Part shown: positions 1-64,000 of the stretch, one piece after another
Layout of the letters: every line of letters begins with the position of its first letter
How positions within the stretch are numbered: the stretch's first letter is position 1
NCBI GenBank assembly: GCA_965287045.1
Contig: OZ336885.1
Location: 22,072,001-22,136,000 of the forward strand
Direction of reading: 5' to 3'
DNA from: Carcharhinus amblyrhynchos
Taxonomy: Eukaryota
Length of the DNA: 64,000 nt
Program-made: the position numbers and the translations under genes
Notes under the pieces: model-generated
Database searches by the model: none
The model's input: only the letters and a program-made list of their open reading frames with translations
What the model was told of the DNA's origin: nothing

Positions 1-1589
1 GTAATTGTAATGGATGACTTAAAACGCAAATGTTTTTGAAGAAATATCAGAATACATGTCATTCAATATGCTTGGATTGAGAATTGGAAGAGGAGTCTGA
101 TACTATTTTGTCAAGAAAATGATCTGATGGTGGTAGATGTCCTTTTGAAACAACCAAAAAGACTGTACATTTGGAGAAGTCCAGGCAGTGTATGTAAAAA
201 TCAATTAATGTGGGCAAAATCCCATCAGCAGGTTCAATGGCAGGCAATGGGAAGTCCAAAAATCGATTTCACGTTGCAGTGAAATAATAATGGGATCTCC
301 CAAATCTGGCCTCCATGGTTGGTTGCAATTCCTGCCAGACACCGGTATGAAAATGATTTGCATCCCACTAATGGATGCAGATGAACATCAGATCAGAATC
401 TTACCCCATGCTCAATTCTCCGCAATGCCAGTGGGAAAACACTAGAACAAATCTAGACCAATACCATGTATAAAGGTTGGGACTTAACTCAAGAAGATTT
501 TGGGCATTTCACGGAGATTTGAGGAGGAAAGGAAGGCCTCCGTGGTCTGGTGCACCAAGTGCAGCACTGGGTGGGTAGACCTTCATCCATGTAGTTGTTT
601 CTGTGAAGCAGCTTCCAGAAGATAAGAGTTCTTTCTTAGCAACCTCATTCAACCTTCAGAACCGCTTCCAGGGACTTCACCATGGGATCAGACCTTTTTT
701 CAGGGACTGTGCCATGGAATCAGGTCAGCCAGCTGCAGGAGGTACTGTTGGGCAGCAAAGGTCTGTTGGTTATGGCGGGGAGCGGTTAAAAAAAGCTTGG
801 AAAGTATTTCCAGGAGTAAAAACTTGAAGAAAGAACGCTGACGGCATAGTGCTGTTTACAGAATCAGAAGAGGCCCCACCAAAATATTGTGCATCAAGTG
901 AAATATAGATGTTTCAAATACAGATTGAATATGGACACTTAAAAGACAAAAGCAATGGTAGTTAGAAGGAATACGTTAGAAGAAACTAGAATGAAGATTG
1001 AATTGGATGGTTTCACACTGGAACAAGTGGACAAGCTTGACTGTTTAGGACAACTGATGACAGAAGATGATAGGTGCAATGCCAAAAAGGATAAAAATAG
1101 CCAAAAGTAATTTTGTGAAGATGAAGAATTGGTCAATATGTACTCTTTTCACAGCGCACTGGGAGATCAGTGCGCATGTTAATATTGCCCTCTAGCAGTC
1201 AGCAGGCCTTGCGTCATCAATAAATTCCATCCACTCCCCCTACTGGTGAAAATTGCATTTTGCCTTATTTCTTTTTCCTAAGTGCCAAAAGCTTGTGGCT
1301 GGGAGCTTGCACGAAAAATGGACATAATTCTTTCCCATTTTCACGCTTATTCAGCTCTTAGAATCTTTTTAATAAGATCACCCCCAACAGGTTTTAATGA
1401 ATATACTAACAGGATCAGACCATTCCAATTTATCTTTCTTGTGTGGATGACCTTCTACTTATCCAAACTGAAATCCAGTTGCTATATTTTTGATCATTCA
1501 CCTGGCATGTCTGCCCTTTTTAAACTTTATGTTTCCATCTGCAAACATATTATCATTCTTAATTTGGTGCAAGCTTGGATATGAAACTT

Positions 1590-2060
1590 TCTTTTGTCCA
1601 AGTTATCTATAATAATGATGAAAAGCCATTAGCCCAGTAGGAACGCTGTTTCTCACATGCTCCACATCAGAAAGAAGTTCCCTCTATCTATACTCTGTCT
1701 CCTACCTTCCAGCCAATTTCCAACCCTTACCAAAAAAGTTACATTCAATTCTGTGCATACTCATTTTTGCTCAAAAAATCTTGTGCGGACCCTTATCAAA
1801 TATCTACTGGAAATCCATATACACAAGATCCATTGATATATCCTTACCAACCATGCTAGTGACCTGAAAGAAATCAGTGAGACATGATGCACCCTGAACA
1901 AATACATTCAGTTATTTCCTGTGTCCCTCTGTCTGTGATGGTAGATTCCAGTAAGTCTGCCACAATTTATGTTCAATTAACAAGTCTGTAGTGACCTGAT
2001 TTCTACGCCCTCCCCCCCCCAATCCTTTTAAATAATAGAACAAGATTTCAAATTTCCAAA
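1590..2060 (-). mobile_element. Degraded CR1 LINE fragment (RT region)
   Basis: Antisense CR1-like phrases (cttatcaaatatctactggaaatccatatacac; agccaatttccaaccc). Confidence 0.55.
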
Positions 2061-2489
2061 CCCAAGTGACGGAGATTGTTTTCAGGACAATTTAATGAAT
2101 CTGCTGTCTGGAACAATAATGCATTTCCAGGTTTCAGCGTACAGGTTGCAAGCAGTCAAACCAAAGAGGCATTGGAATCCATGGAGCAACCGGTTGCCAA
2201 TGTCCCCTGGATAATGGTGAAGGGAGGCTGCTCAGAGGGAAAAATAAGTTATAATTTCATGAAGCCTGCTCAGAGGTAACGGGTGCGATCTTACAACTTT
2301 ATCCCGCCTGACTTTCAGCAAGGTGAGGTGGGTGGAACGATTGGATGAGAGGCAAAAAATGAGAAATATGCTGGTTCCTCGTCTTCCTCTATCATCCCAG
2401 CCCTGTTTTGCTGGCAAAATTGGCCTCGGTCCCAGAAAAGGATGCAAAATCAATTCAAATATTTATGACAACCTAAACATAAATATTCC

Positions 2490-3140
2490 CAGAGGGAACT
2501 CTGCAGGGGTAGCACTTGGGATGGGAGGGAGACAGGAAACTCTGCAGATCAGGAGTCTAATAATGACCATAAAATCACTGTTAATTGTCGTATAAACCAA
2601 TCTAGTTCACTAATTCCTTTTAGGGAAGGAAATCTGCCATCCTTACCTGGAGTGGCTTATATATGACTTCTGACCCACAGCAGTGCCCTCTTGAAATAGC
2701 CTAGCAAGCCATTCAGTTGTATTAAATGAATGAAACGAGATGGACCACCCTTCAATCTGAAGTATTTGCTACAACCTTCAATCAGAAGTGCCAAGTTGAT
2801 GATCCATCTCAACCTCCTCTGGAGGTCCCCAACATCATAGATGCCAGTAATTAGCTAATTTGATTCATTTCCAGTGATACTAGGAAATGGCTGAAGCCAC
2901 TGGCTACTGCAAAGGCCTGACAGTAGTCCAGCAATAGTACTGAAGACATGTGCTCCAAGACCTCCTAGCCATGCTGTTTCAGTACAGTTACAACACTGGC
3001 ATCTACCAAGCAATGTGGAAAATTGCCCCAGTATGATCTGCAGACAAAAAGCAGGACAAATGCAATCCAACCAATTTCTGCCCCATCAGTAAAGTGATAG
3101 AAGGGGTAATCCAAAGCAATTAATGCTGGCTTAACCAGCA
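2490..3140 (+). mobile_element. Shark SINE/LINE-derived repeat fragments
   Basis: tctagttcactaattccttttagggaaggaaatctgccatccttacctgg is the reverse complement of the repeat cores at about 27750 and 40660. Confidence 0.55.
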
Positions 3141-3723
3141 AAGCACACACCCCTGAATAAAGAAATAACACAAGTTACTTTAAACAGGGCATGTGGTGCT
3201 AGCTTCTCACAATATTGTCCCCTGCCCAGGCATCCAGCTGATCAACAGCACAGTTAGTTACCTCTGGCATCCAGCCTGTGTTATGTAAAGAAGGAGGCTG
3301 GGAAAAGTCCACGTGCTGCCTGCATTCATGTCAAAGTTATTCCTGCATTGTACTTCCAGTTTTAGGGGTTATCGCATTTTGCTCCCATTGCAGGTTAGTT
3401 ACATATCTCAAACAATTTACTAGCACAAAGAGGAAACGTTAGCACTAACTAACGTATTGAATCATGTAAATTGAGAGTTTTGCGTCTATTTGATTTATAA
3501 ATTATTTTGTGGATGGAATTGCACAGAATTATACAGCAGCATTGAGATGACGGATTTTGATTCTTGTAGGAAAGTATAGCAGCAGTGAAGGAGTTTTGCA
3601 AACAGGAAGTTGTTTTAAAAAAAAGAGGTAATTCATGTACCCAGCTAACTAACTTGTATTAATCCCGAGACTAAGGGTCTTGTTGAATGCAATAGGATTA
3701 CAAAGCGGCCTCTTTATTTCATT

Positions 3724-3923
3724 ATGTGGAGACACTGGCGTTGGACTGGGGTAAACACAGTAAGAAGTCTCACAACACCAGGTTAAAGTCCAACAGGTTT
3801 ATTTGGTAGCAAACACCACTAGCTTTCAGGGCTTTGCCCCCTCTTCACCCCGAAAGCTAGTGGCGTTTGCTACCAAATGAACCTGTTGGACTTTAACCTG
3901 GTGTTGTGAGACTTCTTACTGTT
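3724..3923. mobile_element. Penelope-type palindromic element with 71-bp inverted arms and an 11-bp TSD
   Basis: Arms 3757-3827 and 3852-3922 differ at 2 positions. TTTATTTCATT flanks it at 3713-3723 and 3924-3934. The family assignment is from recollection. Confidence 0.75.
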
Positions 3924-5165
3924 TTTATTTCATTGCCATAATTTGTGTCTCCATCAGATTAAAGTTAAGCACATGACAATAACTATGGTGAAGGGAGGAG
4001 GAGATTGTTCTTTAATTCATCCAGACATCCGAAGTACTGTTTTGATAATGCTTATTAGTGACCTTGGTGGACCTCAATGTCGTAGCACTCAGCTTCACTC
4101 CAGTGATTATGTAGTGACATTATGGGTCTCTCTGGAGCCATTTCCCATTTGAAATAAGGCAGAGAAAATCAGGACAAAATAAATGTATCAAAGGAGCTGC
4201 AAAGATCCAGCCATTGACCTGGATGACTATACTCTCCTAGATGCAGATCAGCTGAATAGGAGAGACCAGAATTACTTACTGTTCATGTAGGACATATCAA
4301 TATGGGGAGGGGTCTGATGCAATTAGTGTAGCCAATTGACTGTCCTAGAGACTCATGGAAATTAGTTGCACTATACAATGCAACTCTTTCACTGTTGCTA
4401 AATGGTAATTCTTGGTAAAATATTAGCCTCATGACAAAGTATTACTGCATCTGTGAGCAGCAAATAGGTTGACACTGCAGATGTTCCCAGTGCCAGCCTG
4501 GAATGTGTTAGAAGCATAAAAAAATGAGGACTGTGCTGATCCTCACAACTACTGATATTAATGCTCAGCATATAGTTCATGTCTCAAAGCCTTTTGTGTT
4601 TATTATGTCACCATTTGGTCACTGTTTCTCCAATAAACTATGGGCTCCTGAGACGTGGGGTCACAAATAATGTGCCTTCGTACCACCTCAAGTTTCTGCT
4701 AACTCATTCCTTATGCTACTCAGCCAAATCAAATGGTTGGAAATAGCTGAATGCAATGCTTTTTCAGCTGTGTTTAGGTTGCTTGGAAACTCAAAAAAGC
4801 AGCTCATTCACAAGAGTTATACAGATAGAAGGAGCGTGAAGCACATGTTATGGAAGTTGATAAATACGGAACTTCTTTCTCTCCAGGCAAACGACAATTA
4901 TGCTGATATTAATTATCTTCACTGTACTCTTTTTGCACACAGAAGTCTGTTCACATGGCCAGGAATATAGGGTTAATTAAGATTGCAACATAGATTCCTA
5001 ATGTTAGTGCCTTATTTCCCCACTTACCAACTGTTTAAAGATTTAGTTTCTAGGCTACGTAGTTGATACCCCTCATGCACATTGTTGTCTGTGACACTTA
5101 TACCAATTTGATGAAGTCTAGCAAAATTAGATTCTTATAATGTGTTCATTTCTTCATCCTTTCAG

Positions 5166-5365
5166 GTCCAACAGATCTTAGCATGAAGGCACTGGCCTCA
5201 AACTCAACTTCATCCAACACAAACAACAGGAGTGTACCAGCAGCACAGCTCAGTCCAACAGAAATTAATGCGGTTCGGCAGCTCATCGCTGGCTACAGAG
5301 AGTCAGCAGCCTTCCTCCTCCGCTCCGCAGATGAACTGGAAAACCTCATTTTACAACAAAATTGA
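5166..5365 (+). CDS. NOL4L: NOL4L (nucleolar protein 4-like) last coding exon, phase 1: (G)[65 protein letters not shown]
   Basis: Pyrimidine-rich acceptor tttcttcatcctttcag ends at 5165 and TGA is at 5363-5365. The C-terminus matches the NOL4/NOL4L signature [37 protein letters not shown]. The VPxAQ and LIAG residues and the convergent ASXL1 neighbour favour NOL4L over NOL4. Confidence 0.88.
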
Positions 5366-8300
5366 CTCTTGTCAGCACAGTCCTAATGATAAAACCCCAT
5401 GTCCTGTAGTTACCCAGTTCAAAACTGGAAATTGGGAGGAGATTCCTCTTGTTACAAGATGGCCATTAACCCATTGCTGCTATGGAAGTGATAATGCCAC
5501 CAACCTTTAACCTCAGACCTTCATCAGGACCGAGCGTGTGAGTGCGTATGTCTTCAACCCAAGGACCTCATTCACCAGAGTATCTTCATTATCTTAGTTG
5601 GCAGCATAAACTGAGAGATTTGACATGTGCAAGGACGTTGCTCCTTTCATGGGCAGCTGCAAGTTCCTGGCCAGTTGCCACACAAAATCCACATAGCATT
5701 CAATTCCCAGGTGCAATACCCAGTAACGCTGCTAATAGAAATAACCTAGTCTGGGCCTTCTGGAAGAACAATAGAGCAGAGGAGTCATTCTCCTTTGCTT
5801 TGTGTTCATTCTAGTCATCAGTTTGAAGTATTATGAGGATAGTAACATCACTCGTACATGGATTATTCAATTAATTTAGAAGTTTTTAGTACTAATTTTT
5901 TTTTGCTCTTTTTGAAATCTAAACATTGATGTACTAACATCTGCAGTGAAGTCTGAAATACATTAATGGGTGCAATTGTTGGGGATCCATAGCCAATAAA
6001 ATATCATGGTATTAAAGCTGATTATGTATTCAACAATGCAGGGTCAAAAGTGGATAGGTAGATAGATTCTAGAATGAAACTTATGAACAAGAAATGCAAC
6101 CATGAGTGTATATCCAAGTCCAAAAGTGATGGAATTCTGCATACATTTAACTATAATTAGTAGGGTGCATTATTAAAGATATGCTGCCCATTTTATGCTT
6201 GCCTGTACATATGGATTAGCATATCAGGTAAACAACAATACAGCTCGGTGCTAGTTCATTAATATTGGGGATATAAGCTCTGAAGAATTATAATCATGTC
6301 CTGATGTCAGAATATGCCCAATAGAAAATGTAGAATTTGTAGCCTATATCTATTATTTTATATATCAGCAGGATAGGTATTCCTTAGAAACATTCCATAA
6401 GCCTAAAAATTCCATTTTTGTCATAACTATTAGTATATTTAATATAATTAGCAGTTGTAGTTTAAATGTAGAGTCAGGATCCAGCTTGACTCTGAAGAGA
6501 ACCAGAGTGTGACCAGCTTGGAGAGATAATCCCACTCTACCTGTTTGAGATGAGAGTCAAAATCCAATCAGTAACAGAAGTATTAAGCACCTTTGCATGC
6601 CTTGTACTTATTGGACACCTTTCAAGTAATCATACTGTATAAATGCTAATACTGTTTCTCGAACATTTAAATTTAACTGCGGAGAGAGGCATTCTGTGCA
6701 CAGTTGCAGGTACGTGTTCATAGGGCTCCCTCCTGTGTGAGAGAAAAAAGTTTCAGCAAGTCACTGTAAATGGGGTATTGCCTGGCTATAACTGACAATA
6801 TAAATGCAGCCTTAGGGATACATTTTGCGACTAGTTAAGTGCTTATCCATTATTGCAGGTGAACCATAAGGTCCTATTCATCATCTCATGAAGTAACTCC
6901 AGATATTTTTCACTTCATTCACAGTCAAATGCTTGATCTCAAATCATGCAAGATTAGGTGTGTCTCTTCAGCAAATCAAAGTGCATCATGAAATCTTTCA
7001 GAACTCAGGTAGCAATTTATACCAACGTCAATTTTTTACTATTTTTTTAAAAAATGAATACTGTGAAACAGGAAATGGTTTCTTATTTTATACTTTTCTC
7101 TAATTCTGCTTTGTAATAGTTACCATTAGCAACTTAAAATAATTATTGTAGATCTTTATATTGTTAGAAGCAAGTACTGTGTTTGAAAAGTTTAAAATTA
7201 AACTTAGTTCTCAAAAGATAAAATACTTTCTCCACCTGCATCAAGCTGTATAAAATATTTGGATAAGATGACTCCAGGAAGGCATTAACCGAATGAATTA
7301 CCAGAGATTTGTTCTCTACATTCATGGGTGAACATATTAACTTTGTAGAAATATCTACCTGAGAAAAAGTATTTTACTCATGCTAACTTTTTACAGAAGA
7401 GAATAGGGCCAGCCAGACAAGATGCAGCCCAGCAAGATGTGAAAGTGATACATCTGCATCCAAATGTCACATACACAAATATATTGTTTGCTTTCCAAAG
7501 AATTCTATTGTCACCTACTTACTGTGGAAAATCCACAATTTTGCTCTGAGTATCCAGTAAAGGATACATTTTTAGAAAGGGTCACATTCCTGCAACTTTA
7601 AACCATACCTAATAGATGTGCCCTAGTTTGCTGCCTGCACATAAAATTTATCCTGCCTTTGGAGCAAATGTCAATTGCACTTTGTCAAAAGATTGCTTTA
7701 GCCTGCTGTTACCCAGATATGACTAAATGTGCTGGTTACTAACCTTTAACCACTCCTAGAAAAAGACTATGAGATACCTCTACCTCAGTTTTCCTTTCAT
7801 TATTATGTTAAATACATGCCAAGCATCAGCTGTAGTGTAAAAGTCAAATCACACAAAGATCTACATTACTTCAAACTAGAACTAATATCATGCAATGACT
7901 GATCCATAAAAAAAATTAGTTTGAGATATTGCCTGTTCACTCTTCCCCACCTATTGATAAGTTCATTCATGTCACTCCTTCGAGCACATCAGGAGAGTGT
8001 GAATAAACTACACATTGGAATTTAGCTACGACTTGATTAAAGAGGGCATTGAAAGCTTGCAGTGCTGCCTTTAAGAATGGGTATTTCCCATTGAACAAAC
8101 CTCAATAACGAATTTTATTGTACAGAAGAAACCTTTTAACGTTTCAAAATTAGTATGCATTTTATGTTTATTCACTCAAAAACAAACTTATTCAGGAAAT
8201 AAGTGACCAAATCACCGATAAGTAATACACACTAGATTTTTGATATTAACACCATTACTCGGATATTGTAATATTACACATCTCTTTTCTGAGCTCCAAC

Positions 8301-8439
8301 CATCCAAATCTTGTGAATTAAGACCAAAACAATTCAGCAATATTACCTAGATAGTAAATAAGCATGAACCTTAGACAGAAACATTCTTCACCCAGATCAT
8401 CATCCATTTTGGATCAAAAAGACCAATCCAAATAACATT

Positions 8440-9110
8440 TAACATCTTAAGAAAAATTAGGAACAGTGGAGGTTCAAAGAGCTCATGCTTATGGGTCACT
8501 AAAGTTGAGTAGTCGGGTGCAAAAAAAAGAGGCTAATGTAATGTTATCCTCTGTATCCAGAGGGGCAGAGTATAATGAGGAAGTTTTTCTACATCTATAC
8601 AACCTTGGTTATACAGCATCTGAAATACTGTGCACAGTTCTAGGCACCACACCATTGAAAGGATATATAGAAGAGGGAAGAATAGTACAAGAGCTGCAGA
8701 GGTTAAATTATGAGAATTATACAAACATGTATTAGGTTTGTTTTTGCTGGAATTGATAAGGTTGAGTAACTTGATTAAAGCCTTTAGGATTTTGGAAGTA
8801 ATTCATAAGGTAGACAGAGAAACATTTCCTCTGGTGAAGTCTCAAACATGGTACGTGGCCTTAAAATCAGAGCCAGGCTATTTAGGAGCTAACATTTCTT
8901 CACACAAAATATGGTGTGGATAAGTGTGGAACTCACTCACGAAAAGCAGAGGATGCCAGCTTAGTTAATAATTTTGAATCTGAAACCGATGGACATTTTT
9001 CTAGCTAAAGGCATTAAGCTGGTTGAAAAGGCAAGCTAGGGCACATTAGCAATGATCTCATTGAATGGAGGAACAGGCTCAAGGGATTGAATGGTCTACT
9101 GTTCCTATCA
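8440..9110 (+). mobile_element. Degraded CR1 LINE 3' end within the probable NOL4L 3' UTR
   Basis: Remnant ORF2 C-terminus (LIKAFRILEVIHKVDRETFPLV) and CR1 tail gctcaagggattgaatggtctactgttcctat. Confidence 0.7.
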
Positions 9111-10571
9111 CAATGCCATGTTTATGTGTTCAGTCAAAATTTCTGCACAACTATATAATCTGTTGGACTATTTAACTCATTTTTCAGATAGATTTTCAAG
9201 TTTGTTTTAACATTACTAAATTCATAAATCTTTATTAAAATAAGCACTCCTTCATCCATACTGAAAATGCTACTATCCTCATAAAGCTCAATTGTACAGA
9301 CCAATGGCACAAATGGATTTTGAACCAGTGGTCATTTCCACCACTGTGATACTATGTTGAAAGGCAATGGAAGCTTAATATAACCTCATTCATATACTTT
9401 CGGGACCTCTTTCAGGGCAAAGAGCAGGTATCAGTTCTCTGTCCTCTGTTTTATGCTAATTGTCCATGTGAGTGATTTGTATATGACACGAAGTTACTTT
9501 TCTTTGTAGTGGGGGTGGCGGGGCGGGAGGGGTGCGGGTATATTTTTCTGTACAGGATGTCGCTAAATTTTGTTCTGTGAGTTGTTGTCCTTAGCAGTTC
9601 CAGAAAAAAAAATAGGCAAAAGACAATCTTAGCCCCCTTTGATGCTGTGATTTACTTTTCTTAAGTGCAGCTATTGAGTAAAACTGGGGGACCACTAAGT
9701 ATTTTTCAGCCATAACTTAAAGTCACTGAAATGTTGTTGCACAATGATAATGAGTAGTTCTGAGGACTGTGTGTAATTATACAGTCATCATTCAAAGATC
9801 TTAACCCTTTGAGTGCTTTTTTTTAAATAAATTCTTGTTGTTAGGCTGTTTACCTTGTTGATCTACTGAACTATTGCACCCTTATGCAGAAAATGTTGAC
9901 CACACGGAAAATATTTTCTGAATGGAAACCATTCCAGTGGCACTGAATAATGCTAGCTGTCCTGCTGCAGAAATAATTTCCTGTAGGATTCCAAGGGTTT
10001 ATTAACCATTAATTGGCTAGAATTTAATTATTGTATGATTGCCATCAGCAAATTAACTGGACGTTGTTCACAAACAACAAAATAGCGGTGCTTTCAATTT
10101 ATTTTGACTGGGAAGAGGAGAATCCGGTTCCTTAACTGTTTGTACCTAATACCAATGTGAACTTTGTATTTCCTTCTGATTTTTGACTCAGTGAAAGTGT
10201 GGCTGTTTACATGTACAGATTTTGCGATTTTCTTGTGTTCTCCAATACCCTGTATTAATGCTGTAGAGAAAAAAAAACAAAATAACCCAAATTCTTTTAA
10301 TATTTATTGCATATACACAGTGAATATGTTTTCCAATACATGTGGCTAATATTTTGATTCTTTGTGTCGATATATGTAAAGCAACTGAGTTCTTTGTATT
10401 TTTTGTTTGCTAAATGAATAGCATGGGCAGTTCTACTTACATATCACTTTAATTGTGAACCAATGATCTTGCTGGAGCTGTCAGTATGGTGTCAAACTAG
10501 CAAAATGCATTGGTTTCATTATACTCTATGGAATATTCTTTGAACTATATACATATATGAGATGGAGTACT

Positions 10572-10577
10572 AATAAA
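10572..10577 (+). promoter_or_regulatory. Candidate distal polyadenylation signal of NOL4L
   Basis: AATAAA at the end of a U-rich UTR-like block; repeat-rich sequence resumes shortly afterwards. Confidence 0.45.
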
Positions 10578-11054
10578 ACCAATATGCGGTGTATCAGACA
10601 GGACATTTTGATGCCAATATTCTTTATTATTATGGTACTGAGTCTAGTGTTCACTAATGTGAACACTTGTAGCTGAGAAATGGGATGCTTCTCTTATTGC
10701 GAATTTATAAATTGTAATCTGTAACGAAATCTCACAATGCTGGATGTTGGAAACTTATCATTTCAGGTCAAAGTTGATTAATCCCTCCACTCATTTGGGT
10801 TTCTTTCAAACTGATTCCTACCGCTTGCTCTGGAAAACTCACTGGTAGCACAGCATCTCTTCTACTTAAACAATTAGGAGGTGCTTCTGCTCTCCTGCAG
10901 GATGTGTTCTCATGGACAACACACATGTTAATATGTATGTTTAAAACAAAAATGATAGATGAAGCATGGGACTGCATTAACACATTACAAAGGATGGGGC
11001 TAAAAAATGTGGTGTAGAGCATTAATATTGTCTCTGAGATGGCAGATGAATGAC

Positions 11055-11312
11055 AATGCCTCACAGCACCAGGGATCTAGGTTCAATTTCCGGCCTCGGG
11101 TCACTCTTTGCAAAATCCACACATGGGTTTCTTCCGGGTGCTTTGGTTTCCTCCCATAGTCAAACAGCTGTACTGGTTAGGTGCATTGGCTATGCTTAAT
11201 TCTCCCTCAGTGTGCCCGAACCGGCACCAGAATGTGGTGACTGGGGGATTTTCACAGTAACTTCATTGTAGTGTTAATATAAGCCTACTTGTGACACCAA
11301 CAAATAAACTTT
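11055..11312 (+). mobile_element. HE1-like V-SINE
   Basis: B-box ggttcaatttcc, V-domain gggtttcttccgggtgctttggtttcctccca, tail aagcctacttgtgacaccaacaaataaac. Confidence 0.75.
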
Positions 11313-12714
11313 AAACAGAAAAAATTTCAAATTGATGCCCACAAATGGGCCTCAACATGCTCCAGTCAAGCATCAGAAAGACTGAAGTCACCACATACAG
11401 AAACTATCTCAAAATTCTGACCCTTGTCACAGATTCAAAGCTCCTTTCAACTATTATCTCAGGCTGAACAAGGCATCTCCATGTTGTACTCAACCCATCA
11501 CCTACAGCAGGTATCGATAGCCTGTTCTTCAGCTTCGATGGCAACTTTGTGCCTGGCCTTGGCACTGACACTCATCTCATGATGGAGCTTTAAAAGTTCT
11601 GCTGATTAGTCTTACTTATGCACATTCAGGTTTTACAATTTTTCGCCTGAAAACTTGCTGGAAGAGAGAGCGAATTACAGCACATGCAGGGCAAGATAGC
11701 ATTTGGGACCTTGCTGAGTGAAGGAAAAATACTATCTCAACCAAGATTCAAGGATTGTGAAATAAAACAGAGTGAATTAGAGTATGTAAAGGCAATGTCA
11801 AATCAGATACAAAAAGAGGTGAAGTGAAGAAGAGAGAAAGGAAAACAAAAAAGAAAATTAAAACTTGACATTTTAAAGTTTAAGACAAATCCCAATCTGA
11901 AGGAACGAGATTCCACACTTTCAATTGTTCACTTTCTGATCAACAAGGATCAATTGCAATTACCATGTTGTTAAAGGGGCACACGCACTAGACTTGGCTT
12001 TTTGGAGCAATTTTAATGGGCGATTCTAACAATTTCTTGAAAATCATTGGGGCTGTCAAGCATGAGATACTTTCTCATGCAGCCAATTTTGCAATTCACA
12101 GGTATCTCTTCCTCGTCACTACACGTTGCTGGCTGATTTGCACATTACTAACAACATCACATTCAACTGTCGTATTTTCAGCAATGTCTGATCCGCTGTG
12201 CACCCAACATATGCCGCAAGTTATCATCCCGTCAAATGCTGAAGGGTCCACTCTGCCTTAGTGGGAACAGGATGCATAACAAAAATCATTCTAGCAAGTT
12301 TATGCAGTTATGTATCCAACTACCACATAATCTAGGGTAATTGCTGTCATTTTCAAGGTTATTGTACTGATGATGACATTCTGTGAATTTTGTTTCTACA
12401 CAATACTTTTCAGTTCAGTATCACAAGATGTCTTAAATGCACTTGGGATTTTTCCAGTAGTCCAGAATTTCCAAAGGTGAAAATAAGTGGAAAATCAAAT
12501 TGCAGCAGATACGGTGTGAAATTATGTTTACAGACAGGATTTCCGTGTCTTGTGCATCACTTGTCAGATTGCTTTTAGCCTGAAAAGCTATTTTTAGAGG
12601 AAGAAAACGTGTGGCAAATTCCACGCTAACAATTATGGACATTGGCAGCAAAATCTTGGTGTATTTCCCAATAAGTAAAAACTAAGGAGAAGAAGTGTGT
12701 GCGCTGATAATATA

Positions 12715-13730
12715 TTACAACAACTCAAATTTATATAGAATCTTTATGATAAAATATCCCAAGGCACTTTACAAGAGCATTATGAGAAAATAAATTGAAC
12801 ACATATCAAGACAGATGATCTAAAACTTTGTCAAACGTACATTTTAAGGGGCTTTTTTACAAGATTGAAAGAAATGGAGAGATTTAGACAGGGGATTCTA
12901 AAGCTTAAAGCCAAGGTAGCTGAATGTATATCTACCAACATTGGGGCAATGGAAATTAGGGATACGCAACAAGTCATAATTAGAAAACTGCACAGATTTC
13001 AGGAGACTATAGGAGCTAACAAAGGTAGAAAGGGTCAAAGGGAAGGATTTGAACACAGGGTTGAGAATTTTTAATTCAAGGCCTTGCTAGACTGGGGAGT
13101 TAATGTGGGTCAGCAAACACACGGGTGACAAGTGAATTAATTTAAGGTATGGGCTGCAAATGTTTGGATGAACAGAAGCTTACAGATAGTAGTAGGTGGA
13201 CTTCTGACCAAAAGAGCATTGGAATAATTGAGTCTTATTGTAACAAGAGCATCAATGATGGCCTTTAGCAGCAAAGTCAGGCAATGTTACAAAGATGGAA
13301 TGAGGCAGTAATGGTGATGGTGTGATTCTCTCTTAGACAAGGCCAAACAGTGGCGGGAGATTGAAGTTTAGACAGGACACAGTGGCTTTAGCTTCCCGAT
13401 GTTTAATTAGAGGAAATTCCTACTCATCCAATACTAAATGTCAGGTAAACATTGTAAGAAATCAGAAGAGGTGAATAATGGTGGTGAGTTAAAGCTGCAT
13501 GTCTACTATGTGCATGTGGAATCCAATAAGTTTGTAGATTATCGTGATGAAGGATAGTATGCAAATGATAAACAAGAAATTGTCATTTGCAGATCCTCGG
13601 GGAACTTGAGCGATAATGGGCAAACGACATTACAGGCCATTCTTTTGGTAAGGCAGGACAGAATCTGCTGGCCAGTGGAGCAATGTTGAAGAATAGTGAA
13701 ATGGTCAATCACATCAAAGTCTGCAGTTAA
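12715..13730 (-). mobile_element. Degraded L2-like LINE 3' portion
   Basis: Starts with caacaac..atttatataga...aaaatatcccaaggcactttaca, a terminus shared with copies at 21745 and 47680. Confidence 0.55.
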
Positions 13731-14571
13731 GTGGAAAAGGAGAATTACAGTATTTGCAAAGGGATGGTTTTCTCCCTTCCCCACTCATTTATTTACTTGG
13801 CCAAAGACACTCTCATCTCACAACAGTTTGCCATTTTAATCTTAATACAGGTACATCAAAAAAAATGTTTATTTGGTGAGAAAACGCTACTTGAATTACA
13901 TGTTCCAAATTTTGCTCTGTTAAAGTACAAAGCTTTAACGGTCAATTTTCTAACCACCAGTCTATCAGGAATTTTATGCAGGTTTGGTGTAATGGGCTGC
14001 TTAGTACCCTTGGCCACAAATGAATGAATTCCTTTTGTTGATAGGTCAAATCAATTTAAAATTAGTTTGTTTCTGATGTGCATCTCAAGACAGGCAAAGG
14101 TTAGCTATTTTCAGAACTGATCTTCAACTTCTGTTTTCAATAAAGTTGCCCTTGTCTAATTGTGTCAATTCCCACTGTGACAGCCTCATGGCACAGTAGG
14201 AGCACCCCAACCAACAGACCAGAAGCTCCTGGTTCAAATCCCAATGCCAAGGCCATTGTAAGTACATTCAATCTGTTGCAGAGGGCTGATAATCAGCTTG
14301 GAAATCACTCCACCATTTCTACCAAAGTGTAAAAAACAGTATGGATGTGAAGGAGCACTAACAACAACAGTTCCCATGAGGAAATGGAAAAGACTAAAAT
14401 GATACAACAGCATCTCATGTGCAATGAATTACATTAACCTATGGGGTGGTTTAACATCATGGCTCTTTGCCTTCCTTCACATTTGCAATACAGAAGTGGG
14501 AATATTTTGTGAAAAGTTTTTTTATACGAAGATATAAATTCTGTCACACGTCCTATGCATGGTACCAGATA

Positions 14572-14842
14572 ATAAAGTTTATTTATTGTCACGATTGGGC
14601 TGACATCAACACTGCAATGAAGTTACTGCAACAATCCCCCAGTCTCCACACTCCAGCGCCTGTTTGGGTACAATGAGGGAGAATTTAGCATGGCCAACCC
14701 ACCTGCACATCTTTGGACTGTGGGAGGAAACCTACGCAGACACAGAAGATGCAGAATCCACATAGAGTGACCCAAGCCGGGAATTGAACCCAGTTCCCTG
14801 CTGTTGAGGCAACAGTGCTAATCCTTGTGCCACCTTACCACC
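14572..14842 (-). mobile_element. HE1-like V-SINE
   Basis: cacatctttggactgtgggaggaaacc core and gggaattgaaccc B-box on the antisense strand. Confidence 0.75.
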
Positions 14843-17800
14843 CTTTTACCACATCATGGTGGCATTATACGTACGTACATCAAGGATGTTTTAATTAATT
14901 TGCACAGTCATTCTAGATGCTTTGGAGTGTTGTCGAGAGCAGCTTTTTCAAAGCTGCAAACAAAATTTACTCATTTAAAACACTAACTCATGTTGCATTT
15001 AATCCAAATCCTACTCGCCCAATCACTTGTGCTCTTCAGGTTTCTTGTGCTCTAGTTAATTGATATCAAAATTCTTATCCTGGTTTGCAAGAGCTTCCAT
15101 GGCCTCTCTCCAAATTTGAGATTTGTTCCTGCCTTATATCCTGTGCACACACTGTTTCATGTAAACTAGCCATTCAGCTTCTGTCAATTTCATTAAGAAT
15201 CCTTTGCCCAGTTCTGTCTTGGCATCTCCTGGTCATTGACAAAATTATTCCCAAAACTTTAAGTTCCCTAATCTAGTCCCTCCACTTTTCCTTCTATTTC
15301 TCAATACCCTGTTCACGGTATTATTACAAAACCCAACATAAGACAAGACAGTTTGGCTCAGAGTTCACCCCTTTGGCATATCAATTGGCCTAATTATTTT
15401 CACTACTAGCTGCTGCAGAGCTACAAAGTGGAAATATGAAACACACATCAGTCTGCAAATAAGGAGAACTATATTATTGCGAGTTGCTATTTATATTTTT
15501 GGTGGCTCAACGCAGTGTGATCATTGCCAAGAAGTCTTTGTTTTGTAGTAGTAATACAAGTTCTTATGGTTATTGGAAGTCAGGGGAGTTACTAAAATGT
15601 ATTTGCTTATTGGACTGGAGTGACTGAAATCTTTGTGCCTATTGCCGGAAGGGAAATATTTAGTCCCAGGATGGATAGGTCACTGAAAGTGGTTTCTATG
15701 ATAGTCATTCCTAACTAGTCTAGTCAGAGCAGGGCATGCTCATCCAGAGACACACTCAATGGAACTCAAAATTGATGTCATGGCAGAAATTCAAGTCTGA
15801 GTGTCTCAAGCTGTGTCTGCCCAAGTAGTGATCTAGCCATTAATACTGTCTCTCAGGATAGTGTACAGTAACAGCTTCATGCTCTTACAGCACAGCTTTA
15901 AAACAGAACTGGAGTAGAATCTTACTGAGGCAGCAGTCCTTGGTTTAAAATTGCTGTATATGATAATATTAAACCAAGGTCTGCTAGGGGTAGGGAATGG
16001 ACAATTAATGCTCGAGAGAGACAAGCTTCACTGAATCAAAGAGTCTTTCTTCACCTCAAGATCTGCATTGGGATCTAGGCAAATCATAAAACTAGGGCTT
16101 TAGAGACAATTTTGGTGCCGGGAGCAATCAGATGAGAGGAGGTTTGGAAAGTTAATGAGAAAGAACAAGGCTTGATATGGGTAATAATATAGTGATATGG
16201 GTAATAATACCTAAAGTGTGACATGAAGAGAAAGAACTTGCATCAGCAAATCAAATAAGGAAAATTGTTAAGACAACAAAAATTAAAGGCTCTGATTACC
16301 TGCAGCATTTGTAACAAGATACACAAATAGATAACACAAATTGAAATAAATGGGCATGATGTGACACGGTTGCAGGTGACCAAGACTAGGAACTGAAATG
16401 AAAGGACGAGAAATGATTTTCACTGAAACGTTCAAAATGCAGAATCAGTTTGTGTGGAGATGAGAAATAACACAGGAAAGGAGCCACTGAATTAAGTCAT
16501 TTACAGCTCTCCCCGCACCCCACTGTCAAACAGTAGCTACACTGTAGGATGAATATACAGTCAGGAAGGAACTGTGAAAAACATGAACAGTTTTATTCTC
16601 GTAGAAATTGGACAGGTCAAATTAGCAAAAATAGTTTGGAGGATGAGGTCAAAGGGACAAATTCTCAGAACAGTACATTCTGGAACCATACATATCTTAT
16701 ACTTGGTAATACACAATGGGATATAATTAATAATTTTATAAAGAAAAGGATCCTCCCATCAAGAGTGGTCAAAACATGGTAAAATTTCATATTCAGTTCA
16801 GGGGTGAGTAACTTGAGTCTCATAGTAACATCTTAAATTTAAATAAAAGGTAATTAAAAAAGGTTGAAAACAAAACTGACTGAAGTGCACTGGGAAAGTA
16901 GATTGCGGGGTAAGCAGGTCGAGCAATGGCACACATTTAAAGGAGGCGTTTCAAAATTTTCAAAAGATATATTCCATTGAAAAAGTCTGGGAAGGATGCA
17001 TCATTCATGGCCAATATTGAAGAAGGTATCAAATGGAAAGAAAAACTGTTCAATTCTGCAATCATCATTGGCAAGTGAGAAGGTTGATTTCTAACAGCTT
17101 CCCAAAAGGATGACTAAAGAAAAAAATTAGAATAAGAGTAAACTAGCAAGAACTAGCATTTCTACAAATATATAAAAGGGTAGAGCGTAGCTAAAGTAAT
17201 TGGTCCCTTAGTGAACGAGACTGAAGTATTAATAATGGGGAAACAAGAAAATAGCAGAGGCTTTGAACAAATATTTTGCATTTCACTTCACAAAAGACAA
17301 AAACACTCCAATAGTGGTGAATCAAGAGGCAAAGAGGGAAGAACTTATAATAATCACTAGACAGAAAATACAAGGAGAATGAATGGGACTAACTGCTGAA
17401 AAATTCCTTGGATCTGATGATTTGCATCTAGTGTCTTAACTAAGTGACTGCAAAAATAATGGACACATTGGCTGTAACTTTCTAAATTCTGGTAAGATCC
17501 CAGTCAATTGGAAAACTGCAAATCTAATACCTCTATTCGAGAAAGGAAGGAAACAACAAAAAAAAAGCAGAATATGGTAGTCCAGTCAGCATAAGATCTG
17601 ACATTGGGAAAATACTTGAATCTATTATTAAGGTGGTAACAGCAGAGAATTTTGAAAATCCATAACACAATAAAGCAGAGTCAACATGGTTTTATGAAAG
17701 GTAAATAATGTTTGACAAATTTATTAGAGGGGAACCAATAGATGTAGTGCATTTGGATTTCCAAAGACATTCAATTTAGTGCCACATAAAAAGACCACAC

Positions 17801-17992
17801 AACATAGCAGCTCATGGCGGTGCTATGTTAGCACGGCTAGAAGATTAGTTAACTAACAGGAAACAAAGTTGGAATAAATGGGACATTTCCAATTTGGCAA
17901 ACTATTACCAGTGGGGTGCCATTTATTAATAACTTGGATGAAGGGACCAAGTGCATCGTAGCCAGATTTACTGACGATACAAAGTTAGGTAG

Positions 17993-18666
17993 TGTTGTAG
18001 GTAAAATAATACCTCAGACTGTTAATGAGTCAAAATACAGTGGTTTTTATTTCAAAGCTCTGGTGTTCATTCAAGAGCTTTGGGAGAAGCAGAGACTATC
18101 AAACTTCTCATAGAACACAAACACAAGTGGGCATTTATACATCATGAGTCTCAGTGTCAATCACGACACAAGTTTCCCATTCCAGCCAGAACTTCAGGTC
18201 TTCCTTCCTTGGTCATGATACTGCCCCAGATTTAATCACAATTCACAGTCCAGCTGGCAGCTGCAGTCATGACAGAGGTTTAATCCGGTCACAATTCAAA
18301 ACCCTTCTGCAGCAGTACCGACATCCCTGTCTTTGAAGTTACTTGTGTCATCACGGCTGTCCCAGCAGGGCTCTTCCTGTTAAAAAGCCAGTATCGCAAT
18401 CTGTCATCTGTGTAACAATGTCCAACTAACACAAATAAGCAAGATTTGCCAACTCTACAAAATAAGTCACATTAAACTCTGTCTTTATACAAATGAGAGT
18501 TAAAGCATGTAAGACATAAACAAATAAGTTATATTAATGCCAGGAGCAGTATAAGCTAAAGGAGATCAGTCATGATGAAGGGTTATATTTGTGACATATT
18601 CTAGGTACAAAATCCATTAACCCTTTCCCTTCAGGTACAAAATGCATTCACCTTTTCCCTACTTCA
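17993..18666 (-). mobile_element. Solo LTR (674 bp) with TG...CA ends and 5-bp TSD GGTAG
   Basis: GGTAG at 17988-17992 and 18667-18671. Termini are TGTTGTAGG and CCTACTTCA. The minus strand has TATAAA near 18139 and AATAAA at 18051-18046. Confidence 0.75.
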
Positions 18667-19046
18667 GGTAGGAAAGCACATCAAGAGGACAAAAGTGAAT
18701 TGGTAACATTTAGGTAGATAGGGTATACCATGGGAAGTAATGAAGTTGTCGACTTTGGCAGGAAGAATAGAAAACCAACTAAATGGAGAAAGGCTGCAGA
18801 ATGCTACAGAAGGATCTGGGTACTTTTGTACACGAAGCTTTACATGCAGTTACAGCAATTGGAAAGGCAAAGAAATGTTACTATAACTATACTGGGCATT
18901 GGCAAGTCACACTTACAGTATTGAGTTTTGGTCACCTTACATGAGGAACATCCTTACATTGCTGGCTATTCAGAGAAGGTTCACTTGGATTCCTGAGATG
19001 GAGGGACTGTCTTATGAGACATTGGTGAGCTTGATCAAAATATAAT

Positions 19047-19290
19047 GAGTTTCCTCTGGATGCTCAGGTTTCCTCCCACAGTCCAAAGATTTGCAGGTTG
19101 GGTGGATTGGCCATGCTAAATTCCCCTTAGTGTCCAAAGATATGTGGGTTAATGGATTAGCCATGGTAAATGCACAGGCTTACAGGGATAGTGTGGGGTT
19201 TGGGCTTGGATAAGATGCTCTTTTGCAGAGTTGATGCTCAATGGGCTGAATGGCCTCCTTCTGCACTGTAGGGATTCTATGGTTCTATAA
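19047..19290 (+). mobile_element. 5'-truncated HE1-like V-SINE nested in CR1
   Basis: ggtttcctcccacagtccaaagatttgcaggttgggtggattggccatgctaaatt core; tail gggattctatggttctat. Confidence 0.75.
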
Positions 19291-19529
19291 AAAAAGATTG
19301 AGGAGTTAGACAGGTTAGCTGCCAGGAGGACTGAGGACTGCCAGGGGGGCAGTTTCAAAATAAGCAGTTTCCCATTTAAGATGGAGGTGAGGGAGAATTT
19401 GTCCCCTCAAAAACTAGTCAGAGTTTGGAATTCTCATTCCCAGAAAGCAGTGGAGGCTGTGTCATTAAATATATTCAAGATTGAATTAGACATATTGCTG
19501 GTCTACAAGGGAGTCAAAGCTTATGGAAG

Positions 19530-19765
19530 AACATAGAAATCCTGCAGTGCAGAAGGTGGCCATTTGGTCCATCCATTCTTCATCAATGACAGAGCACCCT
19601 ACACCCAAGCTCTATCCCCATAAACCCACGTATGTACCCCACTATTCCACTTAATCCATGCATCCTGGGGCACTAAGAGACAATTTAGCATAGCCAATCC
19701 ACCTAATCTGCACATCTTTGGACTGTGGGATGAAACCAGAGCACCCAGAAGAAACCCAGGCAGAT
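19530..19765 (-). mobile_element. HE1-like V-SINE nested in CR1, opposite orientation
   Basis: caatttagcatagccaatccacctaatctgcacatctttggactgtggga core. Confidence 0.75.
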
Positions 19766-20063
19766 GGACAGGAATGGGTAGTTAAAGCCACAATCAAATT
19801 AATCATCATCGTAATGCATGGTGCAGCAGGCTGAGATAGATAGTCCGCTCTTGTTCAGAATTCTTATGTTCTTACATTTTAAAACAACCTCCCTACAATG
19901 GGAATAGCAAATCACGCAATCCAGCGGCATTGGAAACATCACTCAATGGGATTCCTTTAGAAAATTACTAAACAACATTTTAAAGTCTTTATTACAGGAT
20001 ACAATACAGTTTATGTATTGAATTGAGTACTGATTAGAGTAATGCCTTTTGCTTGTTACCAGC

Positions 20064-21606
20064 AGTGAGATTATGCTTTTAAGAAATGTATTCATGCCAT
20101 GTTTCTTGTGCCGGTTTTTTTTTTAAAAGGAGTCAGTTCTATATACTGGTGCTGCTTTGTCCATAACCAACAGCCTATGTTGATTCTGCAGAAACATAAT
20201 TGATCCAAATTGCTGGAATGTTTGTTTTAATCTGGGCTAACACTGTTGTTACTTTAGTGTTTTCCCCTGGTGTTTTTCAGAGTGGGACTTGATTAGGTTG
20301 ATAGATAAGAAAAATCATGCGATTGGGTGGGACTAGGCTTATAGATTGTTATGGTTCAGGTCAGAAACTCCAGTGTTTTACAGAGCCCACCTGGATCATA
20401 AGTTTTGCATCTTGAATTTGCCTAGGATAAATGTGTAGACTTCACTTCAGATACAACTCAAATGACACACTAGGGAGCTTTTATCAAAGTTCATTTAAGA
20501 ACATAGTCAACAAGTATAGTAAGAAAATTAGGAAGAACTTCTATCAATTACAAACAAGAAACAAAACCACCACTATAATGTACAACCCTTAACAAATGTA
20601 TAACAATCAAACCAAAGCCCTTGTTATAGACAAAGGTTCAATACAGCAAAGTCTATTGCTCAAGTGATAATGGAAATTTAATCTTTTGAAGTCTACAGTT
20701 CTCTGAATTTGCTCCAGTTTGAAGACAAAGTAGCTTCCCAAAACCAGAGAGACTCTGACCCAGTTCCCAACCACAACAGATTTTCATCCTTCAGGAAAAC
20801 ACAAGATTTTGTTTTCAACTAACCAACAGAATTTCCAAGACAACAGGGAGAACACTCCTTTTTAGCTTATTGTCCCTTCTAAAACTAAGATGCAAACCTG
20901 CAGCTCCAAACTGAAAATGGAAAAAAAATCTGTTCAAAAACACATTACCTTTTCTCCTAAAATGCAGGATTGTAAAACTAATCCCAGAGTACACACAAAC
21001 AACCCAATTTAAACAGTAATAAAAGGAAAGTTCCAGTCAAGCCAGCAACAATGACATCACTGAAGCTGTGAGCTGCAGAAATCAAGTTTTTAAACAAAAC
21101 TCTCTTAAAGATACATTATCACAAGAGAAACAAGGACAGGCCATGCTTGGAATTGTTAAAGAGAAGCAGCTCTGTTTCTCTGGATTTGGAGACTGGGACC
21201 TACCAGGATAGAAGTCTCTCTGACGTTCTGTTGTTTGGAGAAAGATCTTTCTCTGGAGGCTGCTGTTTGGGAGTCAGGAACAGGCGTCTGTATCTCTCCA
21301 GAGGGTTAAAAGTCTAGAAATCTAGCATCCAGCTACATTTTTGTGCTGATTCTGAAGAGGGATTTTTGATTGGAGCAATAAAGAAAGTTAACTTTTATGA
21401 TTATACCCTGCCATGTTTAAGTGCTGGTAAAAGTTATATTTTAACTGTGTTGTTAAATGAAGTTTGTTTTAATATAAGCTCCCTAGCAGTTCACTAGAAT
21501 CTGGAACGATTGCTTCATGCTCACACTAATACCAAAATTTAAAAACAGTTGGAGTCAAGGTTAACTTTATAATATACCTTGGGAGTTTTTGATCTGGTCT
21601 CTAATG
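20064..21606 (+). mobile_element. Older LTR-like element split by a nested solo LTR
   Basis: The 3' part (ctaataccaaaa...atataccttggga..gatctggtctctaa) resembles 59240-59335. Boundaries are approximate. Confidence 0.45.
20347..21123 (-). mobile_element. Solo LTR-like element (777 bp), TG...CA termini, imperfect 4-bp TSD AGAT/AGAG
   Basis: Starts TGTTATGG and ends TTATCACA, with an abrupt switch in strand composition at both ends. Confidence 0.55.
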
Positions 21607-21744
21607 CTAGGTTTGGGGAATAAGTCATTGAGGAAATTGAGTGGCTGAGGATTTGGTAATGGTGGATTTTTATAATGCGACTCCAGAAACAAGAAAAAGG
21701 CAACCAATACAAATAAATTCATACAGCCCAAATTAGTCCTAAAT

Positions 21745-22385
21745 ACAACAACTTGTATTTATATAGTGCCTTTAACATTTTATATCCCAAAGCACTTCCT
21801 AGTGGCATTATAAAACAAAATATAACCATGAACCACACAGATATCAGGGCAGATGATCAAAAGCTTGGTCAAAAAGGTGGGTTTTAAGTAGTCTTGTAAA
21901 TGAGGAAAGCATGGTAAAGAAATGGAGAAGTGTTGGGAGGGAATTTTGGAGCTTAGGGCCTAGGCAACCAAAGGCACAGCCACTAACGATGGTGGAACTA
22001 TAATTGGGAATGTATGAAAGACCAGAATCGGAAGGCTACTAAGTCCTTCAAAGGCATGTGTTTGAAGGAAGTGAAAAAGAGCAACATTCAAGGCTCGAGG
22101 GATTTAAACATGAATGAATTTTAACTTGGGAGATGTTTGGGAGGCAGGTGTCATCGTAAGGTCAGTGAACAAGACTTTGATGGTGAATAGGACCCAGTAC
22201 AGGTTCGACTATGAAAATAATTTATTTTGGTGAAGGACTTGAGATTATCCACGGTTGAGGGCTGATGAGATTAGAATAGTCAAGTCTAGCTGTGAATGAA
22301 TGAGGTTCTCCACAGCAGATGGGTGGAGGCAGGGCAGAGTGGGTGATGTTATAAATGTGGGCAATCTTTTGATGGAGCGTAGAAC
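21745..22385 (-). mobile_element. Degraded L2-like LINE 3' portion
   Basis: caacaacttgtatttatatagtgcctttaaca terminus; similar to the 12715 and 47680 copies. Confidence 0.55.
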
Positions 22386-24866
22386 TTTCAATTATCAAAT
22401 AAATAATTACTATTTAACCATATAGTATCTAAAGATTGGAACCGGAAGATTAAACAAACAAGCAAAATAAATAGCACGGTACATACCATTATAAAAAAGA
22501 ACAATTATAAACCAAATTAATGGAGGCTTAATTAATGAACAGTGAAGGAGGAATGGTTTCATCATGGTGAAGTGTAATGAGGATGGATGCTAAAAAAAGT
22601 AATCAAGGTAATCAGCATATTATGCAAATTGATAATAACGTTTAGGATCCAATTATTTTTCACCAGACCCAGAGAACAGACATTTTTCACATGCTGCATG
22701 TTGCCAGTCACTTCAGTAAGTTACATTCTCCCCCCCCTTATCCGCCATGAATCTCAAAATAACACGTCATATCCTTAGCAGAAGTTGAGCCAAACCTCCT
22801 CCATTTTAGAAGCCAAGCGCATACTGCAGCATAACCAAATATTAAACGAGGGAAAAAAAACAATGCAGGAAAGTTGATGGTCTTAAATGTTATAAATTTG
22901 CATAATATGCTGATTATCTTGATTAACTTTTTTGTTAATAAGCATCTCAGTAATGGAGGCTTTCTGTAGACTAGGTACTGATAACAAGACTGAATTTTTC
23001 AAAAGTAAAAATAAACTTTGATTTCAACAAGTACTTCACTGCAGGATTTTGTTTAGGAGAAAATTATTAAAAACTCAGGAGTAGCTCCCATGTGTTTTGA
23101 GATTGGATTTTAGTGTCTCCAACCATTAACCATGTGAATTTCTGGATTTAGTAAATGATAAGTAATGTCGGCATAAATAGGGTATCTAGGTATATTTGCA
23201 TGTCCACAAACACCTTTTCTCATCCTAGACTACTTGGGAACTATTCATGTAAACTTACAATCAGTCGTGCAAGAGATGGCACTGCAATGTCAATTTCTCT
23301 TGACTTTGGCCAGTACTGCAGGCACATCATCTATTCTAACTGCTGCCCATAAGTTTTGTTATTTAACAACGATGTAAAATCCAAGCACTATTTAAAACTG
23401 ACAGAATGTCTGACTTTAAAATAAAAGAGCTGAATTATATTTACATCATAATCAAATGAGTTATCCTTTAACCTAACTTCACTTAAGCCTACAAATTATC
23501 CTAAACTCCCAGAGGTTGAATTGTATATATGAAATATACACGCACTCCACGCGTCACATCTATGCAAAAAAAATGTTCAATTATAATTTCACTTCAATTT
23601 TTCCATTTAATGTACTGATTACAGCAACTAAAGGGTTAAAGTTGACGTTCTCCACCAGTATCATAGTACGTTGTTTCACATTCAATCATGGATAGAATTT
23701 TTGGAACTTAACTTCTCATTTTTGGAAGAAACCTAATGGTATATACCAATTTCAAGGACAATTGCAGGTGGGTGACACATTGAAAATAACATTTAGGCTG
23801 ACAATCAACCACTTGAGTTCCAGCGAACAGTTAACTTAGTGTACTTGTTTTCTATCCAATTTTAGTATTTCTGCACGATGACAGCTTTCCAAGAGGCGTG
23901 TCCAAGATTAGGAATGCATCACATGATAAAAAGTTAAGTCAATTCTACTGGTACAATGTTGTAGAATATATGATAGCAATTACATGTCTATCCATCCACA
24001 TGAAGGGCTGCATGAGTAATTCCCAGCCAGAGCTCGATCAATGGCAAAATGGATTGCACAAGATATCCATTCTTTGCTGATTCATACAATTTAAGTACGT
24101 ATGCTCATCCGAGTTCCGAACCACAAAGTAATTAGAACCAAGCCAATTTGTCCTTCAAAGGATTAGCCTTTCACTGGCTCAATGATAAAGTGCACCAGGG
24201 AGTCCTAGACCAGCTTTGTTTTGTGCTATACTTCTTCCTTCAATATAAGCATCAAGTGTTATTCAATGACAATATTGTTCAGCACCATGTAAATGCTGAT
24301 CCAGAGTCATCTTTTGGAATAGGTGACATTCAGGTAGTAAGTGTGCAGCATTAATGTATTCCCATAATGACATGCTCTTAATACAAACCAGTGTTACACA
24401 TCTGACTTGCCACAAGGAAAACAGTGAAGTTCAATCCTAAAGGGTAGTGATGTGACCTTTGCAGTTTCAAACATTGGTCTCCTTCTGTTTCCTGCATGGA
24501 AAAATAAGCAGTATGAACAGCAGGCACCTTTCAACCTCAGAGAATCATTCAAGTATTTCTTGAATAAACAATGGTGGCTACAGATTTTTGCAGCCGAGCT
24601 GTCAGGTTTTGACTAAATTAATGTGAAATAACTTGAACTTTGCTATAAAGTTCAACTTGACAAAATTGTGCGCAAACTTGGTTACAGTTCAGCAGAAGAA
24701 AACTGCACTACTAATTGGGACTTGTGCAGTGAGAGAAACAAAATGCATAAAATGGAGTTTTATGAACAAAATTTGTGAATTTAACTTGCTACAGTTTCAG
24801 AATGATACAATTCTGAGTTGCTAAATAATCATTTAGCATTTAGTGCTATTAATCCTTGCATAGTTT

Positions 24867-24908
24867 TAAACATTAGTGTCTTTGTAAACATTAGTGTCTT
24901 TGTAAACA
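24867..24908. repeat. 18-bp tandem duplication (TAAACATTAGTGTCTTTG x2.3)
   Basis: Exact repeat read directly from the sequence. Confidence 0.85.
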
Positions 24909-25139
24909 ATGGTCTCCAAGGTTGGTGGAAGGAGCAGGAGTGCTGTTCCAAAGGCTTGTTTGTTACCCAATCATTGGGAGGTGCTCATATTCAACCAATT
25001 CAGTAAAGACCATAGGATTATACACACATTTTACACTATAATCAATTGGATCAGTTGAGACTAAATACAGCAAAATTTTTAAGTGTTTATTTTCTAAACC
25101 ATCATAACATGATTTGCGAAACGGTACCAAGAACATTGT

Positions 25140-25395
25140 TTCATCTGTGTCACCGTCTGCATGGAGTTTGCACATTCTCTGTGGCTGCACGGGTTTCCCC
25201 TAGATGCTCCAGTTTCCTCCCACAGTCCAATATTAGGTTAGGTTGATTGGCCATGCTAAATTAACCCTTAGTGTCAGGGAGATTAGCAGGGTAATTGTGT
25301 GGGGTTACAGGATTAGGGTCTGTGTGGGATTCTGGTTGGCAAAGACTAAATGGGCCAAAAGGCCTTCTTCTGTACTGTAGGGATTCTATTCTATG
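25140..25395 (+). mobile_element. HE1-like V-SINE
   Basis: ggagtttgcacattctc...tgctccagtttcctcccacagtccaa...gggattctattctat. Confidence 0.75.
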
Positions 25396-26029
25396 ACAGA
25401 AGCTGTACACCATTCAGGATAGAACAGCCCATTTGATCAATACCTCATCCACCACCTTAAATGTTTACTCCTTCCACCAATGCACAGGGGCAACGATGTG
25501 CATCATTGACAAAATGCATTGCAGCAACTAGCCAAAGCTCCTTTGAGTTTCCTCCAAATCTGTGACCGCTACCATCTAAAAAGACAAAAATAGCAGGTGC
25601 GTGGAACACCACCAAGCCTTTTTAAGTCACCCACTATTTAGACTTAGAAATCTAATTGCTGATCCTTAACAATTTTTGGTTCAAAATCATGGAGCTACTT
25701 TTGGAACAACACTGCTTCCTTCAGGGAATGGAGAGGAACCCTGAAGGAGAAAACAGCTAACTCAGGAGTGGATAAATAGAAGGCAAGACTTGGGATCCTA
25801 ATTTCCCTTGCCTTCAGGGAGTGGAGAGGAACGCAGACTTCCTTGGGAGCAGCTAAAATTTAAAGCCTTCAGGAGCTGTTTTTGAAAAAATGTCATCACA
25901 GGAAAACCACAAGTTGATGGCTGCGTAACAGCAATATTAGAAAATCGTTTTAAAAAAAGAGATAATCCTTATAGTTTGAGACACAAGCAGAAGCGGGAGG
26001 AGGAGGAACTGGAATTGAAAGCTATTTGA

Positions 26030-26430
26030 TCTACATCCCAGAGTGTTGAAAGAAGTGGCTGCATAGGCAGTAGATGCATTGGTGATTATCTTGCAAAATT
26101 GGAGACGCCCTGAAACAATTTTGATATTCCAGCTGAGGCCTAACTAGCGTCAGGCCTAAATAGTGCAACATAATGTCCTTGCTTTGTACTCTATATCCCA
26201 GAACGCTATATGCTTTAACTGCTCTCTCCACCTGCCCTATCACCTTCAATAATCTATGCACATATGTGATTATGATCAAGACAGGTTAAGGGGTTTACAG
26301 ATACTCAAGACATCAAAGGTTACGAGGATAGTGTAAGGAAAATGGCATTGAGGCAGATAATCAGCTATGATCCAATTGAAGAGCATGCTCAATGGGCTGA
26401 ATGGCCTACTCCTGCTCCTATGTTTCTAGA
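26030..26430. mobile_element. Rearranged CR1 fragments on both strands
   Basis: Minus-strand remnant HRLLKVIGQVERAVKAYSVLG...TLVRPQLEY; plus-strand tail gggctgaatggcctactcctgctcctatgtttct. Confidence 0.65.
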
Positions 26431-26519
26431 ACATTTTAAATAGTGGTACAAGATGTGTTAATGACTTGTGTGCATAGTTCTTTAAACATCTATTCATGAT
26501 TCAAGTATTCATTATCCAT

Positions 26520-26740
26520 GGGGGTCAGTTTAGCTCAATTGGTTGGAAAGCTGGTTAGTGATACCGAGCAATGCCAACAGCGTGGGTTCAATTCCTGTAC
26601 TGGCTGAGGTTATTCATGAAGGCCCTGCCACCTCAACCTTGTCCCTTGCCTGAGGAGAGGTGATCCTCAGGTTAAAACACCAGCAGTCAGCTCTCACACC
26701 TCAAAGGGAAGAACATCTGCGACTATAACAACTTTTTTAC
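26520..26740 (+). mobile_element. tRNA-derived SINE
   Basis: A-box tagctcaattgg and B-box gggttcaattcc, followed by a non-tRNA body. Confidence 0.65.
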
Positions 26741-27624
26741 ATTTATTCATTATTCAATTAAAGTATTTCATCAAAACATTCTGCTTTGTCTTGCCATTTT
26801 ACCAACAAACACAATAAAATGGAAAGACACAAACACATTGTGTGCCTATGAGTATTGAGATCACATGCCCAAGGGAATCTATACTAATTGTTTAATCAAA
26901 TGGAAGGAATTAAAATTGTGGTCCCTGACAAATACATTGGATAACACTGCTTGGGAGGAACCAGAGAAAATGTCCTTCTCTCAGAATACACAAAGTCTCA
27001 GGCTGTGAAAAGCATACAGCTATGCTTTTTCTGAAAAAAACACCCACACAAACAGCAGTAAAAGCATCTCTGCAAGATTTTCACAGGCCTGTCATTAGGA
27101 ACACTTGTTCCAGATCTGACCGAATTAGAAAATCAGCCACCATCTGTTTGCTAGTGATAATTAGATATGACTGAAAAGACAGATCGTCAGATGTTAACCT
27201 AGCTCATTAGAGCTCCCTTAAATATGGCCAGGGTCCCCAAGTACTTTTACCTATATTTCCAGAACTGCCATTCAACACCAACTAATTAATATCCTCAGAC
27301 CAACAATAGTAAAAGCAAATGTAATTTTAGCATTGGCTCAACAGATTCAATAGGTTTGTGGGATTAGCAGTTTTAAAATGTTTACTCCAGTCATGTCTGT
27401 GCTGAACGACCCAGAATTGAACGTTAGTTGCACGTTGATCGGACTTCTTTTAACGAACATTCTCGATGTCAAAGCAACTGCAGAAGCAGACCCAAGAGCT
27501 GGATTCCCCATATTTCAGAATGATTAATGGGTATGGATTAGGATAAAAAGTGACATGTTATGAACAAATAAAGAACAGAAACATTTAAAATAAGCCTTTT
27601 AACCTTTAAGTAACCTTGTTTACA

Positions 27625-27985
27625 GTCATTTGTGGGACATGGGTGTTGCTGGTTGGTCAGCATATATTGCCCATCCCTAGGTGCCCTTGTTCAGAGGGTA
27701 GTTGAGAGTCAACCACATTGTCATGGCTCTGAAGTCACATGTAGGCCAGACTAGGTAAGGATGGCAGATTTCCTTCCCTAAAGGACACTAGTGAACCAGA
27801 TGGGTTTTTCCAACAATCGACAACAGTTTCATGGTCATCAGTAGATTCTTAATTCCAGATATTATTTTACTGAATTCAAATTCCACTATTTGCCATGATG
27901 GGATTCGAACCCAGGCCCCCAGAACATTAGCTGAGTTTTCTGGATTAATAGTCGAATGACAATACCACTAAGCCACTGCTTCCCC
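27625..27985 (-). mobile_element. tRNA-derived shark SINE-like repeat
   Basis: gggattcgaaccc B-box on the antisense strand; body shared with 40505-40870 and 2590-2700. Confidence 0.65.
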
Positions 27986-28779
27986 ATTGTCTAAGTTACC
28001 TTCTAAATTTAAATCAAATATGAATTTGAAGAAACAATTTACATACACTATGGGCTATGCAAGTACTTGTTTTTCCAATTCACATAGGAAAAACAGATGC
28101 TCAGCAACAACAAGTATGGAGTGTTTAACCAATGACAAATAGATAAGTTTTAAGGCATCTTTTAAAGTTGGAAGAAGGATAGTCATGTAGAAAGCAGGCA
28201 CTCGATAGAATAGAAAGCTCATGGTTTAAGTATCAATGGTGAAAATAAATGCATAGAATGAAGTACTTTACAGCACTAGGGGAGATCACAGAGATCAGGT
28301 TAAGTCAAAATCATGGTGGTACTTACATCAAGTCTTAGATTTACACCATGCAATTATTTAAAATTAGAGACATTATAAAATTAACAATTTATAAAATTAT
28401 AAATTGCTCCTCAGTGGCACAAAAGGCATAGCATATACACAGGATAAGAAGAAAACAGAGTTGAGTTATTGAAAGTAAAATCAAAACCATTTTCATCGCT
28501 TTGAGAACATGATATTGTTGTCACCCAGAATAAAAAATAAACCAAAAAACCAAAAAATAAACCAAAAAGACAGATGAATAAGCATCACTCCATAACCTTG
28601 AAAACTTCCAGGTAAGATCCGATGGCAATGGGAAATCCAAACATTTCAAATGCTTCATGCCATGTACTCTAGGCTTGCACAAAAAAAAAGCAATTAATAC
28701 CAAAATCTCTGTGTGAAGCCAGTGAGGCCAAGGAACTTTTATCATAAAAGACAGACAAAAAAGTTTCTTTTCAAAGCAA

Positions 28780-30566
28780 ATATACAACAGATAATGATTT
28801 ATTCCAAAAGACAGTAATCTAAATAATCACCCATTATGAAAATCAATTGGAATCCAAAATTACCTTGATTCAAAACTAATTTCCTTACAATTAATTTATA
28901 CATTTTCAATTCTAAATTGAAGTTTTTTTTTGGCAGAGTACTTTTCCCAGTAACAGATGTCTTTAACTCCACGTCCTTGACATATGATGATATTCACACA
29001 AAGGGATCAGATGATCGTCAATACTATTTCAGAGATCAGGCAATCATTTAGCACAATTTTCCCTTTTTTTAATGTTGGGTTTCCATTTTCCTAAATTTTA
29101 CATAATATTCAAAGTTACCTGTCTCCTTACTGTTTTTTCAGTACTTAAGCAGAGTGACAATGCTCCGCAATGCATCAGTTCTGCTTTAATGTGAGTGATA
29201 ACATCATTCTGTTAGTGCAATTCAACTAACAGATGTGCCAATTAGGGGGGAAAAGAGCTGTTCTTCAGAGACTAACTAAAAGTGGCACAATTTAAATCAA
29301 AGTAAGTTTACTTTTTTAAACATTCCAATATTTAACCAAAAGAAAGTGCAGTCCAACAGTGAAATACAACAGCGCTCTTAATCACGTTAGCAGAGATCAG
29401 AAGCCATGACCCATCATTAACGTAAAAATAAAATGTTTTAATATTTCAAAATGGATAAAATTTGCAGATTGAAAGAATCAAAGAGCTTAGCAAATTTATA
29501 TGAACAAAGTACTGCATCACATATAATTAATGTATTTTATTCAATTTACTACACAACTTCTCAATACCGTGTAAAGGTGTAAATAAAAATACAGCATAAT
29601 ACAGACAGAAGTCACCCACGCATCAAAGACCAATAAAATCCCAAGCATATACTCAGTCAACACAACCGCATTAAAATAGACAAATAGAAAGGAGAAAGAC
29701 TTGATGGCTGGAGATTAAATGTACCCTGAGAATGAGTTTGTAAAGCCACTTCTAAATAAATTTATATTTGCAGAATGTCTTTGGTAAACAGGGAATGAGA
29801 CTCAGGTCAAACAATGAAGTAAAAGACTTTCTGCCCCATTGCTCTTCACAATTATAGATGGAACAAAAACAAACCATTTCTTTTAAGGCCACCTAATAAG
29901 CTTGCATCATTGCTAACACTGTTCATAGGTTGTATTCTATAACTTTCAAATACTGGGGAAGCAAGCAAAACAAAATGTAAAGATACTGTGTCAGTAATGC
30001 ATTGGAAGCACCAAATACTGTACTCTCCATTTCAATCTTTCGAAGAGCCACATCGCTAACATGCAAAGCAGACTAAGGTAGGAGACTATAAGCATTTTAA
30101 CATTGCAAAAAAATAAACACTGCTTAATATGAACAGAGCAAAAACTCAACATGCTTAATCATGTGGTCAGTTTTACAGTATTAACATGTTTCTTTAGGTT
30201 TTACAAACTAAATCAGTGCATAGAGCATTATTGTGGAGTCAACAACTTCATCTTTACACATTTGTGGTAAGAAAAGACATTAACATCAGCAAAAAATGAA
30301 AAAGCATTTTCAACAGATAGATAGGTCCCTCATGATTTGCAGTCCTATAATGGTTCATTATGAACTGCGAACATACACTTCTTAATGGATTTGCATGCAG
30401 TTTATCTGCCCTTCCATTTATGTACAGTGGCCAGACTGGACTAAAAAAGGCAAAATTATACACAATGATACACATTTTTGATACATATATGTTGCACTTT
30501 CACCATGCTTATAATAATCCACCTAATAGTGGTCCAGATTAGTCATTTCTTCACAACAGTTCTTTA
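28780..30566 (-). other. ASXL1: Probable ASXL1 3' UTR with candidate poly(A) signals at 29536-29541 and 28798-28803
   Basis: Non-repetitive sequence, U-rich on the minus strand. The AATAAA at 28803-28798 is followed by U/GU-rich sequence (ttttttgtctgtctttt). Confidence 0.5.
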
Positions 30567-33500
30567 CTATCTCACCACAAGACATGATACACAAAGTTTA
30601 GATGGGCCTATACAATCATCATGGCAAAATGCTCCACATCCTTTGCACATGATCATGGCCTTTAATCTGCAAGAACATTTAAAAGTCATTTCATTGACAC
30701 CACTGCTTTCAGCAAATGTCTGAGCAGGAACTGCAGAATTATGATTCCCAAAGTTTGCCTTCTGACTCAGTGACATCACACTTCCAGCAAGAGATGCTGG
30801 AAAGCTACCCATAGAGAGTTCGGAAACTGATGTGTTAGTGATATGACTGAATCCTGTAGTACTGAAGGAAAGTTTAGGAAGTTTGCCATATAACTGCTGC
30901 TGAATACTGAGCTGGGAATTGATGAGAGAATGTTCCGAAGAATGCTGAAATTGTAGACCAGTCTCTTTCATAACCTTTCCAATATTGCAGTCCATCTTAA
31001 TTGGTCCAACATATAATTTGTCTTTGGAATCAAATGGAATGTATGCACCATCATTTATACCAATAATGTCTTGATTTTGGTTATTTCCCCGACATGCAGG
31101 GATATTTTCAGTTTTGATGACTTTAAAGCTTTCATGCAGTTTAGGAAGCCAATCCCTTCTTACATTTGGCATACCCTCCATTCCAATTAAATTCCTCTCT
31201 GGTGAAGTCTGAGAAATGGCTGGCACATGCTCAATAACAGAACCCTTTGACTGAATCTTAATTACTTCTGTTGCTCTACAGCTTCCATCATTTTGCACAA
31301 CTACAGTGTTATGCAAATAACCATGGCTAACCTTTTGCCTCACTGGCATCCCACTGCAAGCCTTCGCTATTACTGAACCAAATATAGTGTTCTGAGTTTC
31401 CAGATTTTTACAAAAGGTTGGTGTGTTCGGAATGTAATAGCCAGACACAGTAGAGCTACTAATTTGCTTTAACGTTTCAGGCATGCTTCTCATTACAGGA
31501 TTTTTCAAATTGGGATTCTGTGTGTTTCCAGAGGAAACATTCATTAGTTCTTTGCTACCATCTTCAAAACTGCAAGCAGCTGGTGTTATTTTGTGTGTTG
31601 CTGTCCCAGACTCTTCAACAGGCCTAGAAAGAATTGGCATTCTATTTAGCTGCTCTTGTAATACTGAATCTTCCCCTAGACTTTTACAATCTCTGTCCAA
31701 GACCATCTGCGATTGCACATAATGCTTACTGGATTGCAATACAGTTGATTTCATCTGCTCCAGACGTTTTTGAGACAGATCTCTGAAATCTCCTGACAAT
31801 ATTTTATGCAAATGATAATCGGCTAACTTGATTCCACTGTGTACACCACTGATTATACTTTTGAGATCCGTTGTTTGTGCAACATGATCAATAGTCGACT
31901 GACTGAAATTTCTTTCCTGCTTAGCTTGCGGGCTCTCGGAAGGAATTGGAGGTGGAACAAGCAACTTGGTTATTTCCAATTTTGTACCAGAATGAGACTG
32001 TGGCAAAACCTTCTCTAAAGGAAGGCTGCCCTGTAGTAACTGTGAGACCAAGGGGTTGTTGACTTCAACCGATGACAGTGGTCTATTAAAATTACCAATC
32101 CTTTTCGGCTCCTCAACACTTGGCCGTAGTGAAGAGTCAGTCTGATTTAAATTATACAAAGTTTCAGGCTTGTCGTTCTGACACTCATTTGGTCTTTCAT
32201 CTTTTTGCAGCTGATTCTCCTCCGGCAACTGTAACTGTTTGTGTGGATCACCATTATCAGTCCCTTTGCAGGCATCAGGAATTTCCACAATTACACCACT
32301 TTTAGAACAAACAGGGGCTCTGTCATCTTTAAATATTCTTTCATTTGTGGGTCGTATACAACTTTCATTGGACAGCTGGCTACTTATTTCAACGTTACAA
32401 TACAATCCATTCTTGTTCATGTCACTTCCACAGTTTTGTTTCCCTTTGCTGGTTAGCTGGTCAAAGGCATCCTCTAATACTGCAACATCAGATTCTGTCG
32501 ACTGGCGTCCACCATCTGCCGCTGCCTGCTCTGGTTTGTTAAGATGTTCTTTCACACATTCTTCTGCGTCAACAGAAGCAGAACAGTCATGCTCCTTTTC
32601 AAGTCTCCCAGACTCCAGAGAAACTTTTTGTGCTAATGAATAGCTGGGATCTTTATTGGAACATGTTGATACTATTACAGATGTCAGTTGTTTCTCTGCA
32701 ACATGTGGCTCATGTGACATATCCGGCAATATGCTAGTGTCTAGCTTATTATTTACTTTTACTTCAACACAATCACTCTCCTTTTCTTCATGTGACGGCA
32801 AAGTTAGAGAGCAAGTGACTTGATGGATAAACGGAGATCCGATTTCCTTAATGGTGCATCGATTTACCTCTTGCTCACATGGGTCAATTTCTGGAAATTC
32901 AATTGATAGCTGGGTTGACAAAACATCTGTAGTGCTTGCTTTAGTTTCAATGTCATTACTTGGTAATGAATCAGATGCTGCATTTTTCACCCCCACAACA
33001 TGGACATCCGTAGTGTTGAAAACTACAGTATTCTTTGTTTCTGCAATGACGGTTCCAGCAAAACAATAGTTTTGAAGAGGTTCCTCATTGCAAGCTGTTT
33101 TATCTTGTGGACTAGGCGTCCGAGTTTGATCACAGGGTGAATTCACAGGATTGTCAGTCTCAGAAAGTGAAAGGATCACAGTTTCACATTTAAGATTTTT
33201 GCTAGATTCTGTACAGATATCATCATTGTCTGCTGGCAATTCCAGTGTTTCAGGGACTGCATCATCCTGAAAAATAGTTTCATCACTGTCAGTCTGCCCA
33301 TCAGAAACCACGATGTCACTAAGTTGGGAAACAGTAACTTGGTTAGATTCTTGCACATCCAGCACCAACTCTGGTGATTTACTGCTAATTACAGTATAAC
33401 TGGCATCACCACCCAATTCAGTTTGCTGGATGTCATCTGCTGTCATCAATTTATTTTGTGTTGTGTCAATTAGATTGCTTTCTACACATTCTTCGATTAT

Positions 33501-33893
33501 AACACCTTGCTTAACACTAATTTCTCCATCGCTGGGTTTTTCTGGTTCATCTGTTGCGCAGGTTTGGAATAGCTGTGCTCTATACTGATGTTTTGCTGTA
33601 GTTTGTTCAACAACTTTTGTTTTTCCGTCGGCTGGTCCGGGGGAATCAGTGCCCCGTGGTCCACTACCACTACTACCCCTTCCCCCTCCTTCCACTGTAA
33701 CATTGGCAGCTGCAGCTGCTGCAGCCTCCCTTTGTGCCCTGGCTTGCTGAGCACGGGCTTTGATATCTGCAAGTGTTCTGGCACCTGTCCTTTCTCGACT
33801 GACTGTCCCAACTGTAGTGACGATCCTGGGGCATATCTGGTAGGTTGGCTGCCCTTTGACAGCCCAAGGAGGTTTGATTCTTGAGAGTTGAAT
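30567..33893 (-). CDS. ASXL1: ASXL1 large terminal coding exon (3327 nt, 1108 aa + stop): ASXM1 ([10 protein letters not shown]...[12 protein letters not shown]), ASXM2 with LVSQLL box (32034-32051), C-terminal PHD finger (30570-30677)
   Basis: Acceptor ttttgcttccag at 33894. The frame is continuous with the 1042-aa ORF ending [36 protein letters not shown], and TAG is followed by TAA. The ORF-track start at 33695 is an internal GTG. Confidence 0.95.
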
Positions 33894-36800
33894 CTGGAAG
33901 CAAAATAATGCAAATTTATTTAGAATGCTTTTGCAAAACTGGTTCTACACAAAGAAAGCAACTAGTTATACCCTGCGCAACATTTTGGTAGAGACATAGA
34001 TCCTTCTACAATTGCTAATAATTTCAAAACACTAATCTGATGAAACAAAAGGGAAAATTACACATTTAAATCTGAAACAAAAACAGAAAGGACTAAGACT
34101 ACAGAACACATTGTTCAATCTGTAAAGAGAAAAGGCAGGTTATCAGTGTCTGACTTTCAGAACAGGAAGTCATTAACATGCAAACAAAATATATTTTATC
34201 ACCAAACCTGAAATATTCCATACTTTTCCCTCATCTATTCGCACCATGCTGTTATGGTTTACCAATTGAATGTACATTCATAGAAAAATCAGGAATAAAA
34301 AGGAAAGCTTCTTGTTCTAAATAAATAAATCAACAGTACATTCTGGTTCCTGCAAAAAAGAGCTGAGGCGAGTGGTGTGCTTATGCAGTATCTCATCACA
34401 TCCTTTGGATTTCCAAAGCACAACATTAAACTCCAATTAAGTCATCATGTTGGAAAACAAGAATTTCAATCCAAAGTTTCATTTCTTTTTAAAAGATAAT
34501 ACCATATGATGAGGAAGAAACGTTGGTCAAGACACCATGAGAAAACTTTCTGCAACATCGTGGAATCTTTTAGGTCTACTTGAATGTCAAAAATAACTGT
34601 TCAACATTGCTTGAAAAGAAAGCACTACGCTAGATCAGCCCAGAAGGTGGACTGAAGTCCACAATGGGACTTGAACCCATAACACCTGATTCAGACACAG
34701 GTATGCATCAATTGAGCAAAGCTGCTGTAATAGTCTCAGAGAAGACACGTAAATTTTAAGATCTTCAATTTACAAAGCAGAATATATTCCTCATAAAACC
34801 CTGTGTAATTATTAAAACCTATTATCAAAATATCTTTCCTTGCAAAAATGGGTTTTCAACCTGGAATCAGCAATTTGCCTGGAACCAAGCACTTTCAGCA
34901 CAAGATCTCAAGAGTTCAGTAATGTTCAATATGAGCAAACTTACCAATATGTTAGTTCTATTGTAGAAAATATTTTCATTGGTATCCACGAATGCCAGTA
35001 ATGTTTTCCATTGGATTGCTGACAGGATTTGGGATAAGACCCCAGGAGGGCATTAATAATTTCGGGGAACCCCCCGACATAAAGGGCTGAATTTGACCAA
35101 CCCCAAGCTAGCATGTTTCCCACAATGGGGAAATAGGTGAGTACCTGTGCCTGAATCAGGTGTTATGGGTTCAAGTCCCATTGTGGACTTCAGTACACCT
35201 TCTGGGCTGATCTAGCATAGTGCTTTCTTTTCAAGCAATGTTGAACAGTTATTTTTGATATTCAAGTAGACCCAAAAGATTCCATGATGTGGGTGGGTGC
35301 TGCACACACCCAATCTCAACCTTACAATTCAGAGGGCAGGCAGATGCTGGAATTGGCAGCCCACTATCATATTATGGGTCAATTCAGCTCGTTATCAAGC
35401 TAAATGACCCTGATAATTCAGTGCCCACACCATAAATTTGTGGACGGAAGGGTGCGTGCTGGAAGTCTGTTTTTTTAAACTGAAATAGTCAAGGGAAGAT
35501 GTTTGCTCTTCAATCATAGGGCGACCCCTCCACCCCCCAAAATCTCAAGACTGAATACCTACCTTCCTATCCACTCCCTCACTTAACTTCCTCCTCCTCC
35601 TTCATTGATTCAGTCTACACTTTCCACTGCCTTGCAAAAGCAGCCAGCATAATCAAGGACCCCCACGCACTTCAGACATACCTCTCCTTTCCCTCTGCCC
35701 TATGTAATCCATGAACATTACGTTTCTTCTGTATATCACCCAAGAAGCAATACTTTTCATGTACACCAATACACGTGACAACAATAAATAAAAATCAAAC
35801 TACCCTCCCACCCAAATTCCTGTAGCCCTCTGAGCCAAGAACCTGAAATTGCTTGTTACATGGATCCTAGGCCTTGGGCTCCACTTCTAACTGACAATCC
35901 CAGTCTCCTTGAAGCTGCCAGCTAAGTGGATAGGCTGACAGCTCTACGGGGCAAGATATCAAGTCCCACTCGGCCCTCATTAATGAGCCCCACAGCACTT
36001 TTATTGCTCCGGTGTGACATGGAGCCAGTTGGTTCATGCTGTCCTGGCTTCTTGGTAGCTGGTGGGTTGGCTGGGGAGGGACATTGGATTACTTCCATCA
36101 AAAGAAAAATCAGAAAACACTTCCATGAGATTTAACTCATGTGCACTATGGCATATACATGATCAACTACATACCTTATAAATGCACATTTGTCAACCTA
36201 CAGAGCCAATGACCGCCAATATCCAATCAATGGGCACAAATCCAACAATAATTCAAGACAAAAATTTACTTTATTTTAGGCAACAGAACCAGACTTTTTT
36301 GTTTTATAATGCATCTTTTCCATTTACACTTCCTGTATGGGGTCTGGATCAAGCAGTATTGCAAAGAAGAAACCTTTCAACTTAAGAGAATTGTCTGTTT
36401 TAAAATGAAAGCCGCCATAGGAATTTTTTGGCACAGAAAGAGGCCACCTGGCTCATCGTGCTTGTGCCAACCAGCCTCCTCCCACTTTCCAGATTTTGAT
36501 CTGTAATCCTACAGGTTATGGTCCTTCAGGTGCAAATCCAGACACCTTTTAAATTCAAAGTGGTTTTCTGTCTCTACCACCCTTTCAGGCAATGAGTTTC
36601 AGAACCTTACCTCCTTCTGGCTACAACAAAAGCCTCATGGCCACTTTAATCCATGTACCAATCACTTCAAATATATGCCCCCTAGTTTGACGGAATGGAG
36701 ACCCATTCACAGTATCTAAGTTCCTCACAGTTTTGAGCATCTCAATTAGATCTCCCCTCAGCCTTCTCCATTCTAAGCAAAACAGTCCAGCCTGTCCAAA

Positions 36801-37536
36801 CTTTCCTTAAAAGCTGCAATTTTCCAGTTCTGGCAACATCCTCAAATCCTCTAGTGAAATTATATTGTTACTGCAATGAACTGCACATGGAGTACTCATG
36901 TTGTGCCCTGACAAATCTTTTACAGCTCCAGCATAACCTCCCTGCTTTTTTTATTCATTCTTTTGGCTAATAAATCAAAGGATTTCATATATTTTAACCA
37001 CAGATTTGACCTGTCCTGCTATTTAACACCAATATCTTCTGCCTCCACATGATTACCTTTTTGGTCTTTTATGGGCTGTAATCTTTCCTTAGCTTCTTAC
37101 TCAAAGTATTGAGGAAACATTTCTGAGTTCACCTTGATTTTGCTTGCCAATATTCTTTTCATGTCCTTTCTCTGCTTTCTCAATTTCCTTTCTGATTTCA
37201 CCTCATAGTCCCCTCAGCTTTCTATAGCAAGGTGGAATTGAGCTTTTATTTGGCATGAAGTAGAAAGTGGGGAAAATATTTTTCTCAAGCCAGGTTTGGC
37301 TTGAATGGACCACCACATTTCCTTGACTAAACTTTAACTCCAGAAAAACAAAGCAACGCTGTAACTGTCCCAAATTACTTTGCATCTCATCTAAGAAAAG
37401 TAAAATTGAAACTAAAATGATTTTTGCAAGTAATGATTCAACGTTTTTAAAAACACACATACCCTAATAGGTGGCACCTTTGGCTCTTCTTTTGTAGGAT
37501 GTTCTTTTTCTGTCCGAAAGCTATCAATTGCGGTCC
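33497..37536 (-). CDS. Overlapping +1-frame transframe ORF (ASXL1-TF), spliced 37536-37463 + 33893-33497, 156 codons, with EHSY motif
   Basis: ORF-track entries 37447-37653 and 33497-33913 join in frame at the ASXL1 splice junction (CTA TTA GG|A TTC). The ORF starts directly after UCC_UUU_C; EHSY is at 33569-33580. Confidence 0.78.
34555..35290. repeat. 149-bp inverted duplication (34555-34703 and 35142-35290) with 6 mismatches
   Basis: Manual alignment of one arm to the reverse complement of the other: 143/149 identical, no gaps, 438-nt spacer. Confidence 0.9.
36390..37200 (-). mobile_element. Degraded CR1 LINE 3' portion
   Basis: Antisense CR1 phrases (ctcaattagatctcccctcagccttctc; tctggcaacatcctc). 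Confidence 0.65.
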
Positions 37537-38213
37537 GAAAGGACTGATGATCATCAAGACGTGGCTTCTTCTCAGGGCCAGAGGTGGAGGCACTATGTTC
37601 AGAGGACTTTCTCTTTTGGTCTTTGGACTCTCCGGAATTGTGCTCCAACTCACTTTTCAAAGCAGCGCTCCTTAGAGTTAAACAGGTGATCTGATCCTTA
37701 GAAATTCCAGCAGGTTGCACATCAGTCAATTCTAAACGTCCATCAGATGTGATATGTTCTTGAGATTGTACACCAACTGGTCTTTCTGCAAGCAGTATAG
37801 GTTTGGAGTTTAAGGCAGATTTATTTGGAAGAATTTCTTCTAGCTGTCCAGGTCTAGCTTCATTTTTAATTAAACTCAGCTGATCTTCATCTGCACAGCT
37901 AACAGCATGAAACACCTTGGCTTCATGATTTTGCTGTTTCTGGCTCCTCGTATCTTGAGAAGAGACTGTACATGAAACTGTTTTTTCACTTGGTTCAGGA
38001 AGTTCAATCTGTGTTTCTTTAATAAGACTCCGCTTCACTCTGCATTTGAGGTCCACCTTTGAACTTCTAGTACATTTCCTTACTCTTTCATCCTGCTTTT
38101 TAACCGGACTTTGCTGTTTGGATGGCCCTGCTAATACAGGTGAACTGGCTTCATTTTCTATTTCCACTTGTACGGATGTCTGATGTTCTGATTCTTCTTT
38201 TGACAAGCCCAGT
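37463..38213 (-). CDS. ASXL1: ASXL1 penultimate exon (751 nt): [11 protein letters not shown]...[37 protein letters not shown]
   Basis: Lies inside ORF 37412-38260. Acceptor gttgacag at 38214 and donor GTATGT at 37462. It ends in [12 protein letters not shown] as in ASXL1. Confidence 0.92.
37535..37543 (-). promoter_or_regulatory. +1 ribosomal frameshift motif UCC_UUU_CGG in the ASXL1 zero frame
   Basis: The minus strand reads CAT CAG TCC TTT CGG ACC. This is the UCC_UUU_CG class used by influenza PA-X, at the S-F-R position of ASXL1. Confidence 0.75.
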
Positions 38214-40504
38214 CTGTCAACATAACCAAAATAAAGGTATTCAGATATATTGGATTGCATTGGAAAGCAATTTCTTACAGTGCTAAAAGTTCAGTTTTCC
38301 TTATTTAGATTTTATGTTGAGGTTGGATTCTACTAATCTGATTGAATTCCATCTGCAATCACTATCCTGAAGAAAGAATTTCTGCAGTTTAAGCCAATGT
38401 GTTAGCAAATATCCTGAGACATGTGGCAAAGATCCAATAGAAAAAGACATTTTAACAAAAATCATTTTAATCCATATTTGAAAGGCATGACTGCACTGAA
38501 AATTAGAAAGAAACAAATTTCAAATCAATAGGCTTTCGAAGAAGAATGCAGTTCACCACTGAACAAAATGGGTAGACAATGCACTTTTAATGCACAAATT
38601 GTCTTTGCAGAAATACTTATATTACTGGCAGAAGATTATACCATGGGTTTAGTACTAAATTTACTTAAGTAATGTGAGGCTGCATTAACATAGGCTTAAT
38701 TCATAATTGGGATGACTAGTAACTGTTCTGACTCTGGATTGCGTAGGACAAACATAACAAAAGCCAGAGCCACCCACAGATACCAACCACCATGCTGAAT
38801 ATGGAGTGAAATGGTTTTATGTACTCACATCCCTGGCATCCCTTCCTAGGTGAGTGAACTTGTTTTGTTAGATAGATTTGTGTGAAATACAACACACATT
38901 CGGGGCAAGAAACAAATGTCGGTTTGGAACATGTTACAAATTTTGCAAAGCTACTGTCACAATATAAAAGGGAATTTGAATCAGGGGTTAGGATATCACA
39001 ACTTACAAATTGAAGGGAACTGAAATACTTCGTGCTAAAAAGTACCAAGATTGAAAGTGTGATAAAATTCACTCATAATTGATGTTTAAAGAACAATGAA
39101 GAATGGTTCACAGGAAACCTTGCTTGACAAGATGGAAGATTATGTGTAGAAATTGGCAAATTTGCTGTGCAAAATTGACACATGAAATACGTAAAACAAG
39201 TAATTTTTCACAACTTAGCCAAATAATATACAATGATCCTTAATATGAATCTATTTTGCACAGCAAACCATAGCAAAATTTGACACACTAAACTTCAAAG
39301 TGAGATTCCATTCTGGGAGTGCAGCTAATGCAACAGCACCCAATTGTGCCCAATTAAGTGATTAGTTAGATTCTATGAAATCCTCATCACACGAAAGATA
39401 ATATTACAGAAATATCTATGAAGGTACTGAAGAAAACATTACAAATCAGAATGTGACACTAGAATTATGCCACTTGGAAGATCATTTTTTTCAAGTAAAT
39501 GGCTAGTCACTTCTAGGAGGGATAATCTACCTTTCTTCTTGGGTTGTCACTCTACATACCATCTATAATTCAGCCGCAACATTAATTCACAGAGAGGTGG
39601 GATGACTGGCATACCTGAAATCAAGGGAAGGTCAAGTTGTGTTCATCGTTCTTAATAGATAGATAGATCTAAGCAATAATGTCTCAATAATGGACTATAG
39701 ATTGTTCTATGGCAGCTGCTCTGTTAAGTCCTGTTAAGCAGTTGTCATCTTACGATTTATGTAGCTGTTTAAAAAATAATGTTTTGGATAATTTGTGGGA
39801 ATACTGATTAAACGCTGCAAGTACCCACAAGTAATAAAACACTTTTGTTAGCATTTTCAGACCCAAGAAAACATTGGAGCTTTAAAATGTCAACAAATCG
39901 CAGGTTGCATTCACAGGAGCTGATATTGCAACAAAATCGTGCATTTATACAGTATCTTCAAGGGCTTGTAAAATATTCCAAGGCACCTAACAAGAGTGAT
40001 ACAAACAAGTTGAAGGAAATATGCAAACAAATTTGTCAAATAAGCAAATAAACTTCAGGACGCTTAGAAGAACTTCATCGGAAAATGTTCCCATCATCTT
40101 TAAAATTGGTTCCTTGATAAACTCAAGAAGTTGTGGCCAACATTAAGTGGTGGCTATATGTCTACAGCCATCAGGATCAGACATCCAGAAAGTTTAGGTA
40201 CAAGGTTCGTACTTTATATGGACAATCCTTGCCTATCATTTCATGTTTAAAATCACAAACTTCCTGTATAGACATTATATAGGTACAAAAATATTTATCT
40301 TGAATATCAATAGATATTTAGATGATCAAGTTTTTTGAACAGTATTCTAAACTTCACCCTCATTTCAGAGCATTTGAGAGAAACATACTCTTAGGCAACT
40401 AGAAACAAAATCTATTGGTTGGTTGAGGACTAAATGTAACAAAATTAAAACATGCTCATTTGCAATGGAACAGAATGGTTTTCAATATAGTTGCAAGTTT
40501 ATTT

Positions 40505-40870
40505 CATTCTTTGATGGAATTTAGGCGCCCCGGGCAAGACCTGCAGTTGTTGGCTATTCAAATCATCTTTGAACTGAGTGGCCTGCTGTGCCATTTTGGA
40601 AGGCAGTTGACAATCAACCACATTGCTGTGGATCTGGAGTCACATGTAGGTCAGACCAGGTGAGGACAGCAGATTTTCTTCCCTCAAAGGCCTTAACGAA
40701 TCAGATAGGTCATTTTTAAGACATTTGTCATTACTGAGACGAGCTTTCAATTCCAGGTTTCATTAATTGACAGCTGCTATGATGGAATCTGAACCTACGT
40801 TCCCCAAGCATTAATCTGGGTTTCTGGATTACTAGTCAAGTAACATTACCACTACGGCACCATCTCACTG
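40505..40870 (-). mobile_element. tRNA-derived shark SINE-like repeat
   Basis: tcaaccacattgctgtggatctggagtcacatgtagg core shared with the 27625 copy. Confidence 0.65.
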
Positions 40871-41540
40871 CAAAGTATCTTGATGTGTATGGGGTGAAAA
40901 GATGGCACCAGAGAATCACTAGACGTAGAACTTAATTCTAGGTTTTCTCCAACAGTAACCAAAATAGCGAAGAATTGCTAATGCTCTAGTTATACTCCTT
41001 TTTGATTACCACTTAATTAATTTTCCTCTGTGGAGGATGTTTGATGTGAACTCAACCAAAATACAAAGCCAAGCAGAAGAACAACCATGTGAGCTTCAAG
41101 AAGAGCTTGCATTGATATAAAGCCTTTCACAATCTCAGGATGCCAAGCATCTTACAGGAAATGAAATACCTTTGAAGTGTTTCACAACCCAGCAATCAAT
41201 GCACAGAAAGCACAAATTTCAATGAGATACTGACCTAATCATCAGTAGCGAATAGGCATGAGGGATACATTTTGGCCAGGATACCGCGAGAACTCACCTG
41301 CTCATTGCTACAAAGTGTCACAGGATCTTTTATGTTCACCTGAGGGGGAAACGTAGCCTCATTTTAAGGTCACAAATTGGCATTTTAGACATTGCAAGGG
41401 TCCTTTCTTTTTGCTGTGCATGGGATAGAACTATCAATTTCTAAAATTGATTGTTAGTAAATGGATTTCAGGAACTTAATTTTTCCTCTTCATGTACCTC
41501 AGCAAACTAACTAGATATGTTTAATCAGAAAGTTGCTTAC

Positions 41541-41646
41541 TTCTGCCCATAATAATCTTCAAAAAAATTCTCTTTCCACAGCTCTACTTTCTTTTCTTTC
41601 TCCATTTCTTGACGTAGGCGAAGTTGCATTTCAGGTGTGAATTCAC
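41541..41646 (-). CDS. ASXL1: ASXL1 exon (106 nt), end of DEUBAD: [35 protein letters not shown]
   Basis: Manual translation. Acceptor ttatgtag and donor GTAAGC; phases agree with the flanking exons. Confidence 0.93.
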
Positions 41647-41826
41647 CTACATAACGTTAAAGGCACACAGACATTAAATAAATCAAATGCAAAACATTTC
41701 ACATCTAAGACAGAAGTTGTAGCTGGGCAAAAAAAACTATCGATGGACGCTTATAGAAAACCTAACCATAAGCCATATATTTGCATCTGTTATTGTTAGA
41801 TAATGGTTTGGGCAGGCAGGCAGGGG

Positions 41827-41830
<4 letters not shown>

Positions 41831-41864
<34 letters not shown>
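41831..41864. repeat. (AG)17 microsatellite
   Basis: Read directly from the sequence. Confidence 0.95.
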
Positions 41865-41871
<7 letters not shown>

Positions 41872-43540
41872 AAGGAGAGAGATGGAGTTATACAGTGTCA
41901 CTGTGGTGATCTGAATTTGCTCTCCAGCTATCCCATCAGCCAGAGATAGGATAGAGCAAGATAAGTACAACTCTTAAAGCAGCACATCCCTGCATAATGC
42001 CTCTGAAATGAATGCTGGCCCATATTTAGACAAGAGACATGAGCGAGATTTGAACTGAAATTGTCTGTGCATTTCACTTGGAAACGTCAGTGAGCAAAAA
42101 TGTAAAAGTTCAATCCTGCCTATAGTCTGAAGTTCAGTTCTGGACTTATTAAAAGTGGCCATGTTGTAAAAAGTTGTTTCAGAAAATAGCTTGCAAAAAT
42201 GACAAAAACAAAAACAGAAAATGCTGGAAAATCTCAGCAGGTCTGACAGCATCTGCAGAGAAAGAATACAGCCAACATTTTGGGTCTGGATAATACTTCG
42301 GCAGGTCTAATAAAATACTAACATACTTCAGGTTTTGCCAAATGCTGTCAATAATACTTACCAACAATAGAGAGATTATAAAATTATAAACATTTAGATA
42401 ATTTATTCAGTCACTCATGGTCAAAATCTCAATTTGAGTGCACGCCTTGTAAATGAGATAGCACAGTAATTTCTGGTCTCTTACATTACCTCTTCCTCCT
42501 GCCAATTTCCAATGTGTTCAACATTTGTGACATGAACAGCTATGAAAGACAACATAATTGAAGGCCAAGAATATGAGCAATACAATCGCAGATGCTTACA
42601 TGACAGCAAAAGATGTAAGAAACACGATCTGACATGCACATGGAAGTAACGAAGTGAATGAATCTGTGCTGCAACTGACAGGAATATATGGTTCACATTT
42701 TGAAAAGGAAAATACTGTTATCATTTGGAATTGAGGGGCAGAACACTTATTATTTCAGAGAGTATTCTTCCACTCTGTTGGACAGAGATTTTGAGAAACT
42801 GAATTAATCCAATGTTGCTAAAAGGAAGGAAGGAAATTAGGATAAAACAGGCAAAAATGAAAAAAAGCCATTTCTTTGTCTTCAAAGATTTATCAAACTT
42901 ACAGCACATATATGTAGAGCATTCAGCACGTCATACTACCAGTGTCAACTCAACAACTTGATCTTCTGGAAGAGCAGCTAAAACAAAGTTCCACCTTTGA
43001 CAAAATTTGCCTAGAGTCGTGTAGTTAACCACATCTCAATGTGACCGTCAGAATTTGAATGTGTGAGAATATGGCTACTAGGCAGAATAATATGGCAGAT
43101 GTGTTGGTTACATCCTGCAGTATTGGATATTGGCCAGAAGTGGGAGCACCCAAGCAGTACCATTTAACAATGAGATTGTCTACTCCTTATGTTGGATGAA
43201 AAGGAGCTTGCTTCAATATACTATTTATGTTATGCATTCCAAAGAAATGGTATATAATACATCAGAGAACAGCTTTTTAAAGGTCAGAACTCAGGTTGGC
43301 TGAAGGAACAACATCTGCAAAGGCCAAGTTTGATCATCTTGGGTCTGTGGGAAACCAGGTTGTATGAACCTATTGTGTAACTGTAATTATTATACTATTG
43401 GTGTCTAGAGCAATAAAACTTGCATTTGGGCAACAAGCATGAGGCTGAATCATGAGGCATTATTAACCGGGTTTAAAAGATTGACAAAACTTTAAAATGA
43501 GGTTATGGAGTCTGCTAAACAATCAAGGTGCAGCTTTTAC

Positions 43541-43637
43541 CTTCTGCTAATCGCTCCTTCCACCCCTGAGCAGCAGAGGTGAAGAACTCATTATTTAGGG
43601 CTGAACTGCTGAGACGCATTATACCATCAGTACCAAC
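43541..43637 (-). CDS. ASXL1: ASXL1 exon (97 nt), DEUBAD: [33 protein letters not shown]
   Basis: Manual translation. Acceptor tttacccttctag and donor GTAAAA; contains the LNNEFF (NEF) BAP1-activating motif. Confidence 0.93.
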
Positions 43638-46600
43638 CTAGAAGGGTAAAAGGAAACAAATTCCATTAAAATATAGTGCAAAAACTGGGGTACTTCCTCC
43701 AGGTACTTAAAATCTCACACTGAAATACAAGCTTTCAAAATCGACAAAAAAGGCTGCTCACTCTGGTTGTATATTTATTACTAGCTAACAGCCGCACAAA
43801 GAAGATGGATATTGCAAATTTCTTTAACAGTGATACATGTGCATTAAAGATCGAAACAGTCACAATCAATTGAAAGCCATCAAAATCAGTCCAAGCTTTT
43901 GGTCAACCATAACAAACTTGAATAAATGCATGTTTGTTGGTGCAAGAAAATTTCTTCCTCCCTTTCCATAGAAATGGTGCATAAAATTTAGATGTAGCTT
44001 TGAATTTTCAAACCACAACTTTCAGCTTCTTCCCCAAAAGTTCATGAACAAGTATGCATGGAACCTTCCAACACTGCTGGTTAATAAAATTTAGAAAATT
44101 TAATCAGTGATTAGTTAAGCTTAAATAAAAATCAACAAGGTTCCAGGTTTAAGTCCTGTTGGTGTAAACTACCTGAACTTAGCAAGGCTGGTGATAGGGT
44201 GTTAGTTTCTCCTTAGCAGTTTTGAAGAGCTGGGATTCTTACTTGTAATTAATATCCATCTACCCTCCAAAGTGTACGCACATGGGCGTCAAGTATGAAC
44301 AGATCAGTTGTGAAAGCATTTTGAACTTGGGGGTAGTGGTGTGAGAGAAGCAGAGCACTTTACATGTACAAATCAGCACCTTACGTGAATAGATTTATTT
44401 AAAGTACAGAGGACGGAGCTCAAAAAAAAATGTAGAAATAAGCTCACAAATCTATCCATTGTGGAGCCCGCAACTAAGCTTGATCACAAGAGAAATAAAC
44501 AGTGGTGAAAATTTGGGTAATTAAAATTAATCTATAGTTACGTTACCGTTCAACACGTGCCAATCTGACCAGGTAAGTAAATAGTTAAGTCTTCTACTAA
44601 AGCATCTGTGACACAGTGTAAACATCTGTTCAAGTAAACTGGGTAGTGTGCAGGGCTTCTCACAATTGCCCACTCCTTTCCATTGGCAGATTTTTTTTTG
44701 TCATTTGAAGGCTGCAGCTTAGCTACATCTCCCTATGTCTGTGTGTCATTCTTACAAATTTAAACAAATGACTGGGCATTCATGAGGAATAACTGGGCTT
44801 TCATTATGAGGAATATCCTAGTATTGTTAACACACAATGGTGTAGATTTAGAAAGCACTTCAACGAGTACTGTACGGTGCCAAAGGATCTAGAAAATGTG
44901 AAAGTAAATAATTGGTCTCCAAGAAAAGGGAGAATATTTATTCAAGTAACTAGCAGAACAGAAACCCCTTATGGAGGAGGGGAATAAAAACCTCTTTCAC
45001 TTCAGATTTCACAATTAATACATCACATGAATTCTAAACTTAGGTTTTGCCACAGATCACAGTGCCACCCACTGGTCTGCGTATCATACACCACTTCATT
45101 CACCAACCATGTTATTCCGATTCATAGATAGAACTAGCCATCACCCACCATTTGAGACAAAAATTGACACTGGAATCGTGCATCGCTCAAATAAATTTAC
45201 ATTGAATATTACCCAATTAAATTTTCACAAATTCTATTAAGGGATTCTTGTTCAAGTTCAGGACTTTAAAAACTCTGAATATGCTCACCCAACATAAAGT
45301 ACGAGTGTCAAGTTTACTCCTGCTGCATTCAATTAATTGTCAGCAGTGTCTTGTGGATACAAGATGAAAACAAAACATCCCCATATGTACGCTTAAGTTC
45401 CTCATTTTAAAATCAAGTGCAATGGTTGACTTTGTAATTACATAATGTGACCAATGTAACATAGCTGAACATAAAAAATTCTTATTCTGCTTCTTGCTAT
45501 CAGATCTCCCTCCCCTCTTCTTAATGTGCTCAAAGTATTCATTAATTCTCTGGCAAAGAGCATGTAACTTGTTTCCAAACCTATTCCTAAGCAGTTCCAG
45601 CCAACTCCTAAAGACATACACAAAGCAATCCATAGTGACTTCCTCTAATGTTACTTCCTTTTTTTTCCCCTATAGAGAAATCCAACCTCACATGGCACAA
45701 CTAAGATTGGCAATTCATCTGCTGAGAAATATCAAAGGCAGGAATCTGGCTTTTCCACTCCTAGGGACATCAAGACGTACAGCTGAACTGGATTAAATTT
45801 CTATTGTGCTCAATACCAAAACCACAAAAAGCAGATTATAAAACAGAACTTTTCAGAAGCAAAAATGAGAATCCTACGAAAAAAAAAATCACAATTGAGA
45901 AAATATTAGGCAGCCAGCTAAAAGACTCACATATAACATTAACATAGATTAAGGTTTCTGAAGAATGCTGAGCAGTCCACATCTGAAACAGCTCACATCT
46001 TTTATAACATGTTCCCACTTGACACCATCTGTCTACCATTCACTAAAAGAAACTGAAGATCTCATCAGAACACCACTTTTGCATTAGCCCTGCAGCACTT
46101 GCATTTTCATGATTCTCAAAATTAAACTGAAATATCAAAGCAAAATTATCATTAAACTTGAATGCAATGGCTTTTCAAACTCAGAATATGCCTCCAAAAC
46201 ACATTAAAATTGGGATAGGTTATACAAACTAAGCAGGTTTAAACTATCTGGCATGTTACTTTTTATTTGGTTACATCTACGCACAAGCGGAATTCTTCTG
46301 TTCAATCTCATTAAACACAAATGGACTATGAAGCTTACACCTTCGTTGAATTAGAGCACATAGCAGGCTATTCAATCATTCCTGCCTGTACCAAGCTTTC
46401 AAAGAACTATCCAGCTCGTGGTATTTCTCTATTCTTGCCCAATTGAGCAGCAGATTTCTTACTTTACTTGAACACAAATTATTTTTTCTGAAGAAAGAAA
46501 ACACCTTGCAATGCACTGATCTGTACAGGATCCACCAGCTGGCAAGCTAGTTAACTTTATCTGGTATACCAACATATAACAAAGTCAGAATGAACAAAGA

Positions 46601-47099
46601 CTAGTCACATTTTCAACCTGACCTCTACATGGAGAGCTACCCAATCAGAAACAGCTTTTTATATATTGAGGCACTTCCCAATGAGTAGATCTCTGGCAGC
46701 ATGCAACAATTACAAGTAAAACTTGTCCCAGTAGCAAAGATCAACAGCCTGATCTTTCACATTCGTAACAAATCTGGCAAAAACATGGCTTGTGCTACAT
46801 AAAAGTGGTAAAATTCCTGTGTAACTGTTCTAGAAGCAAGCATAACAATTTTATATTTGGTCCCATACTTCCATATTCAACCCCGTCTGGCTGCCATACA
46901 GAAAAACACGAACACATATTTCAAAGAATCAAATCCACACACAATGGTCAGAAATCAGTCTGCAGAGTGTTAACATAGTTTCAAACTTCCAATATCAAAC
47001 AGGTGTAGTACAGCCATCTTGGCCACAGAAAGACCTCACACCTCTCCCGTTTGTTATTAAACGACAAATAAATGCAGTTAAATTCCTCACTGGACATGC

Positions 47100-49420
47100 A
47101 GCAAATACCAACATACAAATTAAAGGGCCTGCTCCACCATTCAATAGTATGGCTAATCTGATTATGACTTCAACTCCACATTTCTGTTTACCCCTGATAA
47201 TTTGTGACTCCCTTAGGAGTTAAGAATGTCTCTTGCTGTGTCTTAAGAAGTTCAATGGCTCAGCCTCCACTGCTTGCTGAGGTCATGGATACTCAAAATA
47301 TTTCACCTTGTCTCAATCTTAAATGAGACACACCTTAAAGCGAATCTTCAAATTCTCGTCTCTCCCACAAAAGAAACAACCTTTCATCATCCACTTTGTC
47401 AAGTCTGCTAAGGATCTTATATGTTTCAATAAAATCACCTCACTCTTCTAAATGCCAAAGGATTCAGGCTTAGTATGTCAATATTTCCACATAACTCTTA
47501 ACTCATTAATATATTAGGTGCTCCTCAAGAAGGTATGATAAACAGAATAACAATATTTTGACTGCACTGTCCTGATTATTCAAATGGATATACATTTGAT
47601 CAAAATACGATTGTTTCATTCTCCTGCTCAGTAATGAAAGACAGTGAGTACTGAATATATAGCCTCCAAATAAGTACAAGAACAACTTGTATTTAGATTG
47701 CACCTTTAATACGATAAAACATCCTAAGGCACTTCACAGGAGTGTAGGAAAGCAAAACTGGGCACCAAACCACAGTGCCATATTGGGCAGCATTCCAAAG
47801 CATGCTCAAAGAAATAGGTTTCGAGGGAGTGAAGAGCTGGAGAGGCAGAGGGGAGTTAATTCCAGAGTCTTGAGCTAGGCAGCTGATAGCACGGCCATCA
47901 ATGGTGGATCAATTAAAATCAGGGATGCTCAAGAATTTGGATGAGCACAGGTATCCCAGAGGGTTGTAGGGCTGAACGAGATTTATAGTGACTCATGGTA
48001 TCCTGTAAGGGTCAGTATCAAGAGTCCCAACCATGCATGGTATTACTAACAATTTAGATGCTGGGCTAGAAACTCATAGCTAAATTTGCTGTTAGCACAA
48101 TTAGATGGAAGCCTGACATTGCAAAGACATATAGATTAACTGGGCAAAATTTTAACAAACTGATTTCAAGAGATTCAAATGTGAGGTCACACACTACAAA
48201 CCCAAGGAGGATAGAAAAGGGTAGCTCATAAATGGTAAAACACCATCCTTTGTAAATGGAGGGCTAGAATATAAAAGGGGAGAAAGTTTTGCTGAAGTTG
48301 CACTAAGCCCTGGTTAGATTACAGCCGGCATACTCTGTACAGTTCTGGGCACAGAACATGACACAGGACATATGGGCCTTGGAAGGACTGCAGCATACGT
48401 TTACCGGAATGTTATCGCAGTTTCAAGGGTTAGATCATGAGAAAATGTTATATAAATTGAGAATAAGACAGTAAATACTATAACTATTCATAGCATTTCT
48501 GGAGAGAGAAACAGTTACCACTTCAAGTTAATGATCTTTCACCAGAATCATAAATTCAGGTGGTATTTCTAGCACATGGGAGGTCAAAAGAGGATTTGAC
48601 TGAGGTTCAGATATGGAAAGAAAGTGAAAATATTGATAGGGTAGATGAAGATAATCTTTATCGGCTGAATGGGGAAGCAAGGACAAAGGAACAAACAGCA
48701 AAGCCAAACCATTCAGGAGAGAAGTTAGGAAATACTTAAGATCGTAAGAACATAAGAAATAGGGGCAGGAGTAGGCCGTCTAGCCCCTCGAGCCTGCCCC
48801 GCCATTCAATAAGATCATGGCTTATCTGAAGTGGCTCAGTTCCACTTTCCCGCTTTCTCCCCATAACCCTTAATCCCCTTGCCTACCAAAAACCTATCTA
48901 CCTGCATCTTAAATATATTTAGCGAGGCAGCCTCCACCACTTCAACGGGCAGAGAATTCCAGAGATTCACCACCCTTTGAGTGAAGAAGTTCCTCCTCAA
49001 CTCTGTTCTAAACTGTCCCCCCCCTTATCTTGAGGCTATGCCCTCTAGTCCTACTGTCCTGAGCGGGCAGAACCCCTCCACCTCTACCCTATCCATCCCC
49101 TTCATCATCTTATACGTCTCAATAAGATCCCCCCTCATCCTTCTAAACTCCAACGAGTACAAGCCCAGTCTATTCAGCCTCTCTTCATAATTCAACCCCC
49201 TCAACTCAACTTCAAAATGTGGCAGGAGCATGGATCTCATTCCCACAAAAAGATATAGATGCTACCTCAATTAATTTTAAATTGGAAATCAATTTTGCTT
49301 GCAAGAACATAAGGAATATGGAGCTACAGTGGATGAATAGAGTTAAGAAATAGATTAGCCATGGTATAATTCAATGGCTGAGCAGCTCTGAGGGGCTAAA
49401 TGTCCTGCTCTAACTTCCAA
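47100..49420. mobile_element. Cluster of old CR1/L2 fragments (47100-47510 -, 47680-47990 -, 47990-48737 + resuming at about 49205-49420)
   Basis: CR1-like phrases on both strands; the plus-strand copy is interrupted by a younger CR1. Confidence 0.6.
48741..49204 (-). mobile_element. Young 5'-truncated CR1 LINE 3' end
   Basis: ORF2 C-terminus GLNYEERLNRLGLYSLEFRRMRGDLIETYKMMKGMDRV; TAAGAACA-type tandem tail. Confidence 0.88.
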
Positions 49421-49589
49421 GAACACCACAGGTTTCAGAGTTTCCACATTCACTACATGGTGGACATAAGCCTTCATGCAGTGGAAGTACTTGCACATAG
49501 GAGCTTGCTAAACAACAGCACCTCAAATTCAGAGTTATGTAACCAGGTTCTCTCATCACCAGTTGCTAATTAAAGTACTTATGTGGGTC

Positions 49590-49880
49590 TGTGGCAACAG
49601 TAGCACAGTGGTTAGCACTGCTGCTTCACAGCACCAGGGATCAGAGTTCAATTCCTGGCTTGGACCACCATGCAGAGTCTGCATATTCTCTCTGTCTGCA
49701 TGGGTTTCCTCCAGTTTCCTCCCACAGTCCGAAAGACGTGTTGGTTAGGTGCCTTGGCCATGCTAAATTCTCCGTCAGTGTACCCGAACAGGTGGAGTGC
49801 GTTGACTAGGGCATTTTCACAGTAATTTCATTGCAATATTAATACAAGCCTACTTGTGACACTAATAAATAAAAATAAAT
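49590..49880 (+). mobile_element. Near full-length HE1-like V-SINE
   Basis: Head tagcacagtggttagcactgctgcttcacagc, B-box gagttcaattcc, V-domain, AATAAATAAAA tail. Confidence 0.8.
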
Positions 49881-50568
49881 ACAGTGTCAATCAAATACCA
49901 ACAAATGTGTTAGATTTCTTCCCTGCAAGTTTCCTCTTTTCCACTCGATCAACACTGGGAGAGATTTTTATTCCCAGCCATTGTGTGCTTTGTGTACTGA
50001 ACCACAAGATAGAACTGTTTGAACATATATTCTATAGGTTTAACTTGTACTGAGTCTTTGTGATCAATGAAAAGCAAAACAAACCAAAATGCCTTCCACT
50101 TCTCAATGTCTCAAGGACAGTTTGTGGGGTGAAATGGTACCCATTAGGGAATTATGAAAATAGAACATGTAAATAGATGCCATGTGTACATTCTAATCAA
50201 TATATTCAACAGCTCATCACATGCCATAATATTGCAGCAAGTATAATCTACGAGATTTGCAAGTAATTTTGCAAACACAGCGTTTTCAAAATAGTGTTAC
50301 AGCATTGCTCAGATGTTTCAGATTAGAAAAAAAAGAGTTATTTCAATCAACTGGGTCAGATTTAGCAATACAGTTAAAAAGAACATCCAGAACAACAGTA
50401 AGTCTTAAACACTTGTGGCGAAATACTAACATCCCAATCAAATCTCAGTAAGTGGTGGGATACATGGCTATTGTTGCTCTGAACCTTTTGACATTAAGGT
50501 ATTCGAGGAGTGCTGAAATTAAGTGTCAAAATCATGTATTTTAAACATCTAACCTCAAAATCATCAGA

Positions 50569-51110
50569 ACGTAAGAACATAAGAACATTAGTAGGAGCAG
50601 GAGTAGGCCATCTAGCCCTTCGAGCCTGCCCCGCCATTCAATAAGATCATGGCTGATCTGAAGTAGCTCAGTTCCACTTTCCCGCTTTCTTCCCATAACC
50701 CTTAATCCCCTTGCCTACCAAAAACCTATCTACCCGCGTCTTAAATATATTTAGCGAGGTAGCCTCCACCACTTCAACGGGCAGAGAATTCCAGAGATTC
50801 ACCACCCTGAGTGAAGAAGTTCCTCCTCAACTCCGTTCTAAACTGCTCCCCCCTTATCTTGAGGCTGTGCCCTCTAGTCCTGTCCTTTCTGAGCCGGAAG
50901 AATCTCTCTACCTCTACCCTATCCATCCCCTTCATTATCTTATATGTCTCTATAAGATCCCCCCTCATCCTTCTAAACTCCAACGAGTACAGACCCAGTC
51001 TATTCAGCCTCTCTTCATAGTCCAACCCCCTCATCTCCAATATCAGCCTAGTGAACCTCCTCTGCACTCCCTCCAAGGCCAAGATATCCTTGCGCAAGTG
51101 CGGCGACCAA
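50569..51110 (-). mobile_element. Young 5'-truncated CR1 LINE 3' end, same subfamily as 48741-49204
   Basis: WSPHLRKDILALEGVQRRFTRLI...RTRGHSLKIRGEQFRTELRRNFFTQ; tandem TAAGAACA tail. Confidence 0.9.
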
Positions 51111-51606
51111 CGTAGAGAAAATGTAATAGAATTAGCAGTATTTTGTACACCAGTCAAAGCTAATGTACTCCTAAGCTAATTTCCATTAAAAAACATTAAT
51201 AAATAAGCTCAGCGTGAGTAAATCTGTTTGGGCTCACAAATGTTGGTTCTTGCAGATAAAACATTTTAAAAAGAGCAAAAAATCCACAAAAAACCAAAAA
51301 TGCTGAAAATGTTTCCATCAGCCAAACAGGTGCTGTCAAGGGAAAAAAGATAGTTTTCAGGTCAATCATTTGATGAAAGCCTTTGACCTGAAACATCAAT
51401 TCTGTTTCTCCATCCCACATACAAAATAAAATTAAAGGTTACACCATGAGCAGCAGCAAGCGAGTCAGAATCAATACATTGGTTAGAGGCACTGAAGATG
51501 TCTCCAAATTAGCTATCATCCAGAATGAGGAAGAGTCAAACATTTCTAATTTATCTGCTTTTGTCTTTCCACTCATCGCAATTTGCCTTTAAATAAAAGC
51601 GTATTA

Positions 51607-51825
<219 letters not shown>

Positions 51826-53759
51826 TCATGAAACTTCTCATTATAATCGATGAGGCAAAAAATCTTACTAAGACACAAACTGGCTGTGAGATTTTTAAAG
51901 TTTAGCTCCTGACAAAATTTGATTTGAACCCATTTCCTTTCATGACACCAACCCGCAGCAGGCAGTTTTCCTGGACAAAATGGACTGATGATCAGTTTCA
52001 GACATCCACCAATCTGATATGCAGCTCCAAGTGCCTTAGAATTAAAATAAAGCAAACTATGCAACCTACTTCCGTTCCATGGATTGATGCATCAATCCCC
52101 TATCAGGCTGCAGCACTGCGTCAAATCAGTAAGCTCTTAAAATTTTATCTAAATTGGTGAGTGGTGGACATCAGCATGTAGAAATAGAAAAGAATTAGAT
52201 GTATAAGGAGTGAGTGTGTTTGATAATACAGTAAGTCCCTGTTATAAGTGGTTCAATGTTTTACGTCATCCCACTCGAATGTCAGTTAATGAGGCCTGCC
52301 TCACCAACAGCTAAGATTCAGGGAGGGAGGGGTAGCAAGGCGTGTGGTGGAGCCAGAGGGTCAGTGAGCAGGATTGGTGGTCACAGCAATGGTCGAAGAG
52401 TAGAAGCAGCAGCAAACAGGAGGATAAGTAGAAAGAGTCAGCATTTCTCTTTAATCTAATTTATTTTGTTTTGAATGTTACTTCATGTACAGATACAGGA
52501 AGTTAGCAAAGTATTTCAACTTAATTATTGTGAATATCTAGTCCATGATTCATGTGTTCTGGAATATAAACTTTAGTTAGGAATTTAAAAGTATTAATTG
52601 TAGATAACTGGGGAACCTGATTGAGAAACTGCTAAGCATATGCAATTCAAACAAGCTTGGAATGTTAAAAGTTAACCGATGTTGATCTTACACAGTCATG
52701 GATTGAGGTGCAAAAGCAATGAACAATGGGTGGTCTTCTACGGAAAAGGCAATCAAGAAAGTTCTTTAACAGATCCAGCAATTCTGAGAGTGGGTTGTAA
52801 AACACTATTAGCAATATATATTACTCATAGGGGTTACAGAATCAGAGCAGCGCAGATGATGATTCATTTACATTTTCGTTTGAGAGCATCGAAAAGCCAT
52901 GGAGATGCAATAATGGGGTGACAGGTTCTTGCGTTCAGGTTGTCTGTGTTCATTGACGGAAGCAGAGAGCTCAGTTGAGGTTTCACAGAAAAAGCAGTGG
53001 GAAGATTTGTTATAGTTTGCAACTAGTTGAAGAACGTACAGTGGTTCTCACAAAGTCTTGTGGCAGAAAGAAATCAGCTAAAACAGTTGAGTTAAAGAGT
53101 TATACAGAAAACGTGGGAACAGACTCAGAGAAACAAAAACAGTCAATGGATATCCAAAACCAGGATAAGGAGTCGAAGGGTCCAAGTCATGAGGTCTTCA
53201 AAGGAAACTGAAGGATTTTTGAGCCAAAAGCTCATAGAATGATCCCCGTGTAATTGGTACTTGGGAGAATAGCTGGAATACTAAGGAGAATTAAGCAAAT
53301 TCCAGAGGGCTGTGGCTTACCTTTGGCTTGGCTCCAGGGCAAGTGAATGAACCTTCAAGACTTTGTAACATGAGGGAGCTCTTGGCAATAGGGTGGGGGT
53401 AGGGATTTAAGTCGATCTGCATTTATCGCATAAGTCTTATAATAGTACTTATTTAAGAGAAATTAAACTATGTAATAAAGTTTGTGTCTAAAAAAGTGAA
53501 ATGTTGTGGCATAATTCTGTCAATTAACTGGTAGTCCAGATTTCTTTAAATGTTAGCGCTCCCCAATAGGATTGGAAGAGTGTATAATTGTTTTCCCTAA
53601 AGAGAAAACTCTTAACTATAGCTTTTACATTGAATTGAGTGGGAAAATCAGATTGCTTACAGTTGTTGTGCTTAAAGTTGCACAGTCAAGGAATGTAACT
53701 ACAACTTTAAGTGAGGGCTTATACTAGTCAGTTGCAGCAGAACAGTTAGGAACAAAATA

Positions 53760-56700
53760 AATGCCAATTCTCAAAAACATAGTTCAAAGAGGATATCCTT
53801 AAGAAGCAAGGACAGAATCCATTTGATTGGAATTGAGAAGCAAGAGAAAAGTATGGTCACACTACTGGCAGTATTCTCTAAGCCTCGAAGTAGTAAGAGA
53901 TGGAGAAACAAAGCAGGGAAATCATGGATGTATAAAAATAGAGTGGTGAAATCGGGGATTTGAAATCTGGAAGAATTATCCAAAACATGGATTGGGATTG
54001 ACCACATCTCGTCGTATACTTCCTGTGAAAATTCTCTAGTGCAAGACCATAAAGGTAGACCTTAGCAAGGGATAACAAAAAGGAAAAGGGAGGAATTTCT
54101 GAAATGCGTTCAACAGAAGTTCCTTAAATCAGTTTGTTCTTAGTCTAACTGAACTATATTGCTGGATCTGGTGGGAAGTGAGATGGGACAAGTGTCTGTG
54201 GGGGACAGTGATCATTACATTTAAAACTAGTAATGAAAAGCAAGGAAAAGTTGAAAGAAAAATGACTAAATTGGAAGAGGGTTAATTTTGGTGGGATGAG
54301 GGGGGGGACCGAACCATGGTAAAATACAAACGGAGACTTACAGGAAAAACTGTAAAATAACAATGATCTATAAAGGAAGACATTCTTCAAGCACAAGGCA
54401 GATACATAATGTAACAGAAAAGAAAGGAAGGGGAGGTCAAGGTGCATGCCAAGATTCGAGTGAGTATTTTAATCAGTGTTTATAGAGGAACAGCTGTTGA
54501 TAAATCGTGATGTTATAGATAAATGGATTGGATGATGAAAATTGATAGGTGCAAAATATTAGAAAGGCTGGTTATGCTTTGAGTGGATAAATAGATCAGC
54601 CTGGATGGTTTGCATTCAAGTTGTTCATGGGAGTGGGGAATGGGGAGTGGAAAGGCTTACCATGATTTTACAAATTTTTTGAAATATGGGGGAGGTGCCA
54701 GAAGAGTGAAATGAGGCAAAAGTGACACTCAAGAAAACGTGCAAGGACATACCAGTAATTACAGGCTGATCAGTTTAAGATCAGTGATGGATAAGGTTTT
54801 AGAAACTAGGTGATTCAAGTTAACAGAAAGTCAAAAGGATTTGTAAAAGGCAGACCCTGCTTGACTAATCTAATTGATTTTTTGATGAAGCAACAGAGAA
54901 GGTTGATGATGGGAATGTGATGGATGTTATCTGTATGGATTTTAAGAAAGATTTTGACGAAGTACCGCATTAAAAGGCTGGCAAACAAATCTGAAGCTCA
55001 TGAAACAACATGGCTAGTGTCAACTTCAATAAATATTTGGCTTATGGACAGAAGACAGGAAGCCACAGTAAATGATTGCTTTTCAGGCTGGAGAATGGTA
55101 GACACTGATGTTCACATGGGTCAGTGTGAGTACCATAGCTTTTTTGTTGTATCTAAATTACTTGGATGCTGAAGCGGAATTCAGAGTCAAATTTCAAACT
55201 GCGTCTACACTGCAAATCATGGAGTGGCAGCAAAATGATACCAATCAACTCAAACAGCACATAGGATACTCACATACAATGGGCAGATGAGGGTAGATAG
55301 ACTTTACTGCACTTTGGCAGAAGGAACAGGGTGAGGCAAAATAAGCTTAATAGCACTATCTGAAGAGTGTGGAAGGGCGGAGGAACTAGGGTTCATGTGC
55401 ATATCCCTTTGCATTGTGCACAGCTTGAACTCCCTGGCTGACTAAAGATAAAGATTAAAAATGTTACGCAAAACAAGCTCAGGAACCTGATGTTTATCAC
55501 ATTGCAGAGAACTAATCTGTGTATAAAAAGTACAGGGCAGAACTGAAATTAGAAAGAACAACAAGGGTTAGTTTAAGAATAAACTAGCAGATGTCATCAA
55601 AGAACATACAACACTTCTATGAGACATCCATATAGTAGTGCGTGCAGATTTGGTCCCCTTACCTCCAAGTGGATGTTATTGCTTTACAGGAGTGCAACGA
55701 AGATTCACCAGACTTGTTCTGGGGATGACAGGACTAACTTGAGAAGAGATGAGAATCAAGTGAAAAAAGAAATAAGGAAATCAAAGAGAGGACATGAAAA
55801 AATACTGGTAGGCAAGATTAAAGAAAACCCAAAGATGTTTTACCAGTGGATAAAGAGCAAAAGGATAGTTGAGGAAAAAGTGGGGCTATCAGAGATGAAG
55901 GGAAATTGTGTGAAGATGCAGAGGATATGGGAAGATGCTTAAATGATTACTTTAGTCTCTGTATTCACTAAGTAAAGGGATAATGCAGACATAGCAATCC
56001 AAGAGGAGCAGTGTGAAATGGAGGAGTTGGAATACTTAGAAGCAGATAAGTTGCCAGGACCAGATGGAATTGTTCCCCTAGGATGTTGAAAGAGTTCAGG
56101 GAGGAAATAGCAGATGCTGTGTCTAGTGAAGATTGGAAAATAATGTTCATAGGGAAGGTGCTATAGGCCTGGAGGAATGCAAATGTGGTTCCATTATTTA
56201 AGAAGAGTATGACAAAAATGCCAAATAATTATAGACTGGTTAATCTTACATCAGTAGTGGGCAAATTGTTAGAATAATCTAAAGAGATCAGATAAACAGT
56301 CACTTACAATGGCAAGGACGAGTCAGGGATAGTCAGCATAGTTTTAAGGGAAGGTCGTGCCGTACAAATTTAATTGAACTCTGAGGCAGTGACAAGAAGG
56401 ATTGAGGAAGACAGTATAATGATTATTTGTCTTCATGGATTTTAGTAAAGCATTTGACAAGGTCTCATGTGGCAGACACGTCAAAAAAGTAAAAGCTGAT
56501 AGGATGCAGGATAATAAGGCAAGTTGGATCCAAAATGACTTAGTAACAGGAAACAAACGGCAATGGTCGACGGCTGCCTTTACTTATCAAAAGTTGCTTC
56601 AAGTGGTGTTCCGCAGGGCTCAGTGTTGGAACCCCTGCTGTTTGTTTTATATATCAGTGATTTGGACTTGAATGTGGGGGGCATGATTGGGAAATTTACA

Positions 56701-57270
56701 GATGACAAAAATTGGCTGTGTAGTGGATAGTGTAGAGGATAGCTCTAAGCTCCAAAATGATGTAGATGTGTTGATGGAGTGGGCAGGAAAGTGGCAGATG
56801 GAGTTCAGCTGTGATAAGTGTGAGGTAATGCACTTAGGGAGGTCAAACAATACAAGGGAATATGCTCAGAGGGTAGATGAAGTGGGAGATGTTGGTGTGC
56901 AAGTGTGCAGATTCTGACAGGTAGCAGTACAGGTAGATAACATTGTAAAGGTGGCATATGGAATACTCTCCTTCATTGGCAAAGTGTAGAATACAGAAGT
57001 AGGGATGTAATGGTGGAACTGTATAAGATACTGTTGCAGGCACAACTGGAGAGTTGCATGCAGTTCTGATCACCACATTATATGAAGGATGCAATTATTC
57101 TGGAAAGACAGCAGAGAAGATAAACTAGAATACTGCCAGGGTAAGAGAACTGAAGCTGTGAGAAGAGATTGACGAGGTTGGGGTTGTTTTCCTTCAAACA
57201 GAGAACGCTGAGGGGTGATATCATGGATTTCAGAGTAGTTTTGATAAGGCTGATTGACAGGGACAAAGTC
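53760..57270 (+). mobile_element. Two or more degraded CR1 LINE ORF2 segments (endonuclease and RT)
   Basis: Remnants EIRKSKRGHEKILVGKIKENPKMFY, MDFSKAFDKV and LQNDVDVLMEWAGKWQMEFSCDKCEVMHLGRSN. Confidence 0.85.
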
Positions 57271-57340
57271 ATGTGCTTAATGGGAGGAGCTAAGCTTGCA
57301 GGCAGGAAATAGTTTGTTTCATTTTTAAAAATAGAGCAGT

Positions 57341-58866
57341 TAGAACATAGAACAGTACAGCACAGGATAAGCCCTTCGGCCCTCGATGTTGTGCCAAGCT
57401 ATGCCCGAACCCAAGATCAAGCTATCCCACTTCCCATCATTCTGGTGTACTCCATATGCCTATCCAATAACCGCTTGCAAGTTCCTAAAGTGTCCAACTC
57501 CACGATCACAGCAGGCAGTTCCACACCCCAACCACTCTGAGTAAAGAATCTACCTCAGACATCCCTCCTACATCTCCCACCATGAACCTTATAGTTACAT
57601 CCCCTAGCAACAGCTACATCTACCCGAGGAAATAGTCTCTGAACATCCACCTATCTATCCCTCTCATCATCTTATAAACCTCTCAAGTCATTTCTCATCC
57701 TCCTCCACTCTAAAGAGAAAAGCCCTAGCTCCCTCAACCTTTCCTCGTAAGACCTACCCTCCAAACAAGGCAACATTCTGGTAAATCTCCTCTGCACTCT
57801 CTCCAATGCTTCACAACCTTCTTATAGGGAGGTGACCAGAAATGCACACAATATCCCAAATGTGATCTCATCAAGGTTCTGTATGGTTGTAGCATAACCC
57901 CACGACTCAAACTCAAACCTCCTGTTAATAAACGCTAACACACTATAAGCCTTCTTCATGGCTCCATCTACTTGACAGGCAACCTTCAGAGATCTGTGGG
58001 TATGAACCCCAAGATCTCTGTTCCTCCACATTCCTCAGGACCCTGCCTTTGACCCTGTAATCCACATTCAACTTTGTCCTACCAAAGTGAATCACTTCAT
58101 ACTTATCAGGGTTAAACACCATCTGCATCCTATCAATGTCTCTTTGCAGCCGACAACAGCCCTTCACCTCGCCCACTACTCCACCAATCTTGGTGTCATC
58201 AGCAAATTTACTGACCCACCCTTCAGCCCCCTCCTCCAAGTCATTAATAAAAATCACAAATAGCTGAGGACCCAGCACTGACCCCTGTGGTACACCACTG
58301 GTTACTTGTCTCCACTCTGAAAATTTTCCATCCACCACCACCCTCTGTCTTTATGAGATAGCCAGTTACTTATCCAATCAGCCAAATTTCCTTCTATCCC
58401 ACACCTCCTTACTTCATGAGCCGACCATGGGGAATCTTATCAAGTGCCATACTAAAATCCATGTATACGACATCAACTGCTCTACCTTTGTAGACACACT
58501 TGGTTACCTCCTCAAAGAATTCAATTAAAATTTGTGAGGCAGGACTTGCCCCTCACAAAACCATGCTGGCTATCCCAGAAGATTAAGCTGTATCTTTCCA
58601 AATGGTCATAAATCATATCCCTAAAGACCTTTTCCATTAACTTACCACTGTAATAAGGCTAACTGGCCTATAATTACCAGGGTCATTCCTATTTCCTTTC
58701 TTGAAGAGAGGAACAACATTTGCCACTCTCCAGTCCTCTCGCACTATCCCCGTGGACACTGAGGGCCCAAAGATCAAAGCTAAAGGCTCCGTAATCTCAG
58801 CCCTTGCCTCCCAAAGTATCCTAGGATGTATCCCATCTGGCCCAGGGGACTTAGCAACCGTCAGGT
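57341..58866 (-). mobile_element. CR1 LINE 3' 1.5 kb (RT to tail), frameshifted
   Basis: VTSGVPQGSVLGPQLFVIFINDLEEG...SKFADDTKIGG RT motifs; tail TAGAACATAGAACA at 57341. Confidence 0.9.
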
Positions 58867-59340
58867 TTTTGCTGACTAGGTTGCCAGAAGAAATAGATGC
58901 CTCTGCCTCTCTCTCTCTCTCCAGAGATATTCTGAAAGATCTAGGAGTGTTAACTTAAGGCAAGCAAGCATGCCTGTGTTTTGCTAACTAATTTTGAAGA
59001 GCTTCAGGGATTGTTGCAAATTCTGAATTAATTCTTTAATTCCATTTATTCATTCCATAGGAGGACTGATGCCTGAATTGGGACTCAAGATACGTTAACA
59101 ACTAAGAATTTTATCTTGTCACGTTTCTGTATTATTCAAGGTTAACCTAATTCATTTGTTAGAATTAAGCTGTTATTCATGAAGTTTTTGATAAAAGCTT
59201 TCCAGTGTGTCAGCAGAACTGCATCTGGAGTGAAACATCTCATCCATGCTAATACCAAAACAGAATATTGTCGACTTCTTTTAAGGATCTAGTCTGGCTT
59301 CATGATATATCTTGGGATTTCTAATCTGATCTCTTAGTAT
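58867..59340 (+). mobile_element. Partial LTR-like element related to 21130-21606
   Basis: Shared 3' phrases ctaataccaaaa and gatatatcttgggatttctaatctgatctctta. Confidence 0.4.
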
Positions 59341-59344
59341 CAGT

Positions 59345-61500
59345 CAAGAGAAGATTCTCCTGGCATCTTATCCAATCAAGTACCTAAAGAATTTTTTTTA
59401 ATGTTTTAATGCAATTCCTTCTCAAAGTTCTTAGAAGAGGTCCAGCCTATTCAATCACTCCTCAAAGTTAAGCCAGGCATCAGTTAAGTGAACCGTCACT
59501 CTACTGTCTAAGACAAAGGCTATCCTTCTTCTGACCAAAACATTACCCAGTACTTTAGATGTAGTGTCAATAAAGCCCCATGCAATTGCAGGAAGACTCG
59601 CTTACTATTACAAACCCTTTGCAATAAAAGGAAACCATACAATCTTTCCGAAGTGCTTGCTGAGTATTCATTAACTTTGCAATTCATGCACTCGACATTC
59701 AAATCCCTCCAAACACCAACACTTATCAGTCTATCATTTAAAAACTCGATCTATTTTTTCTTTTGAAGTAGATACCTTCACATGTCAGTGCATTATATTT
59801 CATCTGCCAAATTTTTGCCCACACAGGTTGTCTGCAGCCTCTCTGCATCCTCCTCACAGCTCTCTTTCCCACCTTTAATACTTCAGCAAACTTGTTCATA
59901 CATCAGTCTGCTGGATCCATGACATTGATATAGCTTGCAAATAGCTGAGACCCAAGCATAGAATCCCTGCAGTAACCAATTAGTAAACCCCATTTATCAA
60001 ACCACTTGCAAAATTGGGGTAATCTCCAGTACAACACCTCCAAATGCTTTTTGTAAATTCAAATACATTACATACACTGGTTCCCATTTTCCACACGATT
60101 AATCACAATCTCAAACTGGAACAAACTTGTCAGACACTATTTACCTTTCACAATGTGACTGACAGAGCTAACACCAGACCATGATTTAAACATCTGCCTA
60201 ATGGCAGATTCCAGCATTTTCCACATTACTGATGCCAGGCTCACTGACCTATGGTTCCCTCTTTATTCCCCATTATAATTTCTCCTGTCTCTGCCTCAAA
60301 GGAACCTAGTAGTGAATCTCGAAAAATGTATAAACATTTGCAATGTTTTATGTCTTTAGTTTACTCTCAGATCCTATTTTCTCTTGAACAAAAATTTGCT
60401 AATCCTCACTGAAGTTGAAGTCTTCAATTCTAAGGTTTACTCCCCTTTTTGGCACCACAATTCTCCTCTTTTAATGTAATACTGTGTTCAAATCACCTAG
60501 TTAGCTAATAGTTCACGGAAACAGAATCCAGGAGGCCATTCAGCCCATCGAGTCTGCACCAATTGTCTCGCCCAGGCCCACCACCCTGCCCTATCCCCGT
60601 AACCCCACAAATTTAGCATGGCTAATCCAACTAACCTATACATCTTTGGACTGTGGGAGGAAACAGAGCACCTGGAGGAAACCCACGCAGGCACAGGGAA
60701 GACGTACAAACTCCACACAGTGACCCAAGGCTGGAATTGAACTTGGGTCCCTGGCACTGTGAGGCAGCAGTGCTAACTAGAATGCCACCATGTCACCCCT
60801 AGTCTTCAGTTAGACCACTTCATCCTTTGTTTCCTTTCAGGGATTGTTGCAAATTCTGAATTAATTCTTTAAATTTTTGCCAAACCTATCACAGCTTTCA
60901 GTCTAGTTTTCCTGTCCATCATAGCCATTTTGCCCCTAGCGCCTTTGTCATTTCACTTGTTCAGTTTTAAGACCCAAGTTTGTCCTTGGCTAAATCACTC
61001 AAACTCATAATAAACTACGTTATAATCACCATTATCCACAGCCTCCTTTACTACATTAATTAATCTTGTTCAATTGCATAATATTAGATCTAAAGTGGAC
61101 CACTTCCGAGTAAACTAACTTGAACATATTCTCATAAACTCATCCACTGCGTTATTACTGCAAAGCTGTCTTTGCAGACTTTAAGGAGTTGCTGTGTTGT
61201 CCTTGTTACATGCACTTCTGATTTCTTGACTTATACTCTGCCCACCACGATGGCCCATCTGGCAGTCTACAAACTACTTCCACCATTGTTTGCTGCCCTC
61301 AAATTCACTGGCTAACTCTAATTAATTCTACATCTTAATTTTCTGAAAATCCTTTATTTCTACTGTCTTTAGAATATATCTTACTGGGGCAACCTCTCCT
61401 CCATTTTGTCCATCTCTTATAGAATTGAAAATAGGTTATTTATTTTCCTAACCTTGGCCACTCCAACTGTGTCTCTGTAATGGTTATTAAATCAAAGTAG
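59345..61500 (-). mobile_element. Old degraded CR1 fragments with a nested SINE
   Basis: Remnant KRVFLQLHGALLTLHLKYWVMFWS and antisense CR1 phrases. Confidence 0.55.
60520..60800 (-). mobile_element. Near full-length HE1-like V-SINE
   Basis: catctttggactgtgggaggaaacagagcacctggaggaaacccacgcag core; ggaattgaac B-box on the antisense strand. Confidence 0.8.
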
Positions 61501-62080
61501 TTCATTTCTAACATTAAAACAAAATATTGTGAATGCTAGAAATTAGAAATGTAAACAGAAAATACTGGCAATGCACAGCATCCATGGCCTATGACCTTGT
61601 GTCATTAGTCTGAAATACTAAATTCTTTTCAAGTGACAGATGACTCCCGATCTGTTGAATGTTTTCAGCATCTTTTTAAGATTTGTTTTGCAACATCTGC
61701 ATTGTTTTGTATTTGCACAGACCTCAGAACGTGTTAATTCATGAGCACCAAGAATCCAGGAAACTATAATTTACCTGACTAATACACGGATTAATCACTG
61801 CATGGAGTAAACAATTAAACATCTTTAAAATTAATTTTACAGTGCAGCTTAGTCTATAGACTCTCGATACATACAGAAATAATAAACAATCCTAATTTTT
61901 TGTACTTAAAATTTATCTCATACATTGCTGCATACTCTCATAGGCTAATTTCATATTTAACTGATTAGTTGCACATTTAATGGAACTTAGCATTTTAAAT
62001 TCTTCAGACATTTATCGCTAATCAAAAACTAAAATAGGTACATCACCCCAAAAATACAATAAAACTACTTTTGTTTTTAC

Positions 62081-62257
62081 CAGCGTTTGACCTTCTCAGG
62101 GTTCTGAAATGCTGTCCAGGTTTCCGGCTCAGGTTAGGCCTGCATTGGAGTTTATTCATTTCTGTTCTGTTATATTGTGCGCTGCCTGAAGTCACTGTGC
62201 AGGAACTACCACTAGATGCACTGCTTGATTCACCATCTGTGTGCTTGGCTGTAAATG
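62081..62257 (-). CDS. ASXL1: ASXL1 internal exon (177 nt, phase 1-1): FTAKHTDGESSSASSGSSCTVTSGSAQYNRTEMNKLQCRPNLSRKPGQHFRTLRRSNA
   Basis: Acceptor ttttttttag (AG at 62259-62258), donor GTAAAA at 62080 and an open frame. It resembles human HADGESGSPSSSSSG...LRGFRKPATG and joins the next exon in phase. An alternative in-frame AG lies 9 nt inside (62250-62249). Confidence 0.8.
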
Positions 62258-63134
62258 CTAAAAAAAATTTTTTTACTTAATGGCTTTGTCGATGAAAAAC
62301 CGTTATAAAGATTATACAAAAGGAAACCATGATCTTAATCCTATGTAGTTTTTTGATTTTAGATCTGAACAAGATTGAAGAAAATAATTATCAGGTGTGA
62401 ACTTTCGCAAATGTTCTATCCTGTAATCTACATGCCATTAAACCCCTCCCAAAGCAAATCCTTGATTAAATATGAGCAAATATAGCAACCTGATTATTAA
62501 TGTGCTGAACATTTCCTGATAAGCATTGCACTCCTTAAATATAACTTTCAAATGATTTGAATATATCACCAAAAAAAAAGCTGTAAATGAAGCACTTATT
62601 TTTAAAAAGCTCAACATCTAAATTTGGATGTATGTACACAAAAGCTGACAGTCAAATTATAAAGGCACCATTTACATCAAACTTCAAGGGACATCAAGTA
62701 ATTCTCGAAAGGAAAGTACACCCCTTGAATAAAGAAATAATGCAATTATATAGTATATCCATTAGTTTTTGCAAGAAGGCACTTTGTGTACTTTGCCAAA
62801 TCAGCAAATGGTCAATTTGTTTATGGAACCTGGAATTACAAAAGAAAAATGTAAGAAATGTACTGAACCAAAGACAATTGTGGCTCCTCAGTTTAAAAAA
62901 ACTATTCTCTAACCCTCAACAGTAACCAGTACTGTAATGGGAAAGAAGAAACCAAGTTTAACTGTGTTAACAGTATCTCAATTTTAGTAGAGGAGGAAAG
63001 CCAGTCAGCTCCTCCATTCCCTGACCAAATCACAGTAACCTACAATTTATCATATGATTCCAGAGTCTTTTTCTTTCATTATCCCAAATTGAAAGTTTCT
63101 TACTTTGAGTGAAGAACTTTTTTTCCTATTCTTT

Positions 63135-63615
63135 CAGATGTGAGCTTTGTTGGCAAGGCCAAGATTTGTTGTTCATCCGAAATTACCCTCAAGAAGGAGA
63201 TTAGCACCTCAATGCCATAAGGCAGTTCCAGGATTTTGATCCAGCAATAGTGAAGGAAAGGCTGGATAGATCTAAGTCAGGATGATGAGAGGCTTGGATG
63301 AGAACTTGCAAGTGGTGGTGCTCCTATGCACCTGCTTTCCTTGTCCTTCAATGTGGTGGAGTTTGCAGGCTGGAAAGTGCTTTTGAAGCAACCCTGGGCA
63401 GTTGCTGCAGTGCAAATTTAGATGTGCTGATGGTCAGTGGAGTGAATGTTTGAAGGTGGATGGAGCACCGGTCAAACAGGCTTCTTCCAGGATAGCGTTA
63501 AGCTTCTTGAGCTGCACTCTTCCAGACAAGTGGAAAGTATTCCATCACATTCCTAACTTAAGGCTTGTAGGAGCTGTACAGACTCTGAATTAAGAGATAA
63601 GTTACTTGCCATAGA
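63135..63615 (-). mobile_element. Degraded LINE 3' fragment, related to 25400-25710 (+)
   Basis: gttggcaaggccaagatttgttgttcatcc terminus resembles the 27640 copy; the body mirrors 25420-25700. Confidence 0.5.
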
Positions 63616-64000
63616 ACAGACATGAGAATATAACCTTTAGTTTCAGCAAAAAGATAATGGAAGTATCTGGTTTGAGATTCTGGTAAATGTACTTAGTGAC
63701 TGCATTTCAATGGGTGGCCTGTGTATAAAGGTCAGAGTTCAAAGTAGGGAAACAAACAATGAGTGGCCTCTTTATGGAGAGATGTCTCCATAAAGGGATT
63801 TAAATTATTCATGTAAATTTTCCCAGATGTGGAAGGTGGGTAAGCAGGTCTTAAAGTATCAATTTCATTTTAAGATCAAAGGACATGTCGGGGAATGGAA
63901 GATAATTATTTGAATCTCTATCTGGGGCTGATGTGCACATAGCCTTGAGGATACATTGCAGGAAAATCTTTTTTGGTCAGGTTTTATCTACATGCTTTTT

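Follow-up and report, generated by a model that had tools for sequence, protein, structure and literature searches.

The ASXL1 locus of Carcharhinus amblyrhynchos raises the question of whether a second protein is read from the gene in its +1 frame (a transframe, or TF, product), and by what route such a product would be expressed. The window, i.e. the whole stretch of DNA analysed, comprises 64,000 nucleotides of contig OZ336885.1, and all features described here lie on its minus strand. As the preliminary description of this DNA recognised, the TF concept is already published: Dinan, Atkins and Firth (2017; PMC5644247) report an ASXL1 TF ORF from 200 species. Both frameshifting and splicing have been argued in print as its route of expression. 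The locus carries the shark orthologue of this element, probably expressed by a +1 slip.

Gene layout and the +1 reading frame

The host gene is the ASXL1 orthologue, matching ASXL1 of Mustelus asterias at 97% and 14 elasmobranch ASXL1 sequences at 68-97%; the paralogues ASXL2 and ASXL3 sit on other contigs. Exon 11 (41541..41646), located by tblastn and junction mapping, encodes the end of the DEUBAD domain and has a phase-2 donor at 41541. Exon 12 (37463..38213) is 751 nt long (3n+1) and is followed by the last intron, a GT-AG intron of 3569 nt (33894..37462), and by the zero-frame coding part of exon 13 (30567..33893; 1108 codons), which ends with the PHD finger (30677-30570) and a TAG at 30569-30567. 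Contigs from four of four runs, representing four organisms and four studies, join 37463 to 33893 at GT-AG, and 41541 is joined to 38213 in three of the four. None of the runs is recorded as RNA; their contigs, which carry no expression level, were taken as spliced since they are joined across GT-AG introns.

The predicted shift site, UCC_UUU_CGG (S-F-R; 37535..37543), lies in frame 81 nt before the exon 12 donor and combines a P-site UUU_C with an E-site YCC and an A-site CGN. The +1 A-site codon, GGA, starts at 37536, and the +1 frame is open for 74 nt (24 2/3 codons; 37463..37536) to the donor, crosses the junction as GG-A, and continues through 131 codons of exon 13 (33497..33893), the last exon, up to a TAA (33499-33497), giving a TF peptide of 156 aa. 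Upstream, the last +1 stop is a TGA (37657..37659) 41 codons before the +1 A-site codon. The preliminary description had given the site, the 156-codon frame with its terminal TAA and both peptide ends, the junction crossing, and the upstream stop (as near 37657); these coordinates and sequences were reproduced exactly. The -1 frame was dismissed, having a stop after 4 codons. No alternative-frame run in exons 11-13 is longer than this +1 one, at 196 codons; the next reaches 70. In 20,000 random redraws of synonymous codons that preserved the zero-frame residues, the frame was open as far as the motif described below with P = 0.0036, and both open and motif-bearing with P = 0.00035; an empirical dipeptide estimate of openness gave 0.006. 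Compared with 200 shuffles, the 120 nt 3' of the ASXL1 site show no excess folding (z 0.39), nor was RNA structure found 3' of the site in the other two paralogues (z -1.35 and -0.08).

A second in-frame slippery site, AGC_UUU_CGG (37514..37522), lies 7 codons (21 nt) downstream and leads into the same TF frame with 149 codons. This second SFR is present in 15/15 chondrichthyan ASXL1 proteins vs 0/97 other ASXL1 proteins. It would spoil the UCC_UUC_AGA mutant suggested earlier as a reporter control, and any shark reporter must control for it. The +1 frame also contains an AUG at 37554-37552, six codons before the slip, and another at TF Met89. A pattern search of the shark genome for sites like that of PLEKHM2 gave 2 matches, neither within a long ORF.

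Towards its C-terminus the +1 frame encodes EHSY (TF residues 130-133; 33569..33580), where the zero frame reads RAQLF. This matches the HCF-1-binding consensus [D/E]HxY described in PMC5644247 and is the sole [DE]HxY in either alternative frame of exons 11-13. The motif, likely the purpose of the TF product, had been overlooked in the preliminary description, as had the second UUU_CGG and the +1-frame AUG. Two zero-frame docking motifs are not in the TF product: a BRD4 ET-binding motif, with its first half at 37463..37480 and the rest at 33893-33873, and an MLL3/4-binding helix (33729..33788) homologous to human residues 607-627. The human BRD4-binding motif is I572-Q575 (PMC13021927), and the shift corresponds to human F548, as counted by eye in the supplement of PMC5644247, upstream of both motifs.

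Conservation and the ASXL paralogues

Among 112 scored ASXL1 proteins, which are related sequences and not independent observations, SFR at the shift site is present in all 112 and zero-frame residues compatible with the motif in 110, while dipeptides forcing a +1 stop occur in none (downstream, a stretch of this kind would be expected to hold about 0.94). In the 24 codons that surround the motif, shark and Callorhinchus milii share 16/24 residues of the +1 peptide (counted by eye) vs 11/24 in the zero frame. Runs X1, X2 and X6 show no differences in the site, the exon-12 part of the TF or the motif. Synonymous changes among four near relatives, which supply too few variants for a test and of which X6 and X9 cover the TF in part, number at least 2 in about 116 TF sites vs at least 13 in about 189 outside sites, a count that leaves aside up to 6 differences of run X9, 2 of them certainly inside the TF. 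Between shark ASXL1 and ASXL3, from the site to the donor, 14/18 codons for shared residues are identical vs 7.9 expected (P = 0.003), the control exons being saturated (69/162 identical codons vs 64.4 expected). In the paralogue test of synonymous constraint, ASXL1-ASXL3 gave P 0.037 and ASXL1-ASXL2 P 0.019, and the ASXL2-ASXL3 comparison gave no excess codon identity (25/57 vs 66/150, P = 0.57). Codon identity close to an exon end may also come from splice enhancers. A HMMER search with three TF peptides against 1.84 billion representatives returned one match, to an unrelated repeat protein, and an ESM Atlas query with the TF gave no usable match.

Shark ASXL3 has UCC_UUU_CAG 81 nt before the donor, the same position as in ASXL1, and a 145-codon open +1 ORF with EHNY (P about 0.001). 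In shark ASXL2, an in-frame CAG_GUC_UCU lies 42 nt into exon 13 and gives a 146-codon TF with EHNY, close to the ASXL2 TF of C. milii; shark and human ASXL2 also hold two in-frame UUU_C at exon 12 codons -24 and -17, homologous to both ASXL1 sites. All three paralogues have a 3n+1 exon 12 (751 in ASXL1, 748 in ASXL2, 1099 in ASXL3), and in each the +1 frame stays open between the exon-13 acceptor and the end of the motif. With zero-frame residues fixed, the chance P is 0.0003 to 0.0006 per paralogue.

In PMC5644247, ASXL3 is described as having neither TF ORF nor motif. Contrary to this published absence, shark ASXL3 seems, from its sequence, to keep the TF element, a feature known at nucleotide level from one genome, since a metagenome scan for ASXL3 DNA of other animals gave 596 pattern matches, none confirmed. 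The published statement would then be limited to bony vertebrates and perhaps rays. Most batoid ASXL3 proteins have lost the SF site and keep motif-compatible residues. Protein-level compatibility with the motif was dropped as a test for ASXL3, 69/86 bony-vertebrate ASXL3 proteins passing it where the TF is reported absent.

The three-paralogue comparison suggests one ancestral +1 site. Tentatively, and at rather less than even confidence, the TF isoform may predate the vertebrate ASXL1/2/3 duplications and have been made by a single +1 slip on UUU_C late in exon 12. Sharks would have kept the apparatus in all three paralogues, bony vertebrates and rays would have lost that of ASXL3, and the -2 site of ASXL2 would be a later addition, its UUU_C being relics. 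If so, the parsimony objection of two unrelated frameshift mechanisms in sister genes falls away, and ASXL-TF would be among the oldest cellular frameshift products in vertebrates.

Frameshifting and its alternatives

The evidence from shark ASXL1 supports a dual-coding region with a probable +1 slip. Of the minor frameshift isoform proposed earlier, the dual coding stands and the slipping is probable, and splicing is the route preferred in a 2026 preprint. Most ribosomes would make full-length ASXL1, while a small share, probably about 1%, would slip +1 as the P-site tRNA-Phe leaves UUU and pairs with UUC; this would take place at UCC_UUU_CGG, and possibly also at AGC_UUU_CGG 21 nt on. Slipped ribosomes would cross the last junction while reading 156 (or 149) codons and would terminate in the last exon, the mRNA thereby escaping junction-dependent NMD. 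The predicted product, of about 760 aa (F607 in close orthologues plus 156), would retain HARE-HTH and the BAP1-activating DEUBAD, lose the BRD4 and MLL3/4 docking motifs, ASXM2 and PHD, and gain a tail, reported to be disordered, with a predicted HCF-1-binding motif. The sequence layout agrees with the isoform as first described, with DEUBAD, without PHD and with a last-exon stop. Through the loss of BRD4 and MLL3/4 docking and the gain of the HCF-1 motif, the TF would tie BAP1 to HCF-1 in place of its BRD4/MLL enhancer partners. ASXL1 frameshifting is described as not experimentally validated in PMC12551717.

A real but spliced TF tail is an unlikely alternative. If exon 12 were skipped, the phase-2 donor of exon 11 would meet the phase-0 exon 13 acceptor, and DEUBAD would run straight into the final 131 TF codons, EHSY included; in a variant of this route, a cryptic AG in exon 12 would be used, e.g. 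the CAG just before the shift site. The 3n+1 length of exon 12 and the open exon-13 +1 frame through the motif allow skipping in all three paralogues and call for no recoding, but inherited intron phases alone explain the 3n+1 lengths. One mechanism would serve all paralogues, as the 2026 preprint argues with no event named, and the batoid ASXL3 proteins that keep motif-compatible residues after losing the SF site fit it as well. The 41541-to-33893 joint, however, was not found among the 15 joints, out of 29, listed for the four runs, a weak point in that contigs drop rare forms. No TF-bearing protein of 231-2000 aa was present among 572 candidates from a database that includes annotated isoforms of near-identical sharks, a search in which rare forms are missed. 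Cryptic splice sites whose phase would lead into the TF look weak. Splicing also leaves the invariant site and the exon-12 constraint unaccounted for; as the skip route has no need of that constraint, it was counted for frameshifting.

It is quite improbable that the TF protein is of no consequence and that the open +1 frame and its motif arise as side effects of constraint on the zero frame (BRD4 motif, MLL helix, helix-tail remnant) and of RNA-level selection (e.g. splice enhancers, protein-binding sites). The zero frame here does carry two proven binding motifs, the bony-vertebrate ASXL3 proteins above are largely motif-compatible with the TF reported absent, and reviewer objections in the same direction appear in PMC5644247. 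Against this, the per-paralogue chance values are low even with zero-frame residues fixed, the +1 frame is better conserved near the motif than the zero frame, and, according to the 2026 preprint, ASXL1 and ASXL2 are under selection in both frames and ASXL1 has PeptideAtlas support. Internal initiation at a +1-frame AUG (37554-37552 or TF Met89), releasing a free TF peptide, is very improbable: both AUGs are present in the shark sequence, but about 600 or more codons of the CDS precede them, the first needs Asp followed by Asp/Glu, which 13/15 chondrichthyan ASXL1 proteins lack at that position, and Dinan and colleagues (PMC5644247) found no suitable AUG in human.

A natural isoform that pairs DEUBAD with the HCF-1 motif and lacks BRD4 and MLL3/4 docking would represent a separate form of PR-DUB, relevant to how ASXL1 disease alleles are read. 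The shark locus also names the exact splice event (exon 11 to 13) by which the splicing route could be recognised.

Comparison with known systems

The ASXL1 element itself is published; the shark copy extends it to elasmobranchs and shows CGG to be the cartilaginous-fish form. For the chimaera C. milii, the only cartilaginous fish listed in the available part of PMC5644247, that paper gives a TF of 162 codons and the site variant UCC_UUU_CGG. Shark and chimaera share the CGG site, an ORF over the last junction (156 vs 162 codons), the first 10 TF residues, EHSY, the SKVL end and the last-exon stop. The shark ORF falls within the approximately 126-163 codons of the ASXL1-TF class and has that class's EH[N/S]Y close to its C-terminal end. 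Added here are the 3n+1 skip route, the ASXL3 counterpart and the second slip site, on all of which the accessible text of PMC5644247 is silent, as well as the homologous UUU_C of ASXL2 and the loss of the BRD4 and MLL3/4 motifs. ASXL2-TF of shark and human differs from ASXL1-TF in its proposed -2 slip (RG_GUC_UCU) inside exon 13. In the part of PMC8225741 available, 'ASXL1-TF' denotes a transcription factor, not a transframe product, and PMC5063410, which in its accessible part covers 5' exons only, was set aside.

A cellular likeness is PLEKHM2 (PMC12551717), which has the identical UCC_UUU_CGG core and the same QSF-GP junction; the human 9-mer shifts at about 1.3% without a stimulator, no stimulatory structure being needed, and junction peptides confirm the product. 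PLEKHM2 frameshifting, validated by reporter and mass spectrometry, produces a structured helix, whereas the predicted ASXL1 tail is reported as disordered and carries a linear motif. Influenza A PA-X (PMC3498833) likewise slips on P-site UUU_C flanked by an E-site UCC and an A-site CGN, and as in PLEKHM2 there is no RNA structure 3' of the site. It differs in being viral and in having CGU where shark ASXL1 has CGG, and PA-X shifting is halved by CGG vs CGU.

Both NMD escape and the analogy to leukaemia and Bohring-Opitz truncations already appear in PMC5644247. The preliminary description called the TF product a natural analogue of these truncations, and that claim is weakened. The ASXL1 truncations 1-591 and 1-645 resemble the TF in keeping DEUBAD, losing ASXM2 and PHD, and ending in the last exon. 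Both nevertheless still bind BRD4, and 1-645 binds MLL3/4 in addition (PMC13021927), whereas the two motifs lie 3' of the shift and are lost in the TF. The analogy is a loose one, the tested truncations keeping these motifs whole or in part, and the TF product would differ further in its gain of the HCF-1 motif and in forming about 1% of ASXL1.

An overlapping frame across the last ASXL1 junction

The ASXL1 element is real and previously described; the lineage is new for it. Read on the minus strand, the zero frame is CAG UCC UUU CGG, the proposed slip site UCC_UUU_CGG lying at 37543-37535. A +1 slip would place GGA (37536) in the A site; from there no stop occurs over the 74 nt to the donor at 37463, nor from the acceptor at 33893 until a TAA at 33499-33497, 156 codons in total; the last upstream +1 stop is the TGA at 37659-37657. 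All of this agrees with the preliminary description, and the splice junction 37463-33893 is joined by contigs in all four sequencing runs of near relatives (four organisms, four studies). Contigs of three of these runs also join exon 11 (41541) to exon 12 (38213). The last-exon product is that of ASXL1, with 97% identity to the Mustelus asterias protein (68-97% across 14 elasmobranch proteins, 43% to Callorhinchus milii), which places the source of the window among sharks close to Mustelus.

The +1 run exceeds chance. At 196 codons from stop to stop it is the longest alternative-frame run of exons 11-13 (the next is 70), and it contains the sole [DE]HxY, the HCF-1-binding motif, in either alternative frame of these exons. 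This motif, overlooked in the preliminary description, is EHSY at residues 130-133 of the transframe (TF) product (33580-33569). In 20,000 synonymous redraws with zero-frame residues fixed, the probability of a frame open to the motif was 0.0036, and of a frame both open and carrying it 0.00035. Zero-frame residues under the motif (33569-33600; 11 residues) resemble the tail end of a further MLL-helix-like repeat, which is intact in ASXL3 (P0121-P0132).

Seven codons 3' of the first site, AGC_UUU_CGG at 37522-37514 leads into the same TF frame; since it is present, the single-site mutant suggested earlier would not be a null control. The second SFR occurs in 15/15 chondrichthyan ASXL1 proteins and 0/97 others. 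The C. milii site probably has the same nine bases, as zero-frame SFRT and the published TF residues AFG would together force them. The second site may compensate for the weaker CGG.

Conservation was scored in 114 ASXL1 proteins (120 matches listed, less four ASXL3 and two duplicate C. milii entries), 112 of them anchored. Among these related, hence non-independent, sequences SFR stands at the slip site in 112/112, residues permitting +1 EHxY in 110/112, and a Met-[K/N/T/I/M] pair, which forces a +1 stop, in 0/112 (about 0.94 expected per equal-sized downstream stretch). Over the 24 codons round the motif, shark and C. milii share 16 residues in the +1 peptide, compared by eye, and 11 in the zero frame. 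Runs X1, X2 and X6, for which differences from the window are complete per contig, have none in the slip site, the exon-12 part of the TF or the motif, and no +1 stop within the TF is created by the 40 of 72 differences listed for the four runs (up to six in X9 exon pieces are unlisted). Synonymous changes number 2 in about 116 TF sites vs 13 in about 189 outside, which with partial cover and unlisted X9 rows is suggestive only.

Several other features of the locus were observed. One X2 contig extends exon 12 by 85 nt into intron 11 (37463-38298), representing unspliced or retained-intron RNA. The last intron holds a 149-bp inverted duplication (34555-34703 and 35142-35290; 96% alike, about 440 nt apart). 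Contig depth is very high in each of the four runs over interspersed repeats in introns 11 and 12 (35548-35828, 36391-36952 and 40325-40886), which are likely SINE or LINE fragments. Frame fragments in upstream introns (50699-51175, 55583-55942 and 57943-58954) resemble LINE reverse-transcriptase C-termini.

Counterparts in ASXL3 and ASXL2

ASXL exons match three loci in the shark genome. ASXL3, on contig C8 (L008 1288-1648, and L009), shares 97% of residues with its M. asterias counterpart across a 200-residue stretch. On the minus strand of this one genome, the source of all nucleotide evidence for ASXL3, CAG_UCC_UUU_CAG stands at G000:C8:72753221, 81 nt 5' of the donor as in ASXL1, its A-site codon CAG being outside the CGN class. 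Its +1 frame runs for 145 codons without a stop, crossing the last junction into exon 13 (from 72744147), and encodes EHNY at 72743843 (TF residues 127-130). These observations run counter to the account by Dinan, Atkins and Firth (2017; PMC5644247), in which ASXL3 lacks both TF ORF and motif. The probability of an open frame with motif was 0.0006 under the zero-frame-fixed null, or about 0.002 with a gentler empirical openness estimate (0.02); length by itself is weak evidence, since another part of ASXL3 has a +1 run of 111 codons.

Control exons of ASXL1 and ASXL3 are saturated (69/162 identical codons vs 64.4 expected) and the TF is not (42/75, P 0.037; 14/18 vs 7.9 expected from site to donor, P 0.003), so inertia is unlikely to explain the likeness. 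The trend extends to ASXL1-ASXL2 (P 0.019) and not to ASXL2-ASXL3, which has no excess codon identity in the TF (P 0.57). At the ASXL3 site [S/P]F[R/Q] occurs in 9/15 scored chondrichthyans, namely eight sharks and the chimaera (1 of 16 unanchored), is missing in six batoids (the junction is annotated differently in one of them), and occurs in 0/86 other vertebrates (18 of 104 unanchored), a distribution that would fit loss in bony vertebrates and rays. The motif overlies a conserved zero-frame helix, with compatible residues in 69/86 bony vertebrates. Heptranchias ASXL3 has RSQLL at the motif place, compatible with DHxY.

Shark ASXL2 (L007; G000:C7:51115389, and exon 13 from 51112802; minus strand) has the published type of -2 site: CAG_GUC_UCU occurs in exon 13, 42 nt from its start, with a 146-codon TF that includes EHNY. 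Its exon 12 also carries UUU_C in frame at two codons, -24 (UUA_UUU_CGG) and -17, from which the +1 frame is open for 185 codons; the seven-codon spacing is like that of the ASXL1 pair (-26, -19). Human ASXL2, compared by eye with the junction placed by homology, has UUU_C at identical positions with the +1 frame open. A +1 role for this pair is proposed tentatively, because it is seen in two species and only the -2 site stands out as invariant in ASXL2 according to Dinan et al. (PMC5644247). That a single +1 slip predates the ASXL duplications and was retained in all three shark paralogues is conceivable, if somewhat against the odds.

Proposed routes into the transframe tail

Probably, tRNA-Phe slips +1 at low level from UUU to UUC. 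The product would be about 760 aa (to F607 in database proteins P0002 and P0004, plus 156), would retain HARE-HTH and DEUBAD, and would terminate in the tail bearing the putative HCF-1 motif. The tail might instead be reached by exon-12 skipping. Exon 12 has 751 nt (3n+1), and its omission would bring the exon-11 donor (phase 2) and the exon-13 acceptor (phase 0) together in the TF frame, with a predicted product of DEUBAD and the final 131 TF codons including EHSY; skipping of ASXL2 (748 nt) or ASXL3 (1099 nt) exon 12 enters the TF frame too. A 2026 preprint (10.64898/2026.05.28.727796) regards a pair of unrelated frameshift mechanisms as less parsimonious than duplication combined with alternative splicing; the exon-12 skip is unnamed in its available text, in that of Dinan et al. 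and in the papers listed by a literature search (20 of 49). Against skipping, which we consider unlikely, an exon 11-to-13 joint is absent among 15 of 29 joints listed for the four runs (contigs lose rare forms), the 572 candidates include no protein between 231 and 2000 aa that bears the TF, and skipping would not require the constraint seen within exon 12.

Lower still stands a frame arising as a by-product of other constraints, which is improbable, and internal AUG initiation of the TF is highly improbable. In each of the three shark paralogues CAG precedes the proposed site, and it also precedes the ASXL2 -2 site (window 37543-37546, L007 exon 13 and L009 exon 12), so that a cryptic 3' splice site is an alternative reading of each; the ASXL1 CAG has a poor pyrimidine tract before it (58% Y).

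The predicted slip product had been likened to disease truncations, an analogy that holds only loosely. The shift position is human F548, as counted in the Dinan supplement. The BRD4 ET-binding motif (I572-Q575) lies C-terminal to it, as does the MLL3/4 helix (607-627); truncations 1-591 and 1-645 retain BRD4 binding and 1-645 binds MLL3/4 too (PMC13021927 and PMC11161652). The TF would exchange BRD4 and MLL3/4 partners for HCF-1 and not mimic the mutants.

Comparison with published frameshifting

The ASXL1 TF ORF was reported for 200 species by Dinan et al., who also describe an HCF-1 motif of the form EH[N/S]Y, escape from NMD and the parallel with disease truncations (PMC5644247). The 2026 preprint describes both-frame selection in ASXL1 and ASXL2 and a PeptideAtlas peptide for ASXL1 (10.64898/2026.05.28.727796). 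A literature search, with subscription journals mostly outside its coverage, found no publication on an ASXL3 TF or a test of ASXL-TF, and ASXL1 frameshifting is described as lacking experimental validation in PMC12551717. The ASXL3 counterpart, the second slip site and the named skip junction make the frameshift-versus-splice question directly testable.

C. milii is the single CGG exception among the ASXL1 sites of Dinan et al., with a TF of 162 codons that shares its first 10 residues and SKVL end with the shark TF (PMC5644247 and supplement). In human PLEKHM2, UCC_UUU_CGG shifts at about 1.3%; junction peptides were found there and a stimulator is unnecessary (PMC12551717). PA-X shifting is cut by half with CGG and is reduced, yet still present, when the E-site UCC is changed to AGC (PMC3498833).

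Follow-up and report, generated by a model that had tools for sequence, protein, structure and literature searches.

The last coding exon of an ASXL gene in Carcharhinus amblyrhynchos encodes, in its +1 frame only, the tetrapeptide EHSY, which raises the question of whether this HCF-1-binding-type motif is the working end of a frameshift product or an accident of the overlapping zero frame. The window (the whole stretch of 64,000 nucleotides that was analysed) holds the 3' part of this gene on its minus strand. A transframe ORF of ASXL1 (ASXL1-TF), its shift site and a C-terminal EH[N/S]Y have been described across 200 ASXL1 and 129 ASXL2 sequences, together with a proposed link to HCF-1, itself a BAP1 partner; the ghostshark Callorhinchus was found to carry the CGG variant of the site, the human TF region was predicted to be disordered, and ASXL3 was said to have neither the TF ORF nor the motif (Dinan, Atkins and Firth 2017, PMC5644247). 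For ASXL1, both the motif of the window and the TF ORF are already published there. The first-pass annotation of this DNA took the shift to exchange the PHD-containing tail for one with an HCF-1 motif, which is the hypothesis of the same paper, and it is as a hypothesis that the present analysis supports it. We think it likely that EHSY is the functional end of a shark ASXL1-TF that would be reached by a +1 slip, and that the module arose once, before the paralogues split.

The anatomy of the locus is seen directly. The host gene is ASXL1, its last coding exon being 96.85% identical to Mustelus asterias ASXL1 and the gene clustering with ASXL1 in a 17-row tree. DEUBAD/ASXH is encoded on the minus strand by exons at 51643..51809 (PF13919; 5' edge approximate), 43541..43637 (BAP1-binding) and 41541..41646, the first two of which are retained in ASXL1-TF; the exon at 41541..41646 ends in a phase-2 donor. 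The penultimate coding exon (37463..38213, minus strand) is separated from the last by an intron of 3569 nt (33894..37462, GT..AG, phase 0) that was placed by homology to orthologous proteins rather than from RNA. In the zero frame, the last coding exon (30567..33893, minus strand) encodes 1108 aa including the Asx PHD at about 30695-30576, which is missing from the predicted frameshift product. The acceptor of the first DEUBAD exon (51810-51805, minus strand) is a tandem AAG-CAG of the NAGNAG type that could add or drop one codon. The ASXL1 introns also contain what we take to be LINE-like reverse-transcriptase fragments at 50774-51175, 57943-58350 and 58637-58954 (minus strand), and the window has no Rfam matches.

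Within the penultimate exon lies an in-frame UCC_UUU_CGG (37535..37543, minus strand; zero frame S-F-R), the predicted +1 shift site. When 37463 is spliced to 33893 and the slip is placed after UUU, the TF runs for 156 codons, comprising 25 in the penultimate exon, the 25th straddling the junction, and 131 in the last exon (33500..33892, minus strand; no Pfam family), where it meets a TAA stop at 33497..33499. The locus thus has the three hallmarks of ASXL1-TF, namely a UCC_UUU_CG[U/G] site, a +1 ORF of about 125-165 codons that enters the last exon, and a C-terminal EH[N/S]Y; no other +1 ORF in the two-exon coding pieces of ASXL1, ASXL2 and ASXL3 exceeds 111 codons. The predicted product retains DEUBAD but lacks about 1130 residues, the PHD finger among them. 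Gene, site, motif and proposed HCF-1 role are those of the published ASXL1-TF, and the length of 156 codons stands beside 162 in ghostshark and 153 in human (PMC5644247). Unlike the published ASXL-TF, shark ASXL1 has a second in-frame site, AGC_UUU_CGG (37514..37522, minus strand), seven codons downstream, which also leads into the open TF. The doubled SFR behind it, SFRTxIDSFRT, is present in all 15 named chondrichthyan ASXL1 proteins including Callorhinchus, and in the shark gene both of its Phe codons are UUU followed by C (probability 0.037 given the peptide). No RNA structure was detected 3' of the shift site in the 72 nt up to the exon end (z=+1.43), and a search with the TF peptides of the three paralogues gave no match at E<=1 among 1061 candidates. 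Internal initiation was considered and rejected, as the offsets of +1 AUGs near the site differ among the three paralogues and no such AUG occurs at that place in the published human region.

The ASXL1 site conforms to the YCC_UUU_CG type of PA-X and PLEKHM2. PLEKHM2 has the identical UCC_UUU_CGG with the same predicted Q-S-F-G-P junction; in reporters the site gives about 1.3% +1 shifting with a junction confirmed by MS, and it was reported to be sufficient alone (PMC12551717). The PLEKHM2 shift is thus experimentally proven and its transframe part is predicted to form a helical domain, whereas that of ASXL1-TF is a short linear motif, and frameshifting in ASXL1 was called 'not experimentally validated' in 2025 (PMC12551717). 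Influenza A PA-X likewise has UUU_C in the P-site and UCC in the E-site, but CGU in the A-site; in that system CGG halves shifting, and E-site codons other than UCC, such as AGC, lower it by 40-70% (PMC3498833). As both AGC and CGG reduce shifting in PA-X, the second shark site should be the weaker of the two.

The first-pass annotation had placed EHSY in the +1 frame between an Ile codon (ATA) and a Ser codon (TCC), 23 codons ahead of the transframe stop and over zero-frame YRAQLF, and each of these points holds. The core lies at 33569..33580 on the minus strand, the TAA at 33499-33497 follows at that distance, the zero frame over the motif reads HQYRAQLFQ, and neither of the last two coding exons has a [DE]HxY in its zero frame. 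The 4-mer on its own is unremarkable: the six frames of the window contain seven [DE]HxY matches, and EHxY appears at the motif spot in about 7% of 100,000 synonymous recodings of the zero-frame peptide. The other six matches lie in stop-to-stop frames of just 21-71 codons, and a +1 frame that is open from the shift site and also carries EHxY arises in 2.5e-4 of the 100,000 recodings.

Conservation of the motif can be followed in protein records, because a +1 EH[NS]Y forces a zero-frame shadow, [RG][TA]QL followed by a codon beginning with U or C. Paralogue classes were assigned by sequence patterns, which left 8 of 185 records unclassed and gave 105 ASXL1 records; six of these could not be anchored and were dropped, and 95 of the remaining 99 have the shadow, which bears out the conservation that the first-pass annotation had proposed as a check. 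The shadow varies solely as the +1 frame permits, through R/G, T/A and L/F/Q/Y/R swaps. The four misses consist of two records that visibly switch frame, one that is cut short and one partial prediction. In all 58 distinct ASXL1 15-mers, which share descent and are not 58 independent events, the residue three before the shadow is one of the four coded by NAY (D, H, N or Y; background 15%), and the codon of the residue that follows never begins with G. This pattern implies an Ile (or Thr) conserved at position H-4 of the ASXL1 +1 frame, and H-4 is Ile wherever the +1 frame is readable; the DNA gives Ile in shark ASXL1, shark ASXL3 and the published human ASXL1. Outside its figure logos, the text of PMC5644247 does not name this residue. 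These data show selection on the +1 frame, and a 2026 preprint reports selection in both frames of ASXL1 and ASXL2 as well as a human ASXL1 TF-frame peptide in PeptideAtlas (bioRxiv 10.64898/2026.05.28.727796). That peptide could stem from a frameshift mutation, for which one record offers a comparison: P0137, a Logan contig of 1239 nt and one of the two frame-switching misses, contains a rodent-like ASXL1 ORF that crosses in mid-exon from the zero frame into TF and terminates with EHNY; the switch may be natural, induced or an assembly indel. Metagenome scans found no orthologous vertebrate ASXL DNA, and 75 representative matches, of which 18 were looked up by name, included no recognisable ASXL of lamprey, hagfish or an invertebrate.

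The genome contains three matches to the TF region, those on C7 and C8 being ASXL2 and ASXL3, the latter assigned by 98% identity to Mustelus ASXL3 and by the tree. The layout is the same in all three paralogues. In ASXL3 (G000:C8:72753221-72743787), UCC_UUU_CAG occupies the homologous site (72753221-72753213), 145 open +1 codons span the last intron, and EHNY (72743843-72743832) lies 15 codons before the stop. ASXL2 (G000:C7:51115389-51112316) has the published CAG_GUC_UCU -2 site and EHNY, and upstream of the -2 site it has UUA_UUU_CGG and GAC_UUU_CCC where ASXL1 has its two sites; counted from the first UUU_C, 185 codons of the +1 frame are open. Shark ASXL3 therefore differs from the published ASXL-TF in having both ORF and motif, and shark ASXL2 in having UUU_C at the ASXL1 position with an open +1 frame. 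Conditional on the zero-frame peptide, the probability of an open +1 frame with EHxY is 2.4e-4 in ASXL2 and 7.9e-4 in ASXL3, the position in ASXL3 being preset by homology. The ASXL2 and ASXL3 sites conform only partly to YCC_UUU_CG, and that of ASXL3 lacks the CGN A-site codon of known shift sites. In the human ASXL2 region shown by Dinan et al., CCA_UUU_CAG and CCC_UUU_CUC stand seven codons apart at the corresponding position, within an open +1 stretch (PMC5644247). In a comparison that was not controlled for amino-acid make-up, ASXL1 and ASXL3 share 29/47 identical codons inside TF vs 66/159 outside (p=0.011); the same contrast is borderline for ASXL1 and ASXL2 (p=0.067), and there is no rise for ASXL2 and ASXL3 (12/27 vs 66/142, p=0.66).

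Protein records of ASXL3 give a mixed picture. The shadow is present in 11 of 13 chondrichthyan proteins, one of the other two fitting EHxY and one not, and in none of 27 from other groups (29 records, two of them unanchored), 15 of which have R[AT]HL[LF] and could read EH[ITM]Y. F-[QR] is found at the ASXL3 site in 7/7 sharks and 0/5 batoids, and four of these five batoids retain the shadow, which weakens the protein-level case for an ASXL3-TF. As a rule, ASXL3 proteins conserve the zero-frame helix around the shadow, which may therefore reflect zero-frame constraint. Forced +1 stops in the TF span occur in 0/25 ASXL3 proteins, chondrichthyan and bony alike, and so do not discriminate between the groups. 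The DNA reading of ASXL3 is from one genome; reads from four sequencing runs that matched the locus at 80% likeness were mostly intronic repeats and gave no variant or junction of the TF region. Among the ASXL2 records, 25 of 30 include the upstream region: ten have both Phe and shadow, three have Phe in a sequence that is truncated or has an internal deletion, ten, mostly teleost-like, have neither, probably through a single loss, and two elopomorphs have the shadow without Phe. Since these two retain the shadow, ASXL2 appears independent of entry at UUU_C. Both elopomorph proteins, P0148 (Megalops) and P0164 (Aldrovandia), keep the QVSP of the -2 site along with the shadow, though teleosts have reportedly lost ASXL2-TF.

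An open frame, the motif and a UUU_C in one and the same place are common to ASXL1, ASXL2 and ASXL3, which makes a single origin of the module, ahead of the paralogue split, the most likely history. Bony vertebrates would then probably have lost TF from ASXL3, and the -2 site of ASXL2 is probably a later gain. The pair of UUU_C seven codons apart in shark ASXL1, shark ASXL2 and human ASXL2 suggests a single ancestral +1 entry and not two separate inventions. We advance more tentatively, as a proposal that may well prove wrong, that a +1 shift at tandem UUU_C giving a PHD-less, HCF-1-docking ASXL predates the ASXL1/2/3 split, that sharks use it in all three genes, and that human ASXL2 keeps both entries. 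If so, two supposedly separate inventions would be one ancestral recoding event, which would remove the main argument for splicing, and human ASXL2 with both ancestral UUU_C may yield a second TF product, one whose +1-encoded tail is longer. A literature search on an ASXL3 TF or a shared ancestral site, subscription papers lying outside its coverage, found only the 2017 paper (PMC5644247); the text of the 2026 preprint does not mention ASXL3, and its supplements may list further paralogues (bioRxiv 10.64898/2026.05.28.727796). The ASXL3 member, the shared tandem UUU_C and the Ile at H-4 thus appear to be additions to the literature, drawn from the DNA of one genome and from protein shadows.

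Slippage, its rate and the binding of HCF-1 are the steps that we infer. In the proposed mechanism, tRNA-Phe on UUU at 37540-37538 would slip +1 onto UUC in about 1% of ribosomes, and AGC_UUU_CGG may offer a weaker second chance of slipping, so that the tandem site of sharks may compensate for CGG. The shifted ribosomes would read 156 +1 codons across the last intron and terminate in the last exon, and because the TF stop is in the last exon mRNA decay is not expected (PMC5644247). The product would keep the N-terminus and the BAP1-binding DEUBAD, lack the PHD and end in an I-x-x-E-H-S-Y-S tail that would dock in the Kelch pocket of HCF-1. The result would be a PR-DUB variant with its own HCF-1 site, adding to or competing with that of BAP1.

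The binding step can be compared with a deep mutational scan of HCF1 ligands, which favours a hydrophobic residue at H-4, a small x and an uncharged residue at Y+1 and disfavours Pro at Y+2 (bioRxiv 10.64898/2026.03.19.712392). The TF, which has no Pfam domain, carries the [D/E]HxY core, and the extended motif I-S-I-E-H-S-Y-S-K (33563..33589, minus strand) combines Ile at H-4, a small x, Ser at Y+1 and no Pro at Y+2; compared by eye with the rules of the text rather than by a PSSM score, the motifs of all three shark paralogues follow the extended rules. Core and flanks are thus like those of the scanned HCF-1 motif, whereas the shark motif exists in an overlapping frame alone. The main text of that preprint makes no mention of ASXL (bioRxiv 10.64898/2026.03.19.712392), and our literature search found no published binding test of the TF motif. 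Complex prediction with the bamboo-shark HCF-1 Kelch domain and the last 48 TF residues, run without alignments and by a method unproven on peptides, scored 0.72, 0.01 and 0.02, with a median below the mark, and is given no weight on either side of the binding question. The PDB matches included no solved structure of the HCF-1 Kelch domain. HCF-like genes were located in the genome with the Kelch_HCF profile, HCF-1 not having been found by a Kelch_3 search: there are three multi-exon HCF-type Kelch genes and one match with six stops, at C3 3.46-3.49 Mb, C6 119.37-119.41, C15 77.22-77.24 and C20 9.652 Mb, the six-stop match looking like an intronless HCF pseudogene.

Four other readings of these data can be weighed against a slip-dependent ASXL1-TF that is shared by the paralogues. 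That EHSY in the window is simply a by-product of zero-frame R-A-Q-L-F is very improbable: the frequency of EHxY in recodings and the six further matches in the window agree with it, but the joint probability with the open frame does not, the variation of the zero frame is exactly what a conserved +1 frame would allow, EH[N/S]Y is kept in all TF sequences of Dinan et al. (PMC5644247), and the two-frame selection was confirmed independently (bioRxiv 10.64898/2026.05.28.727796). A more serious reading accepts ASXL1-TF and takes the +1 frame of shark ASXL3 for a zero-frame by-product or an untranslated relic. The batoids that retain RTQL without the Phe, the absence of the shadow in Narcine, the CAG in the A-site, the derivation of the DNA from a single genome and the report of no conserved TF in ASXL3 (PMC5644247) all fit this; yet the 7.9e-4 is already conditional on the zero-frame peptide, UCC_UUU_C is retained with F-[QR] in 7/7 shark ASXL3, and both the Ile at H-4 and a Cys at Y+1 are intact, so that we regard a relic as unlikely while giving it appreciable weight.

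The TF and its motif could also be real and be reached by alternative splicing, with the CAG just before the site as candidate acceptor. As the intron before the penultimate exon is in phase 2, any internal acceptor at a zero-frame codon boundary would join DEUBAD to the +1 frame; each of the three shark paralogues has such a CAG before its site, and splicing is preferred by the 2026 preprint on the ground that two unrelated frameshift mechanisms would be unparsimonious (bioRxiv 10.64898/2026.05.28.727796). Yet the true acceptor is preceded by 14 pyrimidines, 11 of them T, and these CAGs by 11, 11 and 7 (6, 3 and 4 T); within the open +1 stretch of ASXL1 no YAG reaches 12 pyrimidines in 20, and openness of the +1 frame upstream of the site is as the peptide predicts (P=0.50, 0.41, 0.13). 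Dinan et al. found no such isoform (PMC5644247), the conserved UCC_UUU_CG would stay unexplained, and a shared ancestral site would remove the objection from parsimony, which together make splicing an improbable route. It is still less probable that a translated and selected TF uses I-x-x-EH[NS]Y for another partner (for example HCF-2 or another Kelch protein) or as a degron. Only 66 of 347 human D/EHxY peptides bind HCF1 (bioRxiv 10.64898/2026.03.19.712392), the genome has three HCF-like Kelch genes to choose from, and the motif lies just 15-28 residues from the C-terminus; against this, the core and all four HCF1 flanking rules recur in three paralogues, and HCF-1 is already a partner of BAP1.

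A slip-dependent ASXL1-TF would also bear on disease. ASXL1 truncations are reportedly among the most frequent mutations in myeloid malignancy and a cause of Bohring-Opitz syndrome, and one proposal sees in them dysregulated copies of the natural frameshift product (PMC5644247). It is disputed both whether this product is made and whether frameshifting or splicing would make it (PMC12551717; bioRxiv 10.64898/2026.05.28.727796). New handles on the dispute are the ASXL3 member and the shared entry position, which can be mutated in reporters and includes the two overlooked UUU_C of human ASXL2, and the H-4 residue is a sharper binding control than the motif core alone. Two smaller observations concern the sequence near the ASXL1 site. 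The published human TF region has an extra UCC_UUU_CCC 13 codons upstream of the known site and within the open +1 stretch (PMC5644247). SFPEKK is common in ASXL1 of bony vertebrates, and sharks have SGPEKK instead.

Follow-up and report, generated by a model that had tools for sequence, protein, structure and literature searches.

We found that the penultimate coding exon of shark ASXL1 carries two in-frame UUU_CGG motifs, UCC_UUU_CGG (site 1) and, seven codons downstream, AGC_UUU_CGG (site 2), and that a +1 shift at either one would lead into the same open reading frame. The explanation that we favour, with a probability of about 55%, is that site 1 is the main predicted entry into the +1 frame and that site 2 offers a second, weaker way in, passive and kept in place by protein-level constraint and by constraint on the whole block of sequence around it.

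The transframe (TF) product ASXL1-TF belongs to the handful of candidate programmed frameshifts of vertebrates; how it is made came into dispute in 2026. Truncated ASXL proteins resembling ASXL1-TF have been linked to myeloid cancer and to Bohring-Opitz syndrome. The ASXL1 TF ORF was predicted to be reached by +1 frameshifting by Dinan, Atkins and Firth in 2017 (PMC5644247), in whose account the ghostshark (Callorhinchus milii) alone has UCC_UUU_CGG in this gene. The CGG form of the A-site codon, which the initial annotation of this DNA had pointed out, was therefore already published, and site 1 with CGG is known; what appears to be new is site 2 and the pattern found in the paralogs. The suspicion that site 2 had gone undescribed agrees with the accessible literature. 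The text of PMC5644247 does not mention a second UUU_CGG, its Fig. 2a, which aligns the region, probably displays the ghostshark stretch, and no second ASXL1 site or tandem UUU_CG cassette was found in the sources covered, which include PMC5644247, PMC5009743 and PMC5052127 and few subscription papers.

Two UUU_CGG motifs and one +1 frame in shark ASXL1

The window, the whole stretch of 64,000 nt that was analysed, holds shark ASXL1 on the minus strand, with a best named shark match of 99% over 78 aa of the penultimate exon. Six ASXL1 exons map within it by protein matches, whose contig is distinct from those of ASXL2 and ASXL3 in the same genome. The features are collected in Table 1. The donor at 37463 is confirmed by the loose ends of contigs and the acceptor at 38213 is placed from sequence and protein match only. 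The splice from 37463 to 33893, which the continuity of the +1 ORF across the two exons requires, was observed in contigs from three of four public runs, the fourth yielding no contig here, which does not speak against it. The ASXL1 introns also contain decayed fragments that we take, from their translations, to be LINE-type reverse transcriptase (50774-51175 and 57943-58350, both on the minus strand, and about 36500-36900).

Table 1. Positions of the ASXL features (window coordinates unless a locus is given)
Feature	Position	Strand	Basis
ASXL1 penultimate coding exon (exon 12, human numbering), containing both sites	37463..38213	-	sequence and protein match
Intron between penultimate and last exons, GT...AG	33894..37462	-	sequence and contig junction
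ASXL1 last exon, zero-frame coding part, PHD finger at its end	30567..33893	-	97% to named shark ASXL1, 1111 aa
+1 (TF) ORF, penultimate-exon part	37463..37536	-	first 10 residues identical to published ghostshark TF peptide
+1 (TF) ORF, last-exon part, ending at TAA 33499-33497	33497..33893	-	sequence
+1-frame EHSY, HCF-1-binding-type motif of ASXL-TF	33569..33580	-	sequence; motif described in PMC5644247
Site 1, UCC_UUU_CGG, predicted ASXL1 +1 shift site	37535..37543	-	CGG form published for ghostshark; nonamer validated in PLEKHM2
Site 2, AGC_UUU_CGG, 7 codons downstream, weaker E-site codon	37514..37522	-	sequence; same in 3/3 covering runs; ghostshark deduction
Block without differences in three relatives, from about 48 nt before site 1 and including both sites	37463..37591	-	contigs of the relatives
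ASXL2 UUA_UUU_CGG and GAC_UUU_CCC	L006:2890-2882 and 2869-2861, contig C7	-	homologous to the two ASXL1 positions
ASXL3 UCC_UUU_CAG at the site-1 position; 145-codon +1 ORF with EHNY	L002:1581-1573; L004:1679-1321, contig C8	-	sequence

Positions 37543-37514 of the minus strand read TCC TTT CGG ACC GCA ATT GAT AGC TTT CGG, so that, as the initial annotation had it, the two motifs stand 21 nt apart in the ASXL1 zero frame and share one +1 ORF. No +1 stop is found between them or downstream before the TAA, which leaves 156 open codons from site 1 and 149 from site 2. The combination of an open +1 frame and the EHSY motif has a probability of 0.0004 under synonymous resampling. Ahead of site 1 the +1 frame is already free of stops for 38 codons (37544-37657, minus strand), and likewise for 24 codons in ASXL2 and 47 in ASXL3. 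Since the invariant block also begins well before site 1, constraint is not confined to the downstream overlap.

Site 1 has the form UCC_UUU_CG[U/G] and stands in frame where the penultimate exon is about to end, as ASXL1-TF requires. Site 2 has the zero-frame UUU followed by CG (37519-37515); its E-site codon is AGC, outside the YCC of YCC_UUU_CG sites, so that it would work like a canonical member of that class yet is not one. The repeated CTTTCGGAC is the sole exact repeat of at least 9 nt at in-frame lags of 6-60 in the 4077-nt coding sequence of exons 12 and 13. Given the protein and local codon usage, the chance probabilities at site 2 are 0.18 for UUU_C, 0.046 for C_UUU_CG and 0.006 for AGC_UUU_CGG, values that are suggestive only, as the pattern was picked post hoc.

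At site 1 the P-site tRNA-Phe would slip from UUU to UUC, at a rate near 1% that we infer for ASXL1 by analogy with PLEKHM2. As the initial annotation suggested, PLEKHM2 shifts +1 at UCC_UUU_CGG, reportedly at about 1.1-1.3% in reporters (PMC11451614, PMC12551717). In influenza PA-X, where a dual-luciferase assay gave 0.74%, replacing the E-site UCC by AGC, GGG, CCC or AAA is described at second hand as cutting shifting by 40-70% without abolishing it (PMC3498833). As a UUU_CG in an open +1 frame, site 2 would, to judge from these PA-X mutants, probably leak at roughly 30-60% of the rate of site 1. The Phe slipped at site 2 corresponds to the seventh residue of the product from site 1, and the two products would therefore be equal in length, differ over six residues and end in the same EHSY tail. 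This six-residue difference means that mass spectrometry could read each site separately, and the rules for E-site and A-site codons could be tested in their native context.

Folding of the exon-12 sequence alone, pseudoknots aside, revealed no stable 3' structure: four of four folds were no better than shuffles (z from +0.3 to +1.4). On these folds, an antizyme-like cassette with a 3' RNA stimulator is ruled out for either site within the exon-12 sequence. Coupling of the two sites through ribosome collision was likewise set aside. Collided ribosomes are spaced 9-10 codons apart, and the gap of seven codons is below that spacing.

Conservation at and around the second site

The zero-frame S-F-R, with FRT at both positions, was observed in 17/17 chondrichthyan proteins (15 species) and in none of 103 bony ones, among the 120 matches listed of 316 homologues; these chondrichthyan proteins read FRT..FRT, versus FRN..V in 103/103 bony ASXL1. 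The SVH that the initial annotation gave for the second position of human ASXL1 accords with V-H in 100 of the 103 bony proteins among the matches listed and is compatible with the human TF peptide in print.

At the DNA level the sample is thin: besides the window it covers three close relatives and, by deduction, a single chimaera, but no ray or skate. In all of these, site 2 has UUU rather than UUC and CGG rather than AGR; in the ghostshark, AGC UUU CGG is forced by the zero-frame D-S-F-R-T together with the +1 I-A-F-G-Q. The codon-conservation check proposed for site 2 by the initial annotation is thus passed across the shark-chimaera split, but it does not discriminate, as the neighbouring codons are equally invariant. 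In the relatives the 129 nt from 37463 to 37591 contain no variable place, whereas the adjoining 309 nt on the upstream side contain 10, of which nine are synonymous (P = 0.03); selection of the runs for shared words favours identity, and one reaches only 37642. By-eye deduction of the ghostshark sequence gave the same picture. Third positions agree with the window at 9/9 same-residue codons in the first ten, including 5/5 outside both sites, and at 19/28 in codons 11-44. Against this background of 19/28, the 3/3 matches at site 2 would be expected about 31% of the time in a dual-coding region.

At site 2 the +1 Phe at residue 7 (Phe7) dictates the U of UUU and also the C with which CGG begins. 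This Phe is present in about 164/165 non-teleost bony vertebrates, a count derived from 164 matches to VFT, part of the alignment rows and the total of 200 in PMC5644247; there the zero frame reads V-H and offers no Phe codon to slip. Only 1/34 teleost rows have it, which counts against the block-wide reading and indicates that the constraint is able to relax. Conservation nevertheless fails to single out site 2, since its flanks vary just as little and non-teleost bony vertebrates retain this +1 Phe where no slippery codon stands. The codons of site 2 would most simply be held by the zero-frame Phe and Arg and by a ten-codon block constraint, which would act without a slippery codon too. CGG is rare here, making up 6% of Arg codons outside TF, yet it stands at both sites in the shark and in the ghostshark; block-wide constraint leaves the third-base G of CGG unaccounted for, and some excess is unexplained. 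Two further searches were negative: a comparison of the exon-12 +1 frame with database proteins, meant to yield further chondrichthyan codons, gave five candidates without a significant match, and none of 594 pattern matches to host DNA of relatives in metagenomes was confirmed.

The paralogs and the origin of the second site

ASXL2 and ASXL3 were identified in the same genome, so the paralog evidence at the DNA level is that of one genome. ASXL2 carries AG_GUC_UCU and has a +1 frame that matches the published ghostshark ASXL2 TF, and ASXL3 was assigned from 11/11 matches to named ASXL3 proteins. The homologous ASXL2 codons are TTA TTT CGG ACC ... GAC TTT CCC, with UUU_C at both positions (chance 0.17 at the first and 0.75 at the second). 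From UUU_CGG to past EHNY the ASXL2 +1 frame is open for 185 codons, covering the 39 codons that precede the GUC_UCU site already in print, an extension with a chance probability of 0.045. The ASXL2 UUU_CGG, upstream of the published RG_GUC_UCU, is thus a candidate second, influenza-like entry. The last exon of ASXL2 has a second AG 7 nt in (G000:C7 near 51112802, minus strand, L005), at which splicing would give the +1 (TF) frame, and the exon-12 +1 frame has two AUG codons; these would be possible non-frameshift routes to ASXL2-TF.

In ASXL3, the 145-codon +1 ORF with EHNY has a chance probability of 0.001 under synonymous resampling, and its EHNY is in register with the motif of ASXL1. UUU_C at the site-1 position has a chance probability of 0.75, and UUU_CAG lies outside the tested shift motifs. 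Compared pairwise, the ASXL1 TF peptide and the ASXL3 +1 frame align weakly, with coinciding motifs (34% over 116 aa, E 0.002); as a six-frame query of the genome, the ASXL1 TF peptide matched only itself. Of the chondrichthyan ASXL3 proteins, 9/11 have a zero-frame RTQLL, which is compatible with EHNY. Sharks retain the site-1 Phe in 7/7 cases, followed by Q or R, while 4/4 batoid proteins (P0128-P0131) have lost it; as three of these four still have RTQLL, a strict link is less likely. The available text of PMC5644247 gives ASXL3 no conserved TF or EHxY, whereas the ASXL3 of this shark has an open +1 frame with EHNY; it also gives ASXL2 and ASXL3 no influenza-like site, whereas both have UUU_C at that position here.

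The initial annotation suggested that a second slippery site might increase the overall transframe output in this lineage. A shark-specific gain of site 2 was set aside because the F-x6-F pattern is also found in ASXL2 of sharks (catshark), rays, coelacanth and lungfish and in one further protein, being absent in paddlefish; it occurs as well in 1/11 chondrichthyan ASXL3 proteins. As the pattern is common to ASXL1 and ASXL2, the second Phe would be ancestral and lost in bony ASXL1 rather than gained in sharks. On the simplest reading of the sequences, then, site 2 looks ancestral and lost in bony-fish ASXL1: an old F-x6-F protein pattern that would have been kept in cartilaginous fish, with V-H in bony-fish ASXL1. 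No cyclostome outgroup was identified among 54 representatives, 10 of them looked up by name, and the word ancestral consequently rests on the paralogs.

A broader proposal, which we regard as speculative and on the whole doubtful, is that cartilaginous fish keep an ancestral ASXL design. A UUU_C(G) entry into TF at the end of the penultimate exon would predate the gene duplications and would have been accompanied, 21 nt further along, by a second entry under selection; both would persist in shark ASXL1 and ASXL2, the first together with a full TF in shark ASXL3, and bony ASXL1 would have traded the pair for one UCC_UUU_CGU. If this were true, the ancestral design would be one of additive tandem +1 sites setting the dose of a vertebrate transframe protein, and ASXL1-TF and ASXL2-TF would have one shared origin, which would meet the objection that two unrelated mechanisms are required, with ASXL3-TF added. 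The paralog pattern bears in any case on a shared origin of the ASXL1 and ASXL2 TF and on a past or present TF in shark ASXL3.

Alternative explanations and known +1 shift sites

The alternative that we take most seriously, while thinking it improbable, is that site 2 is a selected auxiliary site: two weaker UUU_CGG motifs would together do about the work of one UCC_UUU_CGU, and bony-fish ASXL1 would have swapped the pair for the stronger single site. Multiplying the PA-X factors (0.5 for CGG, 0.3-0.6 for AGC) gives the pair 0.65-0.8 of the output of a CGU site, compared with 0.5 for site 1 alone, provided that the factors are multiplicative. The loss of site 2 in bony fish and the difference between CGG and CGU would fall on the same branch, as compensation would predict, and this counts against a passive site 2. 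The protein contrast between chondrichthyan and bony ASXL1, the low chance probability of the exact AGC_UUU_CGG and the presence of UUU_C at both homologous positions of ASXL2 point the same way. However, the contrast is a single evolutionary event, the conservation is block-wide, the second UUU_C of ASXL2 is likely by chance, and the E-site codon of site 2 is not YCC. Nor is CGG necessarily weak, as the reported rate in PLEKHM2 exceeds that in PA-X, although the assays differ. It is unlikely, at the other extreme, that site 2 is inert, merely a zero-frame S-F-R, possibly the relic of an ancient 21-nt duplication, with no measurable transframe product. The two 21-nt units match at 14/21 positions, both codons flanking its UUU are suboptimal in PA-X as reported, and the motif YCC_UUU_CG given by the PLEKHM2 authors (PMC12551717) excludes it; yet the E-site substitutions described for PA-X lowered shifting and never abolished it, and the amalgavirus consensus, itself only predicted, is just UUU_CGN (PMC5052127). 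If site 2 is only passive, as we favour, its description is a footnote to the 2017 paper.

Still less probable, in our judgement, is that TF is reached via alternative splicing, in which case both motifs would be bypassed and dual coding or splicing control would account for the conserved block. A 2026 preprint, as far as its accessible text goes, confirms selection in both ASXL1 frames and holds that the ASXL1 and ASXL2 dual-coding regions arose most parsimoniously by alternative splicing, and in 2025 ASXL1 shifting was described as not experimentally validated (PMC12551717). The invariant block lies within 80 nt of the donor, and the second AG of the ASXL2 last exon would give the required frame. 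Against this, only the standard junction was observed in the contigs of all three relatives, although contigs drop rare forms; the first AG in the last exon of ASXL1, judged by eye, comes after 14 nt and would lead into the other frame; the nonamer of site 1 is reported as proven to shift in PLEKHM2 (PMC11451614, PMC12551717); and the 2017 paper reports no suitable splice form (PMC5644247).

Shark ASXL1 can be compared with several described systems. PLEKHM2 has a nonamer identical to site 1, and its validated junction is also QSF-GP; a single site is described there, with a weak effect of a 3' stem-loop, whereas shark ASXL1 has two motifs, no stable 3' fold and AGC at site 2. Influenza PA-X (UCC_UUU_CGU, PMC3498833) resembles the shark sites in its UUU_C P-site core, its CGN A-site codon and its lack of an RNA stimulator; the shark differs by having CGG for CGU at both sites and AGC for UCC at site 2, each of which is reported to have lowered shifting in PA-X reporters. 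The amalgavirus UUU_CGN (PMC5052127) is a looser consensus that site 2 matches in full; it is a sequence-based prediction in viruses, which depend on it for access to the polymerase ORF, and no tandem copies were seen in the account available. A further one is the ASXL1-TF described in 2017 (PMC5644247), with which the shark ORF shares gene, exon, position and the EH[N/S]Y motif, and whose published length range of 126-163 codons includes that of the shark ORF.
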